A DNA stretch of 64,000 bases from Octopus vulgaris (taxonomy: Eukaryota), in NCBI GenBank assembly GCA_951406725.2, contig OX597832.1, positions 62,124,001 to 62,188,000 on the forward strand, in the 5' to 3' direction. Positions 1-64,000 of this stretch are shown here, one piece after another. The position numbers were made by a program, and so were the translations under genes. Under the pieces are notes generated by a model that did no database searches, had not been told where the DNA came from, and worked only from the letters and a program-made list of their open reading frames with translations. Each line of letters starts with the position of its first letter. Within the stretch, counting starts at the first letter, position 1.

Positions 1-199
1 TAGCAATGGATGTGTTGCGCTTCACTTAGACCCGCGATATGCTTTTAATAAGCATCCGTACTGTCGTCTCTTTCCATGTGATACGTTTATTGTATTATTT
101 ATAAAACTTTGTTTATCTTCCATAAACATAAACGCACACGGACCTCACGTCCCCAACCACACCCACTGCCTCCCTGCCCTCCCTACACACATAATCATT

Positions 200-1015
200 G
201 ACCCCACACACACACACACAGGTACACACGTCTGCTTACATGGACACAATCAGTGACACACACACTTATTTGTCCATACATAAACCTATGCTTCTCCTCT
301 GTCCACACACACTTGTCTGCTCACTATGACACACAACCAGTGACACACAAACATACACATACACAGACACACTTGTCTGTCCATACACAAACTCATGCTT
401 CTCCGTCCACACACACACACATACAAACACAAACACAAACATATGCCTGTCTGTCAAAACAAACAAACACACACAGACATACACACACATGCTTGACTCT
501 CCACACACATACCTACACACCTCAATGTCTGTTCATGAACACAGACACACTCACACACAGATACACATATGCTTTTCTGTCTACACAACACACACATAGA
601 CACAATAGACACACACACATACAGACACACACAACACACGCACATGCTTGTCTCTCCACGCACATACTCACCTATACCTCAGTGTCAGTTCAGTCGACAA
701 ACACACACACACACACACACATACACACACACATAGACGCAGATACTTCTCCTTCCACACATACTAACACACACGTGCACACACTTACTTGTCTGTCCAC
801 ACAAACACACACGCACACACATACACACACATGCTTGGCTCACCACACACATACTCACGCACGCACCCCAACGACTATTCACAAGCACAGGACACGCACA
901 TGCATGTCTTTCCACACAAGCACACACATACACTTCTCCTTCCACTCATACTAACACGCACACACACACACACACACACATACTCTCGTCTCTCCACACA
1001 TACAGTCACACACAT
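200..1015. repeat. Degenerate (CA)n-rich low-complexity array
   Basis: Interrupted acacac tracts with a recurring 'cacttgtctgtccacac' motif; the overlapping ORFs are HT/VC repeats. Confidence 0.9.
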
Positions 1016-1170
1016 AATGATGGCTACGTCTTTGTCAGATGATTCCTGCCTCGTTGTACAGTCAACATCCATTCTCTTTCATTTACTGATGAAGTCCGAG
1101 GTGACACGAAATACGAGGTCTGAGATGACACGAAATTCGAACTGACAATTAACATATTCTGCATATATGC

Positions 1171-1205
<35 letters not shown>

Positions 1206-1965
1206 CACACACTCATACCTAGATACAGTCATAAAACTAAAGATAAAACTCAACTTACTAATGTGACATATCAATATCATTGGATACGATCAGATACACT
1301 ACACACTAAATACTCTTGGATAAATATCGGATATATATCCAGTAAAAAGCAAGAAGACAACTAAAATATATTTCAGCCTTAATCTTGATATCAGTGGAGA
1401 ATCGCAGAGTTTTCGATGTAAACGATACGCCCAAATCAACATATTTTTCTGATAGGCCTTACAAAAAGTCAAAATGCCAACAGGATGCACCTAAGCCCCA
1501 TCGCCACACAGTTCATACACACACACACACGCACACACACACGCACACACACTGACACACACACACACGCACACATACTTATATATATATGTATATATAT
1601 ATACATAGTAGTACGTACGTACTTACATATCCGCCGTACATATATGAAATCGCATAGGGGAGATTGCTAGATACGTTCCCACCCATACAAGCGTATATAC
1701 ATACACGTATACATACATATATACATACACACATACAAACATACGTACATACATACATACATACATACATACATACACGCATGCATGTATACATATATGC
1801 ATACATACATACATACATACATACATACTTACATACACATACATGTCTGCCTTCTAAGTTGAAATCCTGCCGACCTCAAGTATTGGGTTTGATTCCTACT
1901 TTTACCAAACTTCCCTCTCTTTACTTCCTCTCCATGATTCTATACTCTCTGTCTCTGTCTCTGTC

Positions 1966-2018
<53 letters not shown>

Positions 2019-2339
2019 TCATTATGTTACTCTGAAGAAAGGATCTACGGGACTCATTAATAGAGTCCGTTTCCCAAGAAAACAGATTATCGTTTTAGCG
2101 AGGAGACAGCGAGAGATGCTATGCTACCGAAACCGTCCTGTACCGACCGATACAGTGATAGATAAAAAGATATTAACATTTGAATCACAAACATCAATTC
2201 ATATTTATCTTTTCCCAAGTTATTTTATGATGAATTATGAATAATTTATGGCTTGGTCAGGCCTGGACCGCCCTGGTTTCATCCGGTTTGGCATTTGCAT
2301 CATCCTAAAAGTCTGCATAAATAGGTGATGAGCCCAAAT

Positions 2340-3590
2340 GACATTTTCCATAAAATCTGGTCCCAATTCCCAGCAGTTTGTAACAATGGAGCAACTAAAA
2401 GTAAGTAGAATAAATTGAAGATATAATCCATAGTTTGGAGTAAAGTTGTAGAGGTCGGCCTCAATTAATGGAGACAAGAACTGGCAAAATGATGTCCGGT
2501 GAAAGTTAATTCACGTAACAGTAGACATGCGGATTACTCTTCACGGCAATCAATCATTCTAGGAAATCACTTTTTGAATGAAGTTTTCCCCGCCGAAACA
2601 TAGCGAAACATTTGCTATATGTGTGCCACAGTACCTCCCAAATCTAGACATCAATACCTAAGCATTGTCCAAGCCTACTTACGTTACCAATGAAGAAAAC
2701 CAAGTATCAATGTAAGCGATTCCCGCAGACTGTGAATCCACAAACACTTTCCATTTTACAATAATGGGGGACAAACCAGAATAACGAGACAAAGATAGAA
2801 GAAATTCTGAATCAAATGTGAAATCCCATCATCAACTGCCCAACTGGATATCACTATGGTTTCGACACCTAGTCAGTACTATTCAATCGGCCGGTGTCTA
2901 CAGCGCAAAATATAGACATCAATACCTAAGCATTGTCCAAGCCTACTTACGTTACCAATGAAGAAAACCAAGTATCAATGTAAGCGATTCCCGCAGACTG
3001 TGAATCCACAAACACTTTCCATTTTACAATAATGGGGGACAAACCAGAATAACGAGACAAAGATAGAAGAAATTCTGAATCATATGTGAAATCCCATCAT
3101 CAACTGCCCAACTGGATATCACTATGGTTTCGACACCTAGTCAGTACTATTCAATCGGCCGGTGTCTACAGCGCAAAATATATAAACTCTGCATGAAAAT
3201 CCAACGGCTTATTACTACAAGTAACAACATGAGAGTAAACAAATATGAACATCTTAACACAGTAGAGAAGATGTTGATCGAAGGGTTCGTAAGGAAGAAC
3301 CGTTTGATATGGATTTGAATAAACCCACTTACCCACCGTAACACGATAATCCACAAACTATAACGAGCCATGAACTTCCTACAGTGCTACACTTTTTTCT
3401 ACAACAATTGTTCCTGCCTATAATTTCTGGCTTATGTTTCTTGTATTTCTCTGATAACGGATTACGCAGTACATGGAACTTTGGATCAATACGATAATCA
3501 AGTCCCACGAATATCCCTGAAATAGCTCTAAGCGACAATATCTGTTAATTCTACTTACTTTGCATTAGCATAAACTCTCTTAAATTAAAC
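2340..3590 (+). mobile_element. Heavily decayed Penelope-like retroelement 3' part (RT end, linker, GIY-YIG remnants, pLTR)
   Basis: Plus-strand fragments across stops and frameshifts: FVTMEQ (RT 'FTME'-like), SRHQ..LSKPTY (RQP-linker-like), STIQSAGVYSAKYI (GIY-YIG-like). A degenerate HHR 'ctgataa cggat...atccct gaaa tagctc ta' at ~3452-3531 has a 3' half resembling 19063-19085. Confidence 0.4.
2645..3180. repeat. 268-bp tandem duplication (2645-2912 / 2913-3180)
   Basis: Both copies start 'tagacatcaatacctaagc' and end 'cagcgcaaaata'; one substitution seen (tcaaatgtg vs tcatatgtg). Confidence 0.95.
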
Positions 3591-4129
3591 TAAACTAAGC
3601 AAATTTAAATGCCATATCCCTGCATTTTGTAATCGTCTTAAGAGAGAGAGGGGGAAGGGAGAGAGAGGGGGAGAGAGAGAGAAGATGAAAAAAACACAGA
3701 AGGTTTGTTTTACAGGATTTAAAATTATATTAGAGCCATGATAATAAAGATATACTATTGTGTACAAATAAGGTTTTGTTCTTTCAACATGATTGAAGTA
3801 AGGACCCAAGCTGATAGTTGTAAGAGATTTATTGCTAGCTGTTGGGAAATATATTGCTTAGGGAGATAGTTGTTCACCGATGTATTTTGCAGTAAAGGGG
3901 AGGTAAATCTGTAATTATCATTTTTTTTGTTTTTGTTTTTTAGTGTTCTCTATTATATTCTAGGTTATATATCATACATAAGATGGGGTAAGTTCTTTAT
4001 TTTAATACGGGTTCGTATTTAATACCGGTTTATATTTTTGGATAAATGAGTCTTCATATATATATACATATATATATATAAATGAAAGAATGGAGTTGAA
4101 CGACGATTTAACAAAATTCCTTTATTCTC

Positions 4130-4334
4130 GACACCATCATCAGTTGTACCAACACCACCACTACCATTATCAGTTCCACCATCATCCTCTCCATTCCGAC
4201 CACCAGCACCATCATCAGTTGTACCACCACCACCAACACTACCACCATCAGTTCCGCCATCATCATCATACGTGAATTTGCTACCCAGGTATCGGTTAAC
4301 CGAATTATCCATACTAAGATAATTCATTCAACTA

Positions 4335-4424
<90 letters not shown>

Positions 4425-5202
4425 GAGCCGAATGGCAGAGAAGATTACTGTACAACCCAAGAGATCCCGGGGCGATAGTGCCATCTTCCAAACCCTCAAC
4501 ATAGACAGTGGCTTCTTATAGTGTTATAAAATGATGATGGACGTGATGATGGTGATGACGACGATGTTTTTGCTGTTGCTGCTGCTGCTGCTGATGGTGA
4601 TGATGACAGCTGTGGTGATCGTTGTAGTGGTGACGGTGTTGTTGGTAGTGTTCGTGGCGATAGTAAAGGTAATTGTGATAGTTGTTATTATGGTGGTGGT
4701 GGTGATATTGGTGGTGGTGAGGAATGATGTTGTGCTAGTAACGGTGATGACGATGGTGGGGTATAAGATGCAGAGTAACGTCGGGTGGGTCGGGTAGAAT
4801 ATGGTTGAGTCTTGTAGAGTTGTTTACAGCCGGAAAAAAGGCGGAAGTGCTAGAGATGGTAAACGCGAATAAAAGTCTAAGGTTTCATGTAATCTTGGAA
4901 TCCTTACCATCGTCAATAACATCAACACCCACGTCATCATCGTTAACATTATCATCATTGTCATCATCATCATCACTATTCATAATCACCATCGTCGACG
5001 TCGTCATCATCATCATCATCATCACCATCATCATCGTCGTCGTCGTCGTCGTCGTCGTCATCATCATCGTCATCATCATCATCACCATCATCATCATCAT
5101 CGTCGTTGTCATCATCATCGTCATCATTATCCTCATCATCATGACAATTCCCGTCATCATCATATTCATCATCGTCGTCGTCATCATCAACATCAATAGC
5201 AC

Positions 5203-5242
<40 letters not shown>

Positions 5243-6230
5243 GTCAGCAGCAGCAGCAGCATCGTCATCATCACTATCGTCATCACATCAGAAAACCATC
5301 ATTGCAGCTACCACCATCAGCCCTACCACAAACAACAAAACAACGGCCAACGTTTCCAGACCCCAGCATCAGCCCCAGGTTGCCACCACCTTCATACCAC
5401 CATCATATCCATACCAAAAGCACACCGCCTCCAGCATCACTATCATATCACCATCGCCAATACATATAACACATCCACAGTGACCACCACCACCAGCATC
5501 GTCTTACCACAGTCGCCACTACCTATCCAGCCACTACTTCATCATCACTGCCATACCATACCACAGTTACAGACATACTATGTCAATGTGAGCTCCTACC
5601 ATAACCACCACCAACAACAACAATACCGGACCACCACTGTACTACCATCGGAACTATAATAATAACACCGCTGTCAATGACATACATAACCCACCAACAC
5701 CGCTATGATACCAGCTCCACCAACGCTCAAATCACTACCACCACCATCATCAGTTGTACCACCACCACCAACACTACCACCATCAGTTCCACCATCATCA
5801 CCTCCATCATGACCACGACCATCACCATAATCAATTCCACTACTACTCACCACAACCACTATCAGCTCAACCACATCATCACCACCACCATCTCTACCAT
5901 CAATACCACTAAAATCATCACCACCATCATTACTCTATCAGCATTTCCAACATCACCATTACCACCGCCACCACCACCATCATCAGTTCCACCACTACTA
6001 CAACCACCATTATCAGTTCAACCATCATTATCAGTTCAACCACCACCATCGCCACCACCACCACCACCACCACCACCACCACCACTACCACGACCGTTAT
6101 GACTTGTATCAATCCCGAACGCCAGTACCTCAACCACAACCACCACCATCACCACTACCGCAGTAATCACTACCACAACCATCATCCCCACCACCACCAC
6201 CACCACTAACAACAACAACAACAACACGTG
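4130..6230. repeat. Mixed trinucleotide low-complexity region (CAT/CAC/GAT/GGT) with (TA)n(TG)n at 4338-4422
   Basis: Direct inspection; 'caccatcatcagttgtaccaccaccaccaacactaccaccatcagttcc' recurs at ~4207 and ~5742. Confidence 0.9.
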
Positions 6231-6668
6231 TAGAGTATTATCACAATTAATAACGTTGAACTCCATACTTAATTAGTAGCTAATAATCTGCTATCTGTGG
6301 GTAGTATTTGTCAGCAGTAAACAGGTGTATAGAACACAGTACTACGTCACTAGTTCTCTCATTAACTGTCTTCTTTCTTTTGATTAAGTGTTTCGTAAAG
6401 CAAATTGCTTGCCACACAAATTGAAGCTAATTAAATTGTAGTTGTAAATTGCTAGCAACGCAATTTGTTCTACAGCTGCTTTAACGTGACTCTTGTTGCT
6501 GGCACAATTCTTCCGGGGAATAGGAACTTGCTACGAGATGAAACAATGATGGAAGCGTTTATGCCGTTGTTAGCTTTTGCATGACCTGCTCGTAACTGTA
6601 GCTAAAATCTTCCACTAATCAAACACCAGTATCTTTAGTAAAAAAGCGGACATAAGTTAAATGTGAGA

Positions 6669-6824
6669 TATAATGAAATTTATTTACATTATTTACAGTA
6701 CTTACATTTGACGGATATTTGTCTTCATCTTGTTAACACATTTCGGCTGCTACACCCTCCAGGCTTCGTCAGGTTTTCTGGGGAAATATCGAACCTGGGT
6801 TCTCATTCCTAAGGTATATTTCGA

Positions 6825-6857
<33 letters not shown>

Positions 6858-6950
6858 CATTATTATTATTATTATTCAGATCCCAACCTGGAATCGAACT
6901 CGTAATCTTGGGGTTAGTAGCCCGCGCTCTTAACCACTACGCCATATGCC
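6669..6950 (-). mobile_element. tRNA-derived SINE-like element with internal (AAT)n and a 3' hammerhead ribozyme motif
   Basis: Minus strand: A box TGGCGTAGTGG, B box GAGTTCGATTCC, (aat)n, then ctgacga-a-gcctg..cagcc-gaaa; second copy at 44550-44919. Confidence 0.8.
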
Positions 6951-7976
6951 ATAGATGGTATATGCATTCAAACGAAAGCCAACGGCAAAAATCTAGTTCA
7001 ACTTGCAAAATTAACATGACTCAGGTTGGATATATGTAGTGAATTGTACACCACAATTCGACCTCAATGTAAAATACAAGTATAATAATGTAATAGGCAT
7101 ATAAGAAGGAAGTTTTAAACAAAAGATAGTAATATGAATATATATTAGAATGAAGCCGTCTCAAGCGAACATTGTAAAAAGCACATATTTTTAAATATGA
7201 CACATGGGTTGCTTCGTAACTTGAAACATTCGAAGCGTGGTTGGAAGTAATGGGAGTAGGACACGATATGATGCGGTGAAAACAATAAATTATATTTAGC
7301 AATTAGTCTTTTCTGTAATTAAAAATTGCGCAAGAAGTGTATCATAGAAGTGTTTGCAGAGAGATAAAGAGTAAGAGTAGGAGAGAGAGGGGGGAATGCT
7401 AGAGGATGAGAAAAGGAAATTTGAGAAACGGATAAAAGAAGACCCAAAGAGGAAGTGATGAGTGGAAGAGACAATAAAAAGAGAAAGAAGGCAAAGCATT
7501 GCAGAAAAGAGAGAAGCAAACCGTTGTTGACGTCGTTATTGTTATGTCACTTTTTGTTTTTGGTGTTGATTTTGTTGGTGTTGTTGTTTAGCCCATGGTC
7601 AGCCCTAAAAAAGCATATCTATGATGCAAGTAGTTTCAGCCTTGGCCATCCTGCCTGTTTTATGCAGCATAACGTCTCTAGATCCGTTCTCCCTACTCTC
7701 CCCTGTCGTATTTTTAAGTTGTTGGTCATTGATTTTCGTGAGATTTCCAAGAGACCGAAGAATCAAAGATAAAAAATACTTAAGGACAAAGCATCATGGT
7801 TGTTGCTAGACCTAATAGAAAGAGCAGCCAAAATTTCCCCAGTTCACACCTTATGATCTTGAAAGAAATAATGGCGTTGAAAACAAGAAATAATGTAATC
7901 CAGTAAAGACGGTTCACAGTTTGAATGTTTTGATCAGAGGTCATTTGCTTCAAGCAACATAACCTCCTTGGATGAA

Positions 7977-8043
<67 letters not shown>

Positions 8044-8399
8044 GAGGGGTACAGATAAAAAAAGATAAACAGATTCATCCAAGGAGACAGAGCAATTGAG
8101 GAAGGAGAAGACGATAGGACAAAATGCACAAGAACAAAATCCAGGTAAAATATACATATGGAATGTAAACATTGATAAATGGAAAATTTTCGGAGGGTTG
8201 AGAAAGAGAGAGACAAAGAGAAAGAGATTTAAAGAAACGAAAATGTACTCGGGTGTTAAGACAAAAAAGAAAATGTGTAAAACATTGGTAAGTGGAATTT
8301 CTTAAAGAAAAAGGGGATGCAAGGCCCGGTTGATGGAGAAGACGGCAGAAAAAGTATGTTTTATCTACCTTTTCCTGCAGGTATACTCATGCTAGGATA

Positions 8400-8412
8400 C
8401 ATACATATGTGT

Positions 8413-8509
<97 letters not shown>

Positions 8510-8783
8510 CGTATATATGTACGTATATATGTACGTATACATGCACGTATATGTATAGGTATGTATGTATATATAAATATATATATATATATTTGTGTAT
8601 ATATATGTATATATGTATACACGCATATTTATATATATATATATATATATGCATATATATACATTATATATATATGTATACATACCTACATATATCCACA
8701 CAAACACAAACAAAACCCACACACAACCACACGCACTCACACACACAGGTATGTAAGTGTATATATATATATACATAAGTATG

Positions 8784-8876
<93 letters not shown>

Positions 8877-9640
8877 CCAAGAAGCACTAAGCAGAATTAG
8901 GGGTTTGCTTGTTCTTTAGTAAACACACTCTAATCCTGACTTTCACAAAATATTTACTGGGGATAAACAACATGTTTTCCTCTCTGTAAACAAGGGAAGA
9001 GAAATATCGTTCAGTAACAACAGACAATACTCTCTCACAAGATGCTACAGCAAATCCATTTACTAAAAACATATGCTTGTGTCTAAAAACTTCATTTCAA
9101 GATATACATCGGTGCGTGTGTGTTTGCCTCTCTATGTATATTCTTATGTGTGTGTGTGCGTGTGTGTGTATGTGTGTGTATTAATGTATGTATGTATATG
9201 CATATACATTTATATGTAAATATACATGTATACATATAACTAAACATAAATATACACACACGCACACACATACACACATATATATCTAAATATATAAAGA
9301 CACATATATATGTACATATATATACATACATATATATGAATATAGGTAAATGTAGAGATATACGTATATATACACCCACACCCACACACACTTACTCTTA
9401 TATAAATATATATATACACATATATAACTATACATAAATATACATTGAAACACACACACACACACACGCACACACAAAAAACACGCACACGCACGTACAA
9501 ACAAACACATACACACACACACATATAATGAAATATATATATACACAAACTCGCAAACGCGCAAACAACAAAATAATATAAATATATACCAAAATATCAT
9601 TATACAATTTTATGACATACACTTATATTTGTATACACAG
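8400..9640. repeat. (TA)n/(TG)n/(CA)n compound microsatellite region
   Basis: Direct inspection; a short unique spacer lies at ~8880-9105. Confidence 0.9.
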
Positions 9641-10354
9641 GGAAATACGAGCGTATACTCGTATATCTAAAAACACAAGCATATAGACACATCCCCTCGC
9701 TCTCTATCCATTTAGCTATGTCTATATCATGAGTCTATATGTTTATCAATATCTATCTGCCCATGCATAAATATTCGTGCTTCTTTGAATATTCCTGCTT
9801 CTTTGAATACTATTACTACACCTCCGGTGTCTACAATAACGTCCACCCACTCACCGTAATCAGTGCTTCTTTATACTCACTTCTGTCTTTCATTTCCTTT
9901 TGTCCTTCTTTGTCTTCGTATTCTCAACTACCCAGATTCGGCAATATTACCGTGTGAGTTTGAGGCTCAGAGAGTACATTCACACGGAAACTTGCTTCAA
10001 CGAGCAGAGTTTTACGAGTGATTACGAATCTCACTTGCTCTGCTGTAACTTCCATACAAAGTATGATAGAGAACGCCGAGATGGTAATCGAAACGGACGT
10101 AACGCGTTGTAGCAGATGTTTTAATATATTCCATTTTAAACTGTAAGCTGCTATATATGTATAGAATGTGCATGTGTGTTTATTTCTGTGCATTATTGGT
10201 ATACGTGTGGATGTGAGCATGGTTATACGTGAACGAGAGAACATATCATATATGTATATGTATACATGTGCATGTATATATATATGTGTATATATGTGTG
10301 CATATATATATATATGCACGCATATATACACATATGTGTGCATATATATAAATA

Positions 10355-10389
<35 letters not shown>

Positions 10390-10394
10390 AATAA

Positions 10395-11156
10395 TAATAT
10401 TAGGGAGTATATCCAAACTTTCAGGGAAAAATTAGTTTTAGGATAAAAATTTCACAGTATATATATATAAATTAAAGTAGATAAAACCACTATTAGGTAA
10501 TTCAAACAGTGATAGACATAAACCAAAACATAAAAAACAAAAAATGAATATAATTAATATAATATATAATATATATATAAAATATAAAATTTAAAATTTA
10601 AATTATAAAAAATTTTTAATTTTTAAATTTATATTTTTAAATTTTAAATTTTTATTTTGTTTTATATATAACTAACCAAAAGGTATAAAAAAAGTTAAAT
10701 GTAATATAATAAGTAAAAACACTACGTACGTTTCATGGCTATAATTCAATTCGAATTACAATTAAGTTTAAATTCAAATGAAAATTCTAAATTAAAATTT
10801 CAGTCAATCTTCAGGTTAATGATAACAGTTAAATAAATAAGCAAATACAGTTAAACAATATTTTAAAGAAATAAATAAAATAATAATTTTTTTCTTATAA
10901 AGAAACTCTATTATCTAAATTAGAAACTTAAACATTAGGATTATGTCATACAACCCATTTATTTTGTTAAATATTAATTTTTAAAGTAAAAACATAGATA
11001 GAAAAATGTATTTATCTATTAAGATATAATATGGCTTTCAAAACATAATAAACTCCCGATATTGTATATTATATTACTTATATTTGTTTTTTGTTTTTTA
11101 TGTTTTGGTTTATATCTATCACTGTTTGAATTGCCTAATAGTGGTTTTATCTCTAA

Positions 11157-11160
<4 letters not shown>
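10395..11160 (-). mobile_element. Non-coding Penelope pLTR-type element with HHR motif and inverted 5' arm
   Basis: 10468-10570 is the reverse complement of 11061-11160. The minus strand at ~10720-10818 reads ctgaaga-ttgact...(AT-rich loop)...agccat-gaaa-cgtacg-ta. Related element at 36527-37013. Confidence 0.7.
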
Positions 11161-11220
<60 letters not shown>

Positions 11221-11225
11221 ATATA

Positions 11226-11769
11226 GGCATGGGTGCTCTCGATTATTGGGATCGCCTTAAAGCCTTGAAACTTTACTCCCTCCAGCGTCGCCGTGAGCGG
11301 TACATCATTTGTACGATGTGGAGGATATACTGCCAACTTTGCCCAAACGACCTTAACATTAGCTTCAAGTTTCATTCAAGACTGGGACCATGGGCCATAC
11401 GTCCACTGCCCAATTCACGATTCCAACATACATGTACACTGCAACATAATTTCTTTTCCTCAACAGGCCCTGCCCTATTTAACATTGTCCCGAGGGAGAT
11501 CAAAGAGGAAAAGGATCCCATCAACTTTAAACGGAGTTTGTATAGATTCCTTCTAAGAATACCAGATACGCTACCCATAATTGGATGCAACTCACCCAAC
11601 AAGAACTCACTACTTGAATAAAACTTGATACAACTCACCCAACAGGAACTCACTATTTGAACAAAACTTGACTTAAAGAGGATTCGAATAATCCTATCAG
11701 GTGGTGCTATTAAGTTAGACACGGCCTGGACCAATCTTTGGTCGAAACATATCTAAGTTTATCTAAGTT

Positions 11770-11770
<1 letters not shown>
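11226..11770 (+). mobile_element. CR1/Jockey-group LINE 3' end (ORF2 C-terminus + 3'UTR)
   Basis: ORF 11211-11621 'DYWDRLKALKLYSLQRRRERY...FKRSLYRFL..IPD' is the typical post-RT C-terminus. Ends in a tandem (atctaagttt)2 tail; a ~43-bp internal tandem duplication lies near 11588-11672. Confidence 0.85.
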
Positions 11771-11799
<29 letters not shown>

Positions 11800-11807
<8 letters not shown>

Positions 11808-12545
11808 ACCTACATTCCAGACATTTTCAGATGTTTTCAGTGGAAGAAGCTTTAAGGCTCTTAGATTGATTGTATGTTTAGTATATCACTACTCCCCATC
11901 TAATACACTGACCGCCAACTTTCGTTATTATAGATTGGAGGAGACGATTGTCAGAGCACTTTGAAAATACCCTGCTAAAGAATGTTTGTCACAGCGGAAT
12001 AGTTTGCCGAAAGCATCGGGAGGGGAAAAAATTTGAGGCTCCTGTGCAATAATGTTACGTGTTAAAACTGGGTAGAAAAACTATGACATGTTCCAGACCG
12101 CTTATTGATTAAATCTTATGACGCAGACATCTGTATTTCGATAGCACAAGTGGCCACCAAGCAAAGGAACATCACCGGGAACTTCATGATGATTCTCTTT
12201 TTCGACAGCATAATCTACAGCTAGTCGCTCGACAGAGGCTTTGAGGGAGTGGAGGAAGCCTTTTCGTTGCAGAGGGCTAGGAATCTGGAACAACGCAAAA
12301 CTAATAGTTTATACTGCTAACAACTACTTGCCAAATATGGGAATCAAAACCGTCCCTCACTTTGCCTGTGACTTTTGGTAATTCTCCAAAATAAAAGATA
12401 TTTAGGCACTTTCACAGTGGAGGTCTTCCATGAAGTTTTCTCGAAGTGGTTGGAGCGCAACAGCAAGTACATTGAACCAGAGGGCATAACTTTCAAGGAG
12501 TTTAGTACTTCTTTGGACGCACTCTCAAAACTTGTGGAATGAACA
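11800..12545 (+). mobile_element. Decayed mariner transposase remnant
   Basis: Plus-strand NAK...YLPNMGIKTVPH/ACDFW and FSKWLERNSKYIEPEG resemble the mariner catalytic and C-terminal motifs (APCDFW, W..R..KCIE..G.Y). Confidence 0.65.
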
Positions 12546-12573
12546 TATGTGTGTGAGTATATATAAATATATA

Positions 12574-12967
12574 GGCACAGGAGTGGCTGTGTGGTAAGTA
12601 GCTTGCTAACTAACAACATGGATCTGAATTCAGTCCTACTGCGTGGTACCTTGGGCGAGTGTCTTCTATTATAGCCTCGGGCTGACCAAAGCCGTGTGAG
12701 TGGATTTGGCAGATGGAAACTGAAAGAAGACCATCGAATATGTGTGTGTGTGTGTGTGTTTGTGTGTCCGTGTTTGTCCCTTCCACCATCGCTTCACAAC
12801 CGATGCTGGTGTATTTACGTATCCGTAACCAAGCGGTTCTGCAAAAGAGACTGATAACTATGTACTAGCTTTACACTGAATAAGTCCTGGGGTCGATTTG
12901 CTCGACTAAAGACGGTGCTCCAGCATGGCCACAGTCAAATGACTGAAACATGTAATAGAATAAAATA
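12574..12967 (+). mobile_element. tRNA-derived SINE family B (CORE-like domain, internal (TG)n)
   Basis: Head GGAGTGGCTGTGTGGTAAG...TTCAGTCC, 'accttgggcgagtgtcttc' CORE-like segment, 3' end 'aaatgactgaaaca'; further copies at 41729, 48425, 53704. Confidence 0.85.
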
Positions 12968-12991
12968 ATGCACACACACACACATATGAGA

Positions 12992-13245
12992 GGGCACATG
13001 GCCTAGTGTTTAGGGTGTTTCAGTCATGGAGGCTAGATCGTGATTTCAATTCCTAGACCGGATGGTGCGTTAATTTGATGAGCAAATAACTTCACCTTAG
13101 GTTCCTCTGAATTTACTTCGACACCTGACACGTGGCACACCGTGCACCTTTTCAGACAACGACGATTCGAAGGTGGAAGTGGACTAATGTGCGGCACGTA
13201 CACTTGATCACTCTAACCAAAGCTTCTCTGCAGGTATTTTAGGCA
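12992..13245 (+). mobile_element. tRNA-derived SINE family C (degenerate)
   Basis: A box TGGCCTAGTG, B-box-like TTTCAATTCC; related fragments at ~20920-21140 (-), ~23070-23155, ~25150-25440 and ~47985-48140 (-). Confidence 0.6.
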
Positions 13246-13643
13246 AATGAATATATTAAATAAAAGTATTCTTGATTAAGAATAATAAATCTGTACTCTA
13301 GCGTAACCCGTTAGATTAAAGCATCACTGAAAATAGTAACAAACATTGGCACACACGCGTACACACACACACACATATGATATACATACATACATACGTA
13401 TATATGTGTGTGTGTGCGTATTTATTTGTGTAGCGTGTGTGTGTAAAGTGGTACAAAATAGACACGACATATGTGTTCGGTCAAATGCACAAACGAAAAC
13501 TATTTCAGTTTCCTGGTTTACATTGAAATTTGTGGTCGTCTTCATTGGAAATGATTTTCCTTTTAATGTATTCTTGTTTATTGCTTATTGTCTTTGAATT
13601 ATTTTCTGTAATCTATATCTACATCTATCTACCTATCTATAAA

Positions 13644-13716
<73 letters not shown>

Positions 13717-14035
13717 ATATATATATATAGAAAGATAGATAGATAGTAAATAGATAGATAGATATACATACATATATATATACATATATATATACATATA
13801 TATATATGTGTGTATATATGTATATATATATAGGTGTATTGTTCTTCCGATAGATATTTAGATAAATTTCCATATGATATATATGTATGTACACATAGAC
13901 ACACTCACACACACACATATATATATACACATATGTATAGATGCGTATGTGTATATGACGGTATGTGTGCATTTGCACCTGTATTTACTTTATGTATTAT
14001 TCTTGTTCATATGGTAGTGTTTTCCTCATCTTCCT

Positions 14036-14068
<33 letters not shown>

Positions 14069-14214
14069 CGCTCTCATAGATACATGCATTTATTTGTAGG
14101 CATGTAATTATGCACACAGCTAAACAGTCATACTTATAGATATATTTGTACACACACACAAGCACATGTTTTATGCAAACACACACGAACACTAGCACAC
14201 ACACACGAACACTA

Positions 14215-14248
<34 letters not shown>

Positions 14249-14599
14249 ATACACACGTATATACAGACATATATAGTACACGATGCTATTTATTACAATC
14301 GCTTCTTGTGGCCTTCTCTCATGCTGGGAATATCTTCCATCTCAAACACAAAGTTATCTTTTTGTTGACAACATGTCATAGACACAACGTTTTTGTTTTT
14401 TTGCTTTCATCATGTAATCCATGGACGGTTTTTTTTTTCACTAGTTGTTGTCTTCCCATCTCCCCTGGCTCATCAATCCACTTCGTAAGACGAAACTTTT
14501 CGGAACCTCATCGTAGGAAAATATAAGAAATTTGACAACATACATTAACAAACACAATACCGGACAAAAATTATCAGGAAGAAATATGTAACTTTCTTT

Positions 14600-14618
14600 G
14601 TACGTATGTAAATATATT

Positions 14619-14682
<64 letters not shown>

Positions 14683-14995
14683 TACGTGTATATATATATA
14701 CATGTGTGTGCGTGTCTATGCATGTATGTGTGTATATATATGTAAATATATACATATATATATTTATCTACAAATATACATACAATTATACATGCATATA
14801 CATAGACACACACACACACACCGTCTTAATAATACCAAAACTCTAGTATATACATAAAAATATGTGTGTATGTGTGTGCACCTGTATATGTACGCCTCTC
14901 TGTATGCTTACCCGTCTGTATATATAGATATACATATGTTATACATACATCTGTATATATATATATATTTATTTATATATATACATATATATATA

Positions 14996-15091
<96 letters not shown>

Positions 15092-15102
15092 TATATATAT
15101 AT

Positions 15103-15151
<49 letters not shown>

Positions 15152-16431
15152 AATAAATATATATGTTTATATACACAAACACATACACACACACGCACAC
15201 ACACATATATATATGAAGAGAGAGTGAAAAAGAAAAGTAGATACACAGCCACAGACAGTCCGACAAACAGACAAACTCAAATGGTGAGTGAGAGGGACAG
15301 AAGGAGAAAATATAAAGACGAAAACATAGGAGAGGAGGGTAAGCGGGGTGGGTATCAAGTGGGGGGAAATGTAAAAAGGGAGGGGAATCGGAATGGAGGT
15401 AGGGTGAGGTGATATATTGGAAAGGGGAAGTGATGTGATCGGTGGCGGCGTAGTGGTGGTTGGTGGCGGAGGGTGTTGGAGCTGAAATGTAATAAAAAAT
15501 CCGAGGAGGTATTTCATTTCTAATGATATAATGTTGACAAAGATGGCGCTGACAACACGGGTGTCACTTGCACGGCATTGGAAACAATGAGGACGATGAC
15601 AACAACTGCGACCACACCGGCGACGGCAACGACGAGGATGATGATGATGATGAGGAGGAGGAGGAGGAGGAGGAGGAGAAGGAGGAAGAAGAGAATATTG
15701 CAAATGACGATGGTCTTGATTATGTCTGATCATTAGCGTTATTGCCAATGGCGAATGGATGAGTCTGAGGAACATATTTTGAAACGGTCGATATATCAAT
15801 ATATCAATACCTCCAGCTCCACGCTGCCGCCTCTGTCGCTGGCTCCGGCGTCTCCCTCGGCATCACCATCGACATCATCGTACAACATCGTTATTACCTT
15901 CACCATTATCACCAGCATGCCCTCCTCCTTCTCCCCATCAACTTTAGCGTCGTCGTGGTTATTGTCATCATCGTCATCATCACCATCATCATTATCATCA
16001 CCATCATCATCACCACTATCAGCATCATCACCACCATCATCATCATCATCATTGTCATCAATAAAATCATCGTCCTCAACGTCATCATCATCATCATCAT
16101 CTTCACCATCATCATACATATCGAGATCGTGATCGCGATCATTTTCATCATCACCATCATTATCGTTGTGACCGTGATCGTCATCGTCATTATCGTTGTC
16201 ATCATCATCCCCCTCTTCCTTCTCCTCCTCCCCTCTTCCTCATCATCATGACAGTATACATCACCATCCTCACCAGCAGCAGTAGTATTACTGTGTCGCC
16301 TTCATTATACAAAATGATACATACGAAGTTTATGTTGCTGTTGATCACCTCCATATGTTAATCACCATAGCAACAGCTGCAATGATAATGAGGATGACAA
16401 GTGAAATGGTGACGATGATGATGATGCTGCT

Positions 16432-16474
<43 letters not shown>

Positions 16475-16674
16475 GTTATGATGATGGTGATGATGGTGAT
16501 GATGGTGATGATGGTGATGATGGTGATGATGGTGATGATGATGGTGATGATGATGATGATGATGATGATGATGGTGGTGATGATGATGATGATTACTCGG
16601 ATGGTAATGATGATGATGAGGAGGGGGAGGAAGGGATGATGAGGATGGGGATGATGTAGATGACGACGAAATGA

Positions 16675-16714
<40 letters not shown>

Positions 16715-17188
16715 GACAGTGATGATGATGATGATGGTGGTGATGATGACGGTGAAGATGAGAGGAGAGGGGTAGGAGGAAGGGGAGGAGATGATGATTT
16801 GGAGGACGAGGAGGAGTGCAACGAGAATGTGGACGAAGGTGAAGATAGCAATGATGGTTGATGGCGAAAGTTGAATAAGAGAACGCAGAAGAATGTAATG
16901 GCGATGACGATGATGAAGACGATTATGACGTGGACGATGTTATTTGAGATGATCAGTATTCTTTGTGACACGGCTCTTGTTTGACATTCTCGTTCTGGGA
17001 TTATCTCAGAATATGAAAGAATTCTAGAAATAACTGATGTTGTCACTACTTGTCATCCGTAGGAACAGGTTTTTTACCAAAACTTTTTCTCTTCTCATTT
17101 ATCTCATTCTATTTATTTGTTTACTTTATTTTATAGCTATATATATACTTCTCTTCTTTCTATCAATCAATATATCTATGTATGTATG

Positions 17189-17235
<47 letters not shown>

Positions 17236-17383
17236 TTATTTATCTATCTATCTATCTATCTACTTATATATCTATCTAAGTATCTCTTGCTGCCTATTTC
17301 CCACTCTTTCTCTGTCTCTCTTTCTCTTGCTATTTATACATCTATCATCTATCATCTATCATCTATCTATCTATCTATCTATA

Positions 17384-17449
<66 letters not shown>

Positions 17450-17625
17450 GCTATCTATCTATCTCTCGATCCGTCCATATATTTATCTATCTATCTATCT
17501 AATCTATCTATCTATTTATCTACATACGAGGTTGTGTGCGTTTTGAGTCTGTATTTGTCCTCCTCCAGCGCTTCACATCCGTCGTCGGTGTGTGCATGTG
17601 TGCACACATACATACATACATACAT

Positions 17626-17683
<58 letters not shown>

Positions 17684-17748
17684 ATACTGTTGTCAGTGGT
17701 GGTGGAGAATTACAAGCACAAACGCACACAGGCACACACACACGCACG

Positions 17749-17780
<32 letters not shown>

Positions 17781-17800
17781 TACACACACACAAACATGTC
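14600..17800. repeat. Compound (TA)n, (CAT)/(GAT)n, (TATC)n and (CA)n microsatellite block
   Basis: Direct inspection; the CAT-rich tract 15790-16280 flips to a GAT-rich tract 16380-16930. Confidence 0.9.
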
Positions 17801-18516
17801 ATAACTTCTTTCCGTTTCTGTCTACGAAATTCGCTCACCAGGCTGTAGTCAACGCCACGAAGTTTGACTGAAATTGGAACGATGTGGATGGAAAGTAAAC
17901 GTCTCGCCACACCCACGTCTTCGACCTATATACATAGGCAAATACATATGTGTGTGTGCGTGTGTGTGTGTGTGTGTGTATGTGTGTACGTATGTATATA
18001 ATACAAAATGCGATTAGAACGCAAAACATCCAGACAGTTACGTGATACAAATAAAGACAACAACACACCCAGATAGACGATACAAAGGAAACAAGGTCGG
18101 GTGATTCGGAGTTTTCTTTCCTTAGTTGAGTTCCAAATTATCTTTGCAATTTCGGCTGGTTATACTCGAGATTTCTCAAATCTGGCCAACCCCAAGGAAA
18201 AACTAAGCTAAGAGTATTAGATTCTTTGGAATAAAGCAGTGAATGTATATGAAAACACGGACGAAAAGAAACAGAGAATGTTACACAAATACAAATTACA
18301 GGACATAACAACAGGTGTCTTTCGACTAAGGACGAATTAAATTAAGGTAGCCTGTAGCCAGAATATCCAAAAGGCAGGTAAGGCTAGGTAAGTGCTATGG
18401 AAGGACCACTGTTAGACTTCTGGTTCAATAATTTTATGAGTCAGGAGTCTAACGCTGGTCGTGTGTATAGGTTGAATAAAATAAGACAAAGCCAAGGCAG
18501 TGTGAAATTTCTAAGG

Positions 18517-19107
18517 CATTTTATAAAGAATAGTCTTACAGCTGTTTCAGGGATATAAAATATATCCGATCAACAGAGACGATATGAGAGTGTTCAACAG
18601 AAGGAAATAGTAGAGTTCAATATAAAAAGTTATTTTGGAAAGGGAGATATAAAAGGAAATATGAGAACAATAATATATGCTGGTTGTCACAGATTCAGTT
18701 TCATTATTCAAGGAATGTGCTGTGTAGAATAGATAAAGAAGCTTCTCCTCGATGGTATTTAAATTCCGATAAGAGTTCATATTTTGTCATTGTAAATGGA
18801 TAGTGTGTAGCTATTAATTCCATGTGGTGTTCAACAAAATATGAACTCGTTTCGTTAATTACATTCCACGGACAAGAACCTTCTTTACCCATTCTACTCA
18901 GAACATTCCTTGGATAATGGAACTGCATCTGTGACATCCAACATATATTTTTTATTTTATTCTCATATTTCCCTTTATACTTCCTATATCTTACCCTTTC
19001 CAAAATAACTTCTTATATTGAATTCAACTATTTTCTATTTAACTCCCTCATATCGTTTCTTTATATCCCTGAAACAGCTGTAAGGCTACCTTTCTGTTTA
19101 TAAAATG
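18517..19107. repeat. ~600-bp diverged fold-back palindrome (pLTR-like)
   Basis: Outer arms 'cttacagctgtttcagggatataaa' / 'tttatatccctgaaacagctgtaag'; inner arms 'gagttcatattttgt' / 'acaaaatatgaactc'. Confidence 0.8.
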
Positions 19108-19125
19108 TCCTGTATTGTCTCATTC

Positions 19126-19208
<83 letters not shown>

Positions 19209-19332
19209 ATATATATATGTATGTATATATAAATATATATACATATATATATATATATATGTATATACATGTAGTTATATATGCATATGAGTATATATAT
19301 ATATATATATTATATGTACACACACACATGTA

Positions 19333-19475
19333 TACGAGGTATGATCAATAAGTAACCAGACTGTATCCCTCGTACCGAAGATACAGCAGACAGAGTAAAG
19401 TCGCTTGGTACAGATTGACATCAAACTTTGCTGAGCATTAAGTTTCAACGTTCTAGCTCACTTCCGCTGTTTGCA
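19333..19475 (+). mobile_element. Mariner-type terminal fragment
   Basis: Starts TA-CGAGGTATGATCAATAAGTAACCAGACT, resembling mariner TIRs; no partner TIR found. Confidence 0.4.
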
Positions 19476-19978
19476 ATAAACACCAATCTAAAGCTTTTGT
19501 TTACATCATCCACCTTCATAGATTTAAGCACTAATGTACATAATGCCAGAAGTTTGAAATATAACACGGAATCTCTGAGACCTCATAGGAGGAACAAGAT
19601 ATGTTTCAGAGAGGATTTAACGAGGAAAGAACCAAGCAAATAGACGAGTATTATATGAAAGTCTTTACGGCGTGCATCTTCAAAAGCAAAGACGACTCAG
19701 ATTTTTTGACAAGTTTTGTAGACAGCAGAGATTAAACATGCAAATAGGTTGAGTCAATCTCATTGCTATCTTTTTTTTTTTACTATTCTCGCTGTTATGT
19801 GTTGTGTGTCTATCAGTTTTACTTTTCGTTGTTTGACGATTGTTCGATAATTTTTGACAGGCTGAGATATAGAAACGAAAAACCAACGATTTAACAAAAT
19901 AAACGAACGCAATGGATATGAGAGTATCACAGAAAATATCACACCACAACGAACTAAACCGAGAGCTCTGAGAAGTGA

Positions 19979-20051
<73 letters not shown>

Positions 20052-20055
20052 TTAG

Positions 20056-20661
20056 CCAGTCCTGGCTAAGAAGGAATATATTCATAGACACGACAAAGTT
20101 GGGACCTACATATACTGGAACGTATGCCAACACTATGGAATAACAAAAGAAAAAAGATGGTATAGACACACACCAGAAAAGGTCACAGAAAACGAGAAAG
20201 CAACCATACTCTGGGATATGCCAATACATACAGAGAAATTAAGGCCAATAGCCCAGATATAGTTGTCAGGGATCACGAAAAGAAAATGCTTTCTAATTGA
20301 TGTATCAATACCAGCTGATGACAACGTTTCTCTGAAAGAAATGGAGAAACTTTCAAAATACAAAAACCTAGAAATAGAGGTAACTCGAATGTAGAATCTA
20401 AAAACAGAAACAATTCCTATCATAGTAGGTGCATTAGGTATGATAAAAAATATTCAGACAAATACATAACAAAAACACCAGGACTTACAAATATATATAA
20501 CATACAGAAAATTGCACTACTGGGCACTGCACACATCCTACACAAAACAGTTTTAAGACAGTAACCATAAGAGCATCATAGCAAACCACAGCATATACCC
20601 AAGGCACACAGAGCTGCGCTCGACAGTGAAGTGGAAGCACGCTATAAAAATACAACTACTG
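20056..20661 (+). mobile_element. R4/Dong-type non-LTR retrotransposon 3' end (restriction-like endonuclease), inserted in (TAA)n
   Basis: Manual translation across frameshifts: EYIHRHDKVG..WY.HTPEKV.ENEKATILWD..ANSPDIVV..LIDVSIP..EKLSKY..IPIIVGALG. Flanked on both sides by (TAA)n. Confidence 0.9.
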
Positions 20662-20673
20662 AATATTAATAAC

Positions 20674-20806
<133 letters not shown>

Positions 20807-21198
20807 GTAATAATAATAATAATAATGATGATGATGATGATGATGATGATGATAATAATAATAATAATGATGATGATGAAGATGATGATGATGGACTCTC
20901 CCGCCGAAGAGCTTTCAGCTTTTGCCAAATGACATTCACACATGATTTGTTTTATAGTGATCAAATGTGTCGTACGTTAGTTCACTCTTTCCACAAAACA
21001 GGGGTCACGGCGTACCACGCGTCATGTGTCAAAGTGATTACAGAGCAGCGTGAGATCACGTTTTAACACAACGCACCACCTGGTCTATGAATTGTAACCA
21101 CGATCCCGTGATCGGGAGTTCGGCACAGTGACCACTAGGCTCTTCACTAGGAGCAGCAGGGGTGATTAGAAAGGGAGAGGATGATGATGGTGATGAAA

Positions 21199-21405
21199 TC
21201 GATTACATCGAACCCAGTGTGTAACTGGTACTTAATTTATCGACCCCGAAAAGATGAAAGGCGAGGTCGACTTTGCCTTTCATCCTTTCGATGTCGATAA
21301 ATTAAGTACCAGTTACATACTGGGTTCAATGTAATCGACTTAATACCTATATCTGTCCTTGTTTGTCCCCTCTGTGTTTAGCCCCTTGTGGGTAATAAAG
21401 AAATA
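21199..21405. mobile_element. Head-to-head fused SINE family A halves forming a palindrome
   Basis: 21199-21338 is largely self-complementary around gtcgac (21266-21271); the plus-strand SINE tail continues to ~21405. Confidence 0.8.
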
Positions 21406-21767
21406 TATGATAACAATAAAGCCAATAAAATAACTCAAATGGCGGATGTGCAAAACGATGAGGAAATTTATAAGAACGAATGGAAGAAGAATGTAAAAAT
21501 AAGAGAAATAGTCCTTTCGACTTTTGGCACAAGGCCTGGATTTTGTGGAGGGCGGGGATTACAGAAACTCCAGTATTTGACTGGTACTTAATGTATCCTT
21601 TGCTATTCTTTTCTACTCTTGGCACAAGACCTGAAATTTCTGGAGGGGAGGGGGCTAGTCGATTAGATCGATCCCAGTATATATGTATGTATGTATACAT
21701 GTATGTATGTATGTGTGCATGAGCCTCTGTCTCTCTTTCTATCTTTCAATCTTTCTATTTATCTATC

Positions 21768-21822
<55 letters not shown>

Positions 21823-21828
21823 AATCTA

Positions 21829-21860
<32 letters not shown>

Positions 21861-21931
21861 TCTATTTTTTGTCTATCTATCTATCTAACACACACACGCA
21901 CGCGCATACACATATACCCTCCCATATACAT

Positions 21932-21963
<32 letters not shown>

Positions 21964-21966
21964 GGA

Positions 21967-22010
<44 letters not shown>

Positions 22011-22584
22011 ATGTACACACATATTTTATGCACAATTTACCGAAGAGCATTCTAATGTTCTAATGTCAAATGTTGTCATTGATGCGGTCTCTGGAAACAA
22101 CAAGCTTCTTATCCCAAGCTAATAAGCACTGCTGCACCGACGCCATTAAACGCTATCCTCATACATGTCTAGGAGTGTGCGCGTTAGTATTACACGACAC
22201 ACATGCACACACACACACATATTATACATACATACGCTCACACGCACTCATATATATGTATGTATATATATATATGTGCATAGATATCGTATATACTTTA
22301 TATTTATGTATGTATATTCCACGCCATGTTTTCAAACAACAGACATTGAAACCAATATATCACTTGATGTTTTTTCATGAATAAATATACAGCTTTTGAC
22401 GTGTTTCTAACTGTTGTTTCTCCTGTAGCATTTAACTAAAGCATCTTCTGGATATTGGAGAGGTTTTCTCGATTTCACTTAGTTATATTGTTCTTGATAT
22501 CTTCACCATCATTACCGGCATCGTTCATCATCATCATCGGTGGTTATATGTTTTTGTATTTTCATTATTATTAGTGTTATAATG

Positions 22585-23230
22585 CGGCCAGCTAGCAGAA
22601 CCGACTGCACGTCGGGTGAAATGCTTAGCAGTATTTCATTTGCAGCTAAGTTCTGAGTTCAACTTCCGCCGAGGTCCACTTTGGCTTTCATCCTTTTGGG
22701 GTTGATGAAATAATTACCAGATCCCACAAAATTTTCAAGGCCTTGTCTCTGGAGTAGAAATAATGATGATGATAATAATAATAATAATAATTACAATTAT
22801 TATTATCATTATTATTATTATTAAGGCGGCGAGCTGGCAGAAACGTTAGCACGCTAGTCGAAATGCTTAGCGGTACTTCGTCTGTCTTTACATTCTGTGT
22901 TCAAATTCCGTCCAGGCCGACTTTACTTTTCATTCTTTCCATAAATAATACCAGTTGTGGAGTCGATAAATAAGTACCAGTTACGTACTGGGGTCGGTCT
23001 AATCGACTGACTTCCTCCCACCAAAGTTTCGGACCTTGTGCCTAGAGTAGAAAAGAACATTGTAGTGAAGGCGTGTAGATTAATGGTTCGGGTATTGGAC
23101 TAAAGATCCTAAATTGGCGATTTCAATACCCGTCGGCCACGTTGTGTCCTTGAGCGTGTTAGGGTTGCGAAGCAAGCTTCTTACCACACAGCCACGCAGG
23201 AGCCTATATGTATAGGTATATATACATACA

Positions 23231-23279
<49 letters not shown>

Positions 23280-23524
23280 GTATTTATAAACATATGATTA
23301 TTTATTTGCAGATACATACATGACTCAAACACGCGAGTATGCACACACACAAACACACACGCGCGCGCGAGAGAGTATCAATTCGCGATGAGGTGCATGA
23401 GAAGAGAACATTTCTCCTTCATATTGTTTTCCAAAATACTTTCACACGTAAAATTTAAAAAACCCATATATATATACATGCATACACACAGACATACACA
23501 AACACACACACACACACACACACA

Positions 23525-23569
<45 letters not shown>

Positions 23570-24810
23570 ATACGTACATATATACATACACTTACATACA
23601 TACATATACATACATACGAATAATATTAACACGCACACACATTTATCTATATACAAAAACAAACTAACGCACGCCAATAGATAACTGCATCCGCACCTAC
23701 ACACACGTACACACACACACACACAGAGTCACATATACACCTATGCATAGATGGATGTCATAAGGTTAGGTACACACTGGATTGTTTATTCCCTAGAAAC
23801 TGCAAGTTCTTATCGCCATTTTTCCTGATTTATTACCCATCAAAATCTATGACGGTTTCGTGGTCAGCAACAGTCACCTCGTGTAACCTCATTCAGTCAC
23901 AGGTGGCTCTTCATACATATAAATATATCCGCGATACTCACATGGTTTCACGTTGGTAGGAGTGAAACAGCAGCCATGGTGTATGTTTAGCAATTGGGAT
24001 TGTTAATAATATTGCATATTCTTGTTTATTGCTGTAATTGATGTTACTATTGTTGTTTTGTTATGCTATTGTTGTTGTTGGGGAGAGTTGCTATTTTCGT
24101 AATATACATCTGCTGCCGAAGATTTCTCAATAATTATGAATACAAAACGGCGAGCAGGCAGAAATGTTAGCACGCCGGGCGAAATGCTTATTGCTATTTT
24201 GTCTTTCTTTACGATCTGAGTTCAAAATTCCGCCGAGGTTCACTTTACCTTTCATCCTTTCGGGGTTGATAAATTAAGTACCAGTTACGCACTGAGATTA
24301 ATTTAATCGACTGGCCCTCTCCCCCAAAATTTCGGGCTTCGTGCCTAGAATAGAAAAGAATAATTATCAATACTAAAATGGCGAGCAGGCAGAAACATTA
24401 TAACTCCGGAGAAAATGCTTAGCGGCACTTCGTCTGTTTTTATGCCTTTCTATCGCGATCGACTTTGCTTCTCCCCATTTCTGAGTTGACGAAGTAGGTA
24501 CCAGTTGAAGACTAGGGTCGATATAATTAATTTACCTTTCCTCCGAAATTGGTAGCTTTGTACCAAAATCTTAAACTAATAAATATGAAACATATGGTGG
24601 TGACCTACCAGAAACATTATCATCCCGGGCAAAATGCTTAGCGGCACTTCGTCCGTTTTTACATCCTGTGTTCAATTTCCACTCAGATCAACATTGCCTT
24701 TTATTGTTTCAGGGTCAATAAAATAAGTACCAGTTGAACACTGGGGCGGGTAATCGACTTATCTCCTTGCTCGAATTTGCTGTCTTTGTTCCACGATTTG
24801 AAACCAACAA
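22585..24810 (+). mobile_element. Cluster of five same-orientation SINE family A copies (tRNA head + Meta/MESC-like core) at ~22585, 22825, 24148, 24379, 24596
   Basis: Each matches ggcgagctggcagaaacgttagcacgccgggcgaaatgc...gagttcaaattcc gccgaggtcgactttgcctttcatcctttcggggtcgataaattaagtaccag with varying decay. Confidence 0.85.
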
Positions 24811-25859
24811 TTATGAATGCTCCGTTGCTACTTCCTGCGGTATTGACTCGTGAATATCGAGTTGCAGTTGTTGTTATTGCTGTTGCGTTTCAGTCCTCAA
24901 TAAAACCACATTGAGCAGGCTTATTTTGAAATACATTCCAGTCATGCCCATCCTGCCTAGTTTTCTAAACTCAGACTCTAAACAGTCATCTTAAAGAATT
25001 TAGGATAATATATGATAATTTATGATAATAAAACTTCACATTTTCTAAAAGAGTTATCTGTCATTTAAGGATAAAGACAGATCGAAAGACCACGTCGAGG
25101 TGCCTCAACAATGGAAATGAAATTTCGTCCACTCGTAGTGGCACCATTGTAGTTAGGGGTAACCGGCTTGTAATCGTGAGGTCGTGAGTAAGACATGCGG
25201 TGTCGTGTTATGTCCTTGAGCGAGACACTTTATTTCAGCCGACAGAACTGAGTTGGACCCGCAATAGAAAGGAGTCGACCATATCACACTCTGTGTCATA
25301 CTGAATCTCCCTTAAAACTACGTTAAGGGTACGCCTATCTGTGGAGGTCTCAGCCACTTGCACATTAATTTCATGCGCAGGCTGTTCCGTTGATCGGATC
25401 AACTGGAGCCCTTATTGTCGCAAACGACGGAGTGTCAGTTGCACCACTGTTAGTCCTAGTGACAATAAAGGGGTTTGACAGATGTATTGATATTAATAAT
25501 CATAATTGATGGGGCCATTAATAGAAATTAGATCTCGTCAGACTGTTGTAGTTTGGCAAAAACGGTAGAATGCCAGATTAATTAGTTTCGCGATATTTGT
25601 TAGAAGGCTTTTTATGTCCTGATTGGGAAACAATCGATGTTGATTTTATCACTTGGGCATCTGGGGTCAATAAAATATGTAATATCGATATGTGCTGTTC
25701 CCATTTTATTTCCCTTTCGGGTTACGTTACGTTATTGTTCAATCTTGGACGATTCCAGGACATAAAAAATAATCAATCTCATAGGAGTTTTCTGGTCCCG
25801 TGTTCAGGGATTATGAGGGGAGTTGTGGAGGCTAAAAGGGTTGGATAAGGAAAAAGAGA

Positions 25860-27560
25860 GGTTGATGTTAGGGACGATGAGGAGTAGCAGGTGGAGGATG
25901 AGAAGGTAGTGGTGGTGGTGGAGGAAGAGGTGGAGGAAGATGACGACTACGACAACGACGATGATGATAATGATTTGATAATGACGAGGATAATGAGGAT
26001 GATGAAGTTGGTTACGATGGTGATGATGATGATGACGCCGACGACGACGACGGTGACGACGATGATGATGATGAAAGTTGTTGATGATGATGATGTTGAT
26101 GTTGTTGATGATGATAATAATGTTGATGATGAGGAGGAGGAAGAGGACGACGACGACAACATCGGCAATTACAATGATGACGACCAGAACAGCAACGAAG
26201 ACGACAACGACGATGACAGTGATGGTGACAGTCATGTTGATCAGGTGGAAGTAGAGGGAAGAGATGATGCAGAGAATGAGAATAATTTCATGCTGACGAC
26301 GATGACGACGATTATGATGATGATGATGGTGGTGGTGGGGATAATGATGATGGTGATGATGGTGGTGGTGGTGGTGATGATGATATTGATCATGATGATA
26401 ATAATGGTAGTGATAATGGTGATGATGGTGATGATGATGATGTTAATGATAATGATGATGATCATGACGATCATGATGACGATAATGGTGCTTATGTTGG
26501 TGATGATGGTGATGATGGTGATGATGATGATGATGATTATATTAATGATGACAATGATGATGTTGATCATCATAATGATGATAATGGTAGTGATGGTGGT
26601 AGTGGCAGAAGTCAGAGCGATAGCGTTGAAGAAGATATAGGACGACGGCGGTGAGAATGGTGGACATGGAGGTAGTAGTGGTTTTGGTGGTGGTGGTGTT
26701 GGCAAGCGTTTACGCTGATGAGTATCTGCTTTAGCTTTCTCCTGATCCAGACAATAGATTTCGGACTCATTGCGTGTGTCGTAATGCTTAATGAAAATGG
26801 ATGAGATCTTCCATTAAGATCTGATTGTGACATCTGCGCTGACCACCGTTACCACACTAATAACCATAGTGACCAACACCACCACCACCACTGCTATGGT
26901 CACATCACAAGAGTCACCATCACTATCAGAACAGCCACCACAACTACCACCACCACCACCACCATCGGCAGCAGCGCTACCATAACCACCAACACCGCCA
27001 CCACGACTACGAAGATGAAGAGGGCCTCCAGCCACCACCATCACCCCCACCACTACCATCACCACCACCGCCACCATGCTCAGCGCCTTCGTCTTATATT
27101 TTCTTCAACGTTATTGATTTGACTTCTACCACTACCACCATCACTACCACCACTACCATCATTAGCAACACCACTAAGACAACGTCACCCTATCCCCTCA
27201 CCATCGCCATCGTTATCACTGCGATGATTATGATGATGATGATCACCACCACTTCCAACACCACCACCATTATCATCATCATCATGAACATCATGAACAT
27301 CATGAACATCATCATCATCACCATCATCACCACCATCATGATTCCCATCATGATCATCATCATCATCATCACCATCATCACCACCATCATGATCATCATC
27401 AACATCATCATCATCATATCATCATCATCATCATCATAATCATCATCATTACCATCATCCCCACCATCATCCCCACCATCAACATCATCATCATGAACAT
27501 CATCACCCCCACCGCCAGCACCACCGCCATGATGACGACGAGGAAGATGGGGGAGGCAGT
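25860..27560. repeat. GAT/GGT-rich tract facing a CAT/CAC-rich tract (inverted low-complexity arms)
   Basis: The non-repetitive segment 26591-26664 is the diverged reverse complement of 27071-27144. Confidence 0.8.
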
Positions 27561-27844
27561 AGAAGGGGAGGAGGATCGTCTTATGGTGCATGCAATTTCT
27601 ATTAGATTTTTCTGTTGTTGTCGTCGTCGTCGTCGTCGTGGTAATCGTTGCTGCTGCTGTTGCCGCTGTTGCTGCTGCTGCTGTTTGGAATTATTGCTGA
27701 TGATGTTTTATAGCGATTGACTTGGTGATAGTGATAAGATTGTTGCTGTCGTTGCTGTTGATGCCAGTGGCAGCGACAGTGGTGATGATTGTGGTGGTGG
27801 TGGTGGTGGTTTTGGTATTGGCAGTGGTGGTAATTCTAATGATG

Positions 27845-28061
27845 TATTTCACTACTGGCCTCAAGGGGCTAAACACAGAGGGGACAAACGGATTATGTCG
27901 ATTACATCGACCCCAGGGCGTAACTGGTACTTAATTTATCGACGCCGAAAGGATGAAAGGCAAAGTCGACCTCGGCGGAATTTGAACTCAGAACGTAACG
28001 GCAGACGAAATACGGCTACGCATTTCGCCCGGCTTGCTAACGTTTCTGCCAGCTCGCCGCC
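27845..28061 (-). mobile_element. SINE family A, well-preserved full-length copy
   Basis: Minus strand ggcggcgagctggcagaaacgttagc...gagttcaaattccgccgaggtcgactttgcctttcatcc...; further copies at ~31130-31344 (-), ~37985-38105 (-), ~41436-41685 and ~50215-50410. Confidence 0.9.
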
Positions 28062-28459
28062 TTGCGTGATGATGGTGATGGTTGTGGTTGTGATATTAGT
28101 GGTAGTGCTGGTGTGATGGTGGTGATAGTGGTGGTGGTGGTGGTGCCAGAGACAGTGGTGATATTTGTGGAGGATGCCACATTCACATCTCGACGCTTCT
28201 GAGTTCTTAATTGGAAGACTGAATGGGCATCATCGTCCCTTTTGCAAGTATTTGGATAGGGTCTCCGATTTGAGAACAACTACCTCTCTTCCTCAGTCAA
28301 TCTTGAAATAGACACAATATCACGGGCGCCGATATTAACTCCAGAGAAATCGGTAAAACATGAAAAAACGCTTTAAAGTTTACCTGCAATCAGTCGCTGT
28401 CCTATGACGTGGAGGTTTCATCGGTGAATCACCAAACATTCTTGAATCCATTTTAATTA

Positions 28460-29702
28460 AATGAGGACATTAACTATACAATGTCCGATTTTGAACTGAA
28501 AGTATATTTTACTTTATCTCAGCGAAAAGCAATGCAGTTAATCAAAGTATGCACCTAAATTATCGACACAATTTTGCCATTTTATCGATAGCTTATTTAT
28601 GCCGACAGAGAATTTTGGAGAGCAAGAGGTGATGAAATCACAAAGTCTGATTTGCATCTTCTTCAGATTTGAAGTATTTTCCTTGCAAAATGTTGTCAAA
28701 TTCTCAGAAAACGTGATAGTTAGTTGGTGCAATGTCTGGTGAATATGGTGGATGACAGAGTACTTCCAAGTTCAGTTCCTGTAACTCGAATAGCATTCTT
28801 TGGGAAACATGTGGTCGAACATTGTCTTGCAAAAGAATAGGCCTGTCTCTATTGACCAATCTCGGTTGTTTAGTTGCAAGTTCATTCATCATTTCATCCA
28901 ATTGGTTGATGTATACATCCGCTGTAATTGACTTGCCGGGTCCCATGAAGCTGTAGTGGATGACACCAGCGCTGGACCATCAAATAGATACCATTAGCTT
29001 TTTTGGTGAATATTCATTTTTAGATTATGTTTTGGCACTTCGTCTCTATCCAAGCACCGTGCAGAACGCTTGCTATTATTGAAAACAAAATCCACTTTTC
29101 ATCACACGTAACAATACGATGCAAAAATGGTTCGTTTTTATACCGTGATAGCAAAAAATAGCAAGCTTCAAGGCGGCATGTCATTTGATGCCCGTTCAGT
29201 TCCTGTGGTACCCACTTGTCCAATTCTTTACCTTGCCGATCAGTTTCAAATGGTCCAACACAGCTAGAATCGAAAGATCAAACCTTGCTGCTAACTCGAG
29301 ATGTAAACGCTTCCATTAGTGTTGGTATCAGGTCTACCACAGGGCTGATTTTCAAGAGTAAAGATACCAGACCGAAACCTCTCAAACCATCAACATGCAC
29401 TCATTCGCAACATCTTCAACAAAGGCTTCGTTCATGTTTCGATCTGTCTGAGATGCATTGGTTCCACGGCGAAACTCATATTCATAAACAAAAATTTTTA
29501 ATCTATTCATAGGTTCACAAAAATTGATTTACAAGAGAAAATTCGCAATATAACCAGACATCATTAATTACATTTCGAAAAGAGATGACGTAACTCTTCA
29601 ATGTTGTGAAAAAAAAGAATTGTCAGGATGAAATATTAGAGTTAACGACTGTTAAACTTGGTGCATAAGAAAATAGGACACGTCGTTCTTAATGACCTGA
29701 TA
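28460..29702 (-). mobile_element. Mariner (DD34D-type) DNA transposon, pseudogenised
   Basis: Minus ORFs contain KWVPQEL, RIVTCDEKWI, LLQDNVRPH and HPPYSPDIAPTNYHVF. Length ~1.24 kb with degenerate TIRs (gaggacattaa..tgtccgatttt vs caggtcattaa..tgtcctatttt). Confidence 0.9.
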
Positions 29703-30568
29703 TTATATTTCAGAAAAGAAAATGCTAAAATGCCGTTGTTCGTTCTGCACGTTCCTAGTTAAAAATATAGAGTATTGTAGCGAAGAAGAAAGTACATTGG
29801 CCTTCGTTTATCAGTGACTGATTCATCACTGACCTAGCATAACATAGTACACTCAATTGTGTACCATGTTAGACTTGTTATGAACTGCTCTGGGATCACA
29901 CGGGTCGGCGATAGGTTAAAGTTTCTTTCTTGGGCCGCAAAAGAAGCACGCTCCAGGAACCATCCTCAGCGCTCAGTTACTCGCACTGCATTGACTATCA
30001 CTCGTGTTCATATCAATGTGCTGCGCGTTTATGTATTTGTTATGAGGATTTATGTGGACGTAAAGCAAATACGATGTAGACTCCTAATCGTTATGATACA
30101 TTTTTGTTATATCTTTATGATTTACTGATCATATGTTATTAATTTTTATTCCAAATATGCTAAATAACATTCTAAATAGTATTTTCAACCCAATTTTTAC
30201 ATGCTATTACTAATAGTTTTATATGTACTTCGAGATCCAATTCCAAAACAGAATCATTAGAAGTGTCTAGAAACTGTTTGATGTTATTTGGGTAAGTTAC
30301 GGGTCAACTAGGGGCCTGGGGAACGAAATATATTTTCGCTATATATTCTGTTATTCATTTATCAATGATTCACTGAACATACTGTAGAGTTTTTTTTTAT
30401 TATTTAGAGCCTAGCACACGTGATAATCGAGGATAGACGTATTTAACAGAGCACTGCGCAGTGTTCTCGGTGGCGAGCGGTGTTCTCGGAAGTGTGCAGT
30501 GTTCTCGGAATACCGATAAAACCGAGCGTGTTACATACGATCTATTCCAGTGTGATTACATTAATTTA

Positions 30569-30838
30569 AGCGCGGAAGGTGTTTATAAGTCATTTAAGAA
30601 ACACACAAAAACCGTTAGATTCACTTCAACATTTCAATTTAATTTGCTGCCAAAATATTTTCGTCGCTTTGAGACCGCAACCTGTTCACTGACAAAATTC
30701 CGTGCTGCATTTTGTCAGTGAACAGGTCGCGGTCTCAAAGCGACGAAAATATTTTGGCAGCAAATTAAATTGAAATGTTGAAGTGAATCTAACGGTTTTT
30801 GTGTGTTTCTTAAATGACTTATAAACACCTTCCACGCT
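30569..30838. repeat. Near-perfect 130-bp-arm palindrome containing an HHR motif on each strand
   Basis: Arms 30569-30698 and 30709-30838, 10-nt loop, two mismatches seen. Confidence 0.95.
30712..30760 (+). ncRNA. Putative minimal type-I hammerhead ribozyme, G3:C8 variant
   Basis: Stem I ttgtca/tggcag; core gtgaaca+g; stem II gtcgc/gcgac; gaaa; palindromic atat; predicted UUU cleavage site. Confidence 0.65.
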
Positions 30839-31344
30839 GCAATAGTTTTCGTTCCAGCATACGATCTCAGATCAGATCACTTGCTATGCAAGTACATCTC
30901 CGTAATATATTAATTTTCTTTTCTATTTAATTCCTTTTGTTTCCTCCGATATAAAAAGAAAGAGAAACGGATATAGAAGATAGAAATAGGAGGGAAAACT
31001 ATTGGGCAATGTCATTATTCAGTGTGGGCCGAAATTCACACAAAATAAGTTCAATACTCTCCGTAATGTCTCTCCGTAACGATGAATTCACATGTACTTG
31101 TATATGACGAAGAAATGGATAATGATAATCTGTTCTAGTAAAAGTACACGGCCTGATATTTGGCGGGAGCGGGGACTAGTCTATTACATTGACCCCAGTG
31201 TGACAATGGTACTTAATTTATCGACCCCGAAAGGATGAAAGGCAAAGACGACTTGGGCGGAATTTGAACTCAGAACGTAGAGACGGACGAAATGCCGCTA
31301 AAGCATTTTGCGCGGTGTGCTAACGTTTCTGCTAGCTCGCCGCC

Positions 31345-31422
<78 letters not shown>

Positions 31423-32004
31423 GTGGCTTCAAATTTTGTCACAAGGGCAGCAGTTTGTGGGGAGGGGGAGTCGATTACATCGACCCCGGTGCCTGAATTT
31501 TAGGCCCAGCCTAAAGATTTGGCGAATTAGTCAATATTCTAATTGGCATATTTTTGCTGTGGTGATTCGTCATTTACTAAAAATATTTATTTTGTGCACA
31601 GGAGAAAATACAATAAAGAAAAAAAAAACTCAATGAAATTAACCCTTTTGACCGCCTCACTGTGGGCAAAACAAAAATGTAAGTACGTTCTCTACTGCTG
31701 GTCTGTTCGTAAATAATCTTTTTATCAAACCCTGACAGAAGGAAAGACAGAGTTGATACTCTCCAGGATTCGAACGCACAAATAAATAACAAATAATGTT
31801 GCTTCTATAAATTTTGGTTTTCTTTTTGTTATCCATCATCCTTCATTGATCCAGTATTGATTGGCAATTCTGGCGTTCGATGACGACAGAAATAACAATG
31901 GTGACGGTAAAGAACTACTTGGGCTGTGTTCTCCAATTTTCCTAAATGAGAAAACAAATTGTTACCACTCCTATCCGATTTGATCAAAACATATCATTTG
32001 AAAA

Positions 32005-32029
32005 TCATTATCATCATTATCATCATTAC

Positions 32030-32088
<59 letters not shown>

Positions 32089-32529
32089 CCATCATCATCA
32101 ACATCATCATCATTATTGCTATTATTATTTTCGTTGTTGTTATTGACGTTGTTGGCAGTAGTGGTGATTGTGATGGAGGTAGTGGTGGTACTGGTGGTGT
32201 TGCTGGTGGTGGTGATGTTGCTGATGGTTGTGGTAGTGGTGGTGGCGGTGATGAAGTTATTACCATTAATATCATTATTATCATTATTATTATCATCATC
32301 ATCATCATAATCATATCATTCTACTCGCTTTTGCTGTTGGTGGTGGTGCTGCTGCTGCTGATGATGATGGTGGTGAGGGTGGGGGCCCTGGTGTTGTTGA
32401 TGTTCTTGTCATTATCATCATCATTATCATCATGGTCATCATCATCATCATCATCACCAACTTCAAAACGTTGTCACATTCCACGCACTTGATAGTCTCG
32501 TCGCAAAAAATAATTATTACGATTGTTGC

Positions 32530-32575
<46 letters not shown>

Positions 32576-32672
32576 ATTATTATTATTATTATTATTATCA
32601 TTATTATCATTATAATTATTAAAATTATTATCGCTATTATTACTATTGTTATTATAATTATTATCATTATTA

Positions 32673-32709
<37 letters not shown>

Positions 32710-32809
32710 TATTACTATCATCATTATTATCATTATTATTTTTAATATTATTACTACTATTTTTACTATTGTTTTTATTATTATTATCATCATTATTATC
32801 ATTATTATA

Positions 32810-32840
<31 letters not shown>

Positions 32841-32939
32841 TACTGTTTTTGTTGTTCTCGTTGGTAATATTGTTAATGCTGCTGCTATTACAGTTATTAG
32901 CATCATCATCCTCGTAATAAATGCAGCAGCAGTAGCTTC

Positions 32940-33010
<71 letters not shown>
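32005..33010. repeat. (CAT)n, (GGT)n, (ATT)n and (TAG)n trinucleotide arrays
   Basis: Direct inspection. Confidence 0.95.
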
Positions 33011-33013
<3 letters not shown>

Positions 33014-33417
33014 GAGGAGTAGTCTGGTGGTTGCTTGTGTTGTTGTTAGTGCTGTTGTTATTGCCCGTTTCTTCAATCATAGAAGTAATTAGATTTGATA
33101 ACCGCCAACTGCTGAGACGTAGCGATCTGTTATTTCCTCACTTGAAAGAATCATGAGACAGGAAAAGAAAGAAAAAAAAAAGAAAGAGAAAAGATAGTGG
33201 GAGGGGAGAGTGAGGCAAGAAGAAGAAGAAGAAGAAGAAGAAGAAGAGGTGGTAGAATGGGTGTGCTTGATCCTACGTCCGTCCTTAATGATGCTCTATG
33301 GAGTTTTGTTTACGTTCAGATTGCGACCCTATCATAACAGCACAGTGTTTATTGTGGACCAAGAATTAAGTAAACAATCTTTTGCATTCAAATACATAGA
33401 ACAAATATATATATATG

Positions 33418-33512
<95 letters not shown>

Positions 33513-33513
<1 letters not shown>

Positions 33514-34386
33514 TAGCATTAAAGACCCGTCGTTGCCGAGTCATAGTGCTAGTGCATGTATATATGTGTATATATATGTGTACATATTACATGTACATCT
33601 ATATATATATACATCTACACATAAAATGCAAAATACAAAGTTATATCTTGATACCGCTAGTGATAACAATACTCAAAATATATAACAGACTGGAATTGTT
33701 AGCTCCTCTTTTTCTCTACATTGTATACTTTATAGACAATAGTCTTTTCTTTAATTTAATTTTTTATTATCCATCTGGACTATTCCATTTTTGCACGCTA
33801 ATTTTTAAAAAATTTATTCCCATTCATGTGAAATCACTTATTCAAGTTCAAATCATTGATGCAATTTTATACCAATTGTTATTTTTACTTTTGTTATATT
33901 ACGATTATATTATACTTTAGTTTGATTTTAATTATAACTTACTACATGATTCAATTGTTATTTTTATTTTTATTGTTAAAGTGGAAGCATCTGACATAAA
34001 ATAGAGAAATATTTTTGTTTCACTTTTAACACGTAATACTGAAATAGTGGAGAAGATATGATATTGCTATGGGCTCGCTCTAGGCAAGAAGTTTAACATT
34101 TTTTGCCCATGAAACTACATGGACCCTAAGTAAGGCATGTGTAAAATTTGAATGAAATTGGTTGTGTAGTTCTCAAGTTTTAGGGAATCGTAGTGGAGAA
34201 GATATGATATTGCTGTGGGCTCGCCCTAGGCTAAAAGTTAAAATTTTTGTGACGATGACACTCCCCGGACCCTAAGTAAGGCATGTGTAAAATTTGAATG
34301 AAATTGGTTGTTGTTCTCAAGTTTTAGGGAAACACACAGACAGACAGACAGACAGACACACATTCTCAGTTTTATATATATAAAGA
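33513..34386 (-). mobile_element. Non-autonomous Helitron
   Basis: Minus strand starts TC (34386) followed by (GTCT)n and ends CTAG (33513). Subterminal hairpin gacccgtcgttgccgagtc (33524-33542); inserted between A and T; internal 146-bp tandem repeat (34045/34191). Confidence 0.8.
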
Positions 34387-34408
34387 TATATATACATATA
34401 TCTATATG

Positions 34409-34448
<40 letters not shown>

Positions 34449-34455
34449 TGTTATA

Positions 34456-35714
34456 TTGGGGGCAGCCATCGGTATTAGTATCGCTGGTGATGTGGCCAAC
34501 CTCTTCATGGTATGGTGGGACAGAAGGCTTAAAGAATGCCTACTGCAGAAATCCATACTCGTAAACATGTACTCTCGCTATGTTGATGATATCAATATAG
34601 TAGTAAAGGCACCCCCACAAGAGAGTACTGTTGATATAGTAATAGAAACTAATACTATGGAGAGCATCCAGCAAATAGCTAACTCCATCCACCAGAGTAT
34701 TAAGGTCACAATAGACTACCCCACTAAACACCCCAACCATAGACTACCAGTACTAGACACTGAACTCTGGCTAGAAATTGTGAAAAATAAAACCCAAATC
34801 CTTCATTCATACTATGCAAAACCTATGGCCTCAAAATACCTGATCCACTGGAACTCAGCCATTGCGGGCAATGCCAAATTCAATATTTTGATGGCAGACC
34901 TCGTCAGAATAATGAGAAATGTGTCACGCATGTGCGAGCCTACAGAATTAAAGAGACACATACAGTATTTCATTCACCGCATGCAGTTCTCAGGTTACAG
35001 CCATAAAGAAAGGATCAGAGTATACAAAGGAGCCATGAAGAAATTTGATAATATATTATGTAATGATAGGAATGGGATTTGCCCACTCTATAGGAACAAG
35101 TCATGGAACACTATAGAAAGGACAAAAAGAAAATAGGGAAGGCCAACTCTTGGTATGATAGCCATAAATACCAGAGTGTCATGTTCGTTGACACCACCCC
35201 TGGAGGTGAACTAGCGTACCGCTTTAGAAGGACCCTAGATAAACTTAAACTAAGAATTAAGGTTGTTGAAAAGCCAGGCAACCCTATCAGATCTATAATT
35301 GGTAGAAGCTATCCTTTTAGTAGAACTCTCTGTACGGATAACTATTGCACTGTATGTAGATTTAGCCCACAAACGAACTGTAAAGCCAGAAATGTGGTCT
35401 ATAGTATAAGATGCATAGAGGGACGATGCAGTAACAAGACAGTAACATACGTAGGGGAAACTGCAAGAAGCATTGGTGAGCGGGTGAATGAACATTGGAG
35501 ACAACTCAAGGAAGGTAAAAGCTCATCGATTCTGTACCAACACGCCGAACAAGAACACGGGGGATCAATCAATAACATAGAGATTAAGATATTGTCCACA
35601 CATAGAACAGATGCAACAATTAGACAAATTACAGAAGCTACACATATAATAGAAAATAAACCTAGCCTGAATAGAAAACTAGAATGGAGCAATAGCGCAC
35701 ACCACAACATATGA
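34456..35714 (+). pseudogene. PLE reverse transcriptase (34456-35136) + Cys-rich linker and GIY-YIG endonuclease (35103-35714), split by one frameshift
   Basis: GAAIG..AG.VANLFM, YSRYVDDI, LPVLD; CTDNYCTVC; NVVYSIRC...[16 protein letters not shown]; RQITEA..I....PSLN. Confidence 0.9.
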
Positions 35715-36221
35715 CAATAGTGGATCCTGCAAACATAATAAATACACAGGTAATTAAAGAAATAGAAATGAATATCTATATATATGTGTATGTGTATATA
35801 TATGTATATGTATATGTGTATATATGTCTGTATATATGTATATATATATATGTATATGTATATGTATGTATATATATGTATATGTATATTCTTTTTTTTT
35901 TTTTTTTCGATTAGATTTATTATTATTATTACTAATATTGTTGTTATACATACATACAAGCATATGTAATGATAATAATGGGCGGATGTAAACACATGAA
36001 CAAAATTAGAACAAAAGCAACAACAACAAAAACAAAATACAAATTACAAGAATGTATATAACCAGAAGATACAAATATTACAGGTATCCCCCCCACACAC
36101 ACACTAAATAAACATAGACGCACATAGAGATATAAGCATGCGCAAATGAAGACATACAATAGAAATACAAAATGGCTGACGGTTAGTAAGGAGAGACACA
36201 AGTAAGTGAGAAGAAAACAAA

Positions 36222-36266
36222 GGACCACTGATGCGGTCACAGGAGTGTGACGAAAGAACTTTGGCC
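36222..36266 (+). ncRNA. HHR motif in the Penelope pLTR (A9 mutated in this copy)
   Basis: ggacca-ctgatgc-g-gtcac/gtgac-gaaa-g-aa-c-tt-tggcc; the sister copy at ~45905-45953 (-) has canonical ctgaaga-g-gtcac. Confidence 0.65.
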
Positions 36267-36441
36267 GAAATAAGATTAAGATTAATGTAAAAAATAAATA
36301 TCACTGAAGCAAAATAACACCAAATATATAGTGCGTGTGTTTTTATTGGCTAAACTGGCAATATGACCATTCCGAAATATAACAATATCTGTTTCAACAC
36401 ACGACTTCACATAAAAAATCTTGCACAACAAATATTTAAAC

Positions 36442-36500
<59 letters not shown>

Positions 36501-36526
36501 CATATATATGTATATATTTATATAAG

Positions 36527-37011
36527 AATAATATTAAGGAATATTACTCGAAACATACTGGGAAAATTAAATTTAGTATTAAATCAAATTTCACAATATA
36601 AATATATAATATATATAAATTAGAGAAAAACCATTATTATTTAATTCAAACAATGATAGACATAAGCCAAATCATATAAAAGAAATAAAATATATGATAA
36701 AACATATATTTAGATCACAAAAAGTACATAATAATAAGTAAACAATATATAATAAGTAAAAAGAATACGTACGTTTCGTGGCTATAAATTCACTTCAATT
36801 CGAATTCGAATTAAATTTAAATTTAACTGTAATTCGAACTGAAGTTATAGCCACGAAACGTACGTAGTCTTTTTACTCATTATATAGTGTTTACTTATTA
36901 TTATGTACTTTTTCAGATGTAGATATATTTTTTCATATATTTTATTTGTCTATACGATATGGTTTATGTCTATCATTGTTTGTATTACATAACAGTGGTT
37001 TTTCTCTAATT

Positions 37012-37013
<2 letters not shown>
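36527..37013 (-). mobile_element. Fold-back pLTR-type element, same family as 10395-11160
   Basis: 36616-~36810 inverted against ~36820-37013; both arms carry the HHR 3' half gccacgaaacgtacgta. Confidence 0.8.
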
Positions 37014-37082
<69 letters not shown>

Positions 37083-37354
37083 GCATGTATATAATTTAAT
37101 AAACTGAAGTTAAGCAGTATTCAATTATCCTTTCACCCACTACAGAAGACTCCTGGAACTATTACTACCACTGGATTGCACAGAGTGAAATATGAAGGTG
37201 GACAAGCTTTATACTGTACTCTGTTACGTTCTTAACAGAATATAAACTATGTATGTATAGATATGTATATACCTCTCTATATATATTAATGTATACACGC
37301 TCGTATGTATCTATGTGTGTATATACATATGTATATATACATGTGTGTGTGTAT

Positions 37355-37610
37355 GTGTATTTGTTTGTAAAATGTAATTTGTTACTCCTAAATGTAACGT
37401 GGACTTTTGGCGATTTTTTCATCCCTCTTCCTTTTCTCTTGGAGTTACCCCTGTCTCCTGTTTTTGAAGAAGAGCTTTGCTCGAAACGTAAAACAACCAA
37501 TCTTTCTTTCCATACGTGAGCGTCTTATTAAAACTTTGCACGTAACACGTCCTCGCGTATTTGTTTTTTTCTTGCTATCTTTTCTTCAACGTAATTTTTT
37601 TATTGATTAT
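37355..37610 (+). mobile_element. Short HHR-bearing pLTR-like element
   Basis: 37459-37495: tgttt-ttgaaga-a-gagc/gctc-gaaa-cg-ta-aaaca. Confidence 0.65.
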
Positions 37611-38269
37611 ATATATATACATTGCTTCTAATATAAGTATATGCGTGTATGTTCGCCTGCGTCCACGTGTGTGTGTATCTATATGTATATACCTCTCTCT
37701 ATATATTAATGTATACACGCTAGCGCGCACACACTTTCACACACAGTCATACAGGCGCGTGTACACGAACACAAATGGGTACATTTTATCGAATGAGTCC
37801 ATCTTTTTGTTAAAAGTTGCATGTCGTTTGAGGGAGATTCGACTTGTAGCTAATTGAATGACGGCGCAGAGGATTGTTCGTTCTGATGCCATAGACAACA
37901 ATGGTTTCTTTTCTTTCTGCAGTAAAACGATATCATGGAATGAAATTCAGATATATTGCTTTATAATTATTGTCACAATTCCAGCAATTTTTGATCGACC
38001 CAGTGATCAATTGGTTCTTATTTCATCGATCCCGAAAGGTTGAACATCAAAGTTGGGCTCGGCGGATTTTGAACTCAGAACGTAAAGATGGACGAAACGC
38101 CTTTTGTCGGTACTACTCAGGTACATGGCACTAGTCAAATCAAATTCCGGTACTGTTGTTATAATGATAGTTGTGACCTTTTAATGATTTTTATCTAACG
38201 AAATCGGTTGTGTCTATGGTGTTGCAGAGCGGCCAGGATCGGTGTAGTCGACTCGGTTGATGTTTTATT

Positions 38270-38490
38270 GTGAATGTTTACGTTTACAATTTTGTTTACA
38301 AATTTGCTTTCCAGGATTCTTGATGTGAAATCGTGTGTTGAAACAGGTATTGTTATATTAAGGGATGGTCTTCTTCATTGTTTTATTTTATCTTATGTCC
38401 ATTGTCTGGAAATCTTTCATCAAACACCTGTGATATGTTCAGCGACTCTTCCATCCGACATGTGTCCTCTTCTGTGCATTCCATTTCATA
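38270..38490 (-). mobile_element. Solo pLTR related to the Penelope 3' end at 36170-36445
   Basis: 'gtgaaatcgtgtgttgaaacaggtattgttata' is the reverse complement of ~36378-36411; degenerate HHR ctgaaca-t-atcac..ttgat-gaaa. Confidence 0.7.
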
Positions 38491-39439
38491 TCTGCACAAA
38501 GAGTAATTCCAAGAAATTGGATTTCGAGCGAGTGATATACTGATAGATTCAACTTGGCAAATTGATCCATACGCTGCCTTGCAGTGGACCGACATTTTGA
38601 AAGATAATAGGAAGAAATGTGACGAGCCTCTATGTAAGAGTGAGCAAGAAATCCATTAATTCTGATGAAACAGTGACTGATGAAGTAGCGGAAGATAAAG
38701 CGGTGGGGGGGACAGGCGGAGCTCAACATTGAGTCAGAGGTGGATATATGTTGCTGAAAGTATTCATATCCATCAGTCGTGTAGCAGTTTATTATTGGAT
38801 GAATCTTTGCCATTTCATGAGATCTGCTTTGTACTAGTCCCAAGCAAGTACTACGCCCACTCATTATCTCGACTAGCTAGAAATAGGAAATAAATCTTCA
38901 TTAACTCTTACTAAAATGGCATGCCATATTGGAAAATGTAGCTCGCTGACAACAAGGGAAGGTCTGAGAAAGAACATTAATCAAATGGGCTTAAATGGAG
39001 TCTATTGGTATGAGACGTCCTAGCAACTATTTAGTTGGACTTTTCTTGATGAATATATCGTTTCATAAAGGGAATTTAGTGTTGAATCTAGAGGCACAAA
39101 CAATTACAACACTTGCATGGTAAATTGCCTAGCAAGAAATAGGGAACAAATATCCCTAAAATAATACCTTAAAACCATAAGAAAAAAATAGAGAAATAAA
39201 ATTGTACGCGGTACAATATGGACGTCGATATAGAGGTAATAAAACAGGTTGGTAATGGCAAGAACATTTTTCATTAAATATTTGCTCGATCGAGATTCAC
39301 TCAAATCTAATGAATGACATCGTCAAATAAAGTAGTAAATTCATTTATGACCTCACTGCCTCGAAAGTGTTAAATATGCAAATTGCTCTGTCTAATATTA
39401 GTGAATTTGTAAGTAAAGATTTGTGGATAGTTAAAGGTC

Positions 39440-40420
39440 AGACAAAGCTGTTGCCGAAGATCCCCAAAAGATTAGAAACGTACATACAAGCGTCGTTCCT
39501 GTTCTTTTATATTGTCTGTAAACATACTATAAAAATGAATTGTTTACAGTCGTTGTAACACCTAGTATTGACTAAAAAAAGAACCCTATCGATATGTTCT
39601 TTGGTGGGTGTATTTTTTGTGTGTTTGAGCAGAGTAAAATTTGTTGTCGTCTACTGACGATTTCTTCCAAAGGTGACAACACTCGTCCACCCTTTTTATG
39701 TTTATACATCTGTTGTAAACACGAGTCATTTATCACAGTTCTGGTAAGACACGGTGCTGATAAACAAATGTAAAGCTATGTTCAATAGAAAAAAAAAACA
39801 TTGCAAAGATTTATTGATTTCATTCCCCGTGTGTTTAAAGGCTGTGCAGAGCTGCTCTTGCTACCGAAGTTTGGAAATAAGTGCCGAAACGTACGTACAG
39901 TCGTTTTCACTATTTCTGTCGCCACACGTATAGTAAAGATGAATTATTTATTACAATCGTCATAAGACAGTGCTGGCTAATAAATAGATATAGTCATTAG
40001 TGTGCTAATAACCTCTGCCTTTAAGGCAGCTAGTTGTCAGAATCGTTAGCACGCCGGTTGAAATGCGAAGTGGTATTTTGTCTGGCTTTACATTCTGAGT
40101 TCCGCCGAGATCGACTTTGCCTTTCATCCTTTCGAGGTTGATAAATTAAGCACCAGTTGCGTACTGGGGTCTACCTAATCGACTGGCCCCCTCACCCAAA
40201 ATTTCGGGCCTTGTACCTAGAGTAGAGAAGAATAACCTCAGCGTTTGTTGAGAGTTAAAGTTGATGCGCTGCAACTGACAAAGATTTCAAAACGTGTCGT
40301 AACGTACATACTGCTCTCGCATCTTTTTGTTTCCTTACACGTATTATAAAGATGAATTGTACGTTATATAAGTCGTGACACACAGTGTTGCTTTTAAAAA
40401 TACTTAAAACCTGAAGACAT
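39440..40420 (+). repeat. Decayed ~200-bp tandem array, each unit with an HHR-like motif (retrozyme or tandem-pLTR-like)
   Basis: Cores at 39454, 39654, 39864 and 40275; shared downstream 'taaa(g/a)atgaatt...ac(a/g)gtg(c/t)tg' block. Confidence 0.6.
40023..40230 (+). mobile_element. SINE family A insertion with 16-bp target-site duplication
   Basis: TSD aataacctctgccttt (40007-40022) / aataacctcagcgttt (40231-40246). Confidence 0.9.
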
Positions 40421-41375
40421 ATTTATTCTATAGTACATTATATCAATGAAATAAAACATTGCTAACACACCAGTAATTTAATAAGAATATAGACTAGTGA
40501 AACTAACTTTCGCTTGCAGCTATGTTATTTTTAGTTAACATTTTAATTCTCTTTGGTTTCAAATATGTTAACACTAAATTTACTAAATTTACTAAATTTA
40601 TACAGCTTTTAGTCTGGAAGCTTATTGTTTCTGTCGATTTAGCATTCTTGCTTTCTAACTTCAACATCAAATTAAATGTTGGAAATAGAGATAAAAAAAA
40701 ATAATGCCATCTATTTGAAATGGAAAAAAAATTTAAGGGAAAAATAGAGAAAATAAATAACTTTTTTTCTTTTCCTAACAAATAAGTGATAACACGATAC
40801 GATCTCTATTGGCCATTGACAAAATTGATGAAGCGTTAAATTTGATATATCAAACGTAAGGTATTGTTTGAGGGTGACCTGTCTGCTCTGTGAAAGTCTC
40901 ATTATAAATAAAGATTTCCAGCTGGAAGAAGATAGTTTTAGTAGCTCAGACAACAAAAATAATGCGAACAACATTTGCGAATGAAGTTTTGTTCTATTCA
41001 AATGAATTTTGTTTTATTTATTTTGATGTGATATTTCAATTATTTAGTTTTATTTTCGAGACTAAATTTCATGTTCAATTGTAGTTTGATAATTTATACA
41101 AATAACTTGAATTATGTTTCTATTCCATTCAAATTCGAATGGCAATCGTTGCTTTCCTCCCGTGGCTTATAAAGAATACGTTATTATCATTATTAAAAGA
41201 TATCATTATCATTATTATTATAAAAGAAAACATTATCACCATCATCATCATCAACATCATCATCATCATCCACATCATAAGTATTATTGTTAGATTTTAT
41301 ATTATGAACTTCATCACTAGTCTTCTTCTTCTTCTTCTTCTTCTTCTTCTTCTTCTTCTTCTTCTTCTTCTTCTT

Positions 41376-41406
<31 letters not shown>

Positions 41407-41728
41407 TTCTTCTTCCTCTTCTTCTTCTTTATCAAGGCGATGTCCAGGCAGAATCATTGTCGCGGCAGAGAAAATACTTAGCGACATTTATTTCAGTCTT
41501 ATGATCTAAGTTCCTATTCTGCAGAAGGCCTGTAAGTTCATGGGTGGAGGTAAATCGAATTTAATCAACCCCAGTGCTCTACTGGTACTTACTTTACCAA
41601 CCCCGAAAAGATAAATTGCAATCTTGGCATCGACGGAATTTGAACTCAGAACCTAAAAACGTACGAAATAACGATTCTGCCCGTTCGTGGACACAGTCAC
41701 ATAAAATATTGTTGAACAATAATAGAAT

Positions 41729-42058
41729 GCAGGAGTGGATACGTGGTAAGTAGCTTGCTTACCAACCACATGGTTCCGAGTTCAGTCCCACTGCGTGGCA
41801 CCTTGGGCTAGTGTCCTCTACTATAGCCTTGGGCTGACCAAAGCCTTGTGAGTGGGTTTGGTAAACGAAAACTGAAAGAAGCTCGTCGTGTATATGTATG
41901 TATGTATGTATGTATGTATGCATGCATGTATATATGTATGTATGTATGTATGTATATATGTATGTGCGTGTGCATATGATTGTGTCAGTTTGTCCCCCCC
42001 CCCCACCATCATCGCTTGACAACCGATGCAGGTGTGTGTAAGTCTCCGTAACTTAGCA
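41729..42058 (+). mobile_element. SINE family B, 3'-truncated
   Basis: Matches the 12574 copy through 'ccgtaacttagc'. Confidence 0.85.
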
Positions 42059-42311
42059 ATGTATGGCTCTTGTTCTCTATCCCACAGAACAATATGTTTG
42101 CACCGAATTCATGTTCCTCCAGTACTCTTTTTTTTTAAAGAGGTAAATACCTGCTGCTTCGGACATGCGCTTAATGTCTGCGTCTGGGTAGCATTGTAAA
42201 TAATCTTTGTGACTATATCATGCTTCAGGGGCAGATAGCGTCTCGTATTTATGCATGTATGTATGTATGTATGTATGTATGTATGTATGTATGTATGTAT
42301 TATGTATGTAT

Positions 42312-43312
42312 GTCATTGTTCAGTTTTATTTCAATGTCTTTTGCCAATAGAGAAATAAATAGTTTCTAACCTAGATCCAAGGCTCTTTCATTGGTATTTC
42401 AACATTAACAACAGGGTATTTTTGTTTGTCTGTATTTATATGTACAATATATGTATGTATGTATGTATATGGACAAATTTGTATGTTCTGTTTCCTGAAT
42501 GTATTCTCATAAAAATAGTTGCATATCTAGACATGCTCATATATATTTAAATGATAACCTTCTGGAAATTTTTACTATGTATGTATGTATGTATGTATGT
42601 ATGTATGTATGTATGTATGTATGTATGTATGTATGTATGTATGTATGTGTGCATGCGTGTATGTACGCATGCGTGTATGTATGCATGCGTGTATGTATGT
42701 ATGTTTGTATGTATGAAAGTATATAAGTATGTTTCTATGTATGTATATATGAATGTATGCAGGTCATTATTCACTTTATTTCAAGATTCCTTGCCAATAG
42801 AGAAAGAACCGGTTTCTAACCTAGATCCAAGGTTCCTACATTGGAATTTCAATATCAACAACAGGGTTTTTTTGTATGTATGTATGTATATGCAGATTTC
42901 TATGTTTTATGTATGTATTCACAGAAATATAGCTGCATGTCTAGATATGTTTATATATATCTAAATGATAAACTTCTGGAAAGTTTTACAGATTTTTACA
43001 GTTCCAGTGATGAACTGGATCTGTAGTCTTCGAATTAGCCTTTACCTTTCTGCTTTTTTAGATGCCTAATTTCTCAAGATTGGTATTTAGGCAGTTACAT
43101 ATTCCAGGGCTTAAATAATTACAGGCATAAACCTGAACTTGTAATCTGGATAAAATTACTGCAGATTTCTCAAAAGTTCAGCATAGGCGTTCTCTTTTTC
43201 ATTGATCTTCAGCTTTATGTTAACGTCCACTGAGCAACTAATTTCCACAATTGTGCACAGTTTCTCTTCTCTATCCCAAATCAATATATCAAGTCGGTTG
43301 TGCCTATATTTT
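42312..43312 (-). mobile_element. Two tandem 3' ends (42312-42575, 42763-43312) of an RLE-type (R4-like) LINE embedded in (TATG)n
   Basis: Minus translation HNRLDILIWDREEKLCTIVEISCSVDVNIKLKINEKENAYAELL..FRFMPVII (PD-(D/E)xK-like); duplicated 3'UTR. Confidence 0.8.
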
Positions 43313-44549
43313 ATATATGTATGTATTTATGTATGTATGTTTGTATGCATGTATGCATGTATGTATGTTTATATAAATGTGTAAAGATATACTTTTAAAT
43401 AATTAGTGTTTTATAATGAAATCCCAGCTGTTATAGTTTAGAATAATTAGGTCGGTAAAGACGATCCCTGAATTCCGCTTGCGATAGCATGTAGAAATCT
43501 TATTGCCAAGAACGACAGAACTCGCGAGGAAAGAAAAAATTACAAAGTCAATTGACTATTTCTGAGTTGAATTTGTGTAACAAATGATCATATCTAAGAG
43601 CGTGTGATGAAACTAATTACAGCAACCTCAGCATGGAAAACACTTATTAACCTTTTAGAAATACACAATTAATAATTTATTAGTTGGTTGAAGGGTGAAA
43701 TTGTCGTCGCAATATCAGGAGGATTTTATACACTCTACTTACTGCATAGGTATTAGAGTAACTCCGTAAATCAATTCTTAGAAGACCACTTGATGTCTGG
43801 CAATATAGTAACTAATAACCAAGCAGATGTATAAGGAAAATTCCTCTCAGGGTAGAAAAACTTATAATTAATAACGCACAGCTGTCCAAATTAAAATCTC
43901 ACAACGCAGGAATCTTAAACCGCGTCATTCTATTCATCCTTCATGTATGGTGAAACCAATTCAATTTAGCAAATCTAAATGAAGTTCTAACTGAGAGCAC
44001 TGGAATACTTACAAACTACTGTTCAGGCATCGTCCCCGAGTGTCATAGAATTCACGTCGAATGACAGTGATTGTATGGCTTATCAGAAAGAATAGTTAGA
44101 ATATTTCAAGATAGTCTTTCAGTATTTCTGTTAATTCTGGTGCGAAATACACTGTCGCTTCTATCGCAAAAGTCAAGTGGTTCTACGTTATTCTGTATGA
44201 CAGCAAAATCTCTCAAACGCCGTATTTGTCTTATTCGCCCTCATAAGATCTATAGTGGAAATAAGGATTTCAAATTTTGGCACTAGGCCAGCAATTTTGG
44301 AGGTAGGTTAAGGCAATTACATCAACCCCAGTCCTCAATTAGAACAGTAAAATTAAAGTGATTTCGCTACAACGGGGAGATGAGTAGAATGACACGGCTT
44401 AAGGTTTCTGTGTTGTTTGATTTGAATTGAGACATTTGTGGCCAAGAATTTCTGTTCTGTGAAGCAGTTTCTTTATTTATCTACTTGATTGTTGGTTACT
44501 ATAATGCCGGACATCATCTGGAATTTATTTTATCAATAATACAGTTCTA

Positions 44550-44919
<370 letters not shown>

Positions 44920-45074
44920 TATATATATATATATATATATAGGTGTGTGTGTATGTGTGTGTGTGTGTTTGTGTGTGTGTATGTGTGTGTGTGCGTGTGT
45001 GTGTGTGTGTGCGTGTGTGCGTGTGTGTGTGTATGCATATATATATATGTGTGTGTGTGTAGTATGTATGTATA

Positions 45075-45263
45075 TATAGGGAGAATTCACAAAAAGCAAA
45101 AGACGAAGTGAGGTGGTGTAGACAATAAACCGATGTATTAGTGTAATGCTCAGGAAGTGTATAAGTTTTTAACGTTTCGAGCCTACGCTCTTCCACAGAA
45201 AGGAACACAGAAAGAAATAAGGAGAGAAAATAAAGGATGTGTAGTGGCTAATGATCTATCATG

Positions 45264-45265
<2 letters not shown>
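45075..45265 (-). mobile_element. Short HHR-bearing element, A6U family (other copies 48230-48422 +, 50050-50200 +)
   Basis: cttt-ctgtgga-a-gagc-gtag-gctc-gaaa-cg-tt-aaaa. Confidence 0.7.
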
Positions 45266-45317
<52 letters not shown>

Positions 45318-45320
<3 letters not shown>

Positions 45321-45630
45321 CTATACAATATGTTACATTACTCGGTAGTCAAGATGAAACTCTGAGTTTCAGATGCCGAAGTGGAAATCCACAACACCAT
45401 CTCATCGGTTATCTGGCTATTTGAAAACGTTATGAAAAAATTATGAAAAAATAACGTTTTCAAATAGCCAGATAACCGAAGAGATGGTGTTGTGGATTTC
45501 CACTTCGGCATCTGAAACTCAGAGTTTTATCTTGACTACCGAGTAATGTAACATATTGTATAGATAAATTTCCTCTATTTACATAATATTGAGGTCTCTT
45601 TCTTTCTTTTGTTATCTTACCGTTTTATCA
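45318..45630 (+). mobile_element. Fold-back pLTR-type element (arms 45318-45433 / 45451-45566) with HHR
   Basis: 116-bp arms, two mismatches seen; the right arm continues ~60 nt; flanked by (TA)n. Confidence 0.9.
45470..45532 (+). ncRNA. Putative type-I HHR, U4C variant
   Basis: Stem I agataa/ttatct; core ccgaaga; stem II gatg..catc(+t); gaaa; ctc-a-gag; predicted GUU site. Confidence 0.7.
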
Positions 45631-45754
45631 ATATATATATACATACATATTTATATTTATATATATATGTATGTATTTTTGTATGTATGTATATGTATAT
45701 ATGGCCGCAGCTAAATGTCTGAAACGATTAAAAGTATAAAAGGAAGACTGACAG

Positions 45755-45990
45755 AACATATTTATTTGTTTTGCGAAATTCCTGATATTAAATCGTGTAT
45801 TGAAATAGATGCTGGAGTGTCATTTTGTTTTTGTTGCCGAAAAAACACACGCACTGCATATTCGCTCTTTACTCGAATGTTGTTGTTCTTACTCTATCTT
45901 AAGCCTATTGTCTGGAAATCTTTCATGACAGACCTGTGACCTCTTCAGCGACTTTTACACCCCATGTGTCTCCTCTTGTTCTGTTTACTT
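45755..45990 (-). mobile_element. Solo pLTR related to the Penelope 3' end
   Basis: Shares 'aaaaacacacgcact' and 'aaatcgtgtattgaaa' with 36330-36410 (reverse complement); HHR ctgaaga-g-gtcac-aggtct-gtcat-gaaa. Confidence 0.7.
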
Positions 45991-46992
45991 CATATATATG
46001 TATATGTATGTATGTGTATATATATGTGCATGTGTGAGTGTATATATGTATATACACATATATAAATACATATACTTATACACACTCATACACACACATA
46101 GACACGCACACGCAAACACACGCATATATATTTATATATATATATATACATACATATATATATACATATATATACATATATATGTATATATGTAAGTATG
46201 AGTGCACGTTTGTATGCACGTATGTATGTATCTATGTATAAATGAAATATATAATCATTTCTGTGTAAAAGAAAAACAATGTGCTGTAAGAATATTTGTG
46301 GTGATGCTTCAAGTTACAGAACCTGTCTTTGCGCACTGTTTATCTGTTCATTGTAGTAACAGTCAAACATCCATCAGAGCAGTTGTAACATTGTGCCGAA
46401 CGACGCTATAATTCACAAAATGATCTCATACAATAAATAAATAAATAAAGCGATAAGAATTTTAAATAAACAACCAACAAAAAGCTAACAAATATGGCAG
46501 ATGTCTAGTCTGATGCCTAATCTAAGATTATACGATAATTATGTATATGACTCTCATAATCCGTTGTGCAAAAGTCTGAACAGATTATCATCTGTCAATT
46601 TATCCATACACAGATATCTAATATCTTCGCCTGCATCTTGGGATGTTACCATCAGCCGCGTTCTCAATAAGCTTTGCTTGATATCATCTAGAAAATACCA
46701 TATCATTTCATGTATGATGAATATACGTGGTTATCTTACGGTATATCTAGATAAATCTTCGTCATGGTACTAGCAAGGTAATGGTACACATTTACGACAA
46801 AGATGCCATTTGCGATATTTCCACTCTGTTCTACCATTATTCCATGTATTAAATTTATTCTTTTCTTCAAAGATTTTTTTTTCCTGGATATTCCAATGTT
46901 GCAAAGTTCCAGTGTTCCGGTATTCCAAATTACGATAATAGAAGAAGATATTGCCGATAATGAAAGAGACCGTGTGCAACTATAAGTGCATA

Positions 46993-47024
<32 letters not shown>

Positions 47025-47444
47025 TACACACACACACACACTCACGCGAATACGCATGGATGTACATTTCGAGGTAAGTGTACATATGCAAACTTGTAAG
47101 TATATATATATGTGTCTATGTGTGTGTGTGCGTGTGTGTGCACTCGCAAGCGCATGCGTCTACATGTATAACTACGCGCGTATACACATTTAGATGAGTG
47201 TAGTTGTGTGTGCATGTGTGTATACACGTGTATTGATTATCCGATTGCACTACGACTACAGTTTCATTAGTATATTGCATTACAAAATGCAGGATTAATC
47301 TCTTTCTCTCTCTTTATATATAAATGTGTGTATATATGTATGTATATATATACATACATATATATATATATACACACACACATATATGCATGCATATTCA
47401 TATATACATGCATGCATATATATTTATATGTGTACTTATATATC

Positions 47445-47492
47445 AAAACTGTCCGACGAACGGGAACGTGAAACTCTCAGTCACAGTATTTT
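47445..47492 (+). ncRNA. Putative compact type-I HHR, U4C variant
   Basis: actgt-ccgacga-acg-ggaa-cgt-gaaa-ct-ctc-ag-tc-acagt: all three stems pair; predicted GUC site. Confidence 0.7.
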
Positions 47493-47574
47493 GTGAAGTT
47501 TTTGTGATGTTTTTGTAGCCTATTTCGAGTAATTTTGTTTCTAGCATGTTTCACATTTATGTGCGTATGTTTGA

Positions 47575-47608
<34 letters not shown>

Positions 47609-47681
47609 ATACATATATGTATGTATGTATATATATATTTATATATATATATATGTATATATATATATGTATGTATGTATG

Positions 47682-47721
<40 letters not shown>

Positions 47722-48424
47722 GAAACACACATAAACATTCGTACATATATACATGTGTTTTGTGTGTGTATATGTGTGTATGCGTGTGTGAGTGTGTGTG
47801 TGTGCGCGCGCGCGAAGAAAGACTGTAAACATAAATTTAAAACAATGCAGGTCCATTAATAAATGCACCAACTTGAAACTCGAGACACTAAATGGAAAAA
47901 AGAATACTATAAAGAAATGATATAGTCTCAACACATCATTGAATTAGTCGCTCTCAAATGTAATATATAGACCCAAATATTCGTGGTACTCCGTCGGTAA
48001 CGACGACCAGGGTTCCAGCTGATCCGATCAACAGAACAGCCTGCTCGTTAAATTAACGTGCAAGTGGCTGAGTACTCTACAGACACGTTCACCCTTAATG
48101 TAGTTCTCAGGGAGATTCAACGTGAAACAGTGTGACAAAGCACGCGCACCTTCATGTGGGTTCACCATTTCTTTATTATCTCCCTTTCTTCTAACCTCTT
48201 CTTTCAACCATTTCTTCTAACCAGTCCCCATACTCGACTACTAAAGATACAGTTTTTTTTTCATTTTCTCCCCGTTTGTTCTCTCTTATTCCTTTCTGTT
48301 GAAGAGCGTAGGCTCGAAACCTAAAAGACTTTTCCTTTTTCTCAAGCGTCAAACTCATACATCTGTTCATTGTTCATACACCTTTCTTCGTATTTTGTTT
48401 TTCTATAAATTGCAACTATATATA

Positions 48425-48541
48425 CTGTTTTTCTTTAAACCTGATACTTATTCTATCGATCTTTTTCGCCAAACCACTAGTTTATGGGGACATAAATACA
48501 TCAGCACTAGTTATCAAATGGTGGTGAGGAAAAACACACTA

Positions 48542-48575
<34 letters not shown>

Positions 48576-48755
48576 ACAAATACTTCCACATATATACGAG
48601 GGGCTTCCTTTAGCTTACGTCTACCAAATCCACTTACAAGACTTTGGTGGGCTAGAGCCTATAGCAGAAGACATTTGCACAAGATGCTATGCATTGGGAC
48701 TGAACCCTGACCCATAAGGCTGGGAAGCAAGCTTCTTGCCATACAGCCACGCCTT
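48425..48755 (-). mobile_element. SINE family B copy
   Basis: Reverse complement of the family B head and body (ccatacagccacgcc, gaagacatttgcacaag, ctaccaaatccact). Confidence 0.8.
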
Positions 48756-48800
48756 TGTTTTTGCATGCTTGTATATATGTAAATATATATATCCATATAT

Positions 48801-48895
<95 letters not shown>

Positions 48896-49800
48896 CATAC
48901 ATACGCACATAAGCAAGAAGATGTCAAACGTGGGACATTATGTATGCACCAACAATATTGATCTGCCGTAACCCCCACAAAGACAAGTTCACACAATCAC
49001 ACTCTGCGACAGCAGCAACTCATGTACACACATATACACACACATGCACACACACATGCACGCACACACCTGCAAACAAACATAAGCCGACATTAATAAC
49101 AAGAACAAAAGAACCACACATGTCCACACTTATACATAATCTCACTGCATTTCTTTTTACTCATAGCTAATCTCTTCGTGTGTGCATGCGTGTGTCACCC
49201 TCTCTCCCTCCGCCTCTCTCTCATGCTCTCTATTTCTATCTCTTTGATTATCTCTCTCTCTCTCTCTCTCACTCTCTCTCGCTCTGTCGATCACCATCGT
49301 TCACTCTCTCTCTCCCTCTCTCTCAGCAATATGTAAGATGCATATCATTTGGTCAGTCACGTAGCAGATGCTGTTTAGGCTCACATGGATAATCGGAGAG
49401 GCGTTGTTCTAATGCATATTTATAAGGGTGGCCGGCTGTCTTAAAGAGTATACAATGTTGGCTATCTGCTTGGCTTCTGTCTGTCTGATCGCCTGACCGG
49501 TTGGTCGGCCTGCTGGTTTGCGGGCTGGTTGAGCATCCGAATTGCCTCCTTTCTGTCCGGATGGATGGTCGGTCAGCTGGTTCAAATTTTGCTGCTGTGA
49601 TGTTGAGTAGATTTAATTATATTTTTCTTCTTCCTCATCCCAATGTCTCTCTGTCCATCTGTCCGTCTGTCGCTCTCACTCTCTCTCTCTCTTTCTCTCT
49701 CTCTAGCTCTCTCTCTTTCTCTCTATCTCTTTCTCTATCTCTGGATATGTGTGCGTGTGCGCTTCTCTGTGTATATATGGTATATATGTATATAAAAACA

Positions 49801-49854
<54 letters not shown>

Positions 49855-49940
49855 ATATATCTATCTATATATATATATATATGTATGTATGTATGTATCT
49901 ATATATATATACATATATATATAATATAGATATATATGTG

Positions 49941-50019
<79 letters not shown>

Positions 50020-50408
50020 CCAATAATATATATATACGCACATATATATATTTTCTATTTTCTATTCTCTCTCCATGTATATTTATGTGTTCCTATTTGT
50101 TGAAGACCTTAGGCTCGAAACGTAAAAGACTTTCTCAGTTCCCGACCGTTAAACTAATGCATCTTTTTTATTTTGTAAATTTTTTTCTTTTATAAATTGT
50201 GTTGGTGCTACTATTAAGGCGGTTATCTGGCAGTACTGTAAGCATGCCGAACAAAATGTATATTTTGCTCTTTGTTACTCTCTTATTTCAGATTCCGCCA
50301 AAGATAACGTTGCCGTTCATCGTTCCTGGGATCAATGGAATAAATACCAAATGATAATCGGCGTAAGTGACTATCCATCTCCTCCCTCATTGTGCCTATA
50401 CTAGAAAG

Positions 50409-50482
<74 letters not shown>

Positions 50483-50841
50483 CAAAATTAAAAGAAGAGT
50501 GTCATTGTTATTAAGTGAACGATATTTCGACATCTTGTGTGTCTTCAACTGGTTCAAAAAATAAATTTGTCAATCTACTTCATTTTGTTTAATACATAAA
50601 GGATTGAGGTAATTCCTCTTCTTTGGGTGAAGACTCGCATATATACGCCCTTAAAACTGGGAAACCGGCCCTTATGAATCTAATGACTCGTGAATGAACT
50701 TTATTCTTTTTTTACAATAATTTTGAAGTTCTGTTCTTAAAATATCCACGTTCTTCTTAAGTATTCCACATATCCTTATATAAATTTGTTATTTTCTTGT
50801 TTCTTCGTTATTATTTCCACTTAGAAGGAAACATTCATGTA

Positions 50842-51728
50842 CAGGGTGCAGCAAAATGATCTGACACATTTTAAGGTTTAATAAAAGTAAAATAAATTAA
50901 TGATTGAAAAGTGTGTTTGCATTTTTGAAATTTACATTTAATGCTATTTTCTCTCGGTTGTGGACATATGTGACATTTTCTTTCATTTTGTTTCCAGTTG
51001 CTAACATGAATTGGATGGGCGAGCGTTGCGCTTTCATTGCGGAAACGATTGTGAAGAACAACGAATCCGTAACTGCAACGCGAAGAGCGCTCCATGCTCG
51101 CTTCAGGCTTGGCAGACATGATCCCGTACCTACTCGAAATTCTGCAGCAGTAGAATTCGGCATTCGGGATGCGTACTTCTTCGAAGAAGACAATGTTACA
51201 TTGACTGTGAACTCTGATCGATATTGTGTGATGCTACAGATTTTTCTGAAACCCGAACTGAATGGACTTCACGATAAGGACACTGTTTGGTTTCAATAGG
51301 ACAGGGCAACAGCCCACACTTCTCCACATTCGATTGGGATTTTGTGAGAGATGCTTCCCTGTCATTTGATCTGACTGCACTGTGACATCGGTTAACCCGC
51401 CCGATCACCTGATTTGAACCCGTGCGATATTTTTTTGTATGAGTACCTGAAATCAGAGGTATACACTCATCACCCTCGAACAATAAAATGATGCCACTCC
51501 ACATGAAATGACTCGTCGAGTTTTGGACAACTTTCGTGAAGGCCTTCGACAGTGAGTGGACACTTGCGGCATCCACTTCACGGATTAAAATTTTTTAAAT
51601 CAAACAAAACAAAATGGCATTATATATACATTTATAAAAAAAGACAAAAAAAACACGCGTCTTTCGTTTTTACTTTAGTTTGCATTTATTAAACAAACAA
51701 ATATGTCGGATTATTTTGTCATATCCTG
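50842..51728 (+). mobile_element. Internally deleted rosa/DD41D Tc1-mariner transposon
   Basis: TA TSDs; TIRs cagggtgcagcaaaatgatctgacacattt / caggatatgacaaaataatccgacatattt; WFQ*DRATAH...PARSPDLNPCD with 41 codons between the two Ds. Confidence 0.85.
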
Positions 51729-52761
51729 TATTTACGTGTTGTTTTATCGCACTTAGCGGTTCCCTTCTGCTTACTTCAACCTGTTTTCCTACTCTGTTAT
51801 TATTTTACTATAATTTTCAATTTGAATCAAGCCCCTTCTTTCTTGTATGTAGGGTAGGTATATTCTATCTCTATCAACTCTGAGGCGGTTACTTTGGAAG
51901 TCTATTAGTAGTTTCTCGTTATTGAGTTCTTTTTCATCTCCCCAAACTTTTCAATCCACTTAACTTCCCGTATATCATACAGAAGCTATGATTTATGGCT
52001 GGGCTGGCTAGCGTATCGTATGAAACATAAAAGAAGTCATTACTATGAAAACGTTGATTATGATTCTTCGCCCGTAATAGAAGTATAACGTGCTTGTTGA
52101 CACTCTCTAGTATAGGAGATAGACAAGAAGAATCACGTTGAAGTTTTGTTACACTCTGTTAAACAGTTTTCGGAGAACAATTATTTATGAACCGAAGAAA
52201 ATTATTTTCCATATAGAGATTTTTATAAATTTTCTTAACTCGGTTGAAGTGAGTAAAAATACCAAAATATAAATATACAAAAACGATCCATAAAAAGCGT
52301 CAAGCAATGTAACTCCAGGTGATTTCAAATATCATAGGAGACATTAGAAAAAAATATCTTAGTTCAATGTAACTTTTATTAAATATAAAATTATATTGAA
52401 GTTTTATGAGGCGTGAAATAGTAGGTAACGATACAATATAATGGCGGCGTGTGTTGTTTGTAATATTTTAGACTTCCCCTTGGGGGTCCAATTCTACTTT
52501 CATTGTTATGGTGTACGTTACACACCTTATTGATACATAAAAGTTACCTAATAATTATTATGTCCTATTATATCAGCTATTAATAATAAAGTATACAAGA
52601 CATACGCCCGAATGGTTATTTTGAACACACACATATATATATATATATATCCATGTATGTATATGTATATATATACATACATGTGTGTGTGTGTCTGTGT
52701 ATATATATACATGCACACACACATACATATGTATACATATATTTATGTATATATATACATA

Positions 52762-52802
<41 letters not shown>

Positions 52803-53703
52803 GCAGAAATGTATATGCATATAAATATATATATATTTAAAGAGAGAGAGACAGACACATATACGTATACATATACATGTGTGTGTGTTTTTGTGTGTGT
52901 ATGTGTGAGTGTATGTGTGTGTACGTATGTGTATATATGTCTATGTGTCTATGTGTATGTGTGTGTATGTGTGCGTATGTGTGTGTATGTGTGTGTGTGT
53001 GTCTGTCAACCGACATATATATGGTCCGTGCATTGCTCAATGTGAGTACCTCTCGTTGCCTATACGTGTTTGGCCATATGAGTGTATACGTGTACATCTG
53101 TGTGTGCGTGTGTGTGTATGAGTGTGTGTGTGCGTGTGTGTGTGTGTGTGTTCTAGCTAGATTTTGTAATCATGCGTATAAGTGTTTTGGGTCGGAATGT
53201 TCAAACCGCTCCGCAATCTCGCACCTTTTGTATGATGTTACAACGGGACATCTGGAGTAATATTTCACTCCCTTTCTCTGCCTCTTTCTTCCTTCCCTCT
53301 TTCTCTCTCTCTCTCTCTAGCTATCTATCTTTCTCTCTAGGTTTCTCTTAGCCTCATTTTACCAAGCTGCGTAAATGAATTTTAGTTGATGAAACTGTTA
53401 GAGGAAACTACTCTGATATTGATTGCTGTTAACCCTAATTCACGGGGTCCAGGCATGTATCACATTGTTTAATGTAGTATTAAGTGAAAATTACACGTAT
53501 CTGCGTAATATGCAGCCTCTTACATGTTAATAAAGTTAGCAGAAAATTCATTTGATCGAAAATCTGATTTAAATCAATCACCGAAAAGGATTACTGAAGG
53601 AAAGTGTTTCACCCTGGGTTTCGAAGCCCTACCTCCTATCAATGTAGTTGTTTTTGTTCACAAGGTTCACGATAGTGGCAGGACACTTCTAAATTCTCTT
53701 ATA

Positions 53704-54075
53704 GGCGCAGGAGTGGATTTGTGGTATGTAGCTTGCTTACCAACCACGTGGTTCCGGGTTGAGTCCCACTGCGTGTCATCTTGGGAAACTGAAAGAGGCT
53801 GGTCGTATATGTGTCTGTGTGTGTGTGTGTGTGTGCGTGAGAGAGAGAGAGAGTTTGTGTGTGTGTATGTTTGTGTGCTTGTGTTTGTTCCCCCACATCG
53901 CTTGACAACCGATGCTAATGTGTTTACGTACGCGTCACTTAGCGGTTGAGCAAGAGAGATCGTTAGAATAAGTACTATGCTTACAAAGAATAAGTCCTGG
54001 GGCCGATTTGCTCGACTCAAAACCGGTGCTCCAGCATGGCTGCAGTCAAATGACTGAAACAAATAAAAGAAAAGG
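53704..54075 (+). mobile_element. SINE family B with internal deletion
   Basis: Head and 3' end match the 12574 copy; the segment between 'cttggg' and 'aaactgaaaga' is missing. Confidence 0.85.
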
Positions 54076-54542
54076 CAAAGAAAAAAATAGTCATTGAGGT
54101 TAATCCCTCATCCTGCCATTTTTGGGACGACGGACAAAATATAATGGTAAGTTCGGTCACTGTCAGTGACACGGTACACCTCCCGAGACAAGGGAGACAA
54201 TTTAGCAATGAAGGGAGTGGAAGGGACTTAGGAATACAGCCAATTCAGAAGTGCTGAGAACACTGTACCAGCAGAAAGAAAGGCAAGAGGGAAGAGATAG
54301 AACGTCATCGGGTAGATGTCGTTGGCGTGGGAGTTCATATCAAATAGATTGGACTGCAGCACCTTAAAGTTTACCTCTTTTTCTCAAGCCTGCTGCTTGT
54401 CCCATTTGTCTCTTTAGCCAAACCGCTAGTTCACGGAAACAGGAACAAACCAACACCGGTTGTTAGGTGGCGAATTACAAATACAAGCAACAACAGCTCG
54501 CGCTCGAACGCACGCAGACAAACACACACATACAAACATATT

Positions 54543-54640
<98 letters not shown>

Positions 54641-54657
54641 TGTGTGTGTACATATTC

Positions 54658-54858
54658 CACGGTTTGCTGAAATGTTCTTGGCTTGAAGGGTACCGCGAAA
54701 AGTCTGGTTGGACGCCCAGCTTTCCGAGAAAAGTTGAAGGATAGCTGCACAAAGTGAATGAATCGGAGAGCGGAATAGGTTGGATAAAATCATAATTAAC
54801 TGATCCTCCTCTATTTTCTTTTACGCAATGCCAGGAATTTTTGCAGCGTCCCCTCGTG
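54658..54858 (+). mobile_element. Mariner-derived MITE
   Basis: Imperfect TIRs (..gctgaaatgttcttggc / gccaggaatttttgcagcgtccctcgtg) and a remnant of the transposase C-terminus. Confidence 0.55.
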
Positions 54859-54869
54859 TATATGCATTA

Positions 54870-55270
54870 ATATGTACGTATGTACGTATGTATGTATGTA
54901 CGTACGTACGTGTGTACGTATGTATGTATGTATGTACGTACGTACGTGTGTACGTATGTATGTACGTACGTATGTATGTATGTACGTATGTATGTACGTA
55001 TGTATGTACCTAATTATGTACATACGTATGTAGGTATATATGTGTGTACGTACATATGTATGTATTGATGGATGGATGGATGGATGGATGGATGGATGGA
55101 TGGATGTGTGTATGTATGTATTATGTATGTATGTATGTATGTATATATGTATGTATATATGTATGTATGGATGGATGGATGGATGGACGGATGGATGGAT
55201 GGATGTGTGTGTATGTATGTATGGATGGTTGGATGAATGGATGGATGGCTGGATGGATAGATGAATGGAT
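54870..55270. repeat. (TACG/TATG)n and (TGGA)n tetranucleotide arrays
   Basis: Direct inspection. Confidence 0.95.
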
Positions 55271-56107
55271 AGATCTACAGAGCTTTCCGTCCACCGATTT
55301 CACTAAGAAGAAAATAGTCGGTCCAGAATTATCGCCAAAAGACACTTACCCGCTCAAACATCCAGGCAGTGAGAAAGCATACGAAATCACGTGGTAGCAA
55401 AACGATCTTCTCACCCACGCAGCCAAGCGTTGTATTGACAGCAACACTTTCCATGTCGTCTCTCGTGTTCAGTATTCTCAATGCTCTCCATATTGTTTTT
55501 CGTTTTCTCTCTCGGTTTTCTAATCCACTAGAATTCTAATCGACAACGCTATAACATATAACTGCAAAGCCTAGAATAGCATTATTGCCAATATATTTAT
55601 TTATATCTAATTATATTTATTCAGCTCTGTTACATGAATTAATCTAATACATCTATTAAATTTTTCCTTTAGTTATGTCTACATCGTCTGGTTCATTAAC
55701 TTTTATTTATTTATTTAGTCATTTATTTATTTATTGTTATTATTACTATTATTAAAGTCTTCGTTCATTCGATTTCTCCTATCTGTGAGGTCTCTTATCT
55801 AAGCTGATAGTAGTAAGTATTTACTTAATAACCGCCTCTCTTCAACATTGCCTTTCAATTTGTTTATCACGAAATGGAATTTTATACGAATTACGAATTT
55901 CTTAACTGAAATCGTTCCAGCGTACTAAGTCGGTGCATCCATATTTAATTCGATGCTGCTTTGGGAGAATAAAAAAAAAATAAATAAAAATAATAATAAT
56001 AATAATAAGAATAATAACAATATTAACAATAACTGCAACAGCAACAAAAACAACAACGACGACAACGACAACGATGGTGTTGGTGGTGGTGGTGGTGGTG
56101 GTGGTGC

Positions 56108-56191
<84 letters not shown>

Positions 56192-56234
56192 GTACCAGGC
56201 ACTGGTTCTCATAGATTCTGATCTTAACTGATTG

Positions 56235-57290
56235 GAATTGTTATTGGGTTCAGTGAAGATTTTGAGATAGGAATTTGTGTTTTGAGTACCGTGGAAAGAG
56301 ACCCAGTGTGACATTTGACCACAGATCTCTGCGGGGTACTCTTGCAGATCCAGTCAATGATGACGTTTGTAGGTCTTTTATCTTTACATTCGTTGGAATG
56401 TTTTTGCGCCATATTAGTAGTTGGGCAGTGATACTCGAAAGTACACCAATCATTGTCGGTATCATTTCTACGTTCTTCATTGTCCACAACCTTCGTATTT
56501 CCCACTTCTATTTCAATTTTTCTTTGTCTTTCTCTTCAATCATGTTTTCACCAGGACGGGCTATGTCAGATGTAAGGGAAGCTTTTAGTTTTCTGTTCAC
56601 TACAACACTATGATGGTTTCGATGTTTAATCTGATGGTCACACTAAATTATTGCATCCTACAGGATTTTACAATCCTCATTCTCAATAACACCTTCTGGG
56701 ATTTGGTCATACCACCTCTTTGATTTTTGTAGACCATAATTTCCACCAGAGTTCCGAATGGCTTAATCTTGCCACATGTCGCTTTTTGTATTTCGACCAC
56801 TCACTTATCGTGTGCCACAGTTTCACCCTGCTTACCATACATTCTGTATTAGTGCCTCTCAGTTTGATTATCAGTTCTGCATTTCACATAGTTTGTCTCC
56901 AATGCCTGTTCTTGTGCCTCTATTATAAGTGCTTCTGTATTTATTCTCTAATCACTCCTCTGCATCCATAACCACCAGCCTCCTGTATCTGCTTTGTGCT
57001 AGTATCTCTTCCTAACTGACCGTACATTCTTTTCCTTTCCATGCCATTTCTTTTTTCGATCTTTTTCCTTTTCAATTTCTCTTTCTCATTGCAATTATCA
57101 GTCTTGACGATGCCAGACTTCTTCACAAGCATCAACAATGGTTCAACGGCACATTTTTCCCATACTACGCTCAACTGTTTTCTTCTAATTCAACACAATC
57201 CTGGCAACTGATCAAACCTCTCCGACCCTTTCTTCTGAAGAAGTACAACCGGTCACGTGTCAAGCTTGGGAGTGGATGTTCTTTGCAATG
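56235..57290 (-). mobile_element. Older R4/Dong-type LINE fragment adjoining (ATT)n
   Basis: Minus translation DRLYFFRRKGRRGLIS, KRMYGQ, AQEQAL.TNY, RWYDQIPEGVIENEDCKIL, EIRRLW.MK.VE.IP..IG. Confidence 0.85.
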
Positions 57291-57294
57291 TTAC

Positions 57295-57715
<421 letters not shown>

Positions 57716-58526
57716 TCTGCACTATTATCATTCCTTCCCAATATACATTTAAATCTCTAGGTTCTCACGTATCATATACACCAAACACATACACACACAC
57801 CCACACCCACTGTACTTTATGCGGTCCCCTCCAGATCTTTACTTAACTATATAATACCGCAAGTTTATTTTGCTTAAAGTCGGTCTTTTCTTCTCTTTTC
57901 TTCTCCTTCACAATAGGAAGAACATGATGCGAATGAGAGGTATCAAATGATAGAAAACTGATCCTGGCTTTAAAACTGAAGCAAATATTTATCGTTTTCT
58001 CCATGGAACAACAAGACAATTATTATACAATTGCCATCGACTGTTTTATTGTAACTTTATAGGATTGTTTGGGTTCTTCTTTCAGGAGCAGAACCCCCCA
58101 CCTAACCCCTAAGAATACCATTTTAGTATTTTATTGATGTTCTGTGCGGATGTGCATCCGAGTGTGCATGTGTGCGTGTGTGAGTGTATTGGTGTGTGTG
58201 TGTGTGAGAGAGTTTGTGTGTGTGTTAGAGTAATAAGTTTATATTTCTCTGCGCTCTATAAATAGATAAATGGATAGATTAATAGATAGATGTATATAAG
58301 TATATATATGTATTATATATATTCTATATATACAAACATATGTATACACATGCATACATTTTATACGTATACTATATATATATATATAAACATACATATA
58401 CGCACACATATTTTATACGAGCATGTGTATGTATATATGCTTGTATATGTATATATATATGTGGGTAATATATGTAAATATATGTACATGTGGTTGTGTG
58501 TGTATATATATATGTGTGTGTGTGTG

Positions 58527-58567
<41 letters not shown>

Positions 58568-58961
58568 GCATATATATTATTGTATGCATGTATCTATATA
58601 AAATACATACATACATATATATATATATATACATATATATGTGTGTATGTGCATGTATAAACAGACACACATTATCATACACAATTCTGGATCCACAGGT
58701 ACATCGGAAGTAAACAATGAATAATTCCTTCAGATAAATATTCCATTTGAGGCACCATCCCTTCTTTTGTTTACTCTCGTCTTCATTTCAAGCTTCTTTC
58801 CTTCCTTCCGCCTTCGTATTCCTTTTGCACACCATTCCATAATAGAACGGAATCACACCGCCACCGCAAAGGGTCTATGTTTATAATAAAAGACTTCTTT
58901 AACGATCACTAATTTTGGTTCTCTTCCCCGTTTTTTGTCGCTTTTTTTCTTTCTCTGTCTA

Positions 58962-59010
<49 letters not shown>

Positions 59011-59568
59011 TTGTGTGTGTCTCTCTCTCTGACTTTGAATCTACAATTATTTATGCATTCTTACCTTCAACTGTTTTTGTAGTATACGAATACAATTTGT
59101 CCACTAAGACAAACGGAACACTATTGTGCCTTTCAGTTATGTATATACATTTAGTATGATTCAGAGATGGTGATTTTAATCCAATGCATTCACTTAATAT
59201 TTAAACCACAGCAATCTAGCCGCAAAGCCAGGGAATATATCATTTTCTGTTTTTTATGTATCATGGCACGAATTCTGTCTAAGAAATTCGCAAGTGGATA
59301 CACTTCATTGATAAGCCTGAGGGAAGGCGAAACGTGAATGACGATCACGTGGGTCATTGAGGTAACAGTGTGTAATGTATAAACTTATATTTTCAAGCAT
59401 ACATATGAATGTGCGCATGCGTGTGCGTGTATGTGTGTGTGTACTTGTGCACGTATGCAGATGTATGTTTATTATCAGTTTCAGTTAATTTCAAAAAATT
59501 AATTCTAGTCGAAGAAAATGCAGAATTCGAGTATCGAAAGAAACGATCACATAATTCATTATATATAC

Positions 59569-59687
<119 letters not shown>

Positions 59688-59713
59688 ATATATACATACA
59701 CATAAACACACAC

Positions 59714-59745
<32 letters not shown>

Positions 59746-60381
59746 TGAAAAATACGCACACACACAAACATGTGTACATATATGTATACTTACAGTCATA
59801 CATACAGATACGTACATACACAAACGTACGTATGTATATCTATTCACAGATACATATATGTATGCACACAAACATACATTTACATTAATGTGAGGGTTTT
59901 TCTGTACGCATGTGTGTGTTTGTGTATGTGTGCGTGGTCGTATGATCATGTACGTACTTTAGCGCAGATATATATATATTTTATATATATACGTACATAT
60001 TGTGATTTGTGCGCAGAGCACCTGCCTGTATCTTCTAGTAATTCTTTAATTAAATGTTAACCATTGTTTTCACGCACTTGTCAATGGACGCTGCCGATTC
60101 TATGTGAGTAAAGATAGAGCATAAATTCAATAAAATTACATCGCAACGAGTGCATCTCCGGAACATATACATGCACATATCGCACATCTTTCTCCCTTTC
60201 TCTCTCTCTCTCTCTCTTTCTATCTATCTATCTAACTATCTATCTCTCACTTTATATATATATATATGAATATATATATGTATGTATATATGTATGTATA
60301 TATATACATATATATATATTTATATATATATTGTAGATACACTCATATACATGTATATGAGTATATATATATATGTATATG

Positions 60382-60438
<57 letters not shown>

Positions 60439-60524
60439 ATGAGCCAGATAGATAAAAATACATATATACATATATATATATATTTATATATATATTGTAG
60501 ATACACTCATATACATGTATATGA

Positions 60525-60566
<42 letters not shown>

Positions 60567-61033
60567 TATAGATACATAAATATATTTGCATACACATATA
60601 TATCTATATGTATATATTTACATATATACATATATATAAACATAAATACACATATATCTTTATGTACGTATGCATTTTTGTACGTACGTATGTGTGCATT
60701 AAGCAAGTTCATAAACTTTACATCCCTTCATGTTTTAATAACATCTTGAGAGAGATATTTAAGGACATGCAAGCTTGTTTCATATTCATTAATAATTCTT
60801 TTTTCCCTCGTTATTCTTTTAAATATCTATTATTAATGAAAGTCTTAATGCTGATGAAAACCTATCAATCGTCTCTGCGTACTTTTCCTATCCAAATATC
60901 GTTTCAGTAGCCAGGAAATACCGGAATTTTTCACATGCATCTTCTTTTATTTTTATGTCGAATTCTGAAGAGTTTGGTAACTAGGAATAACGCATTGTTC
61001 GAAAATACACGCATACATATACACATTTATATT

Positions 61034-61079
<46 letters not shown>

Positions 61080-62184
61080 CACATGCACATGGACACAGTC
61101 ACACGTACTTGAATATGTATGTGTGTCTACATGTTTATTATTATTATTATCATTATTACCATCAGCATTATTATTATTGTTATTGTTATTATTATTATTG
61201 TCTTTCTAATGGGAAAATATATAAGAAATTAATAATAAATTATTTGTAGATACGAAACAAATAATAAATGAGGATTTAATGAGATATACGTGCGAAAAAA
61301 TACTCTCCATGTATCAATATTTTACAATATATACACGAATATATGATATAGATATATAAATATGTGTCTGTTTATGCATATAACTCTACAATTATATGAA
61401 TACACATATACACACATAGATACATATATAGATGCATAAATATATGCATATAAGTAAAGAGACGGAAAGAGAAGCGGAATATATAAGAAATTGGAAAAGA
61501 GAGTTCACAATGGACGATGTAAAGTGTATTGTAGTATACAAACTAATTGGCAACCTGACGAACCTAATACGGTGAAACTGGTACAGGAACCGAGTACACA
61601 CCCCTTGATATACACATGAAAACACTCGTGCACATACACACACAGATATTTATGCCTGTATATTTGTATTTATGATATTCATACGGATATATAAATATAT
61701 ATGTGTGAGTGTATAAATTATAATTGTACAATGTTAGATTGTCCCTAGCCCTGTATTATGTTATCCAGCGATCACATTACTGTGTTTTCCATCATACTGT
61801 TGTTGTTTTTTTTTTCTTATAATAAAATGATGAAGTCATCTTCTATTGTTTTCCTTGTTTTTTGTTGTCGCTTTTCTTTTTCTTCTATTTTCCTTTTCTT
61901 TCTTCCATATTTAAATTAACTTTCATATCTTTTGTCATTTATATCGTCATGTTCGGGTTACACGTACTTCAAGACGAAAACAGTAATTTTTATATAAATT
62001 TTCTTCTATGCATCGTGATTCTATAGTTGAAATGCTCCCCTTGACGACTTCGTTATGAGTTCACTGCCATGGCGCGACATCTTGGGTTAAAACAGTCGAT
62101 TACAGACCGGGCCCACCAATACCTTGTGTGCTTGTGAGTAAATTCATCTGTGCGAAAAACCTTTCGTGTACACACACATACACA

Positions 62185-62242
<58 letters not shown>

Positions 62243-62335
62243 CCCATACGCGTATAAATAAAATTTACAGGAAGAGTAAAAATATATATATGTAAAAGAA
62301 TGAGTACAGATGGCTTTTTTGAGGGGATAATTTTC

Positions 62336-63039
62336 ATGCTGGTAAAATTTCGAACAAATTTATCAAAAAATATTTAAACATAATAAATAACATTAGGGTA
62401 ATAATGCTCTTTCTAGCACAAGGCTTTCCTATTTGGGAGCCTCTTGATGTGTTTTAATATGCACGATATTTTTATGCGAATGATATATAGTCTATTGACT
62501 AATTCTTTTTTTTTTGTGCTAGGCCACTGGTAATAATAATTTATACAATTCTTATTACCCTAATGTTATTTATTATGTTTAAATATTTTTTGATAAATTT
62601 GTTCGAAATTTTACCGGCATCCTCTCTTTCGCCGGAAATAATCTGCATCTGCGCAGTGGTCTGAAAAGTTAAGATATACAGGTAACTAGTTTGCATGTGG
62701 ATCTAGTTTTGTGAATATTTGAAATCTAAAGGCTCCCTACTGACGAAAACTAGCCTCAGTAAATATTTTTTTACTGGAATTAGTTAGAAACCGTGGTCTA
62801 GGAAGTAACTGAGATGGTAAACGTTTTTCATTTTCATTCCTTTCGAGAATTTATCCCCAATTAGTCGTTTGAGTTTTTAACTGCTCTTTCTAGCACAAGG
62901 CTTTCCTATTTGGAAGTCTCTTCATGAGTTTTAATGTACACGATACTTTTATTTGAATAATATATAGTCTATTGACTAATTCTTTTACGTGCTAGGCCAC
63001 TGGTAATAATAATTTCTATAATTCTTATTACCCTAATGT

Positions 63040-63041
<2 letters not shown>
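62336..63041 (+). mobile_element. Non-coding HHR element: inverted 5' arm + 1.3 tandem units of ~477 bp
   Basis: 62336-62404 is the reverse complement of 62552-62620; 62405-~62567 is repeated directly at 62882-63041; followed by (TA)n. Confidence 0.85.
62733..62805 (+). ncRNA. Putative type-I hammerhead ribozyme with canonical core
   Basis: ctcccta-CTGACGA-a-aactag..cagtaaa/tttactg..ttagtt-a-GAAA-cc-gt-gg-TC-taggaag; predicted cleavage after C62798. Confidence 0.8.
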
Positions 63042-63105
<64 letters not shown>

Positions 63106-63310
63106 ATGTTACAATAAAATACACAAGTCATGTGCAATACAGTTACATAGGATTTCCTGGTCAAACATGAGTTTATTTCGACATATTTCGAGTAAAGAGA
63201 AAGACCGTTTGGCAGTTGCTGTTTGACGAAACAGGGTCTGTTTCTTCAAAGGTCATAAGGAAGGAGACAAAAAGCAAGACACAAAGTGACATAACCAATA
63301 TTAACAATAA

Positions 63311-63504
63311 ACAAATGTCAGAAAGACATAAACAAGATATTAATGTTGTTTATGATGTGTCGGGTGGCCTATATTAAAATTCCGCTAAGAAGTATTTCTT
63401 AAAATGTGGACATAAAGAAAAATACATTATGGTAGAATTTTAAAATAGGCCACGGGACACATCGTAAACCATTAATATCATATTTACGTCTTTCTGACAT
63501 TTGT
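63311..63504. repeat. Diverged inverted repeat (~70-bp arms, ~50-bp spacer)
   Basis: acaaatgtcagaaagac...tggcctatattaaaattc / gaattttaaaataggcca...gtctttctgacatttgt. Confidence 0.85.
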
Positions 63505-64000
63505 AATGTTCGTGTAATTCACGATTTCATTTATATTACTTAGAGAAAGGGAAATAACTCATGTCGAAATTGCAAAAAATTATTAAGGAGAATAATTCAA
63601 ATATTTCCATAATTGTAATTGTGAATGAAAAATATAATAAACACTTTTAATACCGCTAATGTACATTGTGCAAAATAAAATTAAAAAATTAGTTGGTAAT
63701 TAAATATTTCGTAATGGGAGAAATGTATGTAAGGTTGGCGAGGATATTAGATAATTAATTGATGTAAATCCATCAGGTTAATTAAAATGGAGTTAATTGT
63801 GTATTCATGTTACAGACTGAAAATTTCCTTGTATGTCAACAAAAACGAAAATATTAATTCAATCCTATTTAAGATACTTCTCAGCAGAATGATTATATCA
63901 AGTGTTTTCATTGCTTAGAAGTTGCAACTGTTTCCACGGTTGTTCTGTAGTTGCTTGCTTTTCGGCTGCAATTCATTTCACTGTAGTATTGTCTATCTTT

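Follow-up and report, generated by a model that had tools for sequence, protein, structure and literature searches.

The window analysed here, a 64,000-nucleotide stretch of Octopus vulgaris DNA, is microsatellite-rich and comes from a 2.8-Gb assembly. It contains a near-perfect hairpin with arms at positions 30569-30698 and 30709-30838 and a loop at 30699-30708; the 130-bp arms, the 10-nt loop and the two mismatches of the preliminary description were all recovered, the mismatches lying at 30728/30679 and 30834/30573. The 280-nt hairpin region has a predicted fold of -219 kcal/mol. The locus consists of two terminal-repeat (pLTR) stubs of a Penelope-like element (PLE) in opposite orientations (Table 1), and the hairpin loop is formed by the first 10-12 nt of the inverted one. 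A 19-nt short tandem repeat at 30458-30510, 60 nt to the left of the hairpin, is absent from the other copies of the stub family and probably belongs to another repeat.

Table 1. Features of the hairpin locus, in window positions
Feature	Position	Strand	Remark
Possible 8-nt AT-only target-site duplication, weak	30560..30567		Repeated at 30909-30916
Inverted PLE pLTR stub copy, without tail	30569..30710	-	Starts at the usual family 5' end; ends 5 nt before the first family 3' end
Mirror motif copy	30647..30695	-	One G-U wobble within stem II
Direct stub copy	30709..30906	+	Slight 5' truncation; extends to the second family 3' end
Minimal type I hammerhead-like motif	30712..30760	+	G3 (30718):C8 (30723); predicted cut after U17 at 30754
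Stem I 5' strand	30712-30717	+	Right arm
Core G3-U4-G5-A6-A7-C8-A9	30718-30724	+	Right arm
Extra G before stem II	30725	+	Right arm
Stem II, 5 bp	30726-30730/30740-30744	+	Right arm
GAAA	30745-30748	+	Right arm
ATAT, palindromic helix III strand	30749-30752	+	Right arm
U16.1-U17	30753-30754	+	Right arm
First 31 codons of the parent PLE ORF	30814..30906	+	Frame runs on into the RT ORF in tandem copy L183
One-sided 63-nt tail	30844..30906	+	Between both family 3' ends

The right arm resembles a minimal type I hammerhead, with helices I and II, a short palindromic helix III, U4, G5, A6 and A9, the G10.1-C11.1 pair, GAAA, U16.1 and H17 all present. Its parts lie where the preliminary description had placed them, including U17, with one amendment: stem I of the family is 7 bp long (TTTGTCA/TG(A/G)CAAA), and the window has a private 3-nt duplication. 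This duplication is found in both window arms and in 0 of 136 other copies, so both arms arose in one event. The motif had also been read on both DNA strands, and the minus-strand copy was indeed found. The family does not match the literal core consensus CUGANGA (or its U3/A8 form) and has a Watson-Crick pair at 3-8, which is G-C here and C-G in sister families. The architecture is ordinary, and one core pair is unusual. Rfam gives no hammerhead match in the window, neither at the gathering score nor at E<=10. The 57-nt window motif folds as a single strand no better than shuffles (z=-1.35), and the MFE of the 207-nt right copy lacks the hammerhead stems; in two parent copies, stems I and II form with p of 0.67-1.0.

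The arms belong to a dispersed repeat family. A 19-letter pattern covering stem I and the core has 6,609 exact matches in the genome and 0 in the reversed control, so the motif is not a product of chance. The family unit is about 210 nt long, with a single clustered 5' end and two 3' ends, which correspond to window positions 30843 and 30906; among 123 copies, 60 reach the second 3' end and 58 terminate close to the first, the other 5 being partial. Contigs from public runs under four organism labels show, among the matches listed, the same ends and loose ends at both 3' ends, and the loose-end consensus has the same core with no variant at 3 or 8 among these matches. Opposite orientations occur within 300 nt in 18 of 30 loci and a single orientation only in 12, and arm lengths and junctions vary from locus to locus. 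Fifteen copies (L016-L030) have a common inverted junction and common flanks; this is a fold-back insertion amplified within a larger repeat, so that copy counts do not equal counts of independent insertions. By hand count among 100 of the 6,609 matches, nine opposite-strand motif pairs lie within 100 nt and no same-strand pair lies within 1 kb, and a non-LTR retrozyme, which would consist of tandem short hammerhead monomers, was rejected on the latter count. Fixed terminal inverted repeats at both ends, as in a MITE, are lacking.

Copies with a longer upstream part (442 matches) led to an ORF with RT and GIY-YIG. The motif lies about 1,000 nt past the stop codon of this ORF in L171, L172, L183 and L185, and L183 has two direct motif copies, 4,261 nt apart, on either side of the ORF. 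Beyond the tail, the reading frame runs on into the parent ORF, whose ATG corresponds to window position 30814, indicating that the stub is composed of the pLTR and the ORF start. The single ORF encodes a PLE-type RT, recognized by the motifs DKS, DVVSLYP and YVDD and by its weak similarity to a second PLE (L082), followed by a C-terminal GIY-YIG domain above the Pfam cutoff with internal cysteines, as in endonuclease-bearing PLEs; Pfam detects GIY-YIG only. The linker contains a CX3CX2C motif, and the protein, matched to the available description by Craig et al., would be of the Neptune or Nematis type. The hammerhead is located in the pLTR, as in other PLEs, and upstream of the ATG, which rules out coding constraint as the cause of its core conservation.

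The other PLE (L082:5550-7841, minus strand) has a 764-aa ORF with a GIY-YIG domain, and its 3' repeat may harbour a U3:A8 hammerhead-like sequence, for which the register of the cut site is uncertain. At L172:6905-6922 and L149:3224-3241, a branch-point-like, pyrimidine-rich sequence with AG ends exactly at the common stub 5' end and could be a splice acceptor or an initiator. Splicing at this site is less likely, as no joint was found in the contigs and the copies have no common sequence ahead of the shared GAG.

Two other leads were discarded. A trio with 3.4-kb spacing on contig C2 is a segmental duplication and not a PLE tandem, and an older motif-bearing repeat of about 2 kb is not the parent but a Helitron-like element that captured a stub. 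Its TC start, terminal hairpin and CTAG are features which we take to be Helitron-like. This old non-autonomous family with the captured inverted stub is found in L086, L087, L095 and L102 (about 600-2700, element orientation) and has 2,457 first-look candidates. In a subset of the family, the stub is itself interrupted by a small inverted-repeat element containing CCCTAA repeats.

With the stem I and stem II flanks fixed, G3:C8 accounts for 6,609 of the 7,244 pattern matches, and C3:G8 is absent, also from the 20 in which both positions are changed; G3 and C8 are fixed in the family, as the preliminary description had proposed to check. The remaining matches comprise 205 with a changed position 3, 410 with G3 and a changed position 8, and the 20 double changes (reversed controls 0). 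If the two positions changed independently, 12.7 doubles would be expected (odds ratio 1.6, p=0.06), and since three of the 20 look unrelated to the family, a count of 17 gives an odds ratio of 1.3 (p=0.25). Independent variation of the two positions had been named as a finding that would speak against selection, and the copies do vary nearly independently; we attribute this to decay after insertion and regard that test as wrongly aimed. The covariation lies between families. In an old-loop subfamily, 76 of 100 matches listed (of 287) are G3:C8 and none is C3:G8, and no intermediate old subfamily (C3:C8, G3:G8 or C3:G8) was found among these 100. The unpaired state G3:G8 accounts for 35 of 100 matches listed of the 410 and for about 2% of the family, roughly five times the mirror change of G3 to C. 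It is present in both repeats of L177 and in the ORF-bearing L159, so unpaired sources may have moved.

A canonical-core pattern with the same stem II base yields 5,300 matches (control 10). These have C3:G8 together with the extra G of the present family and a homologous stem II, and they fall into at least four families among 30 loci. The ORF of a young sister family is 54.7% identical over 815 aa and has a hammerhead at the equivalent place. The sister L193 differs from the family core at 3 and 8 only, sharing U4, G5, A6, A7, A9, the extra G, the stem II 5' strand, UU and the stem I 3' strand. In a hand-picked set of 14 sequences that are related to one another, 8 have C-G at 3-8 and 6 have G-C, two-sided changes occur in 7 of 14 pairs, including stems I, II and III, and pairing reaches 89% against 25-52% in slid controls; given this choice of sequences, shuffle figures for the set are not to be taken as probabilities. 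Bulges prevent an alignment of the outer pairs of stem I between families, and the outermost is unpaired in 9 of the 14. Between old and young subfamilies, represented by 9 old Helitron-carried copies, all descended from one captured copy, and 8 young copies (recovery succeeded for 17 of the 22 tried), the majority letter differs in 0 of 39 core and stem columns and in 16 of 63 loop and UTR columns (p=0.0004).

Judged from these alignments, the swap is a natural double change relative to the C3:G8 sister families. All 56 PLE representatives in Fig. S3 of Cervera and de la Pena (2014, PMC4209133) have C3 or U3, from which we infer that G3:C8 is the derived state. The earlier argument, that a double change with all stems intact points to selection on the fold, is borne out by the C3:G8 sisters, the covarying stems and a core and stems that stayed fixed from old to young copies, and the G3:C8 hammerhead has likely been kept by such selection.

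Sister elements also occur near the hairpin. A 5'-truncated young sister PLE copy lies at window 34441-36443 (plus strand, 97-98% identical to the L173 ORF), and its pLTR hammerhead at 36228-36255 has C3:G8 but C at 9. The A9C state is found in 73 of 100 matches listed (of 5,300) and marks the youngest sister family, which has many identical ORFs. Two unrelated minimal hammerheads (L074:411-455, plus strand, C3:G8; L179:8839-8885, plus strand, U3:A8) bring the 3-8 pairings in this genome to at least three.

Catalytic activity of the G3:C8 motif is plausible, and the motif is likely a weak self-cutter. The 3-8 pair is among the established contacts of the active conformation; the change G8C by itself slows cleavage about 100,000-fold, and C3G rescues it only partially (PMC8495972). 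Metazoan PLE hammerheads are described as cutting poorly in vitro even with canonical cores (PMC4209133), and the helix III dimer duplex is marginal here, with a predicted -0.2 kcal/mol. The genomic copies show no excess of starts at the predicted cut site. Exactly there begin 40 copies, of which about 16 are explained by inverted homology of stem I. In a hand count of 100 of 148 matches, the first 30 confirmed by script, copies without this homology start at the cut in 11 of 91 cases against 15 expected from our own rough chance-match model, and with the homology joints kept the figure is 20 of 100 (p=0.2). Neighbouring positions are equally frequent as starts, for which reason we rejected the idea that the copies are cDNAs of cleaved templates. 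Most insertions start upstream of the ribozyme, about 55 nt before the predicted cut.

Taking these results together, we lean towards reading the hairpin as one insertion of two head-to-head PLE terminal-repeat stubs, in which the inner motif would be a PLE minimal type I hammerhead with the C3-G8 of its sisters replaced by G3-C8, likely selected for its fold; weak cutting after U17 is predicted, either in a dimer or when the PLE protein assists. We do not regard the hairpin as part of the ribozyme system; it is a by-product of PLE insertion. pLTRs from partial tandems, an inverted 5' copy and a one-sided tail are all present, and the latter two are a described PLE footprint (Craig et al.). 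That the hairpin is itself the functional unit, as a MITE-like fold-back element or a small-RNA precursor, is very improbable and already largely refuted. The near-perfect 130-bp stem would suit such a unit, as would a sub-threshold Rfam match to MIR6140 (93.6 bits against a gathering score of 140), which we dismissed as a generic long-hairpin match; the sequence, however, is that of a PLE pLTR, arm lengths and junctions differ among loci, 12 of 30 loci have a single orientation, and the tail is one-sided. Selection on the hairpin itself is not evident.

Two further explanations concern the motif. The swap could have drifted neutrally to fixation in one founder element once constraint was lost and then been inherited by all copies. 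It is a single evolutionary event, the 6,609 copies are alike by descent, and positions 3 and 8 vary nearly independently among them, as drift would have it; we nevertheless hold this to be improbable, as the core differs from L193 solely at two complementary positions and remained unchanged with its stems while loop and UTR changed. A stronger competitor, though still rather unlikely in our view, is that the motif descends from a hammerhead but persists for a structural role, in protein binding, translation control of the downstream ATG or RNA stability, and no longer cuts at a useful rate. The lack of excess starts at the cut site, the stub starts some 55 nt upstream of it, the excess of G3:G8 copies and the A9C state of the youngest sister family would all fit, and insertion of the Anolis Poseidon element PAc in vitro is reported to be unaffected by hammerhead mutants (Frangieh et al. 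2024, PMC11167929). Against it stands the place of the 3-8 pair in the active conformation, and a double change that keeps this pair and leaves G12, A13, A14 and UH untouched would be expected under selection on catalysis.

For the insertion itself, we propose a route in which transcription would start about 20 nt upstream of stem I and the PLE protein would nick AT-rich DNA. Reverse transcription may then be primed at either internal site near the ORF start (30843 or 30906), and uncut RNA copied back to its 5' end would give a stub of 150 or 210 nt. A second priming or a template switch on the same RNA would add the inverted copy. Cleavage, where it occurs, may be assisted by dimerization or by the protein. 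At the window locus, read-through RNA would form a long duplex in which the ribozyme is not folded, so that the locus is most likely inert. Some copies retain the AG that precedes the common 5' end but not the upstream extension; in 13 of 17 such copies, a G stands in place of the parental C (p=2e-7, with an assumed 18% background), which we interpret as a transcription start carrying an additional G from the cap. The mechanism of a cap-derived extra G comes from work on LINEs.

A bolder interpretation, which we offer as a tentative possibility, is that a naturally evolved, active G3:C8 hammerhead was overlooked by CUGANGA/UUGANAA descriptors and Rfam, in a PLE clade whose lineages retain pairing at 3-8 but have lowered their cleavage, by G3:C8 in this family and by A9C in the youngest sister, leaving capped, uncut RNA to act as the template. 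If this is true, the stubs of 150 and 210 nt, in their thousands, would directly record, as cDNA, the transcription start with its cap-derived extra G and two internal priming sites. A natural G3:C8 would complete the covariation evidence for a tertiary pair known from the crystal structure and rescue mutants, and standard hammerhead searches do miss this family of more than 6,600 copies. The one genome also offers a matched natural series (C3:G8:A9, C3:G8:C9 and G3:C8:A9), which bears on the question of whether hammerhead cleavage is required by PLEs in the first place.

The literature already describes hammerheads, inverted stubs and tails of PLEs as well as covariation at 3-8, and this is not a new kind of system. 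In the accessible parts of the literature, which included PMC4209133, PMC11167929, PMC3088659, PMC3884650, PMC8495972, PMC6155905, PMC2377424, PMC6765202, bioRxiv 10.64898/2026.07.22.740005 and the Craig et al. preprint, G3:C8 was found in engineered form only; Lunse et al. (RNA Biol), on PLE hammerhead variants, or supplements could contain a natural one. The closest relatives are the PLE minimal type I hammerheads (PMC4209133), which share the pLTR position, type I topology, an extra nucleotide between 9 and 10.1, G10.1-C11.1, a short palindromic helix III, the UH cut triplet and thousands of solo and opposite-strand copies. They have C3:G8 or U3:A8 where this family has G3:C8, and the extra nucleotide is H in their consensus, whereas it is G here as in the sisters.

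PAc (PMC11167929) is similar in its AT-rich targets, a hammerhead adjoining the ORF start and two internal reverse-transcription start sites that delimit the tail. The first 3' end lies about 117 nt from stem II here, like the +111-118 site of PAc. Its hammerhead is described as cutting only with protein, uncut RNA being the insertion substrate, and our stubs fit this scheme of short cDNAs from uncut RNA. Engineered C3G/G8C partly rescues PAc cleavage, whereas the swap is natural and family-wide here. The two elements also differ in the ATG (60 nt past the cut site here, at stem II in PAc), in the tail (63 nt against 30-40) and in the linker zinc finger found here, which would be of the Neptune/Nematis type.

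A natural covariation of the 3-8 tertiary pair is likewise known from the U3-A8 hammerheads (Perreault et al. 2011, PMC3088659), including those of Schistosoma Cercyon PLEs. U3-A8 involves two transitions and keeps a purine at 8, whereas G3:C8 involves two transversions and places a pyrimidine at the general-acid position.

Follow-up and report, generated by a model that had tools for sequence, protein, structure and literature searches.

The 64-kb stretch of Octopus vulgaris DNA that we analyzed (hereafter, the window) is AT-rich and dense in microsatellites. On its plus strand, from position 39420 to about 40395, it harbors four head-to-tail units with a GC content of 34.5% to 38.3%. Unit 1 (39420-39622, about 203 bp) carries a relic hammerhead, with its core 7-mer at 39451-39457 (C3>T and A6>C), a GAAA box at 39475-39478, and the predicted cleavage residue, H17, at 39486. 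Unit 2 (39623-39829, about 207 bp) is the most diverged: the core 7-mer at 39654-39660 is intact, the box at 39678 is disrupted (G12>A, A14>C, and U16.1>C), and there is an A-rich stretch of about 25 nt that is absent from units 1 and 3. In unit 3 (39830-40022, about 190 bp once an insert in its tail is removed), the core 7-mer at 39861-39867 is altered (G5>A and A6>C), and both the GAAA box and the full palindromic helix III region, the latter at 39886-39897, are present. Unit 4 (40247-40395) can be traced over about 150 bp, with its core 7-mer at 40275-40281 (G8>A) and its box at 40299 (A13>T).

The first-pass annotation had described this region as an ancient tandem array of strongly diverged units, a claim to be given up if the units aligned no better than shuffled controls. 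With the insert excised, none of 1,000 dinucleotide shuffles scored as high as five of the six unit pairs, and 2 of 1,000 did so for the remaining pair (units 1 and 2). Local identity was 67% to 74% over 104 to 157 columns, with alignment scores of 41 to 78 compared to shuffle means of 21 to 25 (z, 4.0 to 12.7) and to scores of 17 to 36 for nine flanking 200-nt controls. Furthermore, nhmmer profiles built from any three units recovered the fourth one at E values of 2.6e-9 to 2e-16. The tandem array of homologous units is real, and the claim withstands the shuffle test set for it. From end to end, unit identity is 45% to 66% in four MAFFT runs and 53% to 65% in an anchored alignment.

No further copy of the unit was found in the window (next-best match to the unit profile, E = 0.38), and a few short extra pieces were present in public DNA runs. 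Extension of the array past 39420 or 40395 was not significant (609 and 1,811 of 3,000 shuffles were as good, respectively), and neither was a fifth unit. A hammerhead-like 7-mer at 40411 was also rejected, as it is off the unit phase and lacks helices. A dimeric higher-order structure (unit 1 with unit 3 and unit 2 with unit 4) was not supported either, the corresponding site pattern being seen at one site per alignment in four MAFFT runs and at 5 of 14 sites in the anchored alignment. The best candidate for a duplication flanking the whole array matched at 9 of 11 positions, which is chance level. Over the array, there was no stop-to-stop frame of at least 120 amino acids and no match to the Penelope profile.

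All four core 7-mers named in the first-pass annotation are found where it had placed them. Those of units 2 and 4 (39654 and 40275) are also in the right register, whereas ccgaaga (39454) and ccgaagt (39864) lie 3 nt off the homologous position in units 1 and 3. In a MAFFT alignment of the four heads, the homologous 7-mers are TTGCCGA (39451), CTGACGA (39654), CTACCGA (39861), and CTGACAA (40275), and the shift is due to the A>C change common to units 1 and 3. After correction of the register, the proposed spacings of 200, 210, and 187 bp become 203, 207, and 190 bp. The head alignment is then nearly ungapped, the core 7-mer is followed by the GAAA box after 17 to 18 nt in all four units, and units 1 and 4 are colinear and gap-free over 62 nt, 41 of which are identical. 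Over the four cross-pairs, the corrected register gave 40 of 96 identities compared to 33 of 96 for the original one; for unit 3, the preference for the corrected register is modest.

When read by plurality over the four units, the head displays the hammerhead core, a single additional nucleotide behind A9, the G10.1-C11.1 pair, and U16.1-H17, together with a palindromic GTAC loop within a near-palindromic helix III region. Helix I comprises 4 bp (GCTG/CAGC) and relies on a tied G/A column; the plurality as a whole is drawn from four sequences, with 24 of 161 columns tied. It restores the core because the lesions lie mostly at different positions in the different units. We evaluated this layout with a descriptor built from the features of Penelope minimal hammerheads given in PMC4209133, in which one broken palindrome pair was allowed. 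The descriptor had been relaxed after the failure of a stricter version requiring C15.2-G16.2; this strict two-pair helix III test failed because the plurality at G16.2 is an A, two units having an A at the CpG position. Among 100,000 column shuffles searched on both strands, 2,773 (2.8%) were as good for the core alone, 80 for the core combined with UH, the palindrome, and G10.1-C11.1, and 3 for the full descriptor including the 4-bp helix I. A 16-position degenerate motif, whose GTAC loop was derived from the array itself, was found in the window with at most two mismatches only in units 1, 3, and 4 and in one arm of a separate inverted repeat. The plurality, but not the single units, shares with the minimal hammerheads of Penelope pLTRs the core, the extra nucleotide between A9 and 10.1, the G10.1-C11.1 pair, the palindromic 15.2-16.2 and loop 3, and a short helix I of 4 to 5 bp (PMC4209133). 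The plurality head is thus laid out like a type I hammerhead of the Penelope type, and we infer, with good support, that it descends from an ancestral ribozyme.

None of the four units has an intact core. Nine of the 48 core letters are wrong, corresponding to two or three substitutions per unit among 12 core positions, and residues G5, A6, G8, G12, A13, and A14 are required for cleavage. The proposal of one hammerhead per unit is hence valid for a relic layout but not for an intact motif. The Rfam hammerhead models gave no match at E values up to 10 in 37000-43000 or 39400-40450, nothing in Rfam reached the gathering score over the whole window, and the minimum-free-energy fold contained a hammerhead in none of the four units. 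Helix II forms at best five interrupted pairs, with 60% of the cells paired in a register picked after seeing the data. The predicted pairing amounted to 58.5% of 41 cells compared to 24% to 43% in slid controls, a lead that is expected because the structure was read from the same sequences. Neither pairing nor covariation exceeded that of shuffles (122 and 179 of 500 were as high, respectively). Core positions departed from the plurality in 18.8% of cases, compared to 24.2% for all other positions (permutation p = 0.24); conservation of the core does not surpass that of the remaining unit, and there is no sign of selection. The array is predicted to be catalytically dead and, since none of its units retains an intact core, is unlikely to give rise to circular RNA.

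The tail of unit 3 is interrupted by a SINE-like insert (40023-40234, plus strand) with a GC content of 48%. It is flanked by a target-site duplication, whose 16-bp left copy (40007-40022) is identical to the right copy (40231-40246) at 14 positions; the last four bases of the insert overlap the right copy. The first-pass annotation had excised 224 bp here as a SINE, and rightly so, since the duplication flanks the insert and removal restores the unit. The insert has 12 other matches within the window, 70% to 87% identical, and 41,658 to 53,778 records per public DNA run, the depth being concentrated in its three bins; it formed the depth peak in every public run compared. Its end at 40234 has loose ends, with hundreds of contigs continuing into A/T-rich tails. 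Size, copy number, duplication, and A/T-rich tail all point to a SINE. Contigs from three DNA runs of three studies (X2, X4, and X6) connect the array to the 5' part of the insert and the 3' part of the insert to unit 4, and the insert is therefore present at this site in all three. One presumed RNA run (X13) matched only the three insert bins, which has no bearing on expression of the array.

The region 39240-40022 is nearly identical in public DNA runs under four organism labels. We rejected a young high-copy family of the unit: in three DNA runs, array depth was within a few-fold of that of the orthologous contig, compared to 10^5 to 10^7 over the insert. This holds for the pieces listed, a further 159,934 having been crowded out by the insert; moreover, depth is not copy number, and contigs are no proof of absence. 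Between 40370 and 40549, depth goes up several-fold in all three DNA runs, which suggests that the right flank, too, is repetitive. In single contigs of X2, 39384 is joined to 40427 (22-nt side) and 40483 is joined back to 39363, by short joints of 80% likeness. If real, these joints would mean that about 818 bp, or four monomers, had been inserted into a host repeat. Over 38480-41150, the orthologous contigs differ by about 1% to 4% to the left of about 39360 and, between the array and 41150, are almost free of substitutions; this divergence step near the left end of the array resembles a haplotype boundary.

The Penelope ORF pair nearest to the array ends 3.7 kb upstream of it and is the sole match in the window to a profile of 78 Penelope sequences. 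This Penelope-like element (34444-35714, plus strand) is 5' truncated behind a (TA)n tract and carries RT-like and GIY-YIG parts in two frames; its ORF fragment 34444-35133 shares 98% identity with an 803-amino-acid protein from O. vulgaris. The C-X4-C-X2-C linker, a motif described in PMC8557442, suggests an element of the Neptune/Nematis type. About 510 nt past the ORF stop, a hammerhead-like motif (36219-36285, plus strand), in which helix II comprises 6 bp and A9 is replaced by C, is probably the 3' pLTR of that ORF. Further downstream lies a head-to-head inverted repeat (36609-37020, centered at 36816), the arms of which are 81% to 84% complementary and each harbor a hammerhead-like head and a GAAAC-GTAC-GTA box. 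It resembles an inverted pLTR pair and shares nothing with the array unit beyond the box. Its head probably recurs in a third copy at 10723-10780 on the minus strand.

Two related dispersed repeats, at 6772 and 44662 (both on the minus strand), have complete CTGANGA...GAAA cores and downstream sequences that align (score, 66); they represent a younger hammerhead-bearing family. Hammerhead-like cores of other families were found at 45948 (-), about 38445 (-), 61555 (+), about 37463 (+), and 1086 (+), the last within a 24-nt two-copy tandem, and 38378-38471 matches 45883-45977 at 80%. The open frames at 50871-51594 and 11157-11752 look by eye like decayed transposon fragments and matched no Pfam family at E values up to 0.01 (two frames). 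When 11 other hammerhead-adjacent stretches of the window were compared with the unit bodies, none was significant (at the lowest, 10 of 300 shuffles, in 44 comparisons), and no related pLTR or ORF ties the unit to a particular Penelope family. The relics in the window thus indicate that the genome is rich in Penelope-type ribozyme relics, the parent of the array unit not being among them.

Taken together, the locus is a decayed, noncoding array of four units of about 200 bp, which probably derives from a Penelope-like pLTR, was likely once endowed with one self-cleaving type I hammerhead per unit, and is now predicted to be dead. In this scenario, a pLTR-derived monomer would have given rise to a short multimer, each unit of which bore one minimal hammerhead. 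In the ancestral transcript, the palindromic helix III regions of neighboring units could have paired to form a double hammerhead, and cuts after H17 in each unit would have released monomers of about 200 nt. These could have been circularized and reverse transcribed in trans by a Penelope RT/GIY-YIG protein. Such a driver does exist in the genome, given the RT/GIY-YIG ORF pair and the other hammerhead-like cores of the window. A cycle of cleavage, circle formation, and reverse transcription in trans has been proposed in PMC4209133 and PMC7229834, and it is by analogy with it that we attribute cleavage, circularization, and retrotransposition to the ancestor.

The array would then have decayed, likely neutrally, by about 0.16 to 0.37 substitutions/site per unit (half of the pairwise JC divergence of 0.32 to 0.74), an estimate that assumes identical units at array formation. 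The SINE-like element would have inserted later, about 0.07 substitutions/site ago: the duplication copies differ at 2 of 16 positions, i.e., about 0.07 per copy, and the insert differs from its other copies at no fewer than 14 places in about 212 nt, 13 by majority (JC, about 0.065 to 0.07, indels excluded). In O. vulgaris, PMC13282606 describes a Penelope-like and LINE wave at JC 0.2 (56 My) and one of SINEs and LINEs at JC 0.065 (18 My). The ages of the array and of the insert are near those of these Penelope-like and SINE waves, which is suggestive only.

The tandem might also have arisen by another route, namely, local amplification, through unequal crossing-over, of a solo pLTR fragment that contained one hammerhead. 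The result would be a minisatellite that at no time acted as a multimeric retrozyme producing circles. This alternative shares the ribozyme origin with our best explanation and differs only in the route to the tandem. Local pLTR amplification is a described route to such arrays (Discussion of the preprint 10.64898/2026.07.22.740005) and would agree with an array that has neither a flanking duplication nor defined ends, with the A6>C change common to units 1 and 3, and with the 20 to 21 private changes in unit 2 compared to 6 to 7 in unit 1. The site patterns are uneven as well (14|23, 8 sites; 13|24, 5; 12|34, 1), which fits stepwise duplication, but they rest on 14 sites and vary with the alignment. 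Moreover, the pairwise identities fall in a single band (53% to 65%, anchored alignment) without a clear nearest-neighbor gradient, as expected for one multimer insertion followed by independent decay. We regard local amplification as unlikely but as the main rival, and the site patterns do not separate it from the rolling-circle insertion of a multimer.

The first-pass annotation had also raised the multi-pLTR head of a full element. The array would in that case form the multi-pLTR terminus of a Penelope-like element that was formerly complete, with the ORF deleted or decayed past detection. The motif does have Penelope minimal-hammerhead features, PLEs carrying tandem minimal hammerheads are noted in PMC7229834, and partial tandems are described in PMC8557442. 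However, no Penelope RT/GIY-YIG remnant adjoins the array. In a six-frame search of the window, the 78-sequence profile, which represents one clade, matched only 34456-35708, the next match (E = 0.46) being located elsewhere, and that ORF has its own hammerhead-like motif at about 36229, which is unrelated to the unit. This part of the annotation was thus not upheld, and we find such an origin quite improbable.

Could the locus be an ordinary decayed minisatellite with hammerhead-like letters arising by chance? The frequency of the core alone in column shuffles (2.8%), the lack of an Rfam match, a covariation signal, or a hammerhead fold, and the loosening of the descriptor after the stricter one had failed would all speak for it. 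On the other hand, only 3 of 100,000 shuffles equaled the full descriptor, a number that rises to 80 if helix I is left aside. In addition, a separate repeat family of the window (36855, plus strand; 36777, minus strand) also has a hammerhead-like core followed by the GAAAC-GTAC-GTA box. Chance is accordingly a highly improbable explanation. Finally, we give almost no credence to selection on the locus as a transcribed or regulatory element whose units diverged while functional: two predicted pairs changed on both sides and within the array the orthologous contigs of three studies differ little (X4, 4 other letters in 825 nt; X6, 0 in 200 and 0 in 357 nt), but 271 of 500 shuffles matched the both-sided changes, every unit has core lesions, and the low divergence is not array specific because the right flank outside the array varies just as little (0 other letters across 422 to 950 nt in all three DNA runs).

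The decayed, Penelope-derived array resembles several known systems. With the metazoan non-LTR retrozymes described in PMC7229834, it has in common a head-to-tail, noncoding monomer in the range of 150 to 450 bp, a low GC content (<45% to 50%), one type I hammerhead position per unit, and a mollusc-type genome. Those retrozymes form dispersed multilocus families, sometimes with a flanking duplication, and yield monomeric linear and circular RNA. Unlike them, the array has no intact core, its units are 53% to 74% alike, and its motif, as read by plurality, would have had a helix I of 4 bp and one nucleotide more behind A9 in place of canonical helices (helix I, 6 bp; helix II, 4 bp) with loop-loop contacts. 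Its earlier reading as a retrozyme array is supported insofar as the locus is a fossil hammerhead-bearing tandem, but the motif reads as the Penelope-associated type (PMC4209133) rather than of the canonical 6-bp/4-bp type (PMC7229834).

According to PMC4209133, the minimal hammerheads of Penelope pLTRs are predicted to work as a dimer. The array differs from these pLTRs in having four copies at a period of about 200 bp instead of two pLTRs around an ORF, and in having no adjoining RT/GIY-YIG. Its helix II forms five interrupted pairs at best (60% of cells), compared to the 7 to 8 bp typical of the Penelope type. Also comparable are the pLTR-derived animal retrozymes of Li, Clavereau and Pollet (10.64898/2026.07.22.740005), short arrays likewise proposed to derive from PLE termini; by that account, 75% of the families have seven units or fewer, and the 35 genomes include no mollusc. 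The preprint terms an array active when at least two consecutive units contain a complete hammerhead, compared to none of four here, and no matching PLE terminus was found within the window. Given the lack of any intact hammerhead, we do not class the array as an active retrozyme; nor, since no ORF adjoins it, do we assign it to a full PLE. By analogy, its mode of action would be, or would have been, that of a non-LTR retrozyme equipped with a Penelope-type ribozyme. It is of a known kind.

Hammerhead-bearing repeats derived from Penelope-like elements have been described from cnidarians to vertebrates. Among the titles and abstract openings listed for octopus hammerhead ribozymes and cephalopod retrozymes, none dealt with the subject. 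The words "hammerhead" and "ribozyme" are absent from the main text of PMC13282606, the repeat annotation of O. vulgaris published in 2026, the supplement or repeat library of which may already contain the unit family. As it stands, the array matters little, being a copy of a known kind that is predicted to be dead. It does provide a stratigraphic example, with an old array and a younger insert with its duplication, and could serve as a starting point for searching the whole genome. We are doubtful of a bolder proposal, namely, an undescribed cephalopod retrozyme family in which a heterogeneous tetramer, with units that diverged in a compensatory manner while still cleaving, was inserted in one step into an older repeat, and of which living Octopus relatives make circles of about 200 nt via a Penelope-type minimal hammerhead. 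Such a live family, if true, would extend retrozymes to cephalopods and test minimal Penelope-type hammerheads as circle drivers.

The core-plus-box pattern was also found in sequence collections, at 4 viral and at least 115 metagenome loci. Among the matches listed, a helix II of at least 4 bp (strict contiguous count) was present at 17 of 119 loci, and most of the 119 are thus due to chance or decayed; 3 of the 119 combined a helix II of at least 5 bp and a helix I of at least 4 bp with the GAAAC-GTAC-GTA box. None of the loci among the matches listed fits the unit profile (best E value, 0.15; full flanks for 80 loci) or matched the Penelope profile at E values up to 0.01. In two metagenome loci (L053 and L115), hammerhead cores occur in pairs, with 208 nt between the two cores and one core on each strand; one has a 6-bp helix II and a GTAC loop like that of the array.

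Follow-up and report, generated by a model that had tools for sequence, protein, structure and literature searches.

A probable Penelope-like insertion with a variant hammerhead-like fold, joined head to head in a (TA)n tract of Octopus vulgaris

The hairpin studied here raises two questions: what kind of element left near-perfect inverted arms at this place in the DNA of Octopus vulgaris, and whether the hammerhead (HHR) motif proposed for both arms is a genuine fold. The locus lies in a window of 64,000 nucleotides (the whole stretch of DNA that was analysed; contig OX597832.1, positions 62,124,001 to 62,188,000), which is microsatellite-rich, about 35% GC and animal-type. In O. vulgaris, 190 families of Penelope-like elements (PLEs) account for 6.8% of the genome (PMC13282606), and the giant squid has 235 Rfam hammerheads (PMC6962438). 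The hairpin is probably a dead, 5'-truncated, head-to-head insertion of PLE type in (TA)n, formed from a terminal repeat with a variant hammerhead fold.

The initial annotation described a near-perfect hairpin with 116-bp arms, and this was confirmed. Arm 45318-45433 pairs with 45451-45566, 114 of the 116 positions are complementary, and the mismatches are 45356G/45528T and 45404A/45480A. Both differences are departures of the left arm; the right arm has the majority letter at every listed variable site. The placement of a short inverted arm on the 5' side and a longer arm on the 3' side was also right, and it is the known layout of PLE insertions. The spacer of 17 nt contains an 11-nt tandem duplication (45430-45440 recurs as 45441-45451). 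Both flanks, where any target-site duplication would lie, are TA-type microsatellite. The left copy reaches 8 nt deeper into upstream element sequence than the right copy and has no tail, whereas the right copy has the tail and lacks those 8 nt. Unfolded copies in public runs X1 and X20 have upstream loose ends whose final 8 letters are the reverse complement of 45434-45441. Because the left copy is 8 nt longer at its 5' side but tail-less, neither arm would be a plain snap-back copy of the other. At the junction there is a 2-nt AT microhomology plus an extension on the antisense arm, and the filler is likely a templated insertion. Coordinates are given in Table 1.

Table 1. Features of the hairpin locus in window coordinates, with strand and basis of assignment.
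Feature	Position	Strand	Basis
Left (TA)n target microsatellite	45268..45317		Sequence
Element end in inverted orientation, 5'-truncated and without tail (116-bp arm and 8 element bases at 45434-45441)	45318..45441	-	Arm alignment, upstream loose ends
HHR-like motif of left arm (core CCGATGA); A.C mismatch at 45356 disrupts stem I	45352..45414	-	Arm alignment, folding, descriptor scans
Junction filler, 9 nt, within 11-nt tandem duplication	45442..45450		Duplication observed; origin inferred
Right arm: sense, 5'-truncated copy	45451..45566	+	Arm alignment; X20 contig matches 45451-45627 with 0 differences
Type I hammerhead-like motif, U4C, predicted cut after 45526 (GUU)	45470..45532	+	Descriptor scans, folding
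Family extension ("tail"), one-sided, ~65 nt	45567..45631	+	Depth continues; loose ends behind 45626 enter (TA)n
Right (TA)n-rich target microsatellite	45632..45702		Sequence

The element is a repeat that recurs in public sequence data. Twenty of the 24 listed runs contain the stretch or part of it, representing 12 studies and eight organism labels; no RNA run is among the listed holders. Four runs (X1, X7, X20, and X22) were compared with 45434-45640 at 80% likeness, and matching contigs numbered 9,845 in X1, 876 in X7, and one in X20, which may be an RNA run; the raw RNA run X22 contributed 0 reads, which carries no weight for or against presence or expression. The other holder runs enter through the count alone. 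Plateau depth, divided by the 31-fold contig overlap and by single-contig depth, suggests as a rough figure a thousand or more family copies in X1; the summed depth itself is no copy number. Among the best 13 of 182 rows of loose ends and the best 17 of about 10,800 pieces, unfolded copies run on upstream of 45451 in at least 32 contigs of X1 and at least one of X20 (30 upstream letters are visible), and the family has two ends. At the long end, loose ends enter (TA)n after ~45631 (at least 61 contigs in X1 and at least 16 in X7); at the short end, (TA)n follows the arm end at 45566 (at least two contigs, X7). At least three opposite-strand joints lie elsewhere (45457/45499, 45467/45573, and 45496/45567; one contig each), so the fold-back position, whose comparison across copies the initial annotation had proposed, is variable among the matches listed. 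The junction of the hairpin locus lacks independent confirmation because its first seven spacer bases (45434-45440) have depth 0 in all four runs. Depth at 45441-45447 is 125 in X1 and 4 in X7, which may represent the same junction without the duplication.

Ramps of depth were rejected as copy boundaries, since they are a 30-nt edge effect of 31-mers. Exact-pattern scans gave no locus in prokaryote genomes and none in a second viral scan; four viral and three metagenome loci were discarded as chance matches of 19-24 nt with unrelated flanks. Two 12-letter motifs of the element are absent from the supplements searched for PMC13282606 and PMC8557442. Dfam, Repbase or an O. vulgaris library may already list the family.

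PLE hammerheads form pairs on opposite strands, 100-700 bp apart, with a palindromic helix III, action as dimers, and low activity (PMC4209133). In the right arm (+ strand), and there only, three helices stand in type I order, stem III being weak as a monomer. Stem I has 6 bp (AGATAA/TTATCT, 45470-45475 with 45527-45532) and is followed by the core CCGAAGA (45476-45482), with C at core position 4 (U4C). Stem II (GATG/CATC) is lengthened by 2 + 4 pairs, with pair probabilities of 0.97-0.99; GAAA at 45514-45517, CTCAGAG, and GUU at 45524-45526 complete the motif. Two departures set it apart from the hammerhead core CUGANGA...GAAA...NUH, namely C4 and one extra base (45513) between stem II and G12 of GAAA, which the initial annotation had overlooked; the remaining core letters and GUU are present. 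A base before GAAA is found in one of the 56 motif rows in the supplement of PMC4209133. The proposed 6-bp stem I, CCGA(A/T)GA core, extended stem II and GUU site all stand, but the ctc-a-gag element does not form a closed stem III hairpin. The palindromic CTCAGAG cannot close a 1-nt loop, and monomer stem III has three pairs at a probability of about 0.3. As a dimer, ACTCAGAGT of stem III self-pairs at -7.4 kcal/mol. The isolated right arm has its HHR fold at -13.6 kcal/mol versus -18.4 kcal/mol for the minimum-energy fold (4.8 higher), and the arm folding z-score is about -1.

Descriptor scans place this fold relative to chance. The first descriptor matched the window twice (the right-arm motif and a weaker one at 47453) and 20 shuffled windows four times, none of these strong. 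Because the variant motif had been chosen after the fact, a more tolerant descriptor was used, which accepted a single mismatch anywhere in the core and an insertion of one base at either flank of stem II. In 20,000 dinucleotide shuffles of the 182-nt element it found a stem I of at least 6 bp in none, of at least 4 bp in one, and of at least 3 bp in five. The right-arm hammerhead-like fold exceeds chance. Rfam hammerhead models gave no match to the motif, even at E<=10, and Rfam at gathering level gave no match in the window; below that level, only generic miRNA hairpin matches appeared. By its predicted structure the right-arm motif is a genuine hammerhead-like fold with two consensus departures, and its cut after 45526 is a prediction. 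Stem II begins with an ATG, but the frame opened there ends after only 20 codons (45484-45546, +); stem II is likewise where the ORF of the Anolis PLE begins (PMC11167929).

The motif is present in both arms because the arms are an inverted duplication, and the claim of a hammerhead in each arm is accurate for the right arm, where it is intact. In the left arm, the 45356/45528 difference sits in stem I and produces an A.C mismatch that breaks it, and the same change lets the GAAA strand pair into stem III. Neither descriptor scan of the window reported the left-arm motif. In the full + transcript, no HHR pair has a probability above 2e-15, and the ribozyme at this locus is predicted to be silent, buried in the duplex of a read-through transcript. 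Because the antisense arm is transcribed first on either strand, the locus is predicted to be self-silenced. If transcribed, it could feed endogenous siRNA or editing. In the source element, any ribozyme activity of the motif would be weak and would depend on dimers or on help from a protein. HHR cleavage in Anolis Poseidon is protein-assisted and unnecessary for insertion in vitro (PMC11167929).

Typical PLE insertions are described as inverted, 5'-truncated copies that have a tail of 30-40 bp on one side and favour (TA)n (PMC8557442), and head-to-head inversions with an inverted copy unit have been described for them (PMC3846280). The hairpin has an inverted 5'-truncated copy joined head to head at a junction that varies in the family, a one-sided tail of ~65 nt with two family ends (the short end in at least two contigs), a type I hammerhead-like motif in variant form within the probable terminal repeat, and an AT-rich/(TA)n target for a dispersed, multi-copy element. 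An RT or GIY-YIG gene linked to the element was found neither in the 30 upstream letters nor near the hairpin in the window. With no ORF linked to the element, its architecture is the ground for assigning it to the PLEs. The Anolis Poseidon enzyme cuts and extends both strands in vitro at AT-rich targets, and its tail lies between two RT starts (PMC11167929). By analogous steps, a PLE RT-endonuclease, itself not seen here, would have cut both strands of the TA tract. Two cDNAs would have been primed, one from a distal start (the tail end, ~45631) and one from an internal start (45566). Both may have stopped early, just upstream of the hammerhead, and their 3' ends would then have been joined via the 9-nt templated filler. 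Two copies, their differing ends, the filler, and a family with two ends are directly observed for this two-cDNA account.

Other origins of the hairpin were weighed against these data. With the same PLE source, the hairpin could go back to an antisense transcript whose 3' end folded back and served as its own primer (Arkhipova et al., 2013); resolution would then have removed the tail from one side. This was proposed for head-to-head inversions (PMC3846280), yields the same orientation, and fits the AT microhomology and the antisense-arm extension at the junction, but it requires antisense RNA, which is so far hypothetical here. Self-priming alone also leaves unexplained why the short arm stops where separate copies end in (TA)n, and the Anolis enzyme in vitro extends both strands from a sense template (PMC11167929). 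We judge it unlikely, though worth keeping in mind. Insertion at TA of a DNA element bounded by terminal inverted repeats, either a MITE or a foldback element, would account for the long inverted repeat, the TA flanks, the high copy number and the non-coding sequence. It is largely refuted by the copy data of the public runs: family sequence extends 65 nt beyond the right arm and also upstream of the fold, fold-back joints vary among copies, and the arms are not element termini because unfolded copies continue upstream of 45451. Such an origin is now very improbable. The failure to recover the hairpin junction in the four runs compared is what one would expect of a library or assembly fold-back artefact at one repeat copy, yet the arms differ at two sites, each has an end of its own that is seen in other copies, the filler is likely templated, and the layout recurs in other repeat families of the window; we give an artefact even less weight. 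Many Rfam miRNA models score on the hairpin, as they might on a microRNA or hairpin-RNA gene, but their scores are far below gathering (best 98 of 195 bits), reflect the generic hairpin shape, and fall on a high-copy repeat, which leaves such a gene the least credible of these origins.

Whether the fold matters to the element is a separate issue, on which we see the chances as even. One view is that the motif has decayed into a relic, marked by U4C and by slippage of one base at stem II, which neither cleaves nor is under selection and which spread with a master copy that did well. In favour stand two departures next to the core, no Rfam match, and the lack of covariation. In vitro, hammerhead activity drops considerably with U4C (PMC3088659) and insertion did not need HHR cleavage (PMC11167929), and core changes are present in other HHR-like repeats of the window too (U at position 6). 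Variation in the family bears on the same point. Thirteen family substitutions reach at least 2% in X1 or X7, none of them at C4, N7 or 45528, and C4 is fixed in the family, with no T variant at 45477 at or above that frequency in either run. None of the 13 falls in the 40 positions of stem I, core, stem II (core 4 bp) and stem III (P = 0.035, or 0.021 in the well-covered zone), which argues against a relic at P of about 0.02-0.035. This depletion is weak evidence of constraint because other stretches of 32-39 nt in the element are likewise free of variants. Both of the two family substitutions in the paired stem II extension keep the pair. Two-sided covariation in the stems was absent among the 13 substitutions, which are single-site frequencies and not haplotypes. 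The extra base varies (45513 T>C, 35% in X1 and 25% in X7), and either letter could pair with G45483 if 45512 were the bulge, which also speaks against decay. A hammerhead with a CCGA core cleaves in viroid-like RNA, namely zeta virus RNA (10.64898/2026.09.16.752053). The observation that one inter-arm difference falls on the variable N7 position was borne out (45480/45404). As a sign of selection this difference was rejected, N7 being absent from the 13 family substitutions, and it looks like a private change.

Several other repeats in the window have hairpin or hammerhead-like features. The initial annotation had drawn a parallel with a hairpin at 30569 and proposed a shared integration mechanism. 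In the 30569 hairpin, arms of 130 bp (98.5%) enclose 10 nt of spacer; it had no HHR match in either descriptor scan and has no (TA)n flanks. The proposal is unsupported, and a common mechanism is possible. Its surroundings (30540-30870) have a 10-nt direct repeat, CATACGATCT, on both sides. Three hairpins of the window, at 36602-37030, 10458-11178, and 18517-19107, compare better with the one studied here, and because several other head-to-head hairpins and HHR-like repeats occur in the window, the head-to-head layout is common there. The first two are head-to-head hairpins of one further family, which end in TA repeats and differ in spacer length; the copy at 36.8 kb has a degenerate HHR-like GAAACGTAC motif in both arms. 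The hairpin at 18517-19107 is older (75% arm identity). By eye, an HHR-like motif can be traced at approximately 18520-18585 (-), with core CTGTTGA, a 7-bp stem II, a palindromic stem III, and two extra bases on each side of stem II.

Another family of HHR-like repeats is present at 45070-45240 (-), 48260-48425 (+), and 50063-50163 (+), the first copy lying directly left of the hairpin's (TA)n. Core position 6 is U in all three copies, and U3 marks a related motif at 37464 (+). Two of these three copies share one order of parts: a U-rich flank, the HHR, about 100 nt, a pyrimidine-rich end, and then a TA repeat. At about 34450-35770 (+) there is a 5'-truncated, frameshifted PLE remnant between (TA)n tracts, with an RT part containing YVDD, a cysteine-rich linker, and GIY-YIG (Pfam E 0.0009, below the cut-off). 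It has no HHR match at its 3' end and no sequence similarity to the hairpin element. Judging from the sequence of this remnant, PLEs occur in the O. vulgaris genome and target (TA)n. The Pfam scan covered 145 of 447 frames of at least 60 aa, low-complexity and shorter ones being left out, and gave only GIY-YIG and DDE transposase remnants, none near the hairpin. A mariner-type transposase fragment is located at 28707-28979 (-; Pfam Transposase_1, E 4e-11). Local inverted repeats of other repeat families occur at 21193-21344, 62336-62620, and 63311-63504, and a 275-nt tandem duplication at 2640-3182 (99.3% identity) is either a recent duplication or an assembly artefact.

The layout of the hairpin is already known and fairly ordinary, and the locus is ordinary repeat debris. 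The mild point of interest is a fixed CCGA core in a large family found under several organism labels. If the CCGA variant cleaves, the natural hammerhead core in animal retroelements widens and standard searches undercount; if it does not, the view gains support that PLEs need the fold more than they need cleavage. Copies are numerous and young enough for statistics over their junctions to serve as a test of how inverted repeats and tails arise in PLEs, and if the two-cDNA reading of the junction is true, such junctions would decide between two-primer and self-priming models of PLE inversion. A wider reading, to which we assign a low probability, is that a young PLE family of a thousand copies (or its non-autonomous partner) runs on a fixed-CCGA, 3'-bulge hammerhead missed by CUGANGA descriptors and Rfam, so some "hammerhead-less" PLE lineages may carry such variants, and that the junctions record two separately primed cDNAs from two RT starts. 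In the literature covered, mostly outside subscription papers, no report was found of a CCGA-core PLE hammerhead, and its titles and listings gave none of twin priming in PLEs.

Natural hammerheads with U4C are known from viroids. The substitution is a natural variant that lowers activity yet supports viroid infection (Ambros and Flores, 1998, cited in PMC3088659). Viroid and viroid-like U4C hammerheads share the CCGA core with the hairpin, and cleavage there is reduced but real. They are type III or viroid motifs with a stable stem III, whereas the hairpin motif is genomic and of type I, with a weak stem III and a second departure. Retrozymes have been described as tandem derivatives of PLE ends (10.64898/2026.07.22.740005). 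Non-LTR retrozymes, like the hairpin element, are non-coding, have a type I HHR, and are related to PLE pLTRs, but they form head-to-tail tandem arrays. The copies at the hairpin are head to head, the family has one locus in the window, and the HHR is predicted to be unable to fold in its transcript.

The type I minimal and dimeric hammerheads of PLEs (Cervera and de la Pena, 2014, PMC4209133) share with the hairpin motif a type I topology, a long helix II, a palindromic helix III, a U-rich 5' flank, and opposite-strand pairs 100-700 bp apart. In Fig. S3 of that paper C4 occurs in 0 of 56 motifs (53 CUGA and 3 UUGA), a count that the descriptor largely fixes, whereas the hairpin has CCGA. The hairpin motif also departs in carrying its extra base 3' of stem II instead of between A9 and G10.1. 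Unlike the Anolis PLE, the hairpin has an ATG at stem II that opens no long frame. The insertion unit of EN+ PLEs (PMC3846280, PMC8557442, PMC11167929) differs from the hairpin in that the latter has no ORF and has a tail of ~65 nt versus the published 30-40 bp. The two share head-to-head 5'-truncated copies, a one-arm extension, two ends, an AT-rich/(TA)n target, an HHR near the 3' end, and a dispersed high copy number.
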